Part shown: piece by piece, positions 1 to 64,000 of the stretch
Layout of the letters: each line of letters starts with the position of its first letter
How positions within the stretch are numbered: the stretch's first letter is position 1
Source: Eledone cirrhosa
Taxonomy: Eukaryota
Assembly: GCA_964016885.1 (NCBI GenBank)
Contig: OZ024741.1
Location: 116,436,001-116,500,000 of the forward strand
Direction of reading: 5' to 3'
DNA: 64,000 nt
Translations under genes and position numbers: made by a program
Notes under the pieces: model-generated
Databases searched by the model: none
What the model was told of the DNA's origin: nothing
What the model saw: the letters and a program-made list of their open reading frames with translations, nothing else

Positions 1-1656
1 ATAAAGGTAAGATGGACAGCTTTTAGATATACATTAACACTTAAAATAAAATTTTGTATTGTAGAACCAGGGGCAGCTTCAGACAGCTTGCTATCAAAAA
101 GATTAGCAATTTTATTTCTTTTTATACACCTTCATAGAATAGAAAACATTGTATTCAGTTAGTTTATTTTTCTGTATAAAAGTCTGCAGTTGTGATTTTT
201 CATATTTACACACACCACACACACACACACATTGTGTGTGTGTGTGTGTCTGTGTTGATTCACTTGGATTTAGTTCAGCAATGTCATTTAATGTTTCTTT
301 TAAAAATGTTCCTATCTTACCAATCAATTGAAAGCTGATCTATATGATATTGGTGTTATCAATACTATGATTTTAATCTATCACATAATTCCAAAGTGTG
401 ACAATATATTTTTAAATACAAACTTAGATGATCTAAAGTCCATATTTATAAATTTATTTAACTTGTTTCTTCTTATATTTCTAATGAAAAACATAGTCTA
501 TGATATATATATGATGATGATGATGATATATCACTTTGAAAATAATGAAGAATTTGAAGGGATTTAGTGAAATATTAAATCTTTCTCATTATTAAGTTGG
601 TGTTTGGAACATACTTTAAATTATGATGGAAGCTTTTTAGACAAATATGATAATTTTAAAACACTTGTATCATTGGACCATGAGCAGTTTGGTATCAACA
701 GGCTTTAAATATTTTCATTTTCTTCTATCTTACCAATCAATTGATAGCTGATCTATGTTATGTTGGTGTTATCAATATAATTCCAAATTATTCCAATATA
801 TTATTTTTTAAATATAGGCTTAGATAATCTAACACCAGTATTAACAAATGTGTATATAAATAAGGCTAGGTTCAAATTCCACCAAGGTGAACTTTGCCTT
901 TCGTCCTTTTGAGGTCAATAAATAAAATTTAAAAAAATACCAGTCTAGTACTGGGGTTAATTCTTCCTCTATAACTCCCTCTTGCCACCCTCTTTCTCTC
1001 TCTCTCAAATCTGCTGTGTTCAGACCTGGAAAAGAAATGGGCTCTGCTAGGTTTTAAATGGCCAAGAAATGTATGCCACTACATCAAGAGATGTGGTTCT
1101 GTACATACAATATATATAAACAAAGTGGGAACAAAAAGGCTTTAATAATAAAAGAAAATACTACAAATAAAAAAGATAAATAGTTTCTGTACCTTCTCCA
1201 TCCCACCCATTACAATTAACTTGCTTCTTTTTATCCCTACTGTATCTCACCCCCTTCACTGAACACTACTCAATCCTTCTTCCTCAGACCTACCTACTTT
1301 CTGTTCTCTCTCAACCTACTATAAAAGCTTTTTTAATGTACGACTTTAATTTTAAGTCACTATATGGTTTTTTTGTTTGATTTCTTTTTTCTTAACCTTT
1401 CAAACTGCTAGAAACTGCTCCTGCAAAGCTGTTTATTATAAAGTGTTTATATTTATTTAAAAACTTCCCATCATAATCTTATGTAAGAACCTTTTATTAA
1501 GTTATGTTCCAAACACCATCTTAATAATGAGGTAGTTTTATTGCTGAATCTCCTCAAATTCTTGATTATTTTATTATTGAATTTTTCTCATGATTGAAAT
1601 GTTTTATAAAACTACAAATATTTTTAATGTCTTTAATTTTGATTCCTATTTTTTAG

Positions 1657-1736
1657 GGAAAATTCTTGAAGATGAGAAAAAAATAGTTGACTATGATATA
1701 GAAGAAAGTAAATTTGTTGTTCTTATGGTAACTAAA
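1657..1736 (+). CDS. RAD23: RAD23 exon, C-terminal part of the ubiquitin-like (UbL) domain; earlier exons lie upstream of the window
   Basis: ttttAG|gg...actaaa|GTaagt; translates (G)KILEDEKKIVDYDIEESKFVVLMVTK, the recognisable end of the RAD23 UbL domain; too short for the ORF track. Confidence 0.93.
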
Positions 1737-2700
1737 GTAAGTTTTTTTTAAATTAAATTTTATACGCATCGTCAGCATTCTATTAAAAACATACAATTAA
1801 TTTCAATGAAATCATATTCTTGTCACCAAGAGGTGCCAGTGATGATGATGATGGGATGACAGAAAGAGGTGAAAACTGTATGTCTGTGTGATAGAGATTC
1901 CATCTTTGCCAATTTGAGTGAACCCGGGACCTCATTGGCCAGCCATCCAGTGAAAGGAAGCAGTAAATTGGCTGAATCATTAGAGCTTTAAATTAAATAC
2001 CTGAGTTCAAACCCTGCCGAGGGTTGGGGTTAACTTCGCTTGGCATCTTTCCAGTGTCAATAAAATAAAGTACCAGTTGAATACTGAGGTCAATATAATC
2101 TATTCCCTCCTTTCCATAAATGTCTGGCTGTGTTTAAATCAGAAATCATTATTATTCCCCCAGGGAGGTGGATTGACAATTGTTAGAGCATTGAATTTAA
2201 TTCACTGATGTATTTGCTCCAGCTATTTACATGCTGAGTTCAAATCCTGTTGTGGTCAGCTATACCTTTCAGCTTTTTGGGGTTGGTAAAACAAAGTACC
2301 AGTCATGTACTCATTGTTGGTTCACACCAACATATGTTCAGTTGTGCTCCCATGAGGTTACATCTCAAAGTTTTTCTGGGTGTTTTAGTGATAGGGACTC
2401 CATCAGTCAAATACTGGGAGTAGATACAATTGACTAAACCCTCCTAAAATGTCTGGCTTGATACCTATGTTAAAAATTATTATTCTTCCCTATGAAATAA
2501 TTGAGAAAACTAGTAGTACACTGGATTATATGTTCAGGTTTCAAATCCTGTAGGAGTTGTATTTGAATTGACCCCCTTGGGACTGACAAAATCTATAACT
2601 AGCAGGGTGTGGATGATTTAAAGTACTACATCTTTCTTTTAATGTGTCATCTTTAATACTGAAGTGAGACATTATTTCTTTGTTTTCTTGTATTCAACAG

Positions 2701-2927
2701 AGTAAGCCTCAGCTGGCCAAGGTATCAGAGGGTTCAACATCCCAAGGAGAGACAGCTAGTGCTGCTTCATCAGAGAAGTCTGTATCTGTTACTATTCAAG
2801 GAGCATTAGCCACCCCTGCATCAGAGAGTGGCTCCTCTCAAAGTTCTAAAGGTTCGCAAGGTAGTGATGCAGACAAATCAACTGCTGAAGCTAACCCTGA
2901 ATCACAAGCTACAGACATCACTTCAGA
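2701..2927 (+). CDS. RAD23: RAD23 exon, Ser/Ala/Thr-rich linker
   Basis: caacAG|agt...tcaga|GTaagt; SKPQLAKVSEG...ATDITS; phase 0 in and phase 2 out match both neighbours. Confidence 0.85.
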
Positions 2928-4008
2928 GTAAGTATGCTTTTTACTTGTCTCAGTGTTGTTCATTACAGATTACATTTAACCCTTCTGATACCAAACTACC
3001 TGAAACTGCCCTGGGTACTGCAATACAAATGTTAATTTGAGCTACATTTTGCTTACATTCATCCTCTTTCTCTCTCTTTCTTTCCTCCTTTCTCTCATGC
3101 CACAAGTGTATTTTCATGGCACCAGCACTAGGGAGGTTTTCGTACCATTGACACAATTGAAGAATCCTATGACCCCTTTATTTTTGCATAGTTTCTACAG
3201 CTGGATCCCTTTAACTACTTTACTGGTGTACTAGAAAATCATCATTATTTTTAACGCTAGGTACACGTTATGCTTTCATGTCCTCAGAGCAGGCATCAGA
3301 AAGAGTATCTGACTTTAAAACTATCTCAAAAAATTCCATCTGGTCCATGCCAGCATACAAGAGCAGAATTTTAAATAATACTTATATATTAAGTAAAATA
3401 TTTAGTTATCACAGTGTTCATGGAAATGTGGTTGTCATGAGGGAATGATTATTGTGTTTAACTTGATTTATGATGGTTTTTAGATGAGCGTTCAGTCGTT
3501 CAATCAACCGAATATCCAACACATGAATCAACATGTAAAGGGTTGAGTATTCCGCAGACATGTACCCATAACATAAATCCCAAGCCAAATCAACATAGCA
3601 CAATGTGACAAGGCTGGTTTTTTTGAATTACTGATACACTCCACCCAACAGGCTTCTATACACTTTCCATCTACCCAACTTTTCTCACAAAGCTTGGGTT
3701 AGTATGAGGCTATGGTCAAACCCTAAACTTCCTAACAGTTTAGGAATGCCTGTGGAAAAAAGAAGGCTGCCAAGGGTCTTTGGAAGCAAGTAGACCAACA
3801 AGGACTCTTGAACTCAGCAGCATCCTAGTTCACATACCCATTGTCAGCATTCTTTTAAAAATAGGTCTATACAGCCATCTTAAAACACAGTTAATTTCAA
3901 TGAAATCAAATTCTTGACACCAAGAGATGATGATGATGAGATGAGACAGAGGAGAAAACTATATCTCTGTGAGATAGAGATTCCATTTTTGCCATTCCAT
4001 GCCATTAA

Positions 4009-6550
4009 CCCTTTCGTTACCATATTTCTAACCAAAATACACCCCTTATGTGTTTCAATTAATTTCTAACATAATCATAAATTTAGTCTGGTTTCATTAA
4101 ACAACTCTAACTTTTTTATTAATGTGATTTTTGGAAGAAAATTTAACGAAAGGTTCTCAACCAATTCTATTCCATAATTTTTGTCTCAAAGTGACTCTAA
4201 TTACAGGTAATACAGGTAAATTCAACAAAATATGAAATTATTTAAATTTTGTTCAAACATCGCTATAGAAAATGGGTTATTAGCTAATATTCAATTGGGT
4301 ATACAACAAAATTTTACTATAGAAGAGTTGTGCACATTACTGGATTTATCAGGTGAATTTAAACACAAAAGACAGGTGTACCATAACGGTATAAATAAAA
4401 CGAAAGACTGCAATTTGTCTGTGAAGAAAACTAGAAAACAAAATACACACACCATCAACTAGATTAAATAAGCTCTCCCACATACATAGATATGCAGAAA
4501 TATACAATAATGATTTACAAAAGAAATTAATCAAAACTCGTCACTCACCTTACAGGTAAATTAAAATTACACATAAAGAAAAAGAAAAATGAAGTAAATT
4601 TGAAAATATTAATAAAATAAAATCACACATATATACAAATCAAACAATATTCCTATCATGAAAACTTGTAAAGCACCCTGCTCTACATAATGCAACCTTG
4701 CAGAATGCACATTGGAAAGTTGTTTCAACAGACCTTCCACGAGGAGCTTTCCTTTTTTGATGAAGGCATTCACGACACTGCTTTTTGCGACCCTCGATTA
4801 TTTTCTAATTTATGGAGATCGGCTGAATTCAGAGGGATATCCCTCTGGCAGGCTTTGTTTTTTCTCGCTACAGTTTTTTTTTTTTTGAGGAATAACCAGC
4901 TCATAATTGTGTTGCTATATCTGCTCGGAACTGCAGATGGTCGCATCGCTTTCGAACGAGTCTCGATTTGGTATATAGTATAAACGCATTAGTAATTAAT
5001 ACTCATATTTACTATATACCAAACCAGATATCGCCACCATTTATTCCCCGATCTGCCAACTGGATAATAAGACATCATCTGATTCATCCGATCTACACCA
5101 CCCATGTACCTGTTATAATCGAGATTCACAAATGGGGTGCCATTTTCATCCACATGTGGCCGTGCACAGGTAGACAGAAAATTGATCTGCCTCTTATCTC
5201 TGTATGCAGTCGCTAGCAAATTTCCTTTCTGCCGTTGAATTATTTCACCTTTTTTTTTTTTAATTTTGCTTTTTTTATAACCAACTGCAGTCCTTTTCTA
5301 TTAGCGATCACTGTAGCACATGTATGTGTTGCCACAGTATCTAAATTCTCCGCAAGTTTGACCGAACTGAAAAACCGGTAAAAAATAATATATGGCCCTG
5401 GTTATGGTATGGAAGTGATAAATTCCAGACCACATCATACCCTAGGCCATGCTGACTTACATAATTGTCTCTTTTGCCAGTATAAAATTCAAATCCAGAG
5501 CAGCACCCAGTATTCAATTCGCGAATCTTCCAAACTTTGAAACCCCCATTTTGTGAGCTTTCCTGGCATATATTGTTGAAAACGCACTCGGCCTTTATAG
5601 CCCACCATACCCTCATCGATAGATAAATATCTCCCTGGTTTGTAAACTGTTTTATGTGTTTTGAACACATTCAATGAGGGATCATAGTTTGGTTCTCCAC
5701 ATACTGGTGTACTGCTCGTGTCTCTTACATGTAAATATTGCATCAATTTTAAAAACCGTGTCCTCGTCATTATACTTGAGACATATTCGTCTCCAAAGGG
5801 TTCATCGCTACTCCAGTAATTTGTAATTCTGGATAGCTTTCTAATGCCCATAATAATATTTATGGCAAAATAAGCTCTAATTTCATTTAAGCTTGTGGGA
5901 AACCACAAACTATCCTTTTTTTCTCGCTTTGTTTGCTTTCAGCGTAACGGTTTGTTAGGAAAAAGTAAAAGGAAATAGTTTAAAGCTTTGCTCTCTTGGG
6001 ATAGACTGTGACTTGGTCCAGTTTCTTCACAAAAATCACTGAAAGAAACAGTTTTTAAATTTTTACTCCATTCAGGTGCCAATTCATTTTCTTTATCGCT
6101 GTCATCGGAGCGCTCGGATTCACTGTTTTTACTTTCAGAAAATGAAACATCGGATTCATTATCAAATACCATGTGCTTTTTTTTTTTCAGTTATAGAGTT
6201 TTCAAGGTCTTTAGTGGAAAATCTTTCGAATTCTGACTCGCTGCTTGACTGGATGAAATTGGTATCAATTTTTTGTCAGAATTACAAATTTTCAAAACAC
6301 AACAGGAACAAATTTTGAAAAGAATCTCCCAAAAGTCACAGAATTAAAATAACACGTCGATCGTTGTCCAAAACTGTAGCTCAATTGTTTACGAACTATA
6401 ATCACGTGTTTTCACGAATGTACTAACGAGATTTGCTCTGATATTCTCATTTAAATATGAATGTGTGAGTACGGGCGGTTTTGGCCGGCTTGGTCACATG
6501 AACCCAAATTTTTTTTTCGGGCGGCTTTGGCCAGTTTGGTAACGAAAGGG
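4009..6550 (-). mobile_element. Full-length piggyBac DNA transposon with a frameshifted transposase
   Basis: TTAA TSDs at 4005-4008 and 6551-6554; perfect 14-bp TIR CCCTTTCGTTACCA; fragments SIDEGMV, YNRYMGGVDRMNQ and a C-terminal Cys-rich domain (QCRECLHQ...FQCAFCKVALCRAGCFTSFH, stop at 4640). Confidence 0.95.
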
Positions 6551-6814
6551 TTAAAGCAAACCTCATGATTGCGAAGTGTACTTAACCACTCAATCATATC
6601 TGTTTCTTAGAGACCTACTGGTCAGCCATCCAGTGACAGGAAGCCGCAAATTGGCAGAATCATTAAAGCATTAGAATAAATAACTGAGTCAAATCCTGCC
6701 TGGGTTTGGGTCAACTTTGCCTGTCATCTTTTCGGGATCAGTACAGTAGTGGTGGATTGATGGAATTGTTAGAGCATCAGACAGGATATCTTGGAGTATA
6801 TGTTTCGGCTCTTT

Positions 6815-6816
<2 letters not shown>

Positions 6817-6845
<29 letters not shown>

Positions 6846-8748
6846 CCGTTTTACGTCCGTTCTTCCATGCTAGCATGGGTTAGACGGGTTGTCCTGTTGT
6901 GGGCAGTGTCTGGTCGGCTGACCATGCCTTGCTCATACAGGAACTGATTTTGGCTTGATTTCTACAGCTGGATGCCCTTCCTAACACCAACCTCATTTAC
7001 AGTGTGGGCTGGGTGCTTTTTTGCCGTGGCACCTCCACGACCACCTTGCAGTGGGAGGGTGTGGGGGCATTGTCTATATGCTTCAGCTTGTACCCATGGG
7101 AGGTTGGGTACTCTGTATTACTGCGTGACGCCAGAGGTCACGGTCGTGTGTAATTGGGTAAGGTCGGCTTTTATTACCTCATCCCAGGTCTTCTTGGGTC
7201 TCCCCACTCCGCGGTTTCCATTGACTTCTAGTGCTCTGCTCCTTTTTATGCAGCTGTCATCCTTCATACGCATCACATGTCCATACCAACGCAACCGCCT
7301 CTCCTGCACACAGCATTTGATTCCTCTTATGCTCAGTCTCTCTCTCAATTCATTTATGCTTTGTCATTCGCGTATTTTACTATTACACATCCATCGGAGC
7401 ATGCAGGCTTCATTTCTTTCTAATCTACATAAGTCTTCCACCTTCAGCGCCCATGTAACATTGCTGTTTGGATACACGCATCATACAGTCTGCCTTTCAT
7501 TTTGAGGCAGAAGCCTTTTGCAGCTAGCAGTGGCAGTAGTTCCCTGAACTTCTTCCATCCCGTTCTTACCCTAGTTATAGTACTTTCTGAACACCCACTT
7601 CTGCTGTTAATTCGGTCACCTAGGTAGCAGAAGCTGTCTACTGTTTCTACAGAGTCCTCCCAGAGATTGGTGGTACTTGTTTTCTGTGGCTGTTTGCTGC
7701 TTGCTGTCCCAGCACAGCTGCTGCATGTGAAGCCTACATTCTTAATTAAGCTTCCTGAGATCCCGCTACACCTCTTGTGTACCCATTGTTTGCATTTGGG
7801 GCAGAGAATGGAGTTCCTACCTACACCTTTCCTACATACTGAGCAAGGCCATTTCCCTGAGGGTATCTGGGTTCTGTTTTCTCGTTTACTTACAAGGACC
7901 TTAGTCTTTGTCATGTTGACTTTGAGACCCTTTCTTTCTAGTCCCTGCTTCCAAGTTAGGAATTTCTTCTCTAGTTCTACCATAGATTCAGCTATAAGTG
8001 CGAGGTCATCAGCATACAGGAGTTCCCATGGGCATCCGGTCTTAAACTCCTTCGTTATTGACTATGATGAACAGGAGAGGGCTAAGAACAGGGCCCTGGT
8101 GGACACCAACCTGTACGCTAAATTCTTTGCTATACTCATTGCTAATCCTAACTTTGCTGACTGCTCCCCTATACATGGCTTGTACAGCTTTCACAAGCCA
8201 TTCATCTACTCCTAGTTTTCTAAGAGCCCACCAGATTACAGCACATGGAACTCTGTCAAAGGCTTTCTCGAGATCGACGAATGCCAGGTAGACTGGCTTA
8301 CTTTTAGCTAGGTACTTTTCCTGTAACTGCCTCACAAGGAAGAGGGCATCAGTGGTGCCTCTTCCTGGTACAAACCCAAATTGCATCTCATCTATTTTCA
8401 CCCGGTCCCTAATCAACTGTGTTATAACTCTTTCTGTTACTTTCATGACCTGGTCCATCAGCTTTATACCTCTATAGTTTCCTCTATCTAGTGCATCACC
8501 TTTACCTTTGTAGCAGTTGACAATGATGCTACTGCACCAATCTTTTGGTATGACACCTTCTAGTATTACCTAGTTAACAATACGTGTGGTTATAGTGTGA
8601 CCTACAGACCCAGATGACTTCAGCATCTCGGCAGCTATACCCGATGGACCGGTTGCCTTCCCCATCTTCATATCTTTGATTGCCTTACTTACTACGCTGC
8701 TGCTGACTTGTACTGCTGGCCCCTCTATAGGATCTACTTGGGGTAGGG
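6817..8748 (-). mobile_element. 5'-truncated RTE-clade LINE
   Basis: RT motifs (QFGFVPGRGTTDA, FVDLEKAFD, GVHQG, LLYADD), Cys-rich insert, (CAT)n tail, 7-bp TSD TCTTTAT at 6810-6816 and 8749-8755. Confidence 0.93.
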
Positions 8749-8815
8749 TCTTTATGTTCTGTATTCAAACTCCACAATGTGTTGAATACTATTTTTTTTC
8801 TCTCTCTCTCTCTAG

Positions 8816-9044
8816 CTCTGATGATGTAAGTACTCTGGCAACCGAGACAGCCACAGCCCTGGCTGCAGCCATCGATGAACCATTATCTGTCTTGCAATCC
8901 GCAGAAAGTGCATTGGTGACTGGTCAAGACTATGAAAATATGGTGCTGGAAATTATTAAACTTGGTTTTGATCGAGAACAAGTTGAGCGCGCATTAAGAG
9001 TCAATTTCAACAACCCTGATAGAGCTGTGGAGTATTTGTATAAT
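8816..9044 (+). CDS. RAD23: RAD23 exon, UBA1 domain
   Basis: (tc)n-tAG acceptor, GTaagc donor; [48 protein letters not shown]. Confidence 0.95.
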
Positions 9045-10916
9045 GTAAGCATTGCATTTAGCCACTTTTGCTCATGTAAAAGTAAACCTTTATTTTTAAC
9101 CAAAAGGTTTTGATTTTTTTATGTATACTATGTAAAAGTTGACTTCAGTTCTTCCTGGACAACATTTGTAAATCAAAGTATTATCCTGCACATAAATGTT
9201 ACAATGAAGAAATATATTTTTCTATGCTATTATTTTATAGACACAAATGGAAATATTTATAACATGGCCTTATTTGTGTATTTTTGAAAAAAAAAAAAAA
9301 TTTGATCCCATCTGCTATGAGGTTGCATCTAATAGGAAGTTTTTAGGGCGTTTTAATGATAAGGACTCCAGTCTTATGAAAAGCAACATGAAGTGAAGCA
9401 TTTTTTGCTTTAGAACACAATGTACCACTTGGTCCAGGAATCGAACCGACAAATATATGATCATGAATCCAACACCTTTATGCCATATGCTTTCACATTT
9501 ATGTGTTTGGTTGAAAGAAGTATATTTTGATGCATAGAAACATCGACATTATTACTATAATTCATTGGGGCAGTGGATTGGCAGAATTGTTAGTGTCGGA
9601 AAAAATGCTTTGCAATATTTAATTATGGCTCAGTACATTCTGAGGTCAACATTGCCTGTCATCCTTTTAGGTTCGATAAAGAACCAGTCACATACTACAG
9701 TTGATGCAATCAACTTTTCCCCTCCCCACAAATTGTTGGCTTTGTGGCTAAATTAGAAATCATTATTGTAATTTGTAGGGCGGTGAATTGGCAGTATCGG
9801 TAGAGGGTTGGACGCCATGCTTTCTAGCATAGTTACGTCCCTTGACGGTTTGAGTTCAAATCCCGCTGAGGTTAACTTTGCCTTTCATCCTTACGGGGGT
9901 CGATAAAATAAAGTACCAGTAATGTACTGGGTAATTCCTGGCCTTGTGCCTAAAGTAGAAACAATTATTGTAATTTGTAGTTTTTATTTTATTTTTTATT
10001 CACTTAGTCAATTTGGTTTTCTGTTTATTGATACAGTGTGGATTTCAGCCCTATGAAAGTAGTATCCATGTGATAGCTACCCTTATAAATTTAACCATAA
10101 AATTAAACTTTGGCACTACTATTGTATACTAATCAAGGGATAAAAATAAAACGGTAGTTTTAAAATTCAATAAAATCTCCCAGAAATCATTTTATTTTGC
10201 ATGTCTGCATCATGGCTAGACAAATGTAACCAACTATAACATTCACCATAGCTAAAACTATATTAGAAAGTGTAGTATGTATGTAGGAACCCGTAACTCC
10301 TGAAGGGGGTTGTAGGAGTGCTGTAGTGACACACGTGTCTCGGGTAACTTAAACCTAGTAGCTCATCCCCTCTTCAGGTCTGAACACACCTGATTTCTTC
10401 AAGAAGAGAGAGATAGTGGTGAGAAAGATATAGAAGAATAATCGACCCCAGTACTGGGCTGGTACTTTTTTTATCACCCTTGAAAGGATGGGAGACAAAG
10501 TTAACCATAGCAGGTTTTGAACTTAGCATGCTAGAACAAATACTGTGAAGTAGTTATGCCATGTTCTAACAACCCTACCAATTCACCACTTTAGAAAGGT
10601 GTGGTAACACTGTTACTCACCATTATACCTAAAGGTATAGTAGAAAAGTGTAGTTACACTGTAACTCAAATAAAGATATTTATTTAAGCAGGTGTCACAG
10701 ATAAAACTAGCTATAAGTTATAGTTGATGTTTCTTGCTATCTTTGATTGTGAAGGCTTGCTGCCTAGTGGCTAGTGATCACTAGGTCATGGATGTGATTC
10801 GTGGACTGTGTTATGAATCCTTGAGTAAAACACTTCATCTCATGTTGCTCAAGTTCAATCCTATTTTCTGATTTTTTTCTCTAAGTTGTTTAATAATGTT
10901 ATGTTTTGTCTAAAAG

Positions 10917-11034
10917 GGAGGTAGTGCTCAGGATGTGGAGCCAGGAATAATGGAAGAGGCATTATCCGGTAGTGAAACTAGTGTAACCAGTTCCAGTGCT
11001 CCTCTTCAATCTGCTACAACACCATCCTCTTCTG
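10917..11034 (+). CDS. RAD23: RAD23 exon, linker between UBA1 and the XPC-binding domain
   Basis: taaaAG|gga...tctg|GTaatg; open GGSAQDVEPGIMEEALSGSETSVTSSSAPLQSATTPSSS; 118 nt gives the phase-1 junction the next exon needs. Confidence 0.8.
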
Positions 11035-11779
11035 GTAATGTATTCCTCTTTAATCTTTATAATTGTTTAATTCCAAGTCTTTTATCTTAACCCTTTTGAT
11101 AACAACCTGCCCAAAACTGCTTCTTCTATGAAACTAAACTATCCATTTTAAAGGGTTTCTATTGAAATATAAAACCTTCCAACATAATTATATATTGGAA
11201 CTTTTTGTTATGTTTCCATATTCATAATGAAATAATAATTTTAATAAATCCCTTCAAATTCTTAACTAAAATACAGTGTATTTAATTATTAATATGGTCA
11301 TAAAAGAGTTAACTCTTTTGATAGAAAATCCCATCAACAATAATCCACTCAGGCTGCAAAAGATGGAGTAGTGTAGCATTCTGATCCCTTCTATATCTAT
11401 CTTTCTTCTCCACATATTCTTTTGCTTTCATTCTTCACCTTCCATTCGTCTCTCCTTTTCAGAATGTTGCATTATTTGGCCTTTTGTGACCTAGCCATCT
11501 TACTGTTCACTTTGATTTGCTTATCTCTCTACTATCGTTTTTCAACTTAGTTCAAAGGCCACTGACCAAACTACTTTATTTTCCTACATGGCTATTTGGT
11601 CACACACTTGTTCTTAACTTGTTACCATCACATTTTGTTTTCAGTTTGAAGCATTCTGTGATTCTTACATACACTTTCTGTATCGTTTTCTTTGTCATGT
11701 TGGTTGAAAGACACATTGAATCTTGTTTTATCATATGTTGCTGCAATCTCTTGGCACACAAGTGTGAACAATCCAGTCC

Positions 11780-12960
11780 TTAATGTATTAAAGTCATGGT
11801 GATCCCTAGCAGACAGCTAATGATAAAGGGATGTTTCCATTTGTTTGTTTTTGCTCCAATTTTGACTCGTACACTCACACATATAAACTCGCATATCTGA
11901 CAAGATGTCTAAGAAGTCGGGCAACATCATTTTGATTGTACCTTGAGCTGATTGATATCAAAACAATTGTAATATGCCAATGAAGTTAGTACATGTGCTA
12001 CAACACTGACTTTGATTCTACTTGCTCTATTTACTCTGAACACTACAACTGCCTTAATTCTGAAATACAACGTTCACTTCTCAGACCTTGTAATAGCATT
12101 TGGTGCTTCGAACAGCACGCTGCCTGCAACTGTGTTGTTGATGGGTCAATTAGGAAGTGTGCATATATCGCTGTATGTGGGTTGGTGTTTACGAAGTAGT
12201 CTCCTCAGTGAGGGTCCTGAATGTGCCAGCCATATATTCAGTCGCTCCCTATGGATCGTTTGTCTAATGGCAGCTGCCATCTTCTCATTGAAATGGGGCA
12301 GCTTTAGGTAGCCTATGTTATCCTTAGGAACACGTGTGCTCCTTGTTCTTTTACATGTTGCTGCCTTAGCATTTCTGTGTTTGGTGAGAGAAGTAGAGGA
12401 GCCGTTTTCAGTGAGAACTTTTTTGAATTCCACCATGCTCGTATGTCTGTCACTACCCTCACTGCATCTGTTGTGTATCCGGGAGATCATTTCATATATA
12501 GGCCATTTTGGCTCTCTGTGTAGGGAGGGGCGAAGTTGTGGTGTACAAAAATGTCTCTGCAGGCATCCTTCCTGTAAAATTTAGTGTATATATGGATCCC
12601 TCCTCTGTGACTTATTGTAAAGTCGAGTAGATAAAAGGATCCAGTGTTGTCTGGATGTTCAACCTCAAATTTTATGTGTGCGTCAATGTTTTCAAAGATG
12701 TAAATCTTGACAGCTTCACATGAAGTGAGCATAAAGATGCCTTCCACATATCTGGAGAAGGAGCAAGAGCAGCAGGTGGCGAGTGCTGTGTACTCCAACT
12801 GGTCCGTGTACGTGATGGCCAGCAAACCTGAAAGACTCAATCCCATTCAGAGTCCTGAAATTTGTATGTATATGGAGCCCTCAAACTGGAAAAAGGTGTT
12901 GTACACAACGATGAAGGGCAGTTTGTGGATGTTTTGTTTTATTTGTCATCATTTGCCCTT
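11780..12960 (-). mobile_element. Decayed Penelope-like retroelement fragment (RT C-terminal half and linker)
   Basis: MGLSLSGLLAITY..LE, FSRYVEGIF (RYVDDIF-like), IKFEVEHPDNTGSFYLLDF, FYRK, YLKLPH; boundaries approximate. Confidence 0.75.
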
Positions 12961-13056
12961 AGTATTTTTCCTACCGCATTTTACCAACTTTAAAAAAACA
13001 TTTATTGGTCTTTCAATATATATATATATATATATACATATTTCCTCTCCTTATCC

Positions 13057-13323
13057 TTAACCCTTTTGTTACCGACAATATTTCTAATGAAAGCCACAGC
13101 TTCTGATTTTCAAATAATTTTGAAAATAATCAAGAATTTAGAGGGATTTAGTAATATTGTTGATTTAGTAATATTGCTTTCTCATTAAGTGGGTATTTGG
13201 AAGCTAACTTAACAAAGGTTCTTGCATAGAATTATGATGGACAGTTGTAAGATAAATATAAGCATTTTCAAATAAACAGCTTAGTATCATAGAACCAAGG
13301 ATGGTTTGATTACAAAAGGTTAA
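13057..13323 (+). mobile_element. piggyBac-derived MITE family A (other copies about 470-705, 11088-11311, 18948-19204, 21850-22246, 36485-36736, 40859-41270, 42474-42890)
   Basis: TTAA-CCCTTTTGTTACC ... CAAAAGG-TTAA ends; interior resembles the left end of the 4009-6550 element. Confidence 0.8.
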
Positions 13324-13435
13324 TGACTTAGTGAATTATATTTCTGTGTTTTTTGTTAACAATTTGGAAATAGCTACTTTCCACTCTCCCAAGTAACTTT
13401 TCTTTGATATTCTCCACCTTTCTTCAATTTTTCAG

Positions 13436-13563
13436 ACAATCCTTTGGATTTCCTCCGAAACCAACTACAATTTCAACAAATGCGTCGTGTTATCCAAAGA
13501 AATCCCCATGTCTTACCTGCCATATTGCAACAGATAGGAACAACAAATCCTCCTCTTTTACAG
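13436..13563 (+). CDS. RAD23: RAD23 exon, XPC-binding (STI1-like) domain
   Basis: ttcAG|ac...cag|GTaagt; (D)[42 protein letters not shown]. Confidence 0.95.
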
Positions 13564-13808
13564 GTAAGTACATGTATTATACTGCTGGCATTTATTGACA
13601 TGCTAAATTGTGGGGGTATAAAGAAACATAACCATTTTGTAAATGTTACTATGATGATGCTCACAGAAACTGATCCATGTAATATATACTGTATATTATA
13701 TGTGTGTATTCTTTTACAAGTTTGTCATCAGACTGGGGTGTTGCTTTTGTTTGGTTAATCCTATCAGCCCCAGTAAATACCTTTTTTCAATTCTGTTAGT
13801 TATTTTAG

Positions 13809-13841
<33 letters not shown>

Positions 13842-14305
13842 CCTGTCGAACCACAAGTTCTGAAACGTGACCACATACATAGATATCTCTTCTACTGACA
13901 ATTAGGTCACCTAGGTAACAGAAGCTAGCAATTATTCCTTGGATTGGAAATAAGTTTGTCACTGGGACTCTTACTACTAACTACCTGTGTGCAGCTCCCA
14001 GCCACCATGCAGTCTTACCTTTTCTCTTAGTCTGTCTGCTGTCTCGCTATACTTGTGTACTCATGTTTTCCTAGCTAATTGATTGAAATAGTTAAGTCTT
14101 GAAGATGTTACCAGTTGAGAGATTGAAACCAGAAAAGGATCAGATTTATTTCTATTCATTTACATCTTGATTGTATGTGTATAAAGCTAAATGAAAGGAA
14201 AATCAGTATGTAAAAAAAATGTGAACTGAATATGGTTTTTGGGTGGTTTGTTTTTGTTTTGTGTATTTTATTATTGTCATCGGAAGTGATTGTTTTGTCT
14301 TCCAG

Positions 14306-14665
14306 TTAATCAGCCAAAACCAAGAGCGATTTGTCCAGATGATTAATGAACCTGTTGACGAAGGCGGACAGCCTGGCAATGTGCAGGCTAGCCAGGCCTC
14401 TGGCCAAGTTGCTGCTGGCTTCAGTAGTAATGTAGGCAGTGGAGGAGTTACTGGTGTAGGTACTGGTGTTGGCACTGGTGTAGGCACTGGTGGTGGTGGT
14501 GGTGGTGGTGGCGGTGGCGGCGGCGGCGGCGGCGGCGGAGGTGGTGGTGGCGGCGGCGGCGGCGGCGGCGGAGGTGGTGGTAACACTGCTGGAGGCCAGG
14601 GTTTACAAATCGGCCCTGGAGCATTTATTCAAGTTACCCCTCAGGAAAAAGATGCAATTGAAAGT
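14306..14665 (+). CDS. RAD23: RAD23 exon: end of XPC-binding domain, poly-Gly linker, start of UBA2
   Basis: tccAG|tta...agt|GTaagt; LISQNQERFVQMINEP...G31...FIQVTPQEKDAIES. Confidence 0.93.
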
Positions 14666-15458
14666 GTAAGTATTAATGTATTTCATCGTCATCATTTTCT
14701 ATACTTGCATGAGTTAGATGAGTTGTCATGTTCTTAGGCTAGACAAGCCAGTGTTTTGTTTTGCTCATATGTTCTGTTTTGGTTTGGTTTGTACTGCTGG
14801 ATGTTCTTCTCAGTGCCAACCACGTTAAGTGTGTACTGAGAGCATTTAAACTGTTTTTAGATATCAGTACATTTCCTGCAAAAATGATCTCCCTTTAATG
14901 TTTAATTTCACTAGTATTTCACCAATATTGCTGAGATCTTATGTGTTGTATGAACTTAGTCAAAATTAGTCTTATTTGTTTTGTTGAGTCCTCTTATTCA
15001 TATTTTTAATGATTTTATTCAAGTTATTTTCTACAATTCCTTCCTAGCACCGAGTATACTTACTGCCACAATAAAATGCACCTAGTAAACTCTGTAAAGT
15101 GTTTGGCAATTTGAATGGCATCCAGCTGTAGAAACCATTCCAAAATTGAACGTATGAGCCTGATGTAGTTCTCAGGCTCATCTAGTCTCAGAATGTGATG
15201 AGTTGTCCAACCCATACCAATATGGAAAAGGGCGTAAAATGAGACGATGATAGCTGCTTGTGTGTATGTAATATGGTTAGTTTAATATGTATACATTCGT
15301 GTTTTGAAGTTGTTTGTAGCTATGATCAGAATATATTCCAAGCTAGAGCTTTTCAAATTATTCACATTAGCATTACAATAACACCAAGCCTTTTAAGGAC
15401 AGTTTTCTTTCTATAACAGCAATTAGCATTGTGGGTCTCCTGACAGGCATTATACTCA

Positions 15459-15965
15459 CTAGCAGAAAAACCACCCTACGGGTGGTTTTCTGTTAGCATG
15501 TGTAGTGTGTATATTGATATTATACACAAATATATCTATGCATGTAGATATGATACATCAAATAAAATCGTAATTGACAATATACACAGAAATTGAACGA
15601 AGTCTGTTACACTGTCTTCTGTAATCAGTAACGTAATCCATGATACATTTAAAAAAAGACGATATTATATATAAACTGCATTAGGAGAAAATTAGCGATG
15701 GAAATATATGCTATATTTTTTATAAGTGTTATAATATAATGGCTGCTAACCAGAAGTGTTGACATTGGAAAATTTTAAAGAAGTGAATTTTAAAGGTCTT
15801 TAAATAAGCTATAAAATATAATTTATCAACAGCCACGAAATTTAGCACGTAAATTATGTAATATTCATTCATTATTTATTCAAAGTAATCCAACTTATTT
15901 TACAAACGGGGTAAAAAAAATATTCTGGACGCAATCCCGCACTCCTTTCTTTATTATAGTTAAGA
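15459..15965 (-). mobile_element. Non-autonomous Helitron
   Basis: On the minus strand: A|TC start, subterminal hairpin AAAACCACCC-gta-GGGTGGTTTT, CTAG|T end, no TSD; closely similar copy at 35560-36039. Confidence 0.85.
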
Positions 15966-17287
15966 TTGTGGGAACATTTTTGAGGAGAAATGTTTTATTG
16001 CCAGGAGCCTTTCCTGACACCAACCCATTTAGGTATCACACAGGGATACAGTGTATATATATTCTAAACTTGATGCACACAGCTTACATTGATGGAACAC
16101 TTATTTTTAAAAAGAAATTTATTAGCAACAAACATTAAAATAAATGAAATTAATAGATAATTAAATATGATATTGTGTGTCACCAGTCACATGTCTAATT
16201 GTATGAAGATTACAAAATCTCAAATATATACTCAAACTGCCTAATATTATAAAAAATTGGTAAGATTTGACTAAATTTTGTGACACACCGAGTGATTATT
16301 GGCAACACACTAAAGTATCGTAACAGAGTTTGAAAACCTTGTCCTACTCTATAATGTTCCTAATATACTAGCATACAGCAAACTATAGATTAGTTCCTTT
16401 GGCGGTTAAATATCTTACAGAGCTACTGTTCACAATTGCATGTTGCTGTCATGCACTCATGCATAGATTTGTGCAGATGCATTGCACAGTATGAGTTGTT
16501 ATTCTTTCGTCTATTTTTCCATACTTTCACTGGCTGGATGAAGCCTAGAGCTTATATCTTAGTTTCTTGAACATTAAATGACTGGAAGTATAAGACAATT
16601 TCTGGACCAGACACCACTACATTGATGGGCTAACAGCTGTTTCTGATAGTAATTTTCAGCTGAGTGAACTGGAGCAATGTAAAATAAAGTTCCTTGCTCA
16701 AGGACAGATCATGTCATTCTGTCAAGGAATTAAATCCACAATCTTATGATTGGGAGCCTAACACACTACAATATCTTATAAAATTAGAAGAGATATCTTT
16801 AACTCTTTTGTTACCATATTCTGTATCCAGTTTAGAATAGGCACACCATATACCTGCATGTCAAAAGAAGTGACTAAAAGAGCTAGTGCCAGGAAGAGCA
16901 TCCGGCTGTAAAACATTGCCTCAGAAAATCCTGTTCAACTCATGTCAGCATGGAAGAATTGGTGTAAAAGCAATGATGACAGTGCCTATGATTTTAAAAT
17001 TATTTTGAAAATAATCAAGCAATTTAGAAGGATTTATTAATATACCTAACTTTCTGATAATTAACTCTGGTTCTTGCATAAAATTATGATAAAAGGCTTT
17101 TGGATAAACATTTTAAGACAAACAGCTATATACCATAAAACCAGGTATAGTTTGTTTTTGAAATAGTTAATTGCTCTAGTCATGTGATGTTAGTTCTGTT
17201 CCTCTTCTTCGTTTACCAGATTTGTTTCAATATTTTATTCTCTCTCTCTCTCTCTCTCTCTCTTTATTCGTTCTGTCTTTGGAACAG

Positions 17288-17413
17288 TTGAAGGCGTTAG
17301 GATTTCCTGAAGGAATGTGTATTCAAGCTTATTTTGCCTGTGAGAAGAATGAAGAGCTGGCTGCTAATTTTCTCTTGTCCCAAAATTTTGAGGAAGACGA
17401 GCAACAAAGTTGA
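17288..17413 (+). CDS. RAD23: RAD23 terminal coding exon, UBA2 domain
   Basis: aacAG|ttg; [41 protein letters not shown]. Confidence 0.96.
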
Positions 17414-17981
17414 TCTAGATGTTGATAAAAATGGACAATGACAATTGCTGCCCTCTTCACAGATTCCTACTGATGTATTCTGCTATATATATATATATAA
17501 TATATATAATATATATCCTTCTCCTGATGTAGGGTTCTAAATCCTATGTCAGTGCAGTTTGATAGGGGGAGGGGAGTAAGCAGCCAGTCAAATGATGACC
17601 AGCTGCCTGCTCATCCTTTTTTATGGCATCTTTTGTCAACTATTCAGATTTCTAAAGCAGTTTTTCAAAGGAAATTTCAAATATGCAGTAAAAAAAAATA
17701 TATATATAAAAGGAAAATTTAAAAGTTTAAAAAAATGAAAACAACAAAAAACCTGCAGTTCAAGCCATGAAGAAGATAAGACAGATTGCATAAAAGTGAT
17801 AATCTTTTTGAAGATTTAATAGAAATGATAAACTAAAGAATTTTAAAAAATCTCTCTCTCTTTCTTTTTCTTTTTCTCTCATTCCGTTTTATTATTTTTT
17901 TTTCCTTCCTTCTCTTGTTCTCTCACCGCAGTCTTTTTTGCCCACAAGTTAAATGTTTTTTTGTTTTTTTTTTTTCTATGA

Positions 17982-17992
17982 AATAAAATAAA
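17982..17992 (+). other. Candidate RAD23 polyadenylation signals
   Basis: Overlapping AATAAAATAAA about 570 nt after the stop; usage unverified. Confidence 0.3.
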
Positions 17993-19379
17993 AAGGGGAA
18001 GAAAATTTAATTGTGATGAGGAATTAAAGATATTTATAATGAAATAAATGATTTTGATGGTGGTGATAATGATGGTGGTGGTGGTGGTAATGATAGTAAT
18101 GTTGATGATGGTCTAGACTGAAACAAACAGAACTACTACTTCTGTATATTTTATTATATTGAAAGGTTTAGCTAAATTCTGTATGACCTCGTTGCAATTG
18201 AAAGCTGCATTGCTCTGTTTTGTTTGTATTTTTCTTGTTTTCTGTTTTTTGGGGTGACCCATTTTACTGTCTTCTCTTTGTTACAGGCAGTACTTGCCTT
18301 GGTTTAGTTTTCTTGGAGAGCAGCACGACACAAACTAGAATCTTTTCCATAATTCTTTGCTCTGGAAATTTATGATTTTGTTCTTTCTATATTTTTTTAT
18401 TTTGATATTTTTAAACAAATTTGTGTTGTTGTTTCAAGGAAGTTTGCTGGTGATCATAAGTGGATTCTTTGTTAAATACTCACCTATCAAGCAGATTCTC
18501 TCTCCTCCACCCCACATATACACACTTTCCTGAATAACTAATTTATTATGTTTTTTAGTCACTGTCAATCAGTGAGTGAGGTCAAAGACAAACTATAGTG
18601 AATCAGCTAAATATATATATATATATGGTGTTTGTGTTGGGTTTTGGTATGTCCTGACATTTGGATCTGTTATAACTGCTTCTCTGCCTATTTTATTCCA
18701 CAGACACCTGTAAAGATGGAATTAGATAATTGTAGTAGTGGTTCTACACTACACTAACTTGAACCACTAAACATTAGGTCCTACAAAAGTCTTAAAAGAT
18801 TTTATCTATTGGCTTTTTCTTTTAAAATGTCCTGAGTTGACTGCCAGTGAAAATTAAACATGTGAACTAAACTAAACAGCTGTATATCATGAAACAAAGA
18901 AGTTTCTAGAACATTTAAAAGGTTGGATTAGCATTACAGTTGCATTTTTAACCCTTTTGCTACTATGTATCTAATGAAAGCACTGCCTGTGATTTAGAAG
19001 AATTTAGTAAAATAACTTTCCTGTTTAGCTGGTGTTTGGAGCATAGCAAAGGTTGTTAAAATTATAATGGAAGTTTTTTTAAAGTTTTTTTTAAAAATAT
19101 ATTATTTTTTAAAAAGAAACAGCTTAGTAGCATAGGGCCAGAAGCACTTTCAAGTATTTTGGTATCAAAAGCACTTTCAAGTATTTTGGTATCAAAAGGA
19201 TTAAAGGGCTTCATATATTGGTCTGTAGTTTAAAATATCTTTGCTGAGGTAAATGAAACTAAACAGCTGTATTTGACAAGACCAAATTTTCTAGAATTAT
19301 TTACAGGTCAAGATGGTTAGCATTAGTATTGTTTTAAAAAGAAATGCAAAAATAAAAGGTAGCACTTAATAACCTCTTT

Positions 19380-21230
19380 ACTTTCTGAGTTCAAATCCTG
19401 TCTTAGTCAACTTTGCTTTTCATCCTGCCAGGATGAATAAAATAGATTACCATTAAAGTACTGAGGTCAATATAATCAACTAACATCTCCTCTTGAAATT
19501 TCTTGCCTTATGCCTAAACTAAAAACCAATATTATTAGGGGCAAAGGCACGCACATTGGCAGAATCATTAGGATGTCAGACAAAATGCTTTTGCAGCATT
19601 TAGTTACAGCTTTTTACATTCTGAGTTCAAACCTCACCTAAGTTAACTTTGGCTGTTTATCCTTTCAGGCTCAATATAATAAAGTACCAGTCAATTACTG
19701 GGGTTAGTATAATTGACTTTCCATCTTCCCATCCTTACCCTAGAATTTTTGGCCATGTGCTTAAATTTAGAAAATATTATTAAGCGCAGAGTTTGAGCTG
19801 AATCATTTGAGTGTTGGACAAAATGCCTTGTATTTGTTCCAACTCTTTGTTCAAATCCTGCCAAAGTCTTTCAACCTTCTAGAATTGGTAAAATACCAGT
19901 CAAGTACTGGTGTAAGAGAAGTGTGTAATGTAACTAATTACCCCCTCCCTCTAAATTGCTAGCCTTGTGCCTAAATTAGAAATCAATATTATTATTTACA
20001 CTTTTGGAAACAATGATACTTGTCTTTTGTTTTTTTTTTGATTTACACCGTCTCCTCAGTGTTCAGGATTAGGCGGGAAAGGATAAGCTTTTTTTTAAGA
20101 TATATCCCAGTAACTTATTTTGTTTCTAAAGTCAGTTAGCTCCTCAGTTAATTTGTTTCTTAGATTTAACATTTTTTCTGACTATATTTCTATTAAAATA
20201 CACTGATTCTAGTTATGAAAGAATTTGGATGCATTTACTAAAACTATTATTTCGTTATTAACTCTTAATGTCCTGTATCATATGAAACCTCATTAGCAAG
20301 ATATTCTTGAAAAGTACAAAACAACACTGTGGCTGCATCAGATTAGTCTTTAGTTTACTATAAATTTTCACAATGATCTGTTCACTAGTAAGGATAATAT
20401 AAATATTTGATTTAACAAACTTGTTTTTAGATATTTTCTGCTAAATCATTACAGGATGTTAAGAATTAAGATTGTATTTGTAATAAATAATTCTTATATA
20501 AATTAGTGTTGGAAGGTTTTGATTTAAATAGGAACCCTTTAAAATGGGTGGTTTTGTTTCAGAAAACCAGAAACAGTTTTGTGTGGATTAATATCAATAG
20601 GGTAAAAGCATTTCACTTTTATTTTTGTGCTAGGTGATTCAGAGCAGGTTCCCACTCTCCCTACCTCTCTGACTAATATATATTTTGTGTTTTTTTTTTT
20701 ATTGTCTATTGCTCTTATCAAATCCCACCGAGGTCAACTTTGCCTTTCATCCTTCCCGGTACAAGAAAGTACCAGTCAAGTACTGGGGTCTGTATAATCG
20801 ACTTTCTCCCTTTCCCTCAAATTGTTGGCCTTGTGCTTAAATTAGAAATCATTATCATCAAATCCTGCCAAGGTCAATTTTGCCTTTCATCCTTTTGAGG
20901 TCAAAAAAAAAAAGTACCAGTTCAGTACTGGGGTTAAATTAATCCACTTTCCTTTAAAAAAAAACTGCTGGCCTTGTGCCTAAATTAGAAACCCTTATTA
21001 TTATCATAAGAGTAGTCGATTTACTGAATGGTTAGGGCATCAGACAAAATGCTTTGTGGCATTTGTTCCAGCTCTTGATTTGAAATCCCATCGAGGTCAA
21101 CTTTGCTTTTCATTCTTCCCTGGTTTTAAAATAAAATAAAATAACCAGTCAAGTACTGTGGATTGATATAATCAACTTACTCCTCCCCACAAACTTCTGA
21201 CATTGTGCTTAAATTAGAACCTATTATTAA
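19380..21230 (+). repeat. Cluster of about six same-orientation SINE copies
   Basis: Repeated ...GTTCAAATCC...CTTTGCCTTTCATCC...GTACCAGT...GCCTTGTGCCTAAATTAGAAA units. Confidence 0.8.
20258..20469. mobile_element. TTAA-flanked MITE family C (second copy about 42576-42790)
   Basis: TTAACTCTTAATGTCCTGTA ... TACAGGATGTTAAGAATTAA ends; interior shared with the 42.6-kb copy. Confidence 0.7.
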
Positions 21231-21752
21231 TATTTTTGTTTTTGTTTAACGTTTCTCTGATGATTTTAGTCAGCTACATTTAAAACAGTTAACTTAGAAA
21301 ATTGAAATAAATACTTTTGATAGTTCTTGTATTTGTACAATGTGTATGTCTGACTTTTGTTTGTGTTTCTAGAAAGTGGACAAAAGGATGGAGTGTTGGG
21401 CTTTACTTTCATGTGGATCTACATTCTCTTTTTATGTATAGACATTTCTCGACCTTGTTAGCCTTTATAAAAACTTAACAAAAAAAATATTTCATTAATA
21501 ACAACCACAATGGTGATGATGCTGATGATATTGTTGAAACTCAACTAGAAGAAAAGATTTTTTTTTTTTAAATTGTGATGTCGTTTAAATGAAACCATTT
21601 CTGCCTTTTGTATTTTAAATACTGGTTGATAAAGGAATTTGTTTTATGCAGTAGTTTTATGTGAATGGAGTGTTGTGCTGGCTGGCATATTTTTGCGTTT
21701 CTCTCCTATGTGTATGTTTCTATTTATTTCACATCTCAAACACACACACATA

Positions 21753-21785
<33 letters not shown>

Positions 21786-24120
21786 TATTTCCTTGCTTCT
21801 TTAGTGATATCTGTTGAGATATTTAAATAGCAAATTTAGGAAAGGTAAAACATTAACATTTTTAATGAAAGGCATTGCTTATGATTTTCAATCAATTTTG
21901 AAAATAATTAAGAAATTTGATGATTTTAGTAAAATAACTTTCTCATTATTAAAATGTTATTAGGGCATAACTTAAAGGCTAAAACAAAATTTTGATGGAA
22001 GATTTTTACATAAATATACATGCATTAACCATTTCATTATATTTCTCTTGTTACAGCCCATGATTTTCAATTCATTTTTAACAGTCAAAATTTGGATGGA
22101 TTTAGTAAACTAATCTTGTCATTGTTAAGGTGATGTTTGGAGCATAACAAAAGGTTCTTACATAAAATTATGATGGAAGGTTTAAAATTAGATCTGTATT
22201 ATAGAACCATGAGCAATTTCAGGTGGTTTGGTACCAAAAATGTTAAATATAAAATGTCTGAGATAATGAAGCATCTTTGTTGAAAACTTGCTTTTTCTGT
22301 ATTGCCCCAGTTAGGAAATGAGATGTTTACCTTTGTAGATGTCTCTTATGCGCTCTCTCTCTCTCAAAAAGTATTAGAAATATACATTCCAAATGTTAAC
22401 ATTACTCTCTCTCACTGTTGGTTCCAGCCAGCTGTTTCAGTAGTTGAGTCCTTGGCTCTCTGTTAAAGTGACCCCTTTCATGAAAGTAGGGTGTTTCAGT
22501 AGATAAGATTTTAGCAGCTTGTTCAAGTCCATGGTAGATAAGGACGTGTAATTTAGGTGGTTGAAATTTCTGAAAATTTAACTTGTAACGTTTTGTTACA
22601 AGTTATACATTGTTTCTCTTGTTAGAGAAATTGAAGCTCTATAGATATGTTAAAAATTTTTAAATGATCCGATTAACTTAGCTGGAATCAACAGGTCTTG
22701 TATTAAACAGTTCAACTCTCATGATGTCTATATATCTAATTTACTCCCTCCCCTTCCTCTCCAATTTCTATTACAAACTTACTAAAATTAACTCTTTTGT
22801 TATCTTATTTCTAATGAGAGACTCTGCCTATGATTTTCAAATCAGATCATTTTGAAAATATTACAAATGTTGAGAGATTAATATAACTGACTTTTCCATT
22901 ATTAAGCTTGTGTTTGGAACATAATGTAATTTTTTTTTTACAAAGCTATGACAGGTTTTTTATCTATGAACTCTAGAATATACAGTTCTGTATAATAGAA
23001 CCAGGCTCCTGGCCCATCCAAGAGGCCAGTAGCTCCACATGACTACTGACTGTCTGTAACAACTCATCCAAACCTTGCTTACAAGGAAAATGGAGTTAAA
23101 TGATGACATAGATATGAGAGAGAGAGTAATCAACTAAGTGTTAGAAAAAGTTTGAAATATAAGAAAACAAAAAAGCATAATTTACATTGGTGAGATCTGC
23201 TTCTTTCTACTATTACAATTAATTTACTCTGATTTCTAGTTATTATTTCTTGTGATGATGACTGTTTAGGAAGTTATTTTAAGTTTAATCCCCTACCAAA
23301 AAAATTTATGACACCTAAGGTTTTAATGGTTCAAAATCTTTTAATAAACGAAAGAGTTGAAGAGAATATTTTAAATTTCTGTGTGAGTGTTTGTGCATTG
23401 CTGTTTATTTTTTTTTATTTTAACACATTCCGTTTCATTTTTAAATAATTTCTTTTGATAAAGAACATGACCAGTTTTCATACAAGGAGTAAGTTCATTC
23501 AGTTACTGCCAATGTATACATATGCCATCACCCATCTTTGTTGTTATTCCTCTCCCTCTCTTTCTCACACACACATGCCTATTATAGTCTCCTGTAACTC
23601 ATTCTGTTTCACTATTCAATCTTAGCAACTGAGATGTAGCTGCCTATAACTGACTCTCTTCCATTACTACCTCGTTTGTCACCATCTTACCTCAGTTGTT
23701 CTGCTTCTGCCATCATAATTTATCTTATTTTCACTTGCTCAGTTATGTTGCCTTGACCAAATAGAGAAGGACTCTAGTTTTTTCAGGGAGAAAGCAGCCT
23801 CACTTGCTGATGATGCTATAAAGTATATATATATTGTTTTATTTCGTAGTAGTTATATAAACATACAGAAAAAGAGTGCAGCACTGGATAGGACTACGAA
23901 TGCTATAAAGGAGGGGGAGAGGGTAACAAACTACATTTAGGCCAGGGCGGTGTTCTGGCTGTATCCTGATGGCAAAATGCACTCGATTTACAGTATTTAG
24001 TGGTTGGCTTTAGAAAGTACAACGAACCATAGAAATCATGCCAAAATGGCAGTAATACCAAATAAGAACCAACTCAGACCATAACAGTTCTTCAAACCAT
24101 GCCAGTATGGATGTGGGCAT

Positions 24121-24165
<45 letters not shown>

Positions 24166-27100
24166 CATTTTACTTGTTTTCCATGCTGGCATGAATTCTC
24201 GGGGTCTTAGTTCAGACGAGATGAGTCAGAGAACTACATCTTAAATACATTCCATGCTGGCATGGGGTTTATGGCTGGACGCCCCCCGCCCCCTTTAAAT
24301 TGTAGCATCAGCATTACTGTTTACAGTGCGTGCATATATATATATATGTGTCTAGAAGAGGGGCAGTGTCCATGACCTTTGCAGGCCCTATGAGGTTTAA
24401 GCAGCTTCAACAACTATCTTAAAGTTGATGTTTGTAAGTAAGGAACAATTTGATGGTAGGGCATGGTAAAAAAGTTTCATGAGTCTCTAGAATGGTATGT
24501 ACTTCATATTATCCAGAGAAGCAGATTTCACTACAAAATTGATAGCTTTCTCATTTAACTCTGTTGCCAAACTGCCATTCTATTATGCAGGACTAAATTA
24601 TAAAGTAGTTTTTTTGCAGATAGTTTATCAAAACAGTTGAGGTGGAGAGTTGCCATTAAAGCTAGATTTAACTTCAAATACCCAGCTACACAGTACAAGG
24701 AAACATGTGGTAACTTGATCTAAAAACAATAGCCAAACTTTTCTACATATATTAATTCAGCTGTACATAAGTCTGAAATGACAGGATGGTCACAACTTAA
24801 CTGATGTTAAGGTAGTGTTCTCAATATAAATAACATGAAAATCTCATAGACTCAATATTATGTAAGATAAAGCCTTTACCACGAAAATACAATAGTTTAT
24901 ATAGAGTAATGAAAATGCTAAAGAGTTAAGCTTAGACTGTGCAGAGCAGGATAAGATACTGCAAAGTAGCCTAATGAACTCTAACAATTCCACCAGTCAT
25001 TGGTACTTTATCAATTCCGAAAGAATGAAAGGCTAAGTTGACCTTGGTGAGATTTGAAGTTAGAATGCTGCCAGAACAAATACCCCCAATATTTAATCTG
25101 ATGTTCTAACAGCTCTTACAATTGAATTCATATGTTGAATTTAAAGCAATTATATTGTGGAAGAGTAATTTTAGCCATTAAAGAAAATAAATATAAAAGC
25201 TGTAAAATGGTAGTGCTGGAACCACAATAAAATGCACCCCGTTGACCTAGTAGTGTTGGTACCATGATAAAAAAATCACTTGGATCACACTGGAAAGTGG
25301 TAGCGCTGATGCCATAATGTGATTGATATTAGGAAGAGCATTTAGTCATTGAAACTAAACTAAAATATGGAACAAGATGTGGTCTGACCTGTCTATCTTT
25401 AGAATGTGGCAACCTATCTAAGCCATGGAAGATAGATGTAAGACTGGTGATGATGCAAAATTTTCATCTCACTGTGGGTGACCTGAATTGTTACAACAAA
25501 AGATTTGACAAATATATGTACAGTGAGTTTTTTTTAAGGCTACAATGATGAATTTCACAATATAATTGACATATTTTTAATAAATTTATTTTTTGCTACC
25601 TGGTGGAACAAGCTCAAAAAACTGCGTGAAACCTTGGGCAAGTGTCTTCTATTATGGCCTTGCGAATGGAATTTGGAAGACGGAAGCTGTAGTGCCTATG
25701 TTTGTTTATGTCCAGTAATCTAGCACTGACAAATAGAGATCGATTGAAAAAGCCAATACCAGGGTTAGTATAATCCAGCTGTCCACTGAAACCAGTAAAA
25801 GAATTTTTCTAGAATAGAAGTAAGGGCGACAACTCAAACAAAATGACACTAAATTTTATATTTTCTGAGTTGTCTGAATGTTGAATTTTAAATTACAGCA
25901 GTGTTTCAATGACAGCTACGCCCTTCCTCATACATATGCAGAAAAAGGTTAGCAGAACGTCTCCCCACCAGAGTAAATGCAGTGACTTCCCCAAGAAGCA
26001 TATTCTCCAGTCAAGGATGACAAAAAGGGCAACACAAAAGAAAGATGGGTTGGACAAGTGAAACTAACAAGAACTCAAGCTAAAATAACAGCATCACAGA
26101 GTAGCAACAACAACCATTGAATGAAACTCAACTACATAGGGTGTAGAGCAAACGAACACAAAGGCATCTTTGTAGCATGTGATGACATGGTAGTGTACCC
26201 CAGTTTACATATTACAATTCTACAAATTGATGCTATCTTCTAAATAGTTTACCATCATATGACATCAGTTAACAGAATTTCTTCGGTTTCACAGCTCCCA
26301 TCTATGATTTCTTCCTGTATCGAATACCAGTGTATTACTGGTAAAATTTTCAAATTTGGCTAGTTGATGTTTGTTACCCTTTCCCCAAATTATGGGGATC
26401 AGCATTTCCATGTAGGCATTGGTTGAAAGGGCCATTTTGAGGCAGTGTTTCACGGCTAAATTCTCTTCCTACAACATGGGATATGGTGTGTACCTTAAAA
26501 CATACAAATATTCCTGTTCAGAGACAACAAAATGTAACTGATATGAACTTACATTTTATGATTTGGTATAATGATTTCTGATTTAGGCACAGGACCACCA
26601 ATTTTTGGAGTAGAGGAAAGTCGATTAAATCAACGATGTAAGGATGAAACGCAAAGCTAACCTTGGAGGGATTTGAACTTACAACGTAAAGGGGTGTAAC
26701 TATATGCAGCAAAGGATGTTACCTGATGCTCCTAATCCACTGCATAATTTGGTGCAATGAATACATGGAAAAACAAATGTAAAAATATGATGAGGATGAC
26801 TATATTATCCATTCAGTCATGTTTATCAGACAACAAAAAGCAAAAGCAATCACAAGGTTACAGTTAAAGCTAATTACATTTTCAAGGTAAGGTTGACAGT
26901 GGTGGGATTTGAACTCAGTGCATTAAGAACAGGAGTCAATACTGCAAAATATTCTAGCCTATGATTTAACAACTCTGCTAACTAATAGCTGCATATACAT
27001 ATTACAAGGGGGTAAAATCCAGAATACGTGAAAACTGTCAGTCAATGATCTACATCCTAAGAGGACTTGAAGACTTATTACTGAAAGTCTTTGAAAAATA

Positions 27101-27417
27101 TTTTAAGTGTTCCAGCATGGCCACAGCTATTTATCTATCTATACCTACCTAGCAAGCTAAGTAACTAGCTATCTAACACTAATCCAGGAAAAAAAGTTGA
27201 TTGCGAGCATCTTTGGGGTCACTTTTTAAGTTAGGGAAGATAGACATTACATTTTAAAGATTTTAAGTTAGAGAGAGAATCACATACAATACAATGTCAC
27301 AGCACACCACACTACACCAAACCAGATTATACCATACCCAGTAAATTTATTAACATTGTTAATATGCTAAAAAAAATAGTCAATTGCGAGCATCTTGGAG
27401 GTCAGATTAGTTGATAG

Positions 27418-29600
27418 CACATGTTCCTAGATTTTCAGAACTTTCCAGTCGAGAGATATCCACACTATTATCCTTCTTCTCTACCTTCGCCTGACTCCAC
27501 CTTGAATACTGTTGTCCACTGCTGTCTCCTCACAGGAAACAAAGTATTATGAAAATTGAAGAACCTCAAAGGTCAATCAAATAAAAGATGGGTCTCACAA
27601 CAAAATGAGTTTGATTTTTGTTGTGGGCAGATAGCATGGGGTCCAAGCTTTAGATGTACTGTAAAGATGATGCCAACATCATTTGGGCAATGCTGATGGA
27701 ATATTTTCTACATGCAGATAATGTAGCACTCACGGTGGCGTTGGAGAGAATAGAGTTTGAACTTTTCTAGTCGACCACAATAGTCAAGGCCTGTCATGCC
27801 ATCTATCTTTTTTGTGATTGACCTTTGAGGTGCTTCAATTTTCATAATACTTTGTTTCCTGTGAGGAGACCACACTGGACAACAGTATTTAAGCTGCGGT
27901 TGGGTGAAGGTAGAGAAGAGAAGGATAATATTAAGGATATCTCTCGACTAGAAAGTTCTGAGAATCCAGGAACACATTGCGTGGGCCATGCCAGCTTTGC
28001 TGTTTATATGAGTGGTCCAGCTCATGTTATTGACAATCACACCCAAGTCTCTGTTGTTGGATGCCATGAGAGTTTCAGTGTATCCTCTTTTCCAAAGTGG
28101 ATTAATTCAAATTTATCTTCATTCAGCAGCATATCGTTCTTTTCTGCCCATTGGAAAACAGCAAGTAGATCTAATTGAAGGCATGTCCAGTCACCCACTC
28201 CATCGATGACCTTCTGGAGTTTGGAATTATCTGCAAAGATTCTCATGTTTCTGTGCTTGATGACCTTAGTAACATCATTTATATAGATAGTAAAAAGAAG
28301 TGGGCCCAACACAGTGCCTTGTGGAACGCCACTAATGACTTTGGCTGGGCTAGATTGTACTCCTTTGACTACATGTTGGGCTCTGGTTGACAGGAGACAC
28401 TTGATCCATTTCCAGAGACACCAATGTTGGATAGTTTTTTCAGTAGGATGTTGTGATCAACCCTGTCAAAGGCCTTGGCGAAATCAAGGTAGATGACATC
28501 AATGTTGGAGCCCTCTCCCAAAGCTCTCAAAATGTCATCAAAGTGATGCAGTACCTGTGTTAGGCAATCATTTCCCATGTTGGTTGGAGTTCAGCAGATT
28601 GTTGCTTTCAAGTAATGATATGAGAGGTGAGTGAGATTGGATGGTAATTCATGGCAAGGGACTCGTTTCCCTTTTTGAAAACCGGGATAGTAAGTTTTCA
28701 GGTATATATCCAGCATCCAGCAGTATTATTTCTGCAGTACCTCACCCATGGTTTTAGCATTATCTTGAAGAATGCCATTTTCATCAATTAGAGGGCCAAC
28801 ACTGGAGCCAGTGACCTTGTTTTTTTTTTTGGCCCAGGCCTCTTCTGCTGCTCTTTGATTGTTGATGATGGACATCATGCTGCTTTGTAGATTGTTTTTT
28901 TCGATTCTAGTGATGTAATGGGTGTGTTGCTGTTGGCAGTATTTATTGTTGATTTTTTTTTGTTAATTCATTTAATTTTTCTGATAAGTGTTCTTCTATT
29001 TCTAGGGATTCTGCACTTAGATTTGTTTACAGATCTTAATGGGGTGTGTTTTGTACATATATTTGTTACAGTGTCTACAAATGTCTGCCAGGATTTTCCG
29101 ATGTTAATGGGTGTGTATGTGTGTGTACGCATGAAAGACTAATCGACATGTGTAAGATCATGATTGATCGCTTCCCAGTTTGCATTAGGAAGATCCATGG
29201 TGTCAAATGGATGAGCTGGTGAGATGTCATTGGGTTTGCTTTTTGGACAGTGGAATCTCAGATCACAGAGAACAGTATGGTTACTGAACATTAGGTCCAA
29301 GATGTTTGTGTGGGACCTTGTTGGTTCAAGCACAAGTTGAGACAGGAAAAACACATCCATGAAATCAAGAAGCAATTCTACTGCCTCCTTGTCAGGGGTT
29401 GAGGTGGAAAAACCTGGTATCAAGCTGTTTGTGGGTGTATATATAATAACATTAAGAAAGATGCTGATGTTACATAAATCTTTTATTTCAACGGTTCTCT
29501 TATGCAATCCAAGATCCATAATTCATGCATTTGTTATGAGAACGGTATCCTCAAATGAAAATCCGATTTTGTGATATGCCACAAGCAAAAAAACATGTTC
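27418..29600 (-). mobile_element. Decayed CR1-group LINE (endonuclease end plus RT)
   Basis: QLVLEPTRSHTNILDLMFSN, DVIYLDFAKAFDRVDHNILLKKL, LGPLLFTIYIND, IFADNSKL; multiple stops and deletions. Confidence 0.85.
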
Positions 29601-30572
29601 TGTTCGTGAATCTGGACTCATGTACTCTCCACAGAACTGGGGTTGTAAATTGTGGTGACCTGCACCAGGCAATAGTCTATGCGTAGCTAGATATCAACAG
29701 ATAGTGGAAGTAATAAAAGGAATTCTGAGGGAGGGCGATATAATCAGTTCGATGACAGCTACAACACCAACCACATAGCCTACATTGGCCGTTGTAGTAG
29801 CAGTGATAACAATACCCTGTTAATGGCAACAACTACATCCCCACCAGATAGCCAAACAAGCGATAACAACAACACTAATAATGAATTCAATCACTATGAT
29901 GACGGCAACAAAAAACGCTTGGGTGGTATCGGTCATTGTAAATAAATTTCCATAGTCATAATAATAATAATTGTTTCTACTTTTTGGCACAAGGCCAGCA
30001 ATTATCCAGTATATAATAATTGTTTCTACATTTGGCACATTACTGGTACTTTATTTTATCGACCCCGTAAGGATGAAAGGCAAAGTTAACCTCAACGGGA
30101 TTTGAACTCAGACCGTAAAGAGACGTAACTATGCTAAAAAGCATGGCGTTCAACCCTCTACCGATACTGCCAATTCACCGCCCAGTGTATAATAATAATA
30201 ATAATAATTAGTAACAACAATAGTAGTCAGTTGTAACTACAGTGGTATTAATAATAACAATAACAACAACAATGCCCAGACAAAAAAGACTACTAGACTC
30301 TAGATGTGAGTTGTAGGTAGCAAACAAAGGAACAAAAAACATATATATTGGTATATAGATGCAAGTGCAGGTATACATATGGAGAACAAGGAACAAAAGA
30401 ATATAGAACAGGGACCCTCATGGCACGAGTATACAATCCTATATGTACATAACAGAATGGTGGTGATGTGATTTAGAGTGGACGTACACAGGTTTTGTTC
30501 GAGGTTGGTGTTGATGTACGGCCACACCCAGCTCCCATGGTCAAGCTTTGTACTGGACCCTAGTCAGTACAA

Positions 30573-33152
30573 CTATATTGCTAATATGTATAGTCTGAGG
30601 AAGGTTCTAGCTGATCTGTGTTGGCAGGTGCTGAATAGGTTATTTCTTTTATTGATAACTTGTGTTCCCCTCTTGATTATCTCCATAATTTTGGTGACAT
30701 AGAGATTGCATAAATCATGCCCTGCTCCCCTATAGGGTTGGGCTGAGGTGATCTTGGACCATGACAGGGTATATCCAATGTTGCCATGCTTGAGTTGCCA
30801 CACCTGTTTCGAGAGGGCAGTGCTGTTTTTCTTATCCATTCTCTTAAAAGTGTGACAGTGGTTGTACCAGTGTTCCTTAAATTTATTAGCTGTAGCTCCA
30901 ATATAGGTGAAGGTTTGGTTATTGGTACTTACTCTACATTCATAAACTAAGTTACTGCTAAGGCATTTGCCTTCCAGGGGGCATTTACAATTACAATCGG
31001 GGGAGGTGGTGCTGCCTGGATTGCCAGATCATACTGTATGGTTCCGTGGTCACGCCCGGTCCATAGTGTTATTATCGAAGGAAGAAGTATTTGTGTTATA
31101 TACTTCATTAGTTGTTTACCACCCAGAGTCGCGGATGTTTCTTAATCTACTCCAGTTCAAGGTTTCTATGTATTGTGTCAGGTTTCTAGTTCTGGAGTAG
31201 AACAATTTAATTGTGTGCATTTTGAAAATTGTGCAGTACCTGTGCTGTTTTGGGAAGTGCTCATCCAAGGCCCTGAAGAAAGTGGCTGTGAGGTTGCAGC
31301 GTAATCCAGCGCAGAAAGGGGTTTATACCATACAACATTGCGGGAATATGCAACTGCCATGGGTGCATGGAATGGTTGTGCCCTCCACTTTGCCGCTGCC
31401 GATAAGAGCATCCCAAACTGGAGGATTGTAATTAGCAGTGTGGGAGGTGACCCATATGGTCCACATTTCACCGAGCCTGTATTAGGGCTGCGTGGTGCTT
31501 CCCTGTTTACTGCGCTGGCATCCTCGTTTTCCATTGTAGGCGAAGTCAGATCCCTGTTTATTAAACTGTGCCCAGAGTTATTCTTATTTAGGTTTACAAT
31601 TCTTCTAGGATTAGTTGTATTATAAAGTTGTGTAGCTTTACTTCTAGGGATGCGTGTTGTATTCCCAACCGGATCTGCCCCACCGTTGGTTACATTATTC
31701 CTTCGGTTAGGTATATATTTAATTTTCTCTTTGTAACCTGAACTAATCAGGGCATTATTATAATAGTTAACTACATTGTTGAAGATTTCCTGGTTAGCTG
31801 ATAGAGATGATATCCTATGGGAGATGTTATTCACTATGGCCCTCTTGACTGACTTGGGATGGTTAGAGTTCGCATTAACGTACTTAAGGCACTCGTTTGG
31901 TTTGTGGTACAGGTAGTAGAGGCCAGATTCTAAATTGAGGGTTACGCCTAGGAAGTTAACTATTTTTCTATTATCGTCTATATCTATGCTGAAGCCCATG
32001 TTTTTGAAGAATTTAATTAGTATTTATATAATCCTAGTTAGCATGCTGTTGATGTGGTTGAGTAGAGAAAACAGAGCATCATCGCGGTAGATACCACCCC
32101 CTAATGCTGGGATCTCGCTTTTCCAGTTTCTGAGGATGTATATGCCCACCAGGTCAGTAACCTGCACCGAGCCGCTCGATCTCATCGTGATGTCATAATT
32201 GTCTGATCACTCTCTTCTAGTCTACAGCTCACTGTCAAAACCTATTAATGTTTTCCTGGCTGTGTGAATAATGTTGATTTCATCCCGGGTTAAATCTGTG
32301 TGGCTATGTGCAAACATAAGTGCCTTATTGAGTATCACTGGGGAAATTGACACGTAGTAATTACAGATGTCCAACTGGATAAATTTAGTCCTATCTTTGT
32401 TTTGCTGGCCGTTGAACCACTCAATTACATCACCCGTCCTGGACCATTGCTGCAATTGGATCTTATTTTTTAAGTGTTGGTATAATCCTGTCCCGGATTC
32501 TTTTGCTTATATTTCCAATGTCAGACTTTCATGGTATAATAAGCCTGACTGGTTGTTCTGTCTTGAAGTTTGGTTTGTGATCCTTCAGCAAAATACGGGG
32601 TTCCCTGAGTGAGTAAAATCCGGTTCTATCCACAATATTAAGCTTAGTTATTATGCTATTCGACTGCTTGTTGATTTCGTTAAGGTTAGCCTGTGAGGTT
32701 TTCTTGTAATTTTTTTCGAAGTTCCTTTAGAATTAGTTTCTTATATGTTGTTGCATCCATGTTGTAGAGGTTACTTATCTTAACTGCAGGCACGCGAATT
32801 CTGTCTGAGTGTTTAAGTGTAGAAATTCTATTCGCTAGTTTCCTGAGGTGAGGCTGTTCCTTAGATGGGTACCTATTGAAGTTTACACCTGATATAATAT
32901 TGACCATCTCTTTCTCAAAACCCTCCATAAGTTTGTTTTGTGGAGGGTTTTTCCTAGATTTGAACCGAACATAGGGTCTGGGTTGCCAGTGTTAACTTTA
33001 TTTGTATGGATTTTCCAATCGAAATAGGATGTTCTCCACCGCATTCTGCATATAAAGGAGTCAGTTTTAAGGATCAGCTGTCTAGTGTACTCCTTTTTGC
33101 TGGATAAGGGAATGTCCTTTAAGGACTCGGAGATGGTGAATGATTGCATCAT
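30573..33152 (-). mobile_element. Near full-length, frameshifted Penelope-like element of Naiad type (RT plus C-terminal GIY-YIG)
   Basis: SLKDIPLSSKKEY...RMRWR N-terminus; IQLDICNYY; YDITM...DLVGIYIL; IYRDD (32078-32089); VNFLGVTLNL; CNCKCPLEGKCL..LVYECRV...YIGAT..FKEHWYNH...CQH. Confidence 0.88.
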
Positions 33153-33398
33153 ATCTTCAGCTGCTTAGTCTCAAAGTGCTCAACAGTGTTGGAGCTGCAT
33201 GTGTTAAGTAGATTGTTTTAGTAAAAACAGGAGCAAGCAAGAGATAGCGGTAGCACCCACTTTAAGAACCTCTGATCTAACCCTTGTTAGCAGGGAAGAC
33301 GGATGTTAAATGATAAGAATGATGTAGAGATTTCCATTTTAAACAGCAACAACTACAGCAAAATAAAAACTAAATATCACTAATATAATTTGAAAATC

Positions 33399-33568
33399 CT
33401 ATATTTTCTCAGAACTTTTATCTAAGTAATCCTCTTCGGTTGAATTTAAGTCATCGGCTTCAGTAGAATTTAAGTCACCAGCTTCAGTTGAAATTAAGTC
33501 ACCAGCTTCAGTTGAAATTAAGTCATTGTTCAAGTCTTCTATTTTGCTAGTTGGTGTGTAGATCAAAT
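33399..33568 (-). CDS. PUSL1: PUSL1 terminal coding exon with an acidic repeat tail
   Basis: strong polypyrimidine-tacAG acceptor; phase 1 fits; (D)LIYTPTSKIEDLNNDLISTEAGDLISTEAGDLNSTEADDLNSTEEDYLDKSSEKI*; summed CDS 1026 nt = 341 aa + stop. Confidence 0.75.
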
Positions 33569-35559
33569 CTGTAGAATGAAAAATAAAAATAAATAAGACT
33601 AGTGTTGGTGATCCACATGATAAACATGACCAGTACCATCTGTAAAGTGGTTGGCGATAGAAAGGGCATCGAGCTGTAGAAAATCTGTCAAATTGTCAGG
33701 AGGATTTTTCAGTTGTGTCAAGGATATAACAACCTCCCCAATGCTAATGCTATGATAAAATGAACTCTGTAGAGCGTAGGTGCATTTTGTAAGCAAGTTT
33801 CAGATCGCTGGATTGCTGAAGTACTTGGTAGAGTGCACAACATAAATAAGAGAGATGCATGCTCTGGGTCGATCCATGCGGCCATTAGCTCCACTTGAAT
33901 ACTGACTCAATCTGTGACAAACCATGCAAACCTAGCTAGCAGGGAAAATGGACATTAAATGTTGATGATGATGGTGCAGATATGATAGAGAGAATAATCA
34001 ACAAAATGTTAGTAAAAGTTTAAAAAAAAGCATCTGATGCATAACCTACATCAGTGATGCACAATGTAGTCCACAATAGTTTTGCTGGTTAACTGAGTTT
34101 TATGTCCTACTGTGGACACAACATGGTTGAATGATTAAGAAATTTGCTTCATTATTATTAAGTCCCAAGTTGTAGCTTGGGCAAAGTTCAAGTCAGCCTA
34201 TGCCTTGTGAATGAAACTGGATAAACAGAAGCCATTTGGAAGACTATCAAATGTACTGCACATGTAATTCAACAAGTCAGCTTTGTCACACAGTCATACT
34301 GAATCTCCCTGAGAATTACATTAAGGGTACACATGTCAGTGGAAAGCTCAGCTACATGTTAATTTCATGAATAGGCTGTTCCAACAGCCAGAACATTTAT
34401 CATTGAAATTGACCAGTCCATTGTACTCCATATGTGATGTGTTGCCTTTTGCAGTTAACAGTAAATTTATATTTGGTTTTTCCTCATAAATCTGTGGACG
34501 ACCTTTAAGGTTATGCATCTTTGGGATGTGATCACCTGATGGTCATAGAGACATGCGTTAGGTTGTCAACAGAAGTAACAGCTTCCTGAACTTCCATTCT
34601 ATTATTATTCTAGCTACTATGCTCTCGGAGCAACCTCCTCCACTGCTAATTATATATTGTAGTACAAACTTGGTTTAAATATCCAAGGGTTTAGAGTACT
34701 CAGTTTGAGGGACAAGTTATGTATAATCAGTTACAACAGTGGCATACACAGATACTTAAGTTTTGTTGGGTTTAACACCAACTCATTCATTTGGCCATCA
34801 CAATATGGCAGACTGAATGAGTTGGTGTTAAGCCCAATGAAACTTATCCGTGTTGGTGACAATAAAAAGCGTCCAGTCCACTCTGTAAAGAGTCATGACA
34901 AAGAGACTGTAAAGTGGTCGATTTGGTGTCATAATAAAAGACGCCCACTGTAAATGTGGTTGGTGTTAGGAGGGCATCCAGCCATAGAAACCAAACCAGA
35001 AATAGTTCTGTATGAGTAAGAAACAGTCATCTGACCTGACTTGACTCACAATGGGACAATTCATCTAACCTATGCTAGCATGGAAAAATGGACGTTAAAC
35101 GGTGATGAAGATGATGATATATATTTGAAGATTTGGAAATGTGAGAATCCCAAATGTAAACAATAACTGTAATAACAGTTGATCAATATAAATAGTTGAT
35201 AAAATTGGGTGAATTACCCCTAAAAACAGAAGTGGCTAAAGACATCTACAAGGAATCAAATCTTGTATCTCTTGAATACCATTATTGTTACCCTTACTTA
35301 GGGTGGAGTAAAGGTACACTTCTTCCCATCTATTTTACCACTTAGCGAATAGAGTATAGTCACAAGTAAAAAAAGCTTATGTATAATCGAAATTTGAAAA
35401 TGTGAAAATCCCAAACACAGAATACAACTGTAATGACGGTCAATCACTATAAATAATACCTGAGAAAATCGGGTAAGATACCTCTAGAGATGGAAAAAAA
35501 AGGGGCCAAAAGTGCCTATGAAAAATACATATCTTAACAACTATCATCATTATCATTTA

Positions 35560-36039
35560 CTAGCAGAAAAACCACCCGAAGGGTAGTTTTCTGCTAGCAT
35601 GTGTAGTGTATATATTGATATATACACAAGTATATATACATGTAGATATGATACATCAAATAAAATCGTAATTGACAATATACACAGAAATTGAACGAAG
35701 ACTGAGTTACACTGTCTTATGTAATCAGTAACGTAATCCATGATACATTAAAAAAAGACGATATTATATATAAACTGCATTAGGAGAAAATTAGTGACGG
35801 AAATATATGTATGTTTATTTAAGCGATCGTTAACCGGAATTTTTGACATTTGAAAATTTTAAAGAAGTGAATCTTTAAATAAACAAAATATATTTAATCA
35901 ACAGCCACGAAATTTAGTAGATAAATTATGTAATATTCATTCATTATTTATTCAAAGTAATCCAACTTATTTTATTAATGGGATAAAAAAATTATAAACT
36001 GTATGCAGTCCTGCGCTCCTTACTCTATTATAGTTTAGA
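35560..36039 (-). mobile_element. Non-autonomous Helitron, same family as 15459-15965
   Basis: Colinear with the 15.5-kb copy; same TC...hairpin...CTAG ends at an AT site. Confidence 0.85.
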
Positions 36040-36802
36040 TATGCTAGCATGGAAAATAGACGTTAAATGATGATGATGACATCCGTTTCTCCATGTTCAC
36101 AAGGGTTAGACGAATTTTCTCTAGTATTGCATCTCTCCACTTGTTTCTTTTCTTTGTGAGGTGTAGTTTTTTGAGAACAGCTTTCTCTTTAATGGATTCT
36201 TTCCACTTGGAACTTTTGGCCCCTCTTCTCTCAATGATCATCATCCATATACAATACATGTGTGTTTATATCAGTATAAATTAAACAAAACAGATGCATT
36301 GAACAAGGATAACCTGTAGTATTTATGTCAAAGTTATTTATCCTTTTCGAAAAAGAAAATAGAAAAAAGAGAATGGGTGGCTTTTCATTCCTTTGCAATG
36401 CAATTGATAAAATAAATACCTGACAAAGGAGTGAGGTACTCCCTTCAATGTGTCTTTTGTTAACAGTATTGAACACAAACACTTTTAACCCATTTGATAC
36501 CAAACTACCTCTGGTTCTATAATGCTAAGCTGTATATTTAAAGTGTTTATGTTCATCTAAAAATTTTCCATTATAATTTTATATAAGAACTTTTGTTAAG
36601 TTATGTTCTGAATACTAGCTTAATAATGAGAAAATTAGTTGATTACTAAATTTTTCAAACTTCTTGATTATTTTCTAAATTATTCGAAAATCAAAGGCAG
36701 TGTTTTACTTTAAAAGTATGGTAATGCAAGGGTTAAAGGCTATTAAGCATAGCCACACAGTAAAAAAATAAAATCATTTTTTAAAATGAAGGAAATTATC
36801 AC

Positions 36803-36968
36803 CTTTGGGATCATAGTAGACACTGGAGAGATAAAGTCCAGAAGCTGGTAGGCTCTTGATAGTTGTGTCAGTGTCTTTCATGGAAGGATCGAGTAATTTC
36901 TGTCGGATATCATCAACATTCAGATCTCCAAGTGCCACTTGTACCATAGCACCAACCATACGACGGAT
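36803..36968 (-). CDS. PUSL1: PUSL1 coding exon 7
   Basis: IRRMVGAMVQVALG...SLPASGLYLSSVYYDPK; RRMVG and P..GL.L..V.Y motifs. Confidence 0.93.
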
Positions 36969-36994
36969 CTGAAAGAGAGAAGTAGATATACATA

Positions 36995-38507
36995 TAGTCA
37001 ATCAGGTAATACAGGATGGTTTCAGACACAATGACTAGGGCAGCAGTACAATCGTAAATTGTTACAAGGATAAAGGTGATGCCCTAGATGGAGGCAACTA
37101 TAGAGGGATAAAACTAATGGATCAGGTTATGAAAGTGATAGCACAACTAATTAGAGAAAGAGTCAAATTAGTTGAGATGCAGTTTGGTCTTTTGCCTGGG
37201 AAAAGTACTACAGATGTCCTCTTTTTAGTGAGGCAACTACAAGAGAAGTTCTTAGCCAAAAATAAGCCACTATACCTAGCTTTTGACAAAGTACCCTGAT
37301 CTATTATCAGGTGGTCCTTAAGGAAATTGGAAGCAGAAGAATGGTTGGTGAGAGTAGTGCAAGTCATGTACAGAGGAACTGTCAGCAAAGTGAGAGTAGG
37401 AAATGAATTTAGTAAGGAATTCAAGGTACAGTAGAAGTTCACCAAGGTGTATTTCTTAGCCCACCACTATTCATTATAGTTCTCCAGGCCATAACAAAGG
37501 AGTTTAAGACCAGCTGCTCATGGGAACTTCTCTATGTAGATGGTCTGGTCTTTATAGCTAAATCCATTAAAGAACTAGAATATAAGTTCTGACTATGGAA
37601 ACAGAATTTAGTATCAAAAGGCCTGAGAGTAAACTTAGCCAAAACTAAAGTGTTAGTGAGTAGGAGAGAAGATAAAACCTTGATTCCTTCAGGGAAGTAG
37701 CCCTGCTCAATATGTAGTAAGGGTGTAGGCATATACTCCATATGATGTATACACTGTAAATCTTGGGTACACAAGAGATGTAATGGGATAACAAGTAGGC
37801 TAACAGGAAGGGAAGACTTTGTTAGTAGAAGATGCACAGGGGTAATTGAGGGGAAGATAACCAGTGATATAAGCTTACTCCAGTCACAAGAAGGACCCAT
37901 AGAAGTGGTTGATAGCTTCTGCTATCTAGTCAATGTAATTAGCAATGGAGAAAGGTGCTCTGAAAGCATAATAACTAGAATAAGGATAGCATGGAAAAAG
38001 TTCAGAGGATTATTCCCACTGTTAACTACAAAAAGTTTCTCCCTACATCCAAAAGGAGGACTGTATGATGCCTGTGTGCAAAGTGAGATGCTGCATAGTA
38101 GTGAAACATGGTCTGTGACTTCAGAGGACGTGTAGGCTGGAAAGAAATGAAGCAACCATGCTTCATTTGATGTGCAATGTAAGTGTGAGAGAAAAGCAGA
38201 GCTTCAGCGAGTTGAGGGAGAAGCTGGGTATAAAAGGAATCCGAGGTGGTGTGCAGGAGAGAAGACTGTATTGATTTGGAATTATGATGCACATGGACAA
38301 TGATTGAGAAAGAAGTGCCAGGAAATGTCAGTGGAAAGAAATTGCAGTAGAGGTAGACTAAAAAAGATCTGGCAGAGGTTGTGAGAGCTGACCTCAAATC
38401 ACTGAGGTGAAGACAACGGATTGCGACGTGTGGAGAGATGCCATGCCGAGAAGGACCCCTCCAACCAATGCAAGCAGGAAAAGCAGACATAAAAACGATG
38501 ATGATGC
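36995..38507 (+). mobile_element. 5'-truncated, decayed RTE LINE related to the 6817-8748 element
   Basis: KGDALDGGNYRGIKLMDQVMKV, QFGLLPGKSTTD, VDSFCYL; (GAT)n tail. Confidence 0.9.
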
Positions 38508-38735
38508 AGGTCATATATATATACATGTTTTACTTTACAAAGAGAGAGAGAGAGAGAGAGAGAGTTAACAATAAGAATCATAAATTAAGTAAAAGAATAA
38601 ATCAATAATATGAAATCAACTGAGACCTGAAGGGTTTAAATATAACCTAAGTATTTCTTCTCTCTCTCATACACTTTCACTTTTTAATGTCCAAAACATT
38701 AAGATTCTTTTCCTATATCAGGCATTAAACTAATA

Positions 38736-39445
38736 TACAGGGTTGCTTTGAGGACATTTGCATGAATTTAGTAAAAGACATATAAGTCATGAAAGAAGAG
38801 CTTTATTTGATAAAAAAATTGGCATGAATAATCTGGAGACTGAATACAAAGTCTGAAATGTTGACATGCCTGAACCAGACGATTTTTATCTATTTTGGAC
38901 ATTGTGCTAGTTATGGCAGATTTTATAGTGTTATGGGAGCCTTGATTCACTTCCCTCTCAACTATGCCTCATACATAGTAGTCCAATGGATTCAGGTTTG
39001 GAGAGCTAGGAGGTCATATTTTTGCAGCGATCATAGAGATTGTATCTTATCCATTCTTGGGTTATCTTGGCCTTACGAGACAGTGCAGAGTCTTGTTGGT
39101 AGATATACAATCTTCCTTTGCTGAAACTCCCTATTGAAGGCCTCACAATCCTATCCTACACTTTCTTATAGTCAGCAGCATTGTCCCTCAAGCCCTGCAG
39201 AAAGAAATGAGAATGAATGACATCTCCCTTGTTGCTCACAACTCCCAGAAACTTTGTATGCATGACTGTTGGAACATCTTTAGTGTCTCTGCATAACCAT
39301 CTGCCATTCCTTCAGTTGACCTTTTGGTTCTGATTAAAGATTTTCTCATCAGAGAAAAACCAAAGCATTCTAGCCTGTATTGCTCAACAAGCACTTTGTG
39401 AGGATCAGACATGAATTGGCCTCTGTGCATCACATATAACCTGTA
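38736..39445 (-). mobile_element. Tc1/mariner remnant
   Basis: PPSSPNLNPLDYYV-like motif near 38970-39015, then ...KIDKNRLVQACQHFRLCIQ; TA-CAGGGTT / AACCTG-TA ends. Confidence 0.7.
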
Positions 39446-39533
39446 TCAAAGGTAGATGACATTTCATCAGGGTGCCACACTCTAAGAGCAAACTTTAAAA
39501 ACAAGAAAATACAATGAAAAATTAACAAGTTAC

Positions 39534-39759
39534 CTGTCGAAACAAAAAGGACCGACTGTGAATGTGAATCTCCCAAAATTCCAAGCCAGGATTATGTTGT
39601 TTTAAGGCAGTCCTACCAAGTTTTATGTTGATTGAGACTGTCCTAATAGGACAATCATTTTTCTCATGCAGTGACTTGACAGTAGTAAAGGCAGTGAAAT
39701 CATGAGTTCCTACCATCGCTTCAGCAGCACTCATTATTTTCCTTATGTCCACTGGCTTC
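39534..39759 (-). CDS. PUSL1: PUSL1 coding exon 6
   Basis: KPVDIRKIMSAAEAMVGTHDFTAF...PIRTV...SRSFLFRQ; GxHDF and SFLxxQ motifs. Confidence 0.94.
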
Positions 39760-40412
39760 CTAAGAGTAGAAAATCATCATCATTATCATCATTACTACAA
39801 CTGTCACCACAACATCACCATCATCACTACACTACTAATATCACCATCACCTCAACAACATAACACCATCATCACAACACCACCACCATCATTTTTATGC
39901 TAACATGGGTTGGAAGAGACTTTTTTAAGTTAGTATTTTTACAATCGGATGTCACACCTGATGCCAACTCTTTTAGTTTCCCCTTAAGACAACATGTAAG
40001 GGGTCAGTGCACTTAGTTTAAAACCCAGGACACATAAAACAAACAAGCAAATAAAGGGAAAGATTTTAAAAAAATTATCATTTTTATTGTTGCAGTATCA
40101 AAGAAAGTCTAAGGATTTGGTCACACCATATTGTAGGAATAAAAACCCAGAATTAAATCACTGCCAAGCGAACTTCTTAACCAGGGCCTCCAAGAGAAAT
40201 TTTGCAAGGCCATACAAGACTCCTTTGGGGCCTGAAGCAGGCAAAGATTTTTCTCAAAATGGTTGTTGCATTGTTACTGTGGTGCCTTCTTAGTTCTTGA
40301 ACACCAGAACAAAGTACCGGCTGGATGCCTCACTCTGTCATAGGCCCTGTTCTTAACCACCCAGCTATATTGCATTCACACATACATACATATATATATA
40401 TATTTAACCTAC

Positions 40413-40574
40413 CAAATAATGTGTGCAAGAGGTTTCTCCATAAGAGATAAACAAGAATGTCCAGTTTGGAGTTCGATGTCTTTCCATGGAATACCGATAC
40501 GGTACATGTAGCTACGTTGCTTCATCAGGCGTCGGCAATTGAAGTCATCAGATACTCTGAGTACTTTGTTGACC
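40413..40574 (-). CDS. PUSL1: PUSL1 coding exon 5
   Basis: VNKVLRVSDDFNCRRLMKQRSYMYRIGIPW...; V..DF..R....R.Y.YRI TruA motif; ttttAG acceptor and GTaggt donor. Confidence 0.9.
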
Positions 40575-40656
40575 CTAAAATTATAATTTAGAAAAAGATA
40601 ATTGCTTTAGCAACCTCAAACCCATCCAATCATCTACTCCATCAGGGCACCTCAAT

Positions 40657-40862
40657 TTAATCCTTTAGCACTTAAACTGGCCATATCCGGCCAGAATTCT
40701 CTCACCTCTTTCTGTTCAAGCCGGCTACTCATACTTATGTTAAGGTATTGTTCTCAAAATAAATAATATGAAAATCTCATAGATTAGATATTATGTAAGG
40801 TAAAGCCTTTACTGTGAAAATATAATAGTAAATATAGAGTAATGTAAATGCTAAAGGGTTAA
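40657..40862. mobile_element. TTAA-flanked MITE family B (inverted copy 51001-51216, partial copy about 24810-24930)
   Basis: TTAA-TCCTTTAGCA ... TGCTAAAGGG-TTAA ends; interior shared among copies. Confidence 0.78.
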
Positions 40863-42342
40863 TTCTTTGTTACAATATTTCTAACAAAAGACACTGCCTA
40901 TAATTTATGAATAATTTTGGAGGGATTTAATAATATTCCTATCTCATTATTAATCTGTTGTTTGGAACATGACTTAACAAAGGTTCTTATATAAAGTTAT
41001 GATGGAAAGTGTTTTGATAAATATAAATATTGGTTCCTTTTGTTACCATCTTTCAGATGTTACTATAATTTTCAATTCATTTTTAAAATAATCAAGAATT
41101 TGAAAGGATTTAGTAATATAATTAACTTTCTCATTATTAAGCTGGTGTTTGGAACATAACTTAACGAAGGTTGTTACATAAAATTATGATGGCCGGTTTT
41201 CAAATAAATGTAAACAATTTATAAAATAAACAGCTGTGTATTGTTGAACCATGTAGTTCTGTATCAAAAGTAATTCCTTCCCCCTTAAAATGTGAATTTG
41301 GAAACAAATAAATAACATGGTTATTGAATTCAAATTTGCAGAATACTAGAAGTTAAAATCTTGAACCTTAAACTCCCTTTGGTCATGTCCAACCTGGAAA
41401 GTTACTCTCCAAGGTGCAAACCTGAGCAAGATGATTTGTAGAAAACCAGTAGTTTCTCATGTACACACATTTCTCCTCTCTACACCACTGATGTTATCCA
41501 AGAGAAAGGTAAATGCTGATACAGCTTGGCACCCGAGATATCACAGTTAAACTCATAAAGGGTTGAAAGAGATACAACATACCATCGCTGGCCCTCTAAC
41601 AATTCTGCTAATCCACCATCCATGAACAAACGAAAGGCAAAGCTGACCTCAGTTGAATTTGAACTAAGAGATCAGAGAGCTGGAATAAATACTGTGAAGC
41701 ACTTTAAATCTGTTGCTCAAATGATTTTGCCAATTCCCTGCTTTAAAATTTTAAGCACACAGACATGAACAAACAATGGTTTCGGCAATGAGAATTACAG
41801 TTGTTTAAACAACAAAGCAGCCTGCTCATGAAATTAACATGCCAGTGGCTGAGCATTCCCCAGTGTGACAAGGTTGGTCCACTGAAATACAGGTACTACT
41901 CATTTTTACCAGATAAGTGGACTGAAGCAATGTGAAATAAAGTGTCCTGCTCAACTACACTATATGCTACCAAGAAATGAACTCACAACTTTATGATCAT
42001 TTATTGGACACTCTAACCACTAAGCCATGCACATTCACACATCCAGATATATACTACAGAGAATTGCACACACACACATACACTAATAACACTACACAGC
42101 AATAAAATGCACCTAGAACATTCTGTAAAGAGGTATGCAACCAAAGATAACACTAGGTAGAACAATTTTTTTAGTCATGTTGAGGACATGACAACCTCTC
42201 TAGTGCTGGTGGTATGATATAATACACCCAGTATGCTCTGTAAAGTGGCTGGTGTTAGGAAGTACTATGCAAAGTCACCAACTAGAGGAAGATTATTTAA
42301 TGATACTGCTAACTCACCTGAAAATGATGCAAAAATACTGAC

Positions 42343-42420
42343 CGTATTGCTTCTCTTTTCCTCCTTAACCAAGTATTCAGTCCAAACTTCACATATTCTG
42401 GTTCAAATTCCAACTCATTC
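42343..42420 (-). CDS. PUSL1: PUSL1 coding exon 4
   Basis: caaAG|g...cg|GTcagt; NELEFEPEYVKFGLNTWLRRKREAIR (LN..L...I motif); phase 2/2. Confidence 0.82.
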
Positions 42421-43043
42421 CTTTGAAATATATAGGAATAAAAAAAAAATTAAATTAAATAAGATTGTTTTTTTTAACCCTTTTATCATATTTTTAACGA
42501 AAGACACAGTTTATGATTTTCGATCAAAATTTTGAGGGATTTAGTAGCATATTTAACTGATCTTTGGAATATAACTAAACTCTTGACATATTGTACCACA
42601 TGAAATTGCATCAAGGCATTCTTGAAAAGTACATAACAGTATTGATTGCATCACATTAAAAATTGAAGTCTTTAGTTTGTAGCAAATACACAACAATCTG
42701 TCCACTAGTAAATATACTGTAAACATTTGAATTAAGAAGCCAATTTTTAGGTGTTTTCTGCAAAATTATTACAGGATTTTAAAGTGAAGGTCCTATGATT
42801 TTCAGATAAATGTAAAGATAAATATCTTAAAACAGTTTTGCATCATAGAACCAAAGTCAGTTTCAGCTGGTTTGGTATCAAAGAGATTAAAGAGAAATCC
42901 TGGAAGGATAAAAGGTAAAGTTGACTACGGCAGGATTTGAAACTAGAATGTAAAGTGCCGTAATAAAATACTGCAAAGTAATTTGTCTGACACTCCAATA
43001 ATTCTGCCAATCCATCAACTAGTTTAATTAATAGGAGACTTAC

Positions 43044-43156
43044 TTGCGGAGAAGATCACAATGAAATGTATTTTGAAGGGCGTGTACACCAGCATCTGTA
43101 CGACTAGAAGTGTGTGTTTTCACTACATCTTTAGGATTTAGTGATTTCAGAGCAAC
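43044..43156 (-). CDS. PUSL1: PUSL1 coding exon 3, catalytic motif
   Basis: VALKSLNPKDVVKTHTSSRTDAGVHALQNTFHCDLLR; SSRTDAGVHA carries the TruA catalytic Asp; canonical splice sites. Confidence 0.95.
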
Positions 43157-45409
43157 CTGAAAGTTAAAACCATTTCGTCAGCATTTGGTTAGAAGTAATT
43201 TGAAGGTTTAAATAAATATAAAAAAGTTTTATAACAGAGTTTCTACTTATATGTAACCATACACCTAACAGATTTGCTGACATTATATAATTATTACTAA
43301 TTTATATTAACAACTGTAATCTTATCCACAGGAGAGTAGTAACTCCAAATATGAACTGATACTAGGTAGAGGTTGCATTAGTCCTGTTTAGAGAGGGTCA
43401 ATCTTTTTAGTGATAAAATGCACCTTGTAATCATGCCAAAACAAAATGCACGAACAAGATATGGACTAAGTATGATTCAACACAAACTCCTCATCTAGGA
43501 AAGTAGTAATGACTTAGAAGATATTTTTTGGAGGCATATTGGAGACAAGGGAGCATATTTGGAACCACAAGTTTGCGGAGTGAAATTTTTAACCCCACAA
43601 TCATGCTTGAGTAAAGTTAAATGTATTATTTCGAAACAATTTTCAAGAAATGAAAGACTTTGATACACACAATTTATTGACTATGTTAGTTATATAATTC
43701 TTGCTTTAATAGAACTGGAAAATTTTCTTTCTAAATGAGTGCACAGTTATGTGAAGGCCTATTGATTAATTTGTGATTCCATTCATGAAATTGACGATGC
43801 ATTTTGTATCCTTGGGCAAGACACTTTAGTTGCTGTTTATTTGGCGTTTCCTCCTGAAGAGAATATTGTACAACCAGTTGCCTAACACCAAAGTAACAGG
43901 GATAAGCTCTAGCTTGATGAGCCACTGAGCTTGGAACAGATCTTAATATGTATATATTTATAGGTATAGAAGCGGTCGTATCTAGAAATACGAAGTACTA
44001 CCACTTTTAATTTAGGATTGAAAAACTTGCTATTTGGAAAATAATTTTGTTATTGATTGCGATTAAAAAAAAATATTTGAACGGTGGAGCATAAATTATT
44101 AAAATGGTATAGACAGGGTTTTAATTATAGTCTCTTAATTTGTTGTTTACTGCTGTATTAATAGTTAAGTATTGCAAAAGGTTCCTATTTCATAAACTTT
44201 CAGAAATTATAACGAGGGAAGTAACTCTAAACTGACTAGTAGTAGGTTGCAATCTTAATGAGTCTTTTTGAAACTGAAGAGCGACATACTGGCGATCTCT
44301 TAATAAATTGGCTTCAGAAGTCTGAATTATATAACTAATGTAGATTATTAATTAGATTGTGTACATCCAAGTAATTCGTTGTTTGGCATTCTTTGTGTTT
44401 TTAAACAATATAGTTAACCTAACAAAATTATCTTTATAATAGTAGCACATATATTTATTCAACTCTATAGTGAGTTGAGATCCCTTGATTATCCACGCAA
44501 TTAAAACACTAAAATGCCATCTAGGAGAGTTTAAAATCTAAAAACAATCAGCAATATATTACATACGTGAGACCCTACTATATCTGTAGGCCTTCAAAGT
44601 GTTAAAGACACTCCAGTCACTAGCCTATCGGTTATTTTTTTCATCAAATATACTGTATTTTAATTAATGAAGATATATACTATTGGCCAGCTCTATACAG
44701 GCAACACATATTGTCCATTACTATTTATATGTCTTGCTTCTTGTTTTTAGATTTTAAACATTCCCAGAGGGAATTTTTGTCTACTAATTGCATGGATAAT
44801 CTCAGTTATAGAGGTTTTTCAGCTCACTAACTATAATATGAGACCCTACTGTAAATGATAAATCCTTAATTCTATATGTTATGGGGTTATAATGCAAAAT
44901 ATAACTCCATCATCAGTGTTCTATTTCACTTCGAACAGTTGCAAGTCCACAAGAGCAGGAGGAAAACATGGGCAGGGAGGAAACTCTGGTGAGGGGGAGT
45001 AATAATTAGTGCAAAGCCAACAGGAAAGGGAGTTAACACGTTATAAGTGTATCCTAATTTTTAGAATAGATACGCTGTATCAAGGTGTCGTAAGAGACAA
45101 CTAAAAGTGTTGGTGTCAGAAAAGGTATTTGGCTGCAAACCATTGTCGGAAAACATCACATCAAACCCATGTCAGCATGGAAAAATGGGCATAAAAAAAA
45201 TGATGATGATGATTTAAGTGAGTGTGAGCAGAAGTGACATCAGCCCATCAAGTTATGAGGAGCAGAGGCCATTGTGGTTGCAGTAGTAATATGAGAATGA
45301 GGCGACAACAGCAGGTGTGTGAGAGAGACAGAGGTTTGAGTGAGTGTGTTGGTGAACAACACCCTGCTAATCAGTCAAGTAGTTTAGTTCAGAAAGAAGG
45401 AAAACTTAC

Positions 45410-45473
45410 TTCTAATTGTTCCTGAATAGTCACTATCTTCTTGCTTTGGTTCAGACATTGTTTCTGGACACCA
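45410..45473 (-). CDS. PUSL1: PUSL1 coding exon 2
   Basis: ccacAG|t...gaa|GTaagt; (S)GVQKQCLNQSKKIVTIQEQLE matches the GxQ...TVQ..LE motif; phases fit. Confidence 0.88.
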
Positions 45474-45866
45474 CTGTGGCATGCAAAGAGAATCACTTAA
45501 AAATAAAATTCTTTCAACAGATATGTTGTATTGATGAAAAACAAAAAGCAAACAAAACAAGATAACCTCCCTAGTGTTGGTACGATAATGCTGAGGCCCT
45601 AAGCTATATGAAAGTAGAGGCAGTTCTCTAAAAAAATTAAAATTAATTATACCATTAATGTTTACAATATGTTTGAAAGACTCTCTTCTGAAAAGAAACA
45701 AATTGATTGAAACATCATGTATGATACAGTTGTCAAAGTATTTTACACTTGTCATTATTAATATGATTATTATTTTTTATATTAATGCTAATGATAAAGA
45801 ATATATATATATATATATGTCCAACCCATGCTAGCGTGGAAGATGGACATTAAACGATGATGATAT

Positions 45867-45900
<34 letters not shown>

Positions 45901-46218
45901 GATGGCTGCCCCCTCGTTATCGAGTGTGGCCATTGCACGAGAAAAAAATATAAATATATATATATATTAATAACAATAATAATAATTGTTTCTACTTTTT
46001 GGCACAAGGCCAGCAATTATCCCAGTACATTACTGGTACTTTATTTTATCGACCCCGTAAGGATGAAAGGCAAAGTTAACCTCGGTGGGAATTGAACTCA
46101 GATCGTAAAGGGACGTAACTATGCTGGAAAGCATAATCTAACCCTCTACCGATACTGCCAATTCACTAACAACAATAATAATATACATATATATATATAC
46201 ACACACACACGATAGCAA

Positions 46219-49200
46219 TTAACAGTGCTGTGATCGAATGTGGCTTTTTAGCCCAGCCAATGATCTAAAATGTCTTGCACAGAGTCGGCAACCAAAACAT
46301 TCACTGGAAATAGCCGGCTGTGGTTGGAGTTCATGTACTTTTGCATGTTGCTTGAGCCCTCCTGCTGATTTACATTCTCTACCACATGCTTGGCAAGCAT
46401 GATGAGTAGCATCTCCAACAGCAGCCTGGTAATCAACCACTGGTCTTATTTTATGACTGCGAAGATGACTTTTGAGTCCAGCTTTGCTTAGGCAGAGTCT
46501 CGCACAGACGCTGCATGTCAGCACCATAGGAGGACCCTCACCGTCTGGAAGTGCAACAGCAATGCCCTTCCTCACATCCCGCTTTACTTTCTCGTATGTA
46601 ATTCAAGATGCCTCAAAGGCAACTTTTCCCTCATATACAGTCTTTCTCCATTTATTACGATCAGCAGCAACATTTTCTCATGTATCAGCAGAGATGTTAC
46701 CTCTTTTTTGATTTATGTGGCGGTCGTTTTTCTTTAACTAACTCTCCATAAAAGAGTTGTTTTGGTATTCTAGAATCCTTCATCCTGGCAAGGTGACCAC
46801 TCCAACGGAGTCGTTGCTTAAGCACAAGAGCTTCTATACTGTCACACATAGAGCTTTCCAAAATCTCGACATCACTGATGTGGTCCCTCCAGTGAACGCC
46901 ATGGATCCGTCTGAGACACATCTGATGGAAACGCTCCAATTGCTTAAGGTGGTGTCGATATGTGACCCAGGTCTCGCAGGCATAAAGAAGAGAAGAGAGC
47001 ACACATGCCTTGTACACCTTTACCTTTGTCTTCTTGCACATGTCTCGCCAACCCCAGAGTTGCCTTTCTAGCTTTCCGAAAGCATCACTTGCTTTCCTAA
47101 TCCTGAGTGGAATTTCACTATCAAGGTTGCTGTATCTATTGACAGTGCTTCCCAGGTAGACAAACTGATCAACCACTCCAAGTCGTTTACCATACACATA
47201 GATATTTGGTTCACTGTACTGCTTACCAGGGGCAGATTGGTACATGACAACAGTTTTCTTGAGAGTGACAGTCAATCATAGGGCAGTGCAAGCATCAGAA
47301 AATGCATTCAAAATGTGCTGCATATCACTCTCTGTGTGCGCTACAAGATCGCAATCATCTGCATACAAGAGGTCTCTTATGATTGATGTAAATACTTTTG
47401 TCTTTGCAGCAAAGCGCCTGATGTTAAATATGCTGCCTGAGGTTCGATATCAGATGTAAACACCATGCTCGCAATTCCTGAATGCAATACAGAAAACCAT
47501 TGCAAAGTATATGGCAAACAGGGTCAGTGCTGGAATATCCCTGTTTCACTCCATTTTTTACTGAGATAGGCTCCGACATTAACCCAAGCCTTTATATCAT
47601 CATGGAAAGACCTAACTAAAGCAAGGAACTTATCAGGGCAACCAAGTTTCTGGAGAACCTTCCATAATGCATTTCTGTTAACAGTATCGAAAGCTTTTGT
47701 CAGATCGACAAAAACCTGATACAGATCCAAACCTTGTTCTATGCACTTCTCCTGGAGCTGTCTAGCTGAGAAGATCATATCAGTAGTGCCGCGTCCAGCA
47801 CGAAAACCAGATTGACTTTCAGGAAGAACACAATCTGCAATGTGTGTCAGCAGACGGTCCAGAAGCACCCTACATAAAACTTTCCCTACGACAGAAAGCA
47901 ATGATATACCTCTGTAGTTCCCACAATCATTCCTGTTACCCTTTCCCTTGTACAAGACCACCATTACTGCATCTCTCCAGTCCTCAGGTACAGATTCATT
48001 AGCCCATATGCTGCCAAACAAAGAGTGAAGATGTTGCAGGAGTCTCTCACCACCATATTGTAGGTGCTCAGCATGTATGCCATCCATACCTGGAGACCTT
48101 CCACTGTTCAGCTTCAAGATAGCCACTGCAACCTCCACAAGCGTCGGAGGTTCTGCGAGAGCTACTTTCACAGGACTTTCTGGAATGAGATTGAGGAAAT
48201 CTTCATTGACGACAGACGGCTGATTCAAAAGATCATCAAAGTGTTCTCGCCACCTTCGTAGAATTCCTTGAGTCACGAAGAAGTTCTTTGCCATCCTTGC
48301 TGTGAAGCGGTGTCACCAGAGAAGAAGACGGTCCATAAACTTCACGCAAGAGACTGTACAATGGCTTTGTGTTATTGGAATCTCATCAGCCTTCTCACTC
48401 CACCACTGATCCTTCATCTGATTTCACATCCTTGAGTTCCTTATGCAACGTATTCTTCTCCTGTGGTTTTGCCGTCAAGTAGCATGACAGAGCGCGCCTC
48501 TTATCAGCCAACAAGTCTTCTATATGTACATCATTCTCATTAAACCAGTCCTGATGTTTTCTCTGCACCAATCCCAGAACACGCCTGCCTACATCATAAA
48601 CCGACTTTTTAAGGGTCAGCCAATCCTCACCAAGATCTGCAACCTGCATCTCTTCTTGCAATGTCCTCTTCACATTTTTATCCTTAAGACGAGCAGCATT
48701 TAATCTTCTAGGCGGGGCAACACCAGGAGCCCGGATTTTACATTTAGTGATTAGTTTCACTTTTGCGCGTACCAGGCGGTGGTCCATCCAGCACTCAGCT
48801 CCACGAAGAGCACGCACATCCTGTCTGTCATGCATCCTGACTAGGATGTAGTCCAAAAGATGCAGGATGCATCCATGTGGTCTTGAATTTGTTCTTTTGT
48901 TGGAACATGGTGTTGGTAACACACAGATCCAGCTCCTCACACATCTGCAGCAGGAGCATACCATTGTTGTTACACTTTCCCACCCCATGCCTTCCGATTA
49001 CATTCCATGTATTAAAATCCCTACCCACTCTAGCATTAAAGTCACCAAGCACGATGACTTTGTCTGCCTGAGGGATATTTCTTAAAATACCTTTCAAGGC
49101 ATGGTAAAAGGATACTTTTTCTTCATCGACAGAATTCATAGTTGGAGCATACACTCACCAGGGTCGCAATCCTTCCTTTGTCCAGCGGAATTCTCATGGA

Positions 49201-49520
49201 CATAAGACGCTCACTAATCCCTACTGTGAATTCTTCTAATTTATTCACAAGAACAGTCTTAACAGCAAATGCTACCCCAGCCTCTCTTTTGGTTCCTTCA
49301 TCTCTTCCTTTCCAGAAGAATGTATATTCTCCTCAAAATGTCCAGCTAACCTCGTCTCAGATAAAGCCACGATGTCAAGATTGTAACATCGAAGCTCCTT
49401 TGCAACAAGAGTGGTCCTTCGTTCAGGACACTCTAAGGAATCCCTGTCAAGCAGCGTCCATACCTTCCACCACTAAATACCTTATTTGGCTCTATTACAG
49501 TGGCACGATGACGAGCGGCC
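46219..49520 (-). mobile_element. Near full-length decayed RTE-type LINE (APE + RT + three C2H2 fingers)
   Basis: YAPT, VIVLGDFNARVG, LLDYILV..DH (APE); NYRGISLL, ESQSGFR, FVDLTKAFD, LLYADD (RT); three CxxC-x12-HxxxH motifs at the C-terminus (the third with x4 His spacing). Confidence 0.92.
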
Positions 49521-49683
49521 CCAGGCTGTGATAACCTGGGGCCCCTGCCCTTATTGCCAATTATCTTTTTTGTTCCAGAACCTTTATTGCCAATTATCTC
49601 TTTTATATTGTTTTGGAACATCATTGAATTTAAAAAAAAAAATAAATAATAATAATAACAACAATAATAATAATAATAATAAT

Positions 49684-50185
49684 TTCTGAGAAGTGGTATG
49701 AGCATAAGCCAGAGTCAATGATAGAAAACGATCAGGTGAAGGTGCAATGGGATTTTAGGATACAGACGGACAAGAAACTGGAACACAATAGACCTGACCT
49801 GGTGGTTTTGGACAAGGAAAAAAGATTGTGCCTGATTGTAGATATAGCCTGCCCATTCGACACGAGAGTGCAAGAGAAGGAGAGGGAGAAAATTAACCGA
49901 TACCAGGACTTAAAGTGGGAGGTAAAAAGGATTTGGAACTGCCATGAAGTCAAAGTGGTCCCGATTGTCATAGGCGCACTAGGTACTATCTCAAAGAGTT
50001 TCCAGGGATGGTTAAAGAAGATTAGTCCAGCCCCGATTTTTGGAACACTTCAAAAGGCATGCTTGCTGGGAACAGCAAGAACCCTCCGATACGTCCTGAA
50101 TATCTGAGGCTGCAGGTAGTGGCTTGATATTCATTTCAACAAACTTTCCAGTTGAATAACATCAATGACTGACACTCAAAGAACA
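49684..50185 (+). mobile_element. 3' fragment of an R4/Dong-type non-LTR element (restriction-like endonuclease)
   Basis: EKWYEHKPE...WDFRIQTDKKLEHNRPDLVV...IVDIACPFD...EKINRYQDL...LQKACLLGTARTLR; flanked by (TAA)n on both sides. Confidence 0.88.
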
Positions 50186-50464
50186 ATAATAATAATAATA
50201 TACATACATATATATATATATATATGTATGTATGTGTATATATATATATATATATATATAGATATGTATGTGTATATATATGTACAGATACACATATATA
50301 TAAATACATACATATATATATACATACATATATAGATTAAAGTTTAAGCAAAGAATCACTGCTTTCACCCTTAACGGGATCTTCTGAAGATCTCGTTAAG
50401 GGATACATACATATATATATAGGTTCAGGCCAGTGGCAAGGTGTAGAGCTAAACAGAGTGTAAT

Positions 50465-50767
50465 ATAATAATACAGGGACAATTTGTTAAGCCTTCATTA
50501 CGTTTATTGATTAGTGACGCATGTTTCGCTATTGATCAGCTCAAGGTTTAATCTGTATCGATCTGGCCCGACTCTGGAATCAAAAGCTTGTCAGACCTCT
50601 GCTGTTGTAATGACAGAATCATTACAACAGCAGAGGTCCGACAACCTTTTGATTCCAGAGTAGGGCCAGTTCGATACAGATCAAACCTTGAGCTGATCAA
50701 TAGCGAAACGCGCATCACCAATCAATAAACGTAAGGAAGGCTTAACAAATCGTCCTTGTATTATTAT
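50465..50767. repeat. 303-bp inverted repeat (149-bp arms, 5-nt loop)
   Basis: Arms align without indels, 12 mismatches by manual count; loop CAGAA at 50614-50618. Confidence 0.95.
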
Positions 50768-52801
50768 TATTATATATATATATAAAACTTTTGATGATTT
50801 AAACTTAATGATACAATAAAAATATATTTTAAAAAAATTAGGCCCTGAGTGTGTGGCTCTAAGCTATAGCTTATAGGCAAGTCCATCACTGGCGCCATAA
50901 TAAAACTCTGAAGTGGCTGGCATTTATCCAGTTAACATAGAGTAGAGAGAACTTTTCGGCCATGACCAGAACCTGGCAATCTATCAGTGCTGCTACCACA
51001 TTAACCCTTTTGCATTTACATTAGTTTATATTTACTATTGTATTTTCACAGTAAACACTTTATCTCACATAATATCAAATCTACGAGATTTTGATATTAT
51101 TTATTTTGAGAACAATATCTTAACATAAGTATGAGTGACCAGTTATGGCCAGTTTGAACAGAAAGAGCTTAGAGAATTATGGTCGGTTATGGCCAGTTTA
51201 AACGCTAAAGAGTTAAAATGCACCCAGTACATAAAATGGCTGACATTAGGAAGGGCATTCAGATGTAGAAACCATTCCCAAAAGGTAGAGAGGATTTTTC
51301 AGGCACATCAAGGGTACAATAACCTCTCTAGTATTTGTGTCGCAATAAAATGCACCTAGTATACATTGTAAAGCAGTTGGTATTAGGAAGGGCATCCAGT
51401 CATAGAAATTATAACAAAAATAGAATGTATGTAAGAAAGACATAGCGGCAATGAAGTACTTAATTAAGTACTGACTTTGAAACAACCTCATGTAAGCATG
51501 GAAAAATGGATGTTAAACAGTGATGATGATGGTGGTCAACCCATGCCAGCATGGAAAAACATATAAAATGATGATGATGAAACGTAGATGTATTTTTCAG
51601 TTTGATATCCTGAGTTGCTGTATTGGCTTAGTGTATGTTATCTAAGACTGTGTTGCAATTTACATCAGACCAATCTTGATGATATTTTGTTTTTCCTCCA
51701 ATGATTTCTTAATTCATACCAATTCCCGAGGTGATAAGTTCCACTGAAGCCTTCAGTTTGACAGCTAGAGTGACAGTTGTGCAGTTTGCAGCAATTGAGA
51801 ATCTTCAGTGTCTTAACCATTTCCTAATCATATTTCTAATAAAATACACCACATTTCAATTAATTAATGAAGCATTTGGGGAGGTTTACAAAAATAATAT
51901 TAATCATTTCGTTAATAAGATATTTGTAACATAGTTTAATAAAAGGTTCTGATACAAATTTATGTAGGGAGATTTTAATTCAAGTAAGACAGCAATGTGT
52001 TCAGCTGTGGCAGAACCACATCTAGCCAAGCTTTGTAGCTGACACTCTTGTGGATACGATAAGAAAGAATTCAAATAGGAATCCTTCAAAATCTGTGGTT
52101 TTGTTTCATAAAAGCAAATGCAGTTTTAGACGGTATGGTATTAAAAAAGGTTAAAGGGCATATTTGCAATCTGACATCTTTTAATGTGATAGTATTTCCA
52201 ACACTCAGCTCCTTTCATTTCACATGTATGTGTATAACATCTTTAAGGTCTATACACTTGACCATAATGTAAACAAGTGTTTGGATCTGGGATGCATCTA
52301 TAGGGGTCTTGTATTTCTTCTTCTGATGGAAGGTAGTGTTGATAATGGTGAAGTTATGCACATTGCAGAGATTGAAGTCTGCAGTAATTATCGATAGCTA
52401 TACATTATGGTTCTAGACTCTGCTTATTCCTCCACACTCTTGCATTAAAATCATCCATTTAAATGACTGTGCTATTTTGGAATGTTAGTTGGTACCTGAT
52501 CTGGTGACTTATAGAACTAGTTTTTATACTGACAATAAATACATTTTCTTTATTCGAGATCTATTGTCAGCTATACCCTAGGTTTTTATGTAAGCCATTG
52601 CGGCATTGTCTCCCTTGGACACCAATTACACTAACAAGATTAATGTAACGGAGTTATTTCCATTATATTCAAAGTTAAAGAAAACAAACTTGATTTTGTC
52701 TTTCACACCTTTGGATCAATAAAACAACCAGCAACTAACAATACTTAAAAAAAAAAGTTATTCCACTCTATGTTAATCACTTACAAAACTTAACCTTGTC
52801 T

Positions 52802-52840
<39 letters not shown>

Positions 52841-53361
52841 AACGTGTTTCCCTGTTAGCATGGGTTGGACGGGTCTTCACAGACTTAGTCTGAGCTACTG
52901 ATCTCTCAGAAGAGTCGGGGACGCATCTCGCACGTTACATAGTATACTGAGTGCATTTTATCGTGCCACCAGCACTAGGGAGGTTGCCATGTATCGATAT
53001 TACTGAAGAGTCCATTATATCTTTTGTGTGCCAAGTTTTCTACGGTTAGATGCCTTTCCTATCACCAACCGCTTACTGGGGTATACTGAGTGCGTTTTAT
53101 CGGGCACCAACACTAGAGAAGTTGTCATGCTTATATATATATATATAAGTTGGGTGAAGACAACGGAAGAAGAAACGAAACACAAGATCGTCCTTTATCA
53201 GTCGACCTCTGGAGGTTTTTGTGACTTCAGTACACATTTGTTAACAAAGAATGTTTACGTCGAAGGTTCTCCGAATTAAAAAGTGACTATTAAAAACAAA
53301 TACACTATTAAAAAGAAGTACACAATATACGAGTCCTTCATTTAGTTTATTAAACAAACTC

Positions 53362-53404
<43 letters not shown>

Positions 53405-53492
53405 TAATGTGCGTGTCCGTATGTTTTAAAAGAAATAATACAGTTAGTAGAAGGAAGAGAGACATCAAAGAAATGAATAGTGGTTTTATTAC

Positions 53493-53539
53493 CTGTAATT
53501 CGTTCCAATATACGACAAGAATATTAAAAAGCGTCCCAT
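53493..53539 (-). CDS. PUSL1: tRNA pseudouridine synthase-like 1 (TruA family), coding exon 1
   Basis: ATG at 53539; MGRFLIFLSYIGTNY(S), the TruA N-terminal YxGTxY motif; donor ag|GTaata. Confidence 0.85.
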
Positions 53540-53859
53540 TTCAAGACAAAATATGTTTGTTTATTTAATTATAATTAAAATCTACACTTTTTTTTATCTT
53601 CCTCTGATACGAAGGAGAACGATCGCATCTAAAGGGTGACATTTGAAAAGTAAATTAGAAATAATTTCACTCTGGATTTTTTTCAATATTTTAAAGGCGA
53701 AATTTAGAAATTGAGGATAGCTTCGTTAATTTTTGGTATTTAAGAAAAAAAAAATTCAGTCATTAACTTTAAAAAAGTAGAATTGATTGCTTCCTTTACT
53801 TTTTATTCAAAACATATTTTGCACCCAGGAACATTATAATCCAGGAGCACATGGCTATA

Positions 53860-54072
53860 CAGACGCATGCGTACCGAGATAATGAGAGTGAGGCTATGCA
53901 ACGTGGAGGATCAGCGGTCACTTCCGTTAATTATCTTCTCTCCCTGAAGTGTGGCTCTCCTTACAACCTTCACCCATCGGCCTGCTTCATTATTACAGCC
54001 CCACCTTTTGTCACCCTGACTTCTTTTTTATCTGCCAGGGACAACTGGATATCTTTAATTTGAGGGGTAAGC
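53860..54072 (+). promoter_or_regulatory. Probable bidirectional promoter and divergent non-coding first exon
   Basis: About 320 bp upstream of the PUSL1 ATG: palindromic ACGCATGCGT (NRF1-like), CACTTCCG (ETS-like), locally GC-richer, ends in donor G|GTAAGC at 54066/54067. Confidence 0.5.
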
Positions 54073-56540
54073 CTTAAAGCCATTAAAACCGTTATTCTAT
54101 GTGTATGTACAGTATATCTTCGTATTGTTGAAAATGTCTCAGATATGGGCTTTCTCTTCTTTCTATATTAACTGATAAACATTTTAGATTATATTTTCAC
54201 TTTAAAAATAACAAAACGAAACAACATTTTTTTCCCTTGCTTCGTTACTTACAAATGACTAAAATGAGACAAGTATACACATACATAAAAAAAAATTGCA
54301 TGAAACGAAAGAAAGTATGTAACAAACAAAAACGAGACGAGTTGAATACCTCATCATATTTTATTGTAGTTTTCTTCTATTTGCTGAACCTGTAGAAGTT
54401 TGATGTTTGAAATATTTATTTTTATTATGAATTAGTCTCCCATTATTATTTTTAATACAATCAATATCATCATTATCACCATAACAGTGTCGTTATCGTT
54501 TATATCTTAATGTTACTGTCTGGTAAGACTGAACTAATTTGATTTCACATATTCTCGCAAACGATCATCCCGTGGTGTCCATCAATATACCATTTGTTTC
54601 TTTGTTTTTTTTTTCACGACATAAAGCCTTCGTTTTAATCGATCCTTTGTTGAAGAAAGAGTTTAATCGAGTGAATCATTTTATGTATATCAACCCGGGT
54701 ATGTTGAAGATGAGAGACCGAGGAAACTATTAACTCTGGGTGGGTGAGATTTAAAATCAGTAAAAGCAACCTAATTGGACGTTCTACTTATTGTGTGTTA
54801 TTGAATGAATTTAGGACACAGATAAAGCATTTGACAAGGAACCATGTTAAATTGTTCCCTCCTATTTTCATAACAGGCCGGTGGAATGGTACAACCAGTA
54901 GAGCTTGGATAAAATACCTGCAGTATTTTGTTCTGGCTCAACGTTCTGAGTTCAACTATCGTCGTGCTCTACTCTACTTTCGTCCTCCAATTGATAAAAC
55001 AAAGTAGCAATCCACTACTGGGGTCGATTTAATATTCGTATACTACATCCTAAATGTGAATGGAATTATAATAGGAAGCAGTAATAGCTTAATCACCCAT
55101 TGATAGCTGGCTCTGATAGGGAGAAACAAAACGTGATTTTAATCTTTAATGTGTGACACTTGCGTGAGATGAATTACATTGCGTGGGGGCGGGATGATAT
55201 ATTATGTACTACTAATTAGTCTTTCAAGTATTTCGATGAAGCAAAAATAAAATATAAAAAAATCCAGATTATGCTTGCATATGTGAATGAGGCCGTTGTG
55301 TTAAATGGGGCATCGTGCTTCTGTCTATTTTCTTAGCGAGGCCTTCTGTTGTGTCAGTATGTAAATATGTGAAAAGGAATCTATCAGTATGTGTGTATTG
55401 TTGATAAGACCCCGGCCAACTCTCGTTTCTCGTTGTTACCCCATATTTCAAATCGAAGCAAACATTATATAAATTAAGAGTTAGGCTTAGATATCGTTCG
55501 TTTCAATTTGAAATGCGGGGTAGTAACGGTAAGCGCCACCCTCTTATTAAGGGCATCTGTGACTACAACCATTATCCAATGTATTAGTAAGTCAGGAGGG
55601 TGTGATTAGAGGCGAGATTTGGCTGTTATTTTTAGCGGGTTGAATGCCTATATTTAAAGTCATAGTTTAGATATATATGTACGTGGCATACGTTTTTTAG
55701 TTACTTAGTATTCTAACTCCTCACCACCACCTATCTATGAAATAAGGACGATGTTTCAGTAGCTGCAAGTTTAGGTCGATAAAATACCAGTAACGCACTT
55801 GGGCCGATTTAATCGACCTTCCTCTCCCTCAAAATTGTTGGCCTTGTACCTAAATCACAAACCATTATTATTATTACTTTTTTTTTTTTTGCTTGCATAA
55901 GCACATGATAGCTTTAGTTCTCCTTTTTGTATTTATTTTGTTGACGTTAAAACTGTGGCAAGAAATGTATGGTCCGGATTTCAAACTGTCTCCGTTTGTA
56001 TCACAACTTCTAGACCTCGCCGCTACATATACCCTGTCGGTGATATGACTAAACGGACTAGAAATATATTATGTATTACATAAGTTGTGCTGTTGTTGTT
56101 TGGCCACAGGTCTACTTTAGCAGAGCAATCATCAAAGAATTTCCAGTGGCGTTCCATCCCGTTCTTTTTCAATTTCCAAACAGTGTGTCCTTTTTTTTTA
56201 TGACTGTAAGATATGATAATTCGAGGGAGACTTTACTGCTATTTCAAGTAGGAAGAGTGACCACATAGACGCTACCTTTGTCTGTGTCAGTGGTGGAGTA
56301 GCATCCTAACGTTTACAAGAATTCAGGTTTAAAACGTTCCATCTAAATGGACTTTTGTACTCCGCGAACTGTTGATTTCGGAAAAGAAATCGTCGTTAAC
56401 GTGTAGGTAACTTCAAACTCATTCTTGATTGAGAAAAAAACTTTATAAATGTGTGTCGGCGTTCACTTCTCACATAATCATATTTAATCAATATAGATGG
56501 CTTCGTAATAAAATCGATATCCATACGTGTAACATTGATG

Positions 56541-56588
<48 letters not shown>

Positions 56589-58143
56589 AGAGACTACTCT
56601 CTGTTGCTACTCTGAGTTTCGCGATTGTTCACTCTTCTCCTCCACACATACAAATATATATACACACACGCAATCTCTATGTACAGACAAGAGAGAAAGC
56701 ATATTTCAATGCATGTAGCAGAATTGCTTATTTATTCGTTCGAAGCTAATGATTCATTCGTTCTATCGTTCCTCAGAGTTTCTCACACATATGTTCCTTT
56801 AGGCTATAGAAAAGATGAATCAATATATTATGTCACCGGAATCCAGTGCCGGTTGAACGAAGCCTAATGACCGGTCTCTTGCAAAGATAGCCATAAATAA
56901 CAGCATATAGATTAAAAAGTAGCCTTGTTGTTTTTGAATGCATACTCGGCTAATTATAAGGATTACCTTTAATACAATATGTGTTTTACTATTTAAATGT
57001 ATTTCTCTTCACACACATTTGACATAACTACAGTTTAATGCCCCCCACACACATACTCCAGTTTGGTTTCCTTATAACTTTCTTCATAATGCATACTTTA
57101 ATGCCATTGTAGATAAAGTTTTCCATGATGTGGAAATTAAAAGTAATAATAATAATTTTTTTCCCCAATACTTTCGATTCGCGATAGTTAACTTAAACTC
57201 TGGAATTTGTTTCATCATGCCTTCCAATCACATGTTGACAATAGAAAATATCAATGAGGATAACGTTATAGATTTTCTACATGAATCCAATGTCATTACT
57301 ACAAATATGAATTACAAAAAAAGAAGTGTATATATATATATATATATATATATTCATGAACATGCTCGTAATCAACATTTTCGAAAATGTGTCTACGCAA
57401 GTTAGGAAACAAAAGTCATTAGGGGTGGGGCATTGTCGTTCTAACACGTCATTTAAGTAAAGAGATGATCTGGGAAAGGAATTTTTTGCTTAACGAGCTA
57501 CTTTGTCTCGCATCCCCAAGAATCAATGCACTTATTTATTACAGGTTTTCTTAGTTATTCTATCTCTTAATTGTAATTTTTTTATTCAATTAATTATGTC
57601 TAGGAAGCTATAACACTTAATGAGCCAACTTCTACGCAAGAAATACCCCCCCCCCCCTCTAATTATACCCTATCGTCTTAGAGATTGAAATATTTCATAG
57701 AATTTTGGGCGGACCTTAACAATTGACACGTAGAAAGAAAGTGAAAGCTTTTTTATCTTTAAGATCATTTTGTGAATTGAGAAAAATTACTAGGAAATGT
57801 ACAAAGGGACAAATTATTTCATTATTCAATATTTTCGTTTAATCATTATGGACTGATCCAACTTGCACTATACTACCACTTTCACACTCCCCACCACATC
57901 TATGTGAATGAAATACCTTCCTTGATGTATGTGAGTGGTTCATTCAAACACCTGTCTAGTCTGCATTTATGAAACGGTCGCACAACTTGTCAAATACTTT
58001 GTGTAAAGTAAACTTTAAGTAACTTGTATTCGGTCGGAACTACTACTACACTTACATGACTAATATGCTTGGTAAAGAAAAAAAAACTAACAAAAAAAAT
58101 CTAACTATTCCCCTCTTTTCCCTAATATGAAAATGTATTATTG

Positions 58144-58332
58144 CGGTGGTTTGGCAGTATCGGTAGAGTGTCGGACGCTATGCTTTGACGCATAGAGTTA
58201 CGGCCCTTGCCATTCTGAGTTCGAATCCCGCCGAGGTTAACTTTGCCTTTCATCCTTACGGGGTCGATAAAATAAAGTACCAGTAATACACTGTGTAATT
58301 GCTGGCCTTGTGCCAAAAGTAGAAACAATTAT
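58144..58332 (+). mobile_element. tRNA-derived SINE, best-preserved copy (good copies also 9778-9968 +, 29970-30183 -, 45985-46167 -)
   Basis: A-box-like TGGCAGTATCGG, B-box GAGTTCGAATCCC, conserved core GCCTTTCATCCTTACGGGGTCGATAAAATAAAGTACCAG, (ATT)n tail; many decayed copies across the window. Confidence 0.88.
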
Positions 58333-61233
58333 TACTTGGAAATGAAGATGGGAACATAATTCATCATGGTTTAGTTCTGTTCGTTAATGCTTTATTTATG
58401 AAATATTTTCGATCTATACCACATGGATATTTTCTCGACGTGCTTTCGAATTTGACGTTGATAATATCAATCAGAATCACGACGTAGATTTTCTACTAAA
58501 ATGCAATGTCCTTTCTACAACTATAAAGAAAATTTTCTTAATTTAAAATGTTTAACATAATCACAATCTGCACCGAAAATGCATCTTTGCAAAATTCCAT
58601 TAAAAATATGAATTATTAAGAAAGTTATGGAAAAACAAAATTTGTTTGAAGGGTTTTAAACTATAATTATGCCAGACATAAACGCAAATAACCCTCTCAT
58701 TTGTTTTCAAAGAAAAGTCCTATAATTTGTGGTTTCAGTTACTAAAAAATGTTCACTCGAATCTCTTGATAAATTTTCTCTTCAGATTAATTTCGTTTCG
58801 TTTCTGTACATAACTTTTCACTTTTAGTGACTGAGTGTTTCATCTAGAACACAAAATCATATTGAAAAGAAGCTATAACAACACTTACATCTATATTTTT
58901 TACTAGTTTGTCATAAGATTGCGGCTATGCTGGGGCACAGCTTTAAAAGGATCATATTAACTCAGTGTTGTTTTCTTTTTCACGTCTGGCACTTATTTAA
59001 TCGATCTCTTTTGTCGAACTGTTAGGTTATACCACATAAACACATTCACACACACACACATGTAGACGACGGGTTTTTACAATCTCCATCTATCAAATTT
59101 CATTTACGGTATTGGTCAACTCGTGGCTATAGTAGATACCACGCAGTGAGAATGGACTTGAAACCATGTGGTTGCGAAGTGAACTTATTAACCACATAAC
59201 CATACCTGCGTCTATATATATATTAAATGCATCAATTACTGCGCTTTAGGTATATAAAATGCAGAAATGTACCTGATCTTTCGTTGTGAATATTCGCCCT
59301 TTGAATAGTTATCAATCGATAGATTGAAATATTTATTTCTGATAGTTTCTTTCCGGAATATTTTTCCCTAACTTTTTCGATACAGATCTGCTCCTTCACA
59401 ACAGATTGTTTGCTGTCAATTGCCGTCCGTCAATAAATTAACTTAACAAGGCGAGGTAGTTCGGTAGTACGATTTGGACGTTTCACATTTACTTTCATTT
59501 TATTGTCTTACGTTTTATATACCTAAAGTGAGACATCATACCAGACGCTTTATTTTCTGGTTAAATCTTATTCTAGGTAATGTTCGAAGTTTTTAATTAA
59601 CTTCGATGTTGTTGTTTCATTTCTTTTCTAGTGTTTTGTCGCCTGTTTCTCTTCACTTGCTTTGCTGACGCCATTTGAGAAAGGCATACACGCCTCTTAA
59701 TCTCATTATCCTTCTACACTTATAATTTCACTAGGTCTTGTGTGTTTGTATAAGAAATTATTACTGGGTCTTTGTTGCGTACGTTAATTAAAAAACTCGT
59801 GGGAAACCTTGAACTGACGACAGCTTGCTATGCAGCTGTTCTAAATTTAAACATTCCTGCTTGTCCTATCATTTCAAAGATTTAAGAATCGGTATATGAA
59901 CGTTGGTTTGCTTATATTTGTTAAACATTCCAGAAAGAAATCATAGTTGCTTGGTTTGATGTCCAAGTAGCTCGTGGAGTGAATTTCCCCCAGCAGTTGC
60001 GACCGCCATATAGTATTAGTAATGGAAACAACCAATGGATATATAGTTTCCTCAATTCGATGCATCATATTTAAAGGTTGTTAGGGATATGAGTGAAGTT
60101 TCTGAGGTTTCTAAATTCCTTGTAGTGAGCCGCTAACAACAAAGTTCTTGTCATCGTTGTCGGTTCGCTTTACAGAGGTATCAAGTGATGCCCGTGACGG
60201 TACATGGTTGATCCAGCGCCTTAGCCTCAAAAAGTATTAGAGGGAGGTTCCTGCATTCCTGGTGGTGTGTGACCGATTGGCACACTTAGTGTTGATTTAA
60301 TATTTTCTTTCGATTTGATTCTATACTTTCATGTTTATGTAATTAAGAAATAAAAATTATTTTTTAGCGCTGAAGTTTCGTATTGCAAACCATAAATTAC
60401 TATCAAAGATCCATGTGTTGAATCAGCTATATAATCAAATTGACTCAACCAGAACAATTAGACGTCCACCTTGTCTCCCCGATTGCACACTTTATTGAAA
60501 TAATATGAAGTTTATTAATCTATATTCATTTTGCGAATCTGGCATTACCGGAACGTATAACTGACGGTTCGATCCATTTTGGGCTTTTGTGCACGCAGTC
60601 ATATTCAGTGAAACTTACTTTTGTTTAATAGTTGCAATTTATAAGAAGGTTTCAGAGACGGCCTGGTCACGACTGGCGAGCTGTGGACAGTTTATTTAGT
60701 ACATATGCCAAAAACAAACAAACAAATAAAATGTTTAAACAATTTTCTGTTTCGAGTAGTAAATTCCTAGAGGACCCACTATTCACTACACTGTTGCACA
60801 CGAACATACACACACACGTATATATATTGTACAAACGCACATATATCATATATATGTGAGTGTGTGATTATTTATAAACTTCGTCCCATCATAGCACTAG
60901 AACGAGTTAGTTAATTTCATTGATCTTAAACAAAATTTCAGTTGCCCTAACCTGTCTGGTCACCCTCCACTGTCAAATTTACCTAGAACTACACATTAAC
61001 TTTAACATACATACATAGCTGATGTTAAAAATAAAGAACAAACAACAAACAAACTCCCCACTTGATTAACCTTCTTGGTAGTTGTGGAACGAGGTTACCT
61101 ATTTTAATATCTCTCTTTCTCTCTCGTTATATATCTACTGAAATACTATACTATCAACCAGTGGCTTTGTTCTTTTCACTACCCATTCACGCTACTGTAC
61201 GTGGCAGATTAATGACACATGCTTATATGTGTG

Positions 61234-61325
61234 TTTATATGTAAATACACACACACACACGCGTATATGTATATATATATATATATATATATACGCTTCT
61301 TGCTCACAATAATTTCTATATTTTC

Positions 61326-61359
<34 letters not shown>

Positions 61360-61390
61360 GAAAATATAGAAATTATTGTGAGCAAGAAGC

Positions 61391-61427
<37 letters not shown>

Positions 61428-61459
61428 CGCGTGTGTGTGTGTGTGTATTTACATATAAA
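61234..61459. repeat. Spacerless palindrome centred on (AT)n
   Basis: CGCTTCTTGCTCACAATAATTTCTATATTTTCATT and its exact reverse complement, plus mirrored (CA)n/(TG)n and (TA)n tracts. Confidence 0.93.
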
Positions 61460-61479
61460 TAAATTATGCCTGTGCGTGT

Positions 61480-61690
61480 ATCATCATCATTTTACGGCCG
61501 CTTTTCCCTGCTTGCAAGGGTTAGACGGGTCCTATTCAGCACAGCATCTTTCCACTTGTCACGGACGGTCCTTCGTCATCTCCTCGGTGAGTTTCAGCGA
61601 TAGGAGGTCTGCTCTCACCACCTCCGCCCATGTTTTTCGTGGTCTACCTCTACTGTGACTTCTTTCCATTGGGATTTCTTGGCACTTCTG
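61480..61690 (-). mobile_element. RTE 3'-end fragment (similar fragments about 13830-14070, 52840-53110, 63800-64000)
   Basis: Reverse complement resembles 38340-38500; (CAT)n tail. Confidence 0.7.
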
Positions 61691-61720
61691 TACCCACCGG
61701 TCAAATATATAACTTATGCC

Positions 61721-61778
<58 letters not shown>

Positions 61779-62084
61779 GTGGTGGAACACTGGAAGGTAA
61801 TATCCGTAGTGGTAGAGCACTCAGTCCAAGGGACGAGTTAGGTAGAAGTGGTTACACAACAGTTAGTTCACCATACCGAGAACAATTGTTTCACCTTAGC
61901 GGATCTTCAGCTCATAAAACTGAGTGTGTGGAAAAATGGACGTTAAACGGTGATGATATAAATATACACACACACATCTATTGACACTGCCAACTCAACT
62001 TATAGGAAATAATCTATAAAAATGTAGTCATGTTATATTTGACACGTTATATTAGCTAAGCGTGACATGGCCAAGATCAACCAG

Positions 62085-62329
62085 GAGTGAGAAGGCCATA
62101 GAGATTAGCTGAACATGCTCACCATCATCCAGAGTTGACATTGCACTCTGTGCTCCTGTGGGAGCCCCTGCATGGACACACTGGAAGAGGCAGACCAAGG
62201 TTAACGTATGTTGATGCCCTCAGGACAGACACTGGTCTGTTAGAGATGCAGGACATGGCAGCGATAATGAGGAACAGACACCGCTGGAGAGAACTCGTCC
62301 ATGGATCTCGGGAATTTTACCTGCCCTAG
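62085..62329 (+). mobile_element. 3' fragment of an RTE-like LINE ORF
   Basis: ...HHPELTLHSVLLWEPLHGHTGRGRPRLTYVDALRTDTG...RNRHRWR, a typical post-RT C-terminus. Confidence 0.7.
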
Positions 62330-62368
62330 ATAGATATATATATATATATGTGTGTGTGTGTGTTTAAA

Positions 62369-62861
62369 TCTCTCTATAAAAAGTTCCTGTCTGTTTGTTT
62401 GTTCATGAACTCCTCCTATGGTTTTGGAGACCCCCATAACCATATATATTCTGAAACTACTTTGCCCAGGGTACTTAGATAAGTATATTTCATTTTAATC
62501 AAAGGGTTCCCGGGGCTCAAACCCTCGCTTGCCCCTGCTGTAAATGTTTTCCCTTCGATTTATATGAAATTTAAACCATAGGTAAATGACAAGATATGAT
62601 GCCTATTCACAAAAGTTTTGAATTGATATTTTGAAAAAAATTATTTACAAGAAACAAAATAAGAATAAGATTTAATAATGTAATTTTGATTTGATATATT
62701 ACAAAAAATAAAGTTTTCCAATTTTTCATGCATTACATTTTACATTGAATAATATTGAAATGCAGAGTTTTTCTCCATAAATTATATCACTGATTTAAAA
62801 TCAATCATTTTCTTACAAAAAAAATGTGTGAAACACAGCAAGGCACGGGTAATTCGGCTAG
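62369..62861 (+). mobile_element. Non-autonomous Helitron-like element, second family
   Basis: A|TCTCTCTATAAAA start, (tgtt)n tract, degenerate hairpin ...GCAAGGCACGGG, then CTAG|T. Confidence 0.65.
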
Positions 62862-63338
62862 TATATATATAAAGCTAATCAATTTGTATATATATATGTC
62901 TGAATGGTTACTATGGATTATAAGTAATCTATACAATTACTCTCTTCAAAACATTCTCTCCCTTCTAAATTTTCAAAATGGTGATCACTACTTCCTAGAA
63001 AGAGGCTGGAGGAGATTTATGTCATGCAGCAGCTCTTTTTTTCACAGCTTATTCTTATTTATGTAATAACAGCCTTTTTATGGTTTTATCTCTCACATCT
63101 GACAGCTTCGCTAGAGCCAGGTCAGCCATGATTCAGTAAATCTGTATATGATCAAAAGCAATCTACCTGTGACTTTTTTTAGCTAGTGCATAGTATACCT
63201 AAAATTTGATTATTCAAAGTGTTACTTTTGATTTTTTTTAAAAAGATAGTAGAGTGTGGTTTGAAAGAAATTTGTTTAATATTTCTAGCATTTTATGTGA
63301 CCACATAGTCTCCTTTGTTCATGTAAGAATCACTCCTT

Positions 63339-63590
63339 ATTGGCTCCCGTGGCCATGTAAAATCTTCTCTCATTGGCTCCAGTGGCCATGTAAAGTTCTC
63401 TTCAATTAGCTTCATTGACAATGTAGTGTTTGTTCTATCTCATTGGCTCCTGTGATAATGTGTAAGAAGTGTTCCTTGTTGGCTCCAGTAACCACATAAG
63501 GTTTTCTCTTATTGGCTCCAGTGACCATGGAAGAAGCTCTCCCATTGATTCCAGTGGCCACATAAATTTCTCTCTCATTAGCTCATCTTC
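63339..63590. repeat. Diverged minisatellite with eight units of about 33 bp
   Basis: ATTGGCTCC-like starts at 63339, 63372, 63405, 63442, 63478, 63511, 63544 and 63577. Confidence 0.85.
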
Positions 63591-64000
63591 CATAATTTTC
63601 AGGTCAATAAATATAGTACTTATTCAGTCTTAAGGGTGATTTGTCCTCTATCTCTTTTTACCTCTTTCTCCTTTAGAAGAATTTGGCAGGGTTCTACTAG
63701 ATTTTAAAAAAATGCCCATGACATACCATCGTGTGTTAGGATGGCACCCCTATGACTTAACTAGACGTTAAGGGTTCTTTTGTTTTCCTTCCTTCTTTCT
63801 TTTCCATATTTACATAGATTGAATGTGTCTTCTCCAGTACAGAATTCCTTCAGCATCTTGAAATCTGCAGTTACCTTCTACTTGGAACTCCTGGCGCTTT
63901 TTTCACCCAACAGTCATTATCCATATGCATCACATGACTACCAGTGCAATCTTCTCTCTTGCATTCTGTATTTGATTCATTTTATGCCCAGCTTTTCATT

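What the first reader, a model, noticed from the sequence alone, without database searches (positions are those of the whole stretch)
50465..50767. Fold-back of two inverted hammerhead-ribozyme-like cassettes in PUSL1 intron 1
Seen: 149-bp arms with 12 mismatches and no indels, so an old genomic palindrome rather than a read artefact. Reading outward from the centre, the arm consensus is GGT-CTGACAA-[GCTTTTGAT...ATCAATAGC]-GAAAC-GCGC-GTC-ACC..AATAAA. Established: minimal type I hammerheads of Penelope pseudo-LTRs and retrozymes have CUGANGA / stem II / GAAAC-palindromic loop-GUC and act as dimers. Inference: this is an inverted pair of such cassettes with an unusually long (about 60-nt) stem II. 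The GUC-intact copy (about 50513-50597) is on the PUSL1 sense strand, so the pre-mRNA could fold either as a ribozyme or as a long dsRNA hairpin (ADAR/Dicer substrate). Caveat: both arms have A at the conserved G8 position and stem I is only about 3 bp, so it may be inactive.
Basis: partly seen in the sequence, partly recalled or inferred. Interest (0 to 1): 0.75.

Follow-up and report, generated by a model that had tools for sequence, protein, structure and literature searches.

The report
Mirror-image Penelope stubs, broken hammerheads
This intron holds two cut-short ends of a very common Penelope-like jumping gene joined head to head, a known layout; their hammerhead self-cutting RNA motifs are mutated and would likely be inactive, and the main subfamily carries an unusual core letter predicted to weaken the motif.

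Summary
The inverted repeat is real (149-nt arms, 12 mismatches) and lies in the first coding intron of a minus-strand TruA/PUSL1-like gene. It is not a MITE or a retrozyme. Each arm is the 3' end (pseudo-LTR) of a high-copy Penelope-like retroelement, traced here to an RT + GIY-YIG ORF that has the motifs of the Hydra clade. Head-to-head pairs with a tail on one arm only are this family's usual insertion form (33 of 56 loci). The hammerhead is real at family level: stems I and II covary between subfamilies and stem II is about 60 nt. The A at G8 and the U at position 4 are CpG decay. The subfamily master reads CCGACGA (U4C; 334 versus 75 canonical of 703), while a sister subfamily is canonical. 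This copy is likely dead: G8A, a broken helix-III palindrome, ribozymes on opposite strands, and a predicted -245 kcal/mol hairpin. Editing and small RNAs are untested. The scan reported such Hydra-clade stubs with variant hammerheads before, in this and other genomes. The residual interest is U4C plus a predicted core-masking helix.

The parts
50465..50613 (-). Left arm: 5'-truncated pseudo-LTR of a Hydra-clade Penelope-like element (subfamily A), sense to the host pre-mRNA
   Evidence: 7 differences from the subfamily majority over 115 nt, 6 at CpG
50509..50599 (-). Left hammerhead-like unit: core C3 at 50594 (CTGACAA, G8A), ~60-nt stem II, GAAAC, helix-III palindrome broken (ACATGCGT), C17 at 50516
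50420..50464 (-). Partial 'tail' (about 45 of about 100 nt) on the left arm only; in full elements this sequence leads into the ORF start
   Evidence: arm matches reference 71-270; L259, L263, L264, L265
50614..50618 (.). Head-to-head junction; both arms begin at the family's common 5' truncation zone about 20 nt upstream of the core
   Evidence: 59 of 91 hits in pattern-picked loci start at reference 60-89; the sample is biased by the pattern
50619..50767 (+). Right arm: second 5'-truncated pseudo-LTR, no tail, antisense to the host pre-mRNA
50633..50723 (+). Right hammerhead-like unit: core C3 at 50638 (CCGACAA: U4C as in the master, plus G8A), G10.1 to C, G16.2 to A, C17 at 50716
50403..50421 (.). 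(TA)n-type run, left flank (insertion target; a target duplication cannot be told)
50768..50783 (.). (TAT)n/(TA)n run, right flank
53493..53539 (-). First coding exon of the TruA/PUSL1-like host gene
45410..45473 (-). Second coding exon of the host gene; the intron 45474-53492 holds the repeat

Best explanation
The repeat is one insertion of two 5'-truncated 3' ends (pseudo-LTRs) of a high-copy Penelope-like retroelement with Hydra-clade motifs, joined head to head in a (TA)n run, and its two hammerhead motifs are likely dead passengers. Inferred mechanism, by analogy to published Penelope work: the element's GIY-YIG endonuclease nicks AT-rich DNA; reverse transcription starts at two sites about 100 nt apart in the pseudo-LTR/ORF-leader RNA, one giving the tailed arm and one the tail-less arm; both cDNAs stop early and are joined at their 5' ends; the arms then decayed, mostly at CpG. 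In host pre-mRNA the antisense arm is made first and the sense arm would zip onto it, so the ribozyme is predicted not to fold. At family level the motif is a long-armed type I hammerhead predicted to need dimerisation through its ACGCGCGT palindrome; the master of this subfamily carried U4C, likely a weakened core.
For: Shown: 3302 first-look candidates and 703 exact-flank matches. The arm lies downstream of the shared body in 29 of 30 loci picked by the body (the query locus included), and downstream of the endonuclease in 6 of 25 loci picked by it, inverted at the 5' end in 4 more. Single loci run RT part - endonuclease - UTR - arm - tail (L189, L192), and a pseudo-LTR plus tail sits in front of the ORF start (L263; partial in L259, L264, L265). 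ORF motifs RWR, ADKT, YRDD, CxCx5C linker, no CxxC between the GIY and YIG halves, CxxC and CxH around E/N match the Hydra definition and alignment in PMC8557442. Head-to-head partner in 33 of 56 loci; of 30 adjacent pairs 25 are tail/no-tail, 5 short/tail, none tail/tail. 3' ends pile up at two points: 78 and 72 of 211 hits. Paired arms are more alike than unpaired (8.6% versus 12.5% mismatch, 18 pairs; this locus 8.2%). Covarying pairs in stems I and II. G8A in both arms, hairpin -245.3 kcal/mol, helix-III dimer -4.5 and -8.1 versus -13.3 for the majority. In print: inverted 5'-truncated copy and one-sided tail (PMC8557442, PMC3846280), tail equals the gap between two RT start sites and hammerhead mutants do not block insertion in vitro (PMC11167929).
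Against: Rfam finds no hammerhead here and RNAalifold does not recover the hammerhead fold. Pfam support for the parent is weak: GIY-YIG E 0.013-0.019, below cut-off, and no RVT_1; BLASTP to a neighbouring Penelope RT is not significant, so the clade call rests on motifs compared by eye, with no tree. Covariation reflects a few subfamily-level events, two measures did not beat the shuffles (115/500 and 66/500), and two stem-II pairs are often broken (20 and 14 of 36). The tail (~100 nt) is longer than the published 30-40 bp. No intact full-length copy was seen. No activity or RNA data.
Confidence: 0.9

Rival explanations
1. The hairpin is used by the host as a long double-stranded RNA (A-to-I editing or small-RNA source) that affects the PUSL1-like transcript. 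This is compatible with the origin given above and adds a function.
For: A near-perfect 149-bp duplex is predicted on the sense strand. Such duplexes are generic ADAR/Dicer substrates (established knowledge).
Against: Divergence between the arms (8.2%) equals the family average for paired arms (8.6%), so nothing points to selection on pairing. Many loci have the same layout, so editing alone would not show a function.
Confidence: 0.07
2. The sense arm is an active intronic hammerhead that cuts the pre-mRNA.
For: The sense arm keeps CUGA, GAAAC, GUC and the base of stem II; minimal Penelope hammerheads cleave weakly as dimers (PMC4209133).
Against: C3-A8 mismatch; mutations in the CUGA turn other than the C3:G8 swap gave low activity in a full mutagenesis (PMC9901934 passage); palindrome broken (dimer helix -4.5 kcal/mol); no second sense copy in the window; the antisense arm out-competes by about 220 kcal/mol.
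Confidence: 0.02
3. It is an ordinary MITE (DNA transposon) with long terminal inverted repeats.
For: Short, palindromic, TA-flanked, high copy.
Against: 23 of 56 loci have no inverted partner; partners start at scattered points (reference 20-290) and end asymmetrically; the arm is the 3' end of an RT-endonuclease element.
Confidence: 0.01

Closest known systems
Hydra clade of C-terminal-endonuclease Penelope-like elements (Craig et al. 2021, PMC8557442), e.g. Hydra-1_Amil, Hydra-1_Obim, Penelope-13_HM
   Same: RW(K/R), DKT, CxCx5C linker, no CCHH, CxxC/CxH around E and N, (TA)n targets, hammerhead in the pseudo-LTR; Penelope-13_HM is listed with a 5'-truncated inverted copy at its 5' end.
   Different: All Hydra hammerheads listed in its File S2 have a CUGA core and short stems II with loops of 3-10 nt, and none has the GCGC helix III. 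Here stem II spans about 60 nt, the master of the main subfamily has U4C, the 3' UTR reaches about 1.7 kb and the tail about 100 nt. The Hydra-1_Obim hammerhead is a different sequence.
Minimal type I hammerheads of Penelope pseudo-LTRs (Cervera and De la Pena 2014, PMC4209133)
   Same: Short stem I, G10.1-C11.1, palindromic helix III for dimer formation, many solo copies, pairs on opposite strands 100-700 bp apart.
   Different: Stem II far longer than 7-8 bp; no extra base after A9; the core variant is U4C, not U3-A8.
Poseidon element of Anolis (Frangieh et al. 2024, PMC11167929)
   Same: Two preferred 3' ends defining an optional tail; AT-rich targets.
   Different: Other clade; tail 30-40 bp there; its hammerhead overlaps the start codon, whereas here the ORF starts about 270 nt downstream of the core.
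Non-LTR retrozymes (bioRxiv 10.64898/2026.07.22.740005)
   Same: Non-coding, type I hammerhead, related to Penelope pseudo-LTRs.
   Different: Retrozymes are head-to-tail tandem arrays; this locus is head-to-head and the sampled family loci show no arrays.

Membership tests
Penelope-like element, Hydra clade | Single ORF with RT followed by C-terminal GIY-YIG endonuclease | tested here: met
   L092/L246, L189, L192; Pfam GIY-YIG only below cut-off, RVT_1 not hit; all copies seen are broken
Penelope-like element, Hydra clade | RWK motif and DKT in place of DKG | tested here: met
   RWR in L259, L263, L265 and ADKT in L255, L259, L265; R replaces K
Penelope-like element, Hydra clade | CxCx5C linker, CCHH absent, CxxC and CxH beside the conserved E and N | tested here: met
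   L092, L100, L103, L104 translations against the definition and alignment
Penelope-like element, Hydra clade | (TA)n insertion bias | tested here: met
   Flanks of this locus and many copies, by eye, not counted
Penelope-like element, Hydra clade | Pseudo-LTR, partial tandem or inverted copies, one-sided tail | tested here: met
Penelope-like element, Hydra clade | Phylogenetic placement of the RT | not tested
   Reference sequences were seen only as supplement text; no tree built
Neptune clade | CX2-5CxxC linker and CCHH motif in the endonuclease | tested here: not met
   One cysteine only between the GIY and YIG halves; linker CxCx5C
Type I hammerhead (family level) | Core CUGANGA | tested here: not met
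   Subfamily A (this locus): CCGANGA 334, CTGANGA 75 of 703. Met in sister subfamily B: U at position 4 in 96 of the first 100 listed of 319 (hand count)
Type I hammerhead (family level) | GAAA, A15.1-U16.1, H17, G10.1-C11.1, palindromic helix III | tested here: met
   Majority in subfamilies A, B and D
Type I hammerhead (family level) | Covarying stems I and II | tested here: met
   Pair 12:67 UA 14 / CG 11 / GC 2; 14:65 UA 22 / CG 10; stem I outer pair AU 20 / GC 10 of 36 rows; 88.5% paired versus 20-40% when slid; few independent events
Type I hammerhead (this copy) | C3-G8 pair and intact helix III | tested here: not met
   G8A in both arms; palindrome broken in both
Type I hammerhead | Self-cleavage | not testable with these tools
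   Needs an in vitro assay
MITE | Always two terminal inverted repeats with fixed ends and a target duplication | tested here: not met
Non-LTR retrozyme | Head-to-tail tandem units each with a hammerhead | tested here: not met
   2 of 56 loci have a second direct-orientation hit and neither includes the core

The most novel reading that the evidence does not exclude
The long stem II carries a built-in off-switch: its GUCGGG segment pairs with the catalytic core, and U4C both weakens catalysis and turns a wobble of that helix into a C-G pair, so the most abundant subfamily spread with a silenced hammerhead while a sister subfamily kept a canonical one. The two subfamilies would be a natural experiment on whether Penelope hammerheads serve the element or only ride on it.
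Probability: 0.2. Interest if true: 0.55.

Novelty: new variant of a known kind. Interest (0 to 1): 0.3.

Why it matters
The locus itself is an ordinary dead insertion in a known layout. The family matters a little more. The role of hammerheads in Penelope-like elements is open (PMC8557442 suggests they may be parasites of the element; PMC11167929 found them dispensable for insertion in vitro). Here two closely related, similarly aged subfamilies (non-CpG divergence 0.050 and 0.054) differ at core position 4, and both multiplied to hundreds of exact-flank copies, which gives a ready pair for cleavage assays. A practical lesson: CpG decay turns CCGACGA into CTGACGA, so single copies can look canonical when the master was not.

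Tried and rejected
Rfam scan: only generic microRNA hairpin models, all below their gathering scores; no hammerhead. L011 seemed to link the arm to an RT, but that RT belongs to another Penelope-type family: none of the other 19 loci fetched with it holds the arm; dropped as evidence. My first label Neptune was rejected after reading the clade definitions. A U4 sub-lineage within subfamily A was sought and not found: T4 is linked only to other CpG changes. The two CpG changes shared by both arms (G8A and position 48) show no linkage among 37 copies picked without regard to the arm (1 double); a G8A master is not supported. Sequencing runs: no RNA holder listed. Three DNA runs of one sample were laid; one contig matches 50590-50660 without a difference but has under 31 letters on one side of the junction, and no empty allele was seen; inconclusive. 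Metagenome scan for a U4C long-arm pattern: 46 hits, all GC-rich and without similarity to the arm; chance. The core-masking helix shows no covariation beyond shuffles (158/500 to 396/500), and folding of the majority is window-dependent (stem II probability about 0.5 in 95 nt; 0.08 in 115 nt). Lunse et al. 2016 (PMC5785218) is not held, so a prior report of U4C in Penelope hammerheads cannot be excluded. The look-up of earlier findings by sequence gave one unrelated note.

Full report
1. Observation. The inverted repeat is as described: arms 50465-50613 and 50619-50767, 149 nt, 12 mismatches, no indels, 5-nt spacer. It lies between (TA)n-type runs. The host gene is a TruA-family gene on the minus strand (PF01416 at 36810-36971 and 39507-39728). 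Its first coding exon is 53539-53493 and the second 45473-45410, with matching splice phases; the third carries SSRTDAGVHA, which I recall as the PUSL1 motif. So the repeat is in the first coding intron and the left arm is sense. Rfam gives only generic hairpin hits below their cut-offs.

2. It is a high-copy repeat. One arm has 3302 first-look candidates in the 3.0-Gb genome (40 scored), and a flank pattern that leaves the 7-nt core free has 703 exact matches, control 0. Walking upstream: a 396-nt body stretch is followed by the arm in 29 of 30 loci, the query included; two loci share 1.7 kb that ends in coding sequence; of 25 loci picked by that coding piece, 6 have the arm downstream on the same strand and 4 have an inverted arm at the 5' end. 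L189 and L192 run RT part, endonuclease, UTR, arm, tail in one piece. L263 has a whole pseudo-LTR and tail in front of the ORF start; L259, L264 and L265 have parts of it. All ORFs seen are broken.

3. Which Penelope-like clade. The ORF shows RWR, ADKT, a D-I-A-N-Y-Y motif A, YRDD, a CxCx5C linker, IVYQ...YTYIG with a single cysteine between, and CRLC...E...N...CRH. These are the features by which PMC8557442 defines the Hydra clade (section 11), and the alignment in its supplement shows the same blocks. Neptune needs CCHH and is excluded. Weak points: Pfam gives GIY-YIG only below cut-off and no RVT_1, BLASTP to a neighbouring Penelope RT is not significant, and I built no tree.

4. The fold-back is the usual insertion form. 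Of 60 loci fetched by core pattern, 3 were dropped as duplicates and 1 gave no anchored hit; 33 of the remaining 56 have a head-to-head partner within 1.5 kb. Among 30 adjacent pairs, 25 are tail/no-tail, 5 short/tail and none has two tails; 3' ends pile up at two points about 100 nt apart (78 and 72 of 211 hits). Partners begin at scattered points, so these are truncations and not terminal inverted repeats. Paired arms differ by 8.6% against 12.5% for unpaired arms, and share 38% against 9% of their variants (18 pairs), as expected for one event from one template; this locus differs by 8.2%. In print: inverted 5'-truncated copies and a one-sided tail (PMC8557442; PMC3846280), and the tail as the gap between two RT start sites (PMC11167929). 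Applying that mechanism here is inference.

5. The hammerhead at family level. The majority is: stem I (3 bp, 2-nt bulge, 2 bp), core, stem II of about 60 nt from G10.1 to C11.1, GAAAC GCGC GUC, then AATAAA. Sister subfamilies were found by pattern. On 36 natural copies (12 A, 12 B, 10 D/C and the two arms) 88.5% of cells pair, against 20-40% when slid. Pair 12:67 is UA/CG/GC (14/11/2), 14:65 is UA/CG (22/10), and the outer stem I pair is AU/GC (20/10). Against: these are a few subfamily-level events, two pair-count measures do not beat the shuffles, pairs 13:66 and 15:64 are often broken, and RNAalifold predicts another fold.

6. The core. In subfamily A, CCGANGA has 334 and CTGANGA 75 of 703 matches. 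In the first 100 listed, T at position 4 (22) and A at 5 (13) mirror T at 7 (19) and A at 8 (10) (hand count): two CpG sites decaying alike. T4 copies have more CpG decay elsewhere (0.205 versus 0.124), equal non-CpG divergence (0.041 versus 0.044) and no linked diagnostic site (this sample was enriched for T4 on purpose). So the master read CCGACGA, that is U4C with G8 intact. Subfamily B (319 matches) has U4 in 96 of the first 100 listed (hand count). C4 is also seen in 7 of 8 D1 and 2 of 3 D2 copies, U4 in 2 of 2 C copies; 30 of 183 copies were unclassified and left out. All Hydra hammerheads in File S2 of PMC8557442 have CUGA and short stems II, so U4 is likely ancestral. U4C is known as a natural viroid variant with much lower activity in vitro that still permits infection (PMC3088659). 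I found no paper reporting it in Penelope-like elements, but Lunse et al. 2016 is not held and its text or supplement may cover it.

7. This copy. Both arms carry G8A; the left also has a broken palindrome and a CpG-derived U4 that makes it look canonical; the right has G10.1 to C and G16.2 to A. Helix-III dimers are predicted at -4.5 and -8.1 against -13.3 kcal/mol. The two motifs are on opposite strands, so a transcript holds one motif and its antisense; the hairpin is predicted at -245.3 kcal/mol against -25.2 for the arm alone. Cleavage is very unlikely. Editing or small RNAs could not be examined (see Tried and rejected).

8. The lead that remains. RNAalifold pairs the core with a GUCGGG segment inside the long arm. 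U4C makes this helix Watson-Crick at position 4. In 115-nt folds its probability is 0.89 for the A majority, 0.86 for D1 and 0.0 for B; among natural A copies 0.66 with C4 (26) and 0.16 with T4 (8). The complementarity beats shuffles of the insert (0.002 for A, 0.013 for B and D1; found after the fact), but there is no covariation beyond shuffles and the result depends on the window folded. It is a hypothesis.

9. Earlier findings and papers. After my own Hydra assignment I looked up the scan's notes: six earlier notes, in this and other genomes, report the same kind of Hydra-clade or Penelope head-to-head stubs, some with U4C or long stems II. They are unchecked AI notes and not support, but this kind of thing has been found before in the scan. 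Seen of each paper: PMC4209133 parts 1-2 of 4; bioRxiv 10.64898/2026.07.22.740005 part 1 of 5; PMC8557442 passages, section 11, supplement parts 1, 2 and 52 and one search; PMC3088659 passages and section 8; PMC3846280, PMC6765202, PMC11167929 and PMC9901934 passages; PMC3376415 search listing only; PMC5785218 nothing.

10. Verdict. The locus is a dead insertion of a known kind in a known layout; the family's long-armed U4C hammerhead is a variant worth a simple assay. Interest 0.3.

Noticed in passing
L038, L049, L053 (3' ends downstream of the endonuclease ORF): A second, Penelope/Poseidon-type family (RVT_1 just under and GIY-YIG over the Pfam cut-off, CxxC between GIY and YIG) whose 3' end has a hammerhead-like motif starting TTGATAA, which would be the known U3-A8 core variant with a short stem II.
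   Followed up: no
window 49646-50200 (+): 3' end of a LINE with a restriction-like endonuclease motif (PD...D) followed by (TAA)n; no Pfam hit; the label R4/Dong-like is recalled.
   Followed up: partly
window 46219-49470 (-): Broken LINE with endonuclease-like, RT (RVT_1, E 8.6e-17) and C-terminal zinc-finger-like pieces in the same intron.
   Followed up: partly
L259, L263, L264, L265; window 50502 (-) and 50730 (+): A GTAAT donor-like site just after AATAAA in the pseudo-LTR and a CCTACCTAG acceptor-like site just after the tail suggest an intron of about 155 nt in the 5' UTR, as described for Penelope; older subfamilies lack the GT.
   Followed up: no
pattern-picked loci L116-L175: 5' ends pile up 5-35 nt upstream of the hammerhead core near a TCATTC initiator-like motif (59 of 91 hits start at reference 60-89), which may mark a transcription start or an RT stop; the sample is biased by the pattern.
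   Followed up: partly
window 50345-50400 and 51030-51180: Two further very high-copy short repeats flank the element (contig depth near one million in three DNA runs).
   Followed up: no
L182:1501-1541: A different hammerhead-like motif with canonical core, a short stem II and the same GAAAC GCGC GUC, next to (TA)n.
   Followed up: no
L090: Several long near-perfect inverted repeats (280-915 bp) of other sequence within 10 kb.
   Followed up: no
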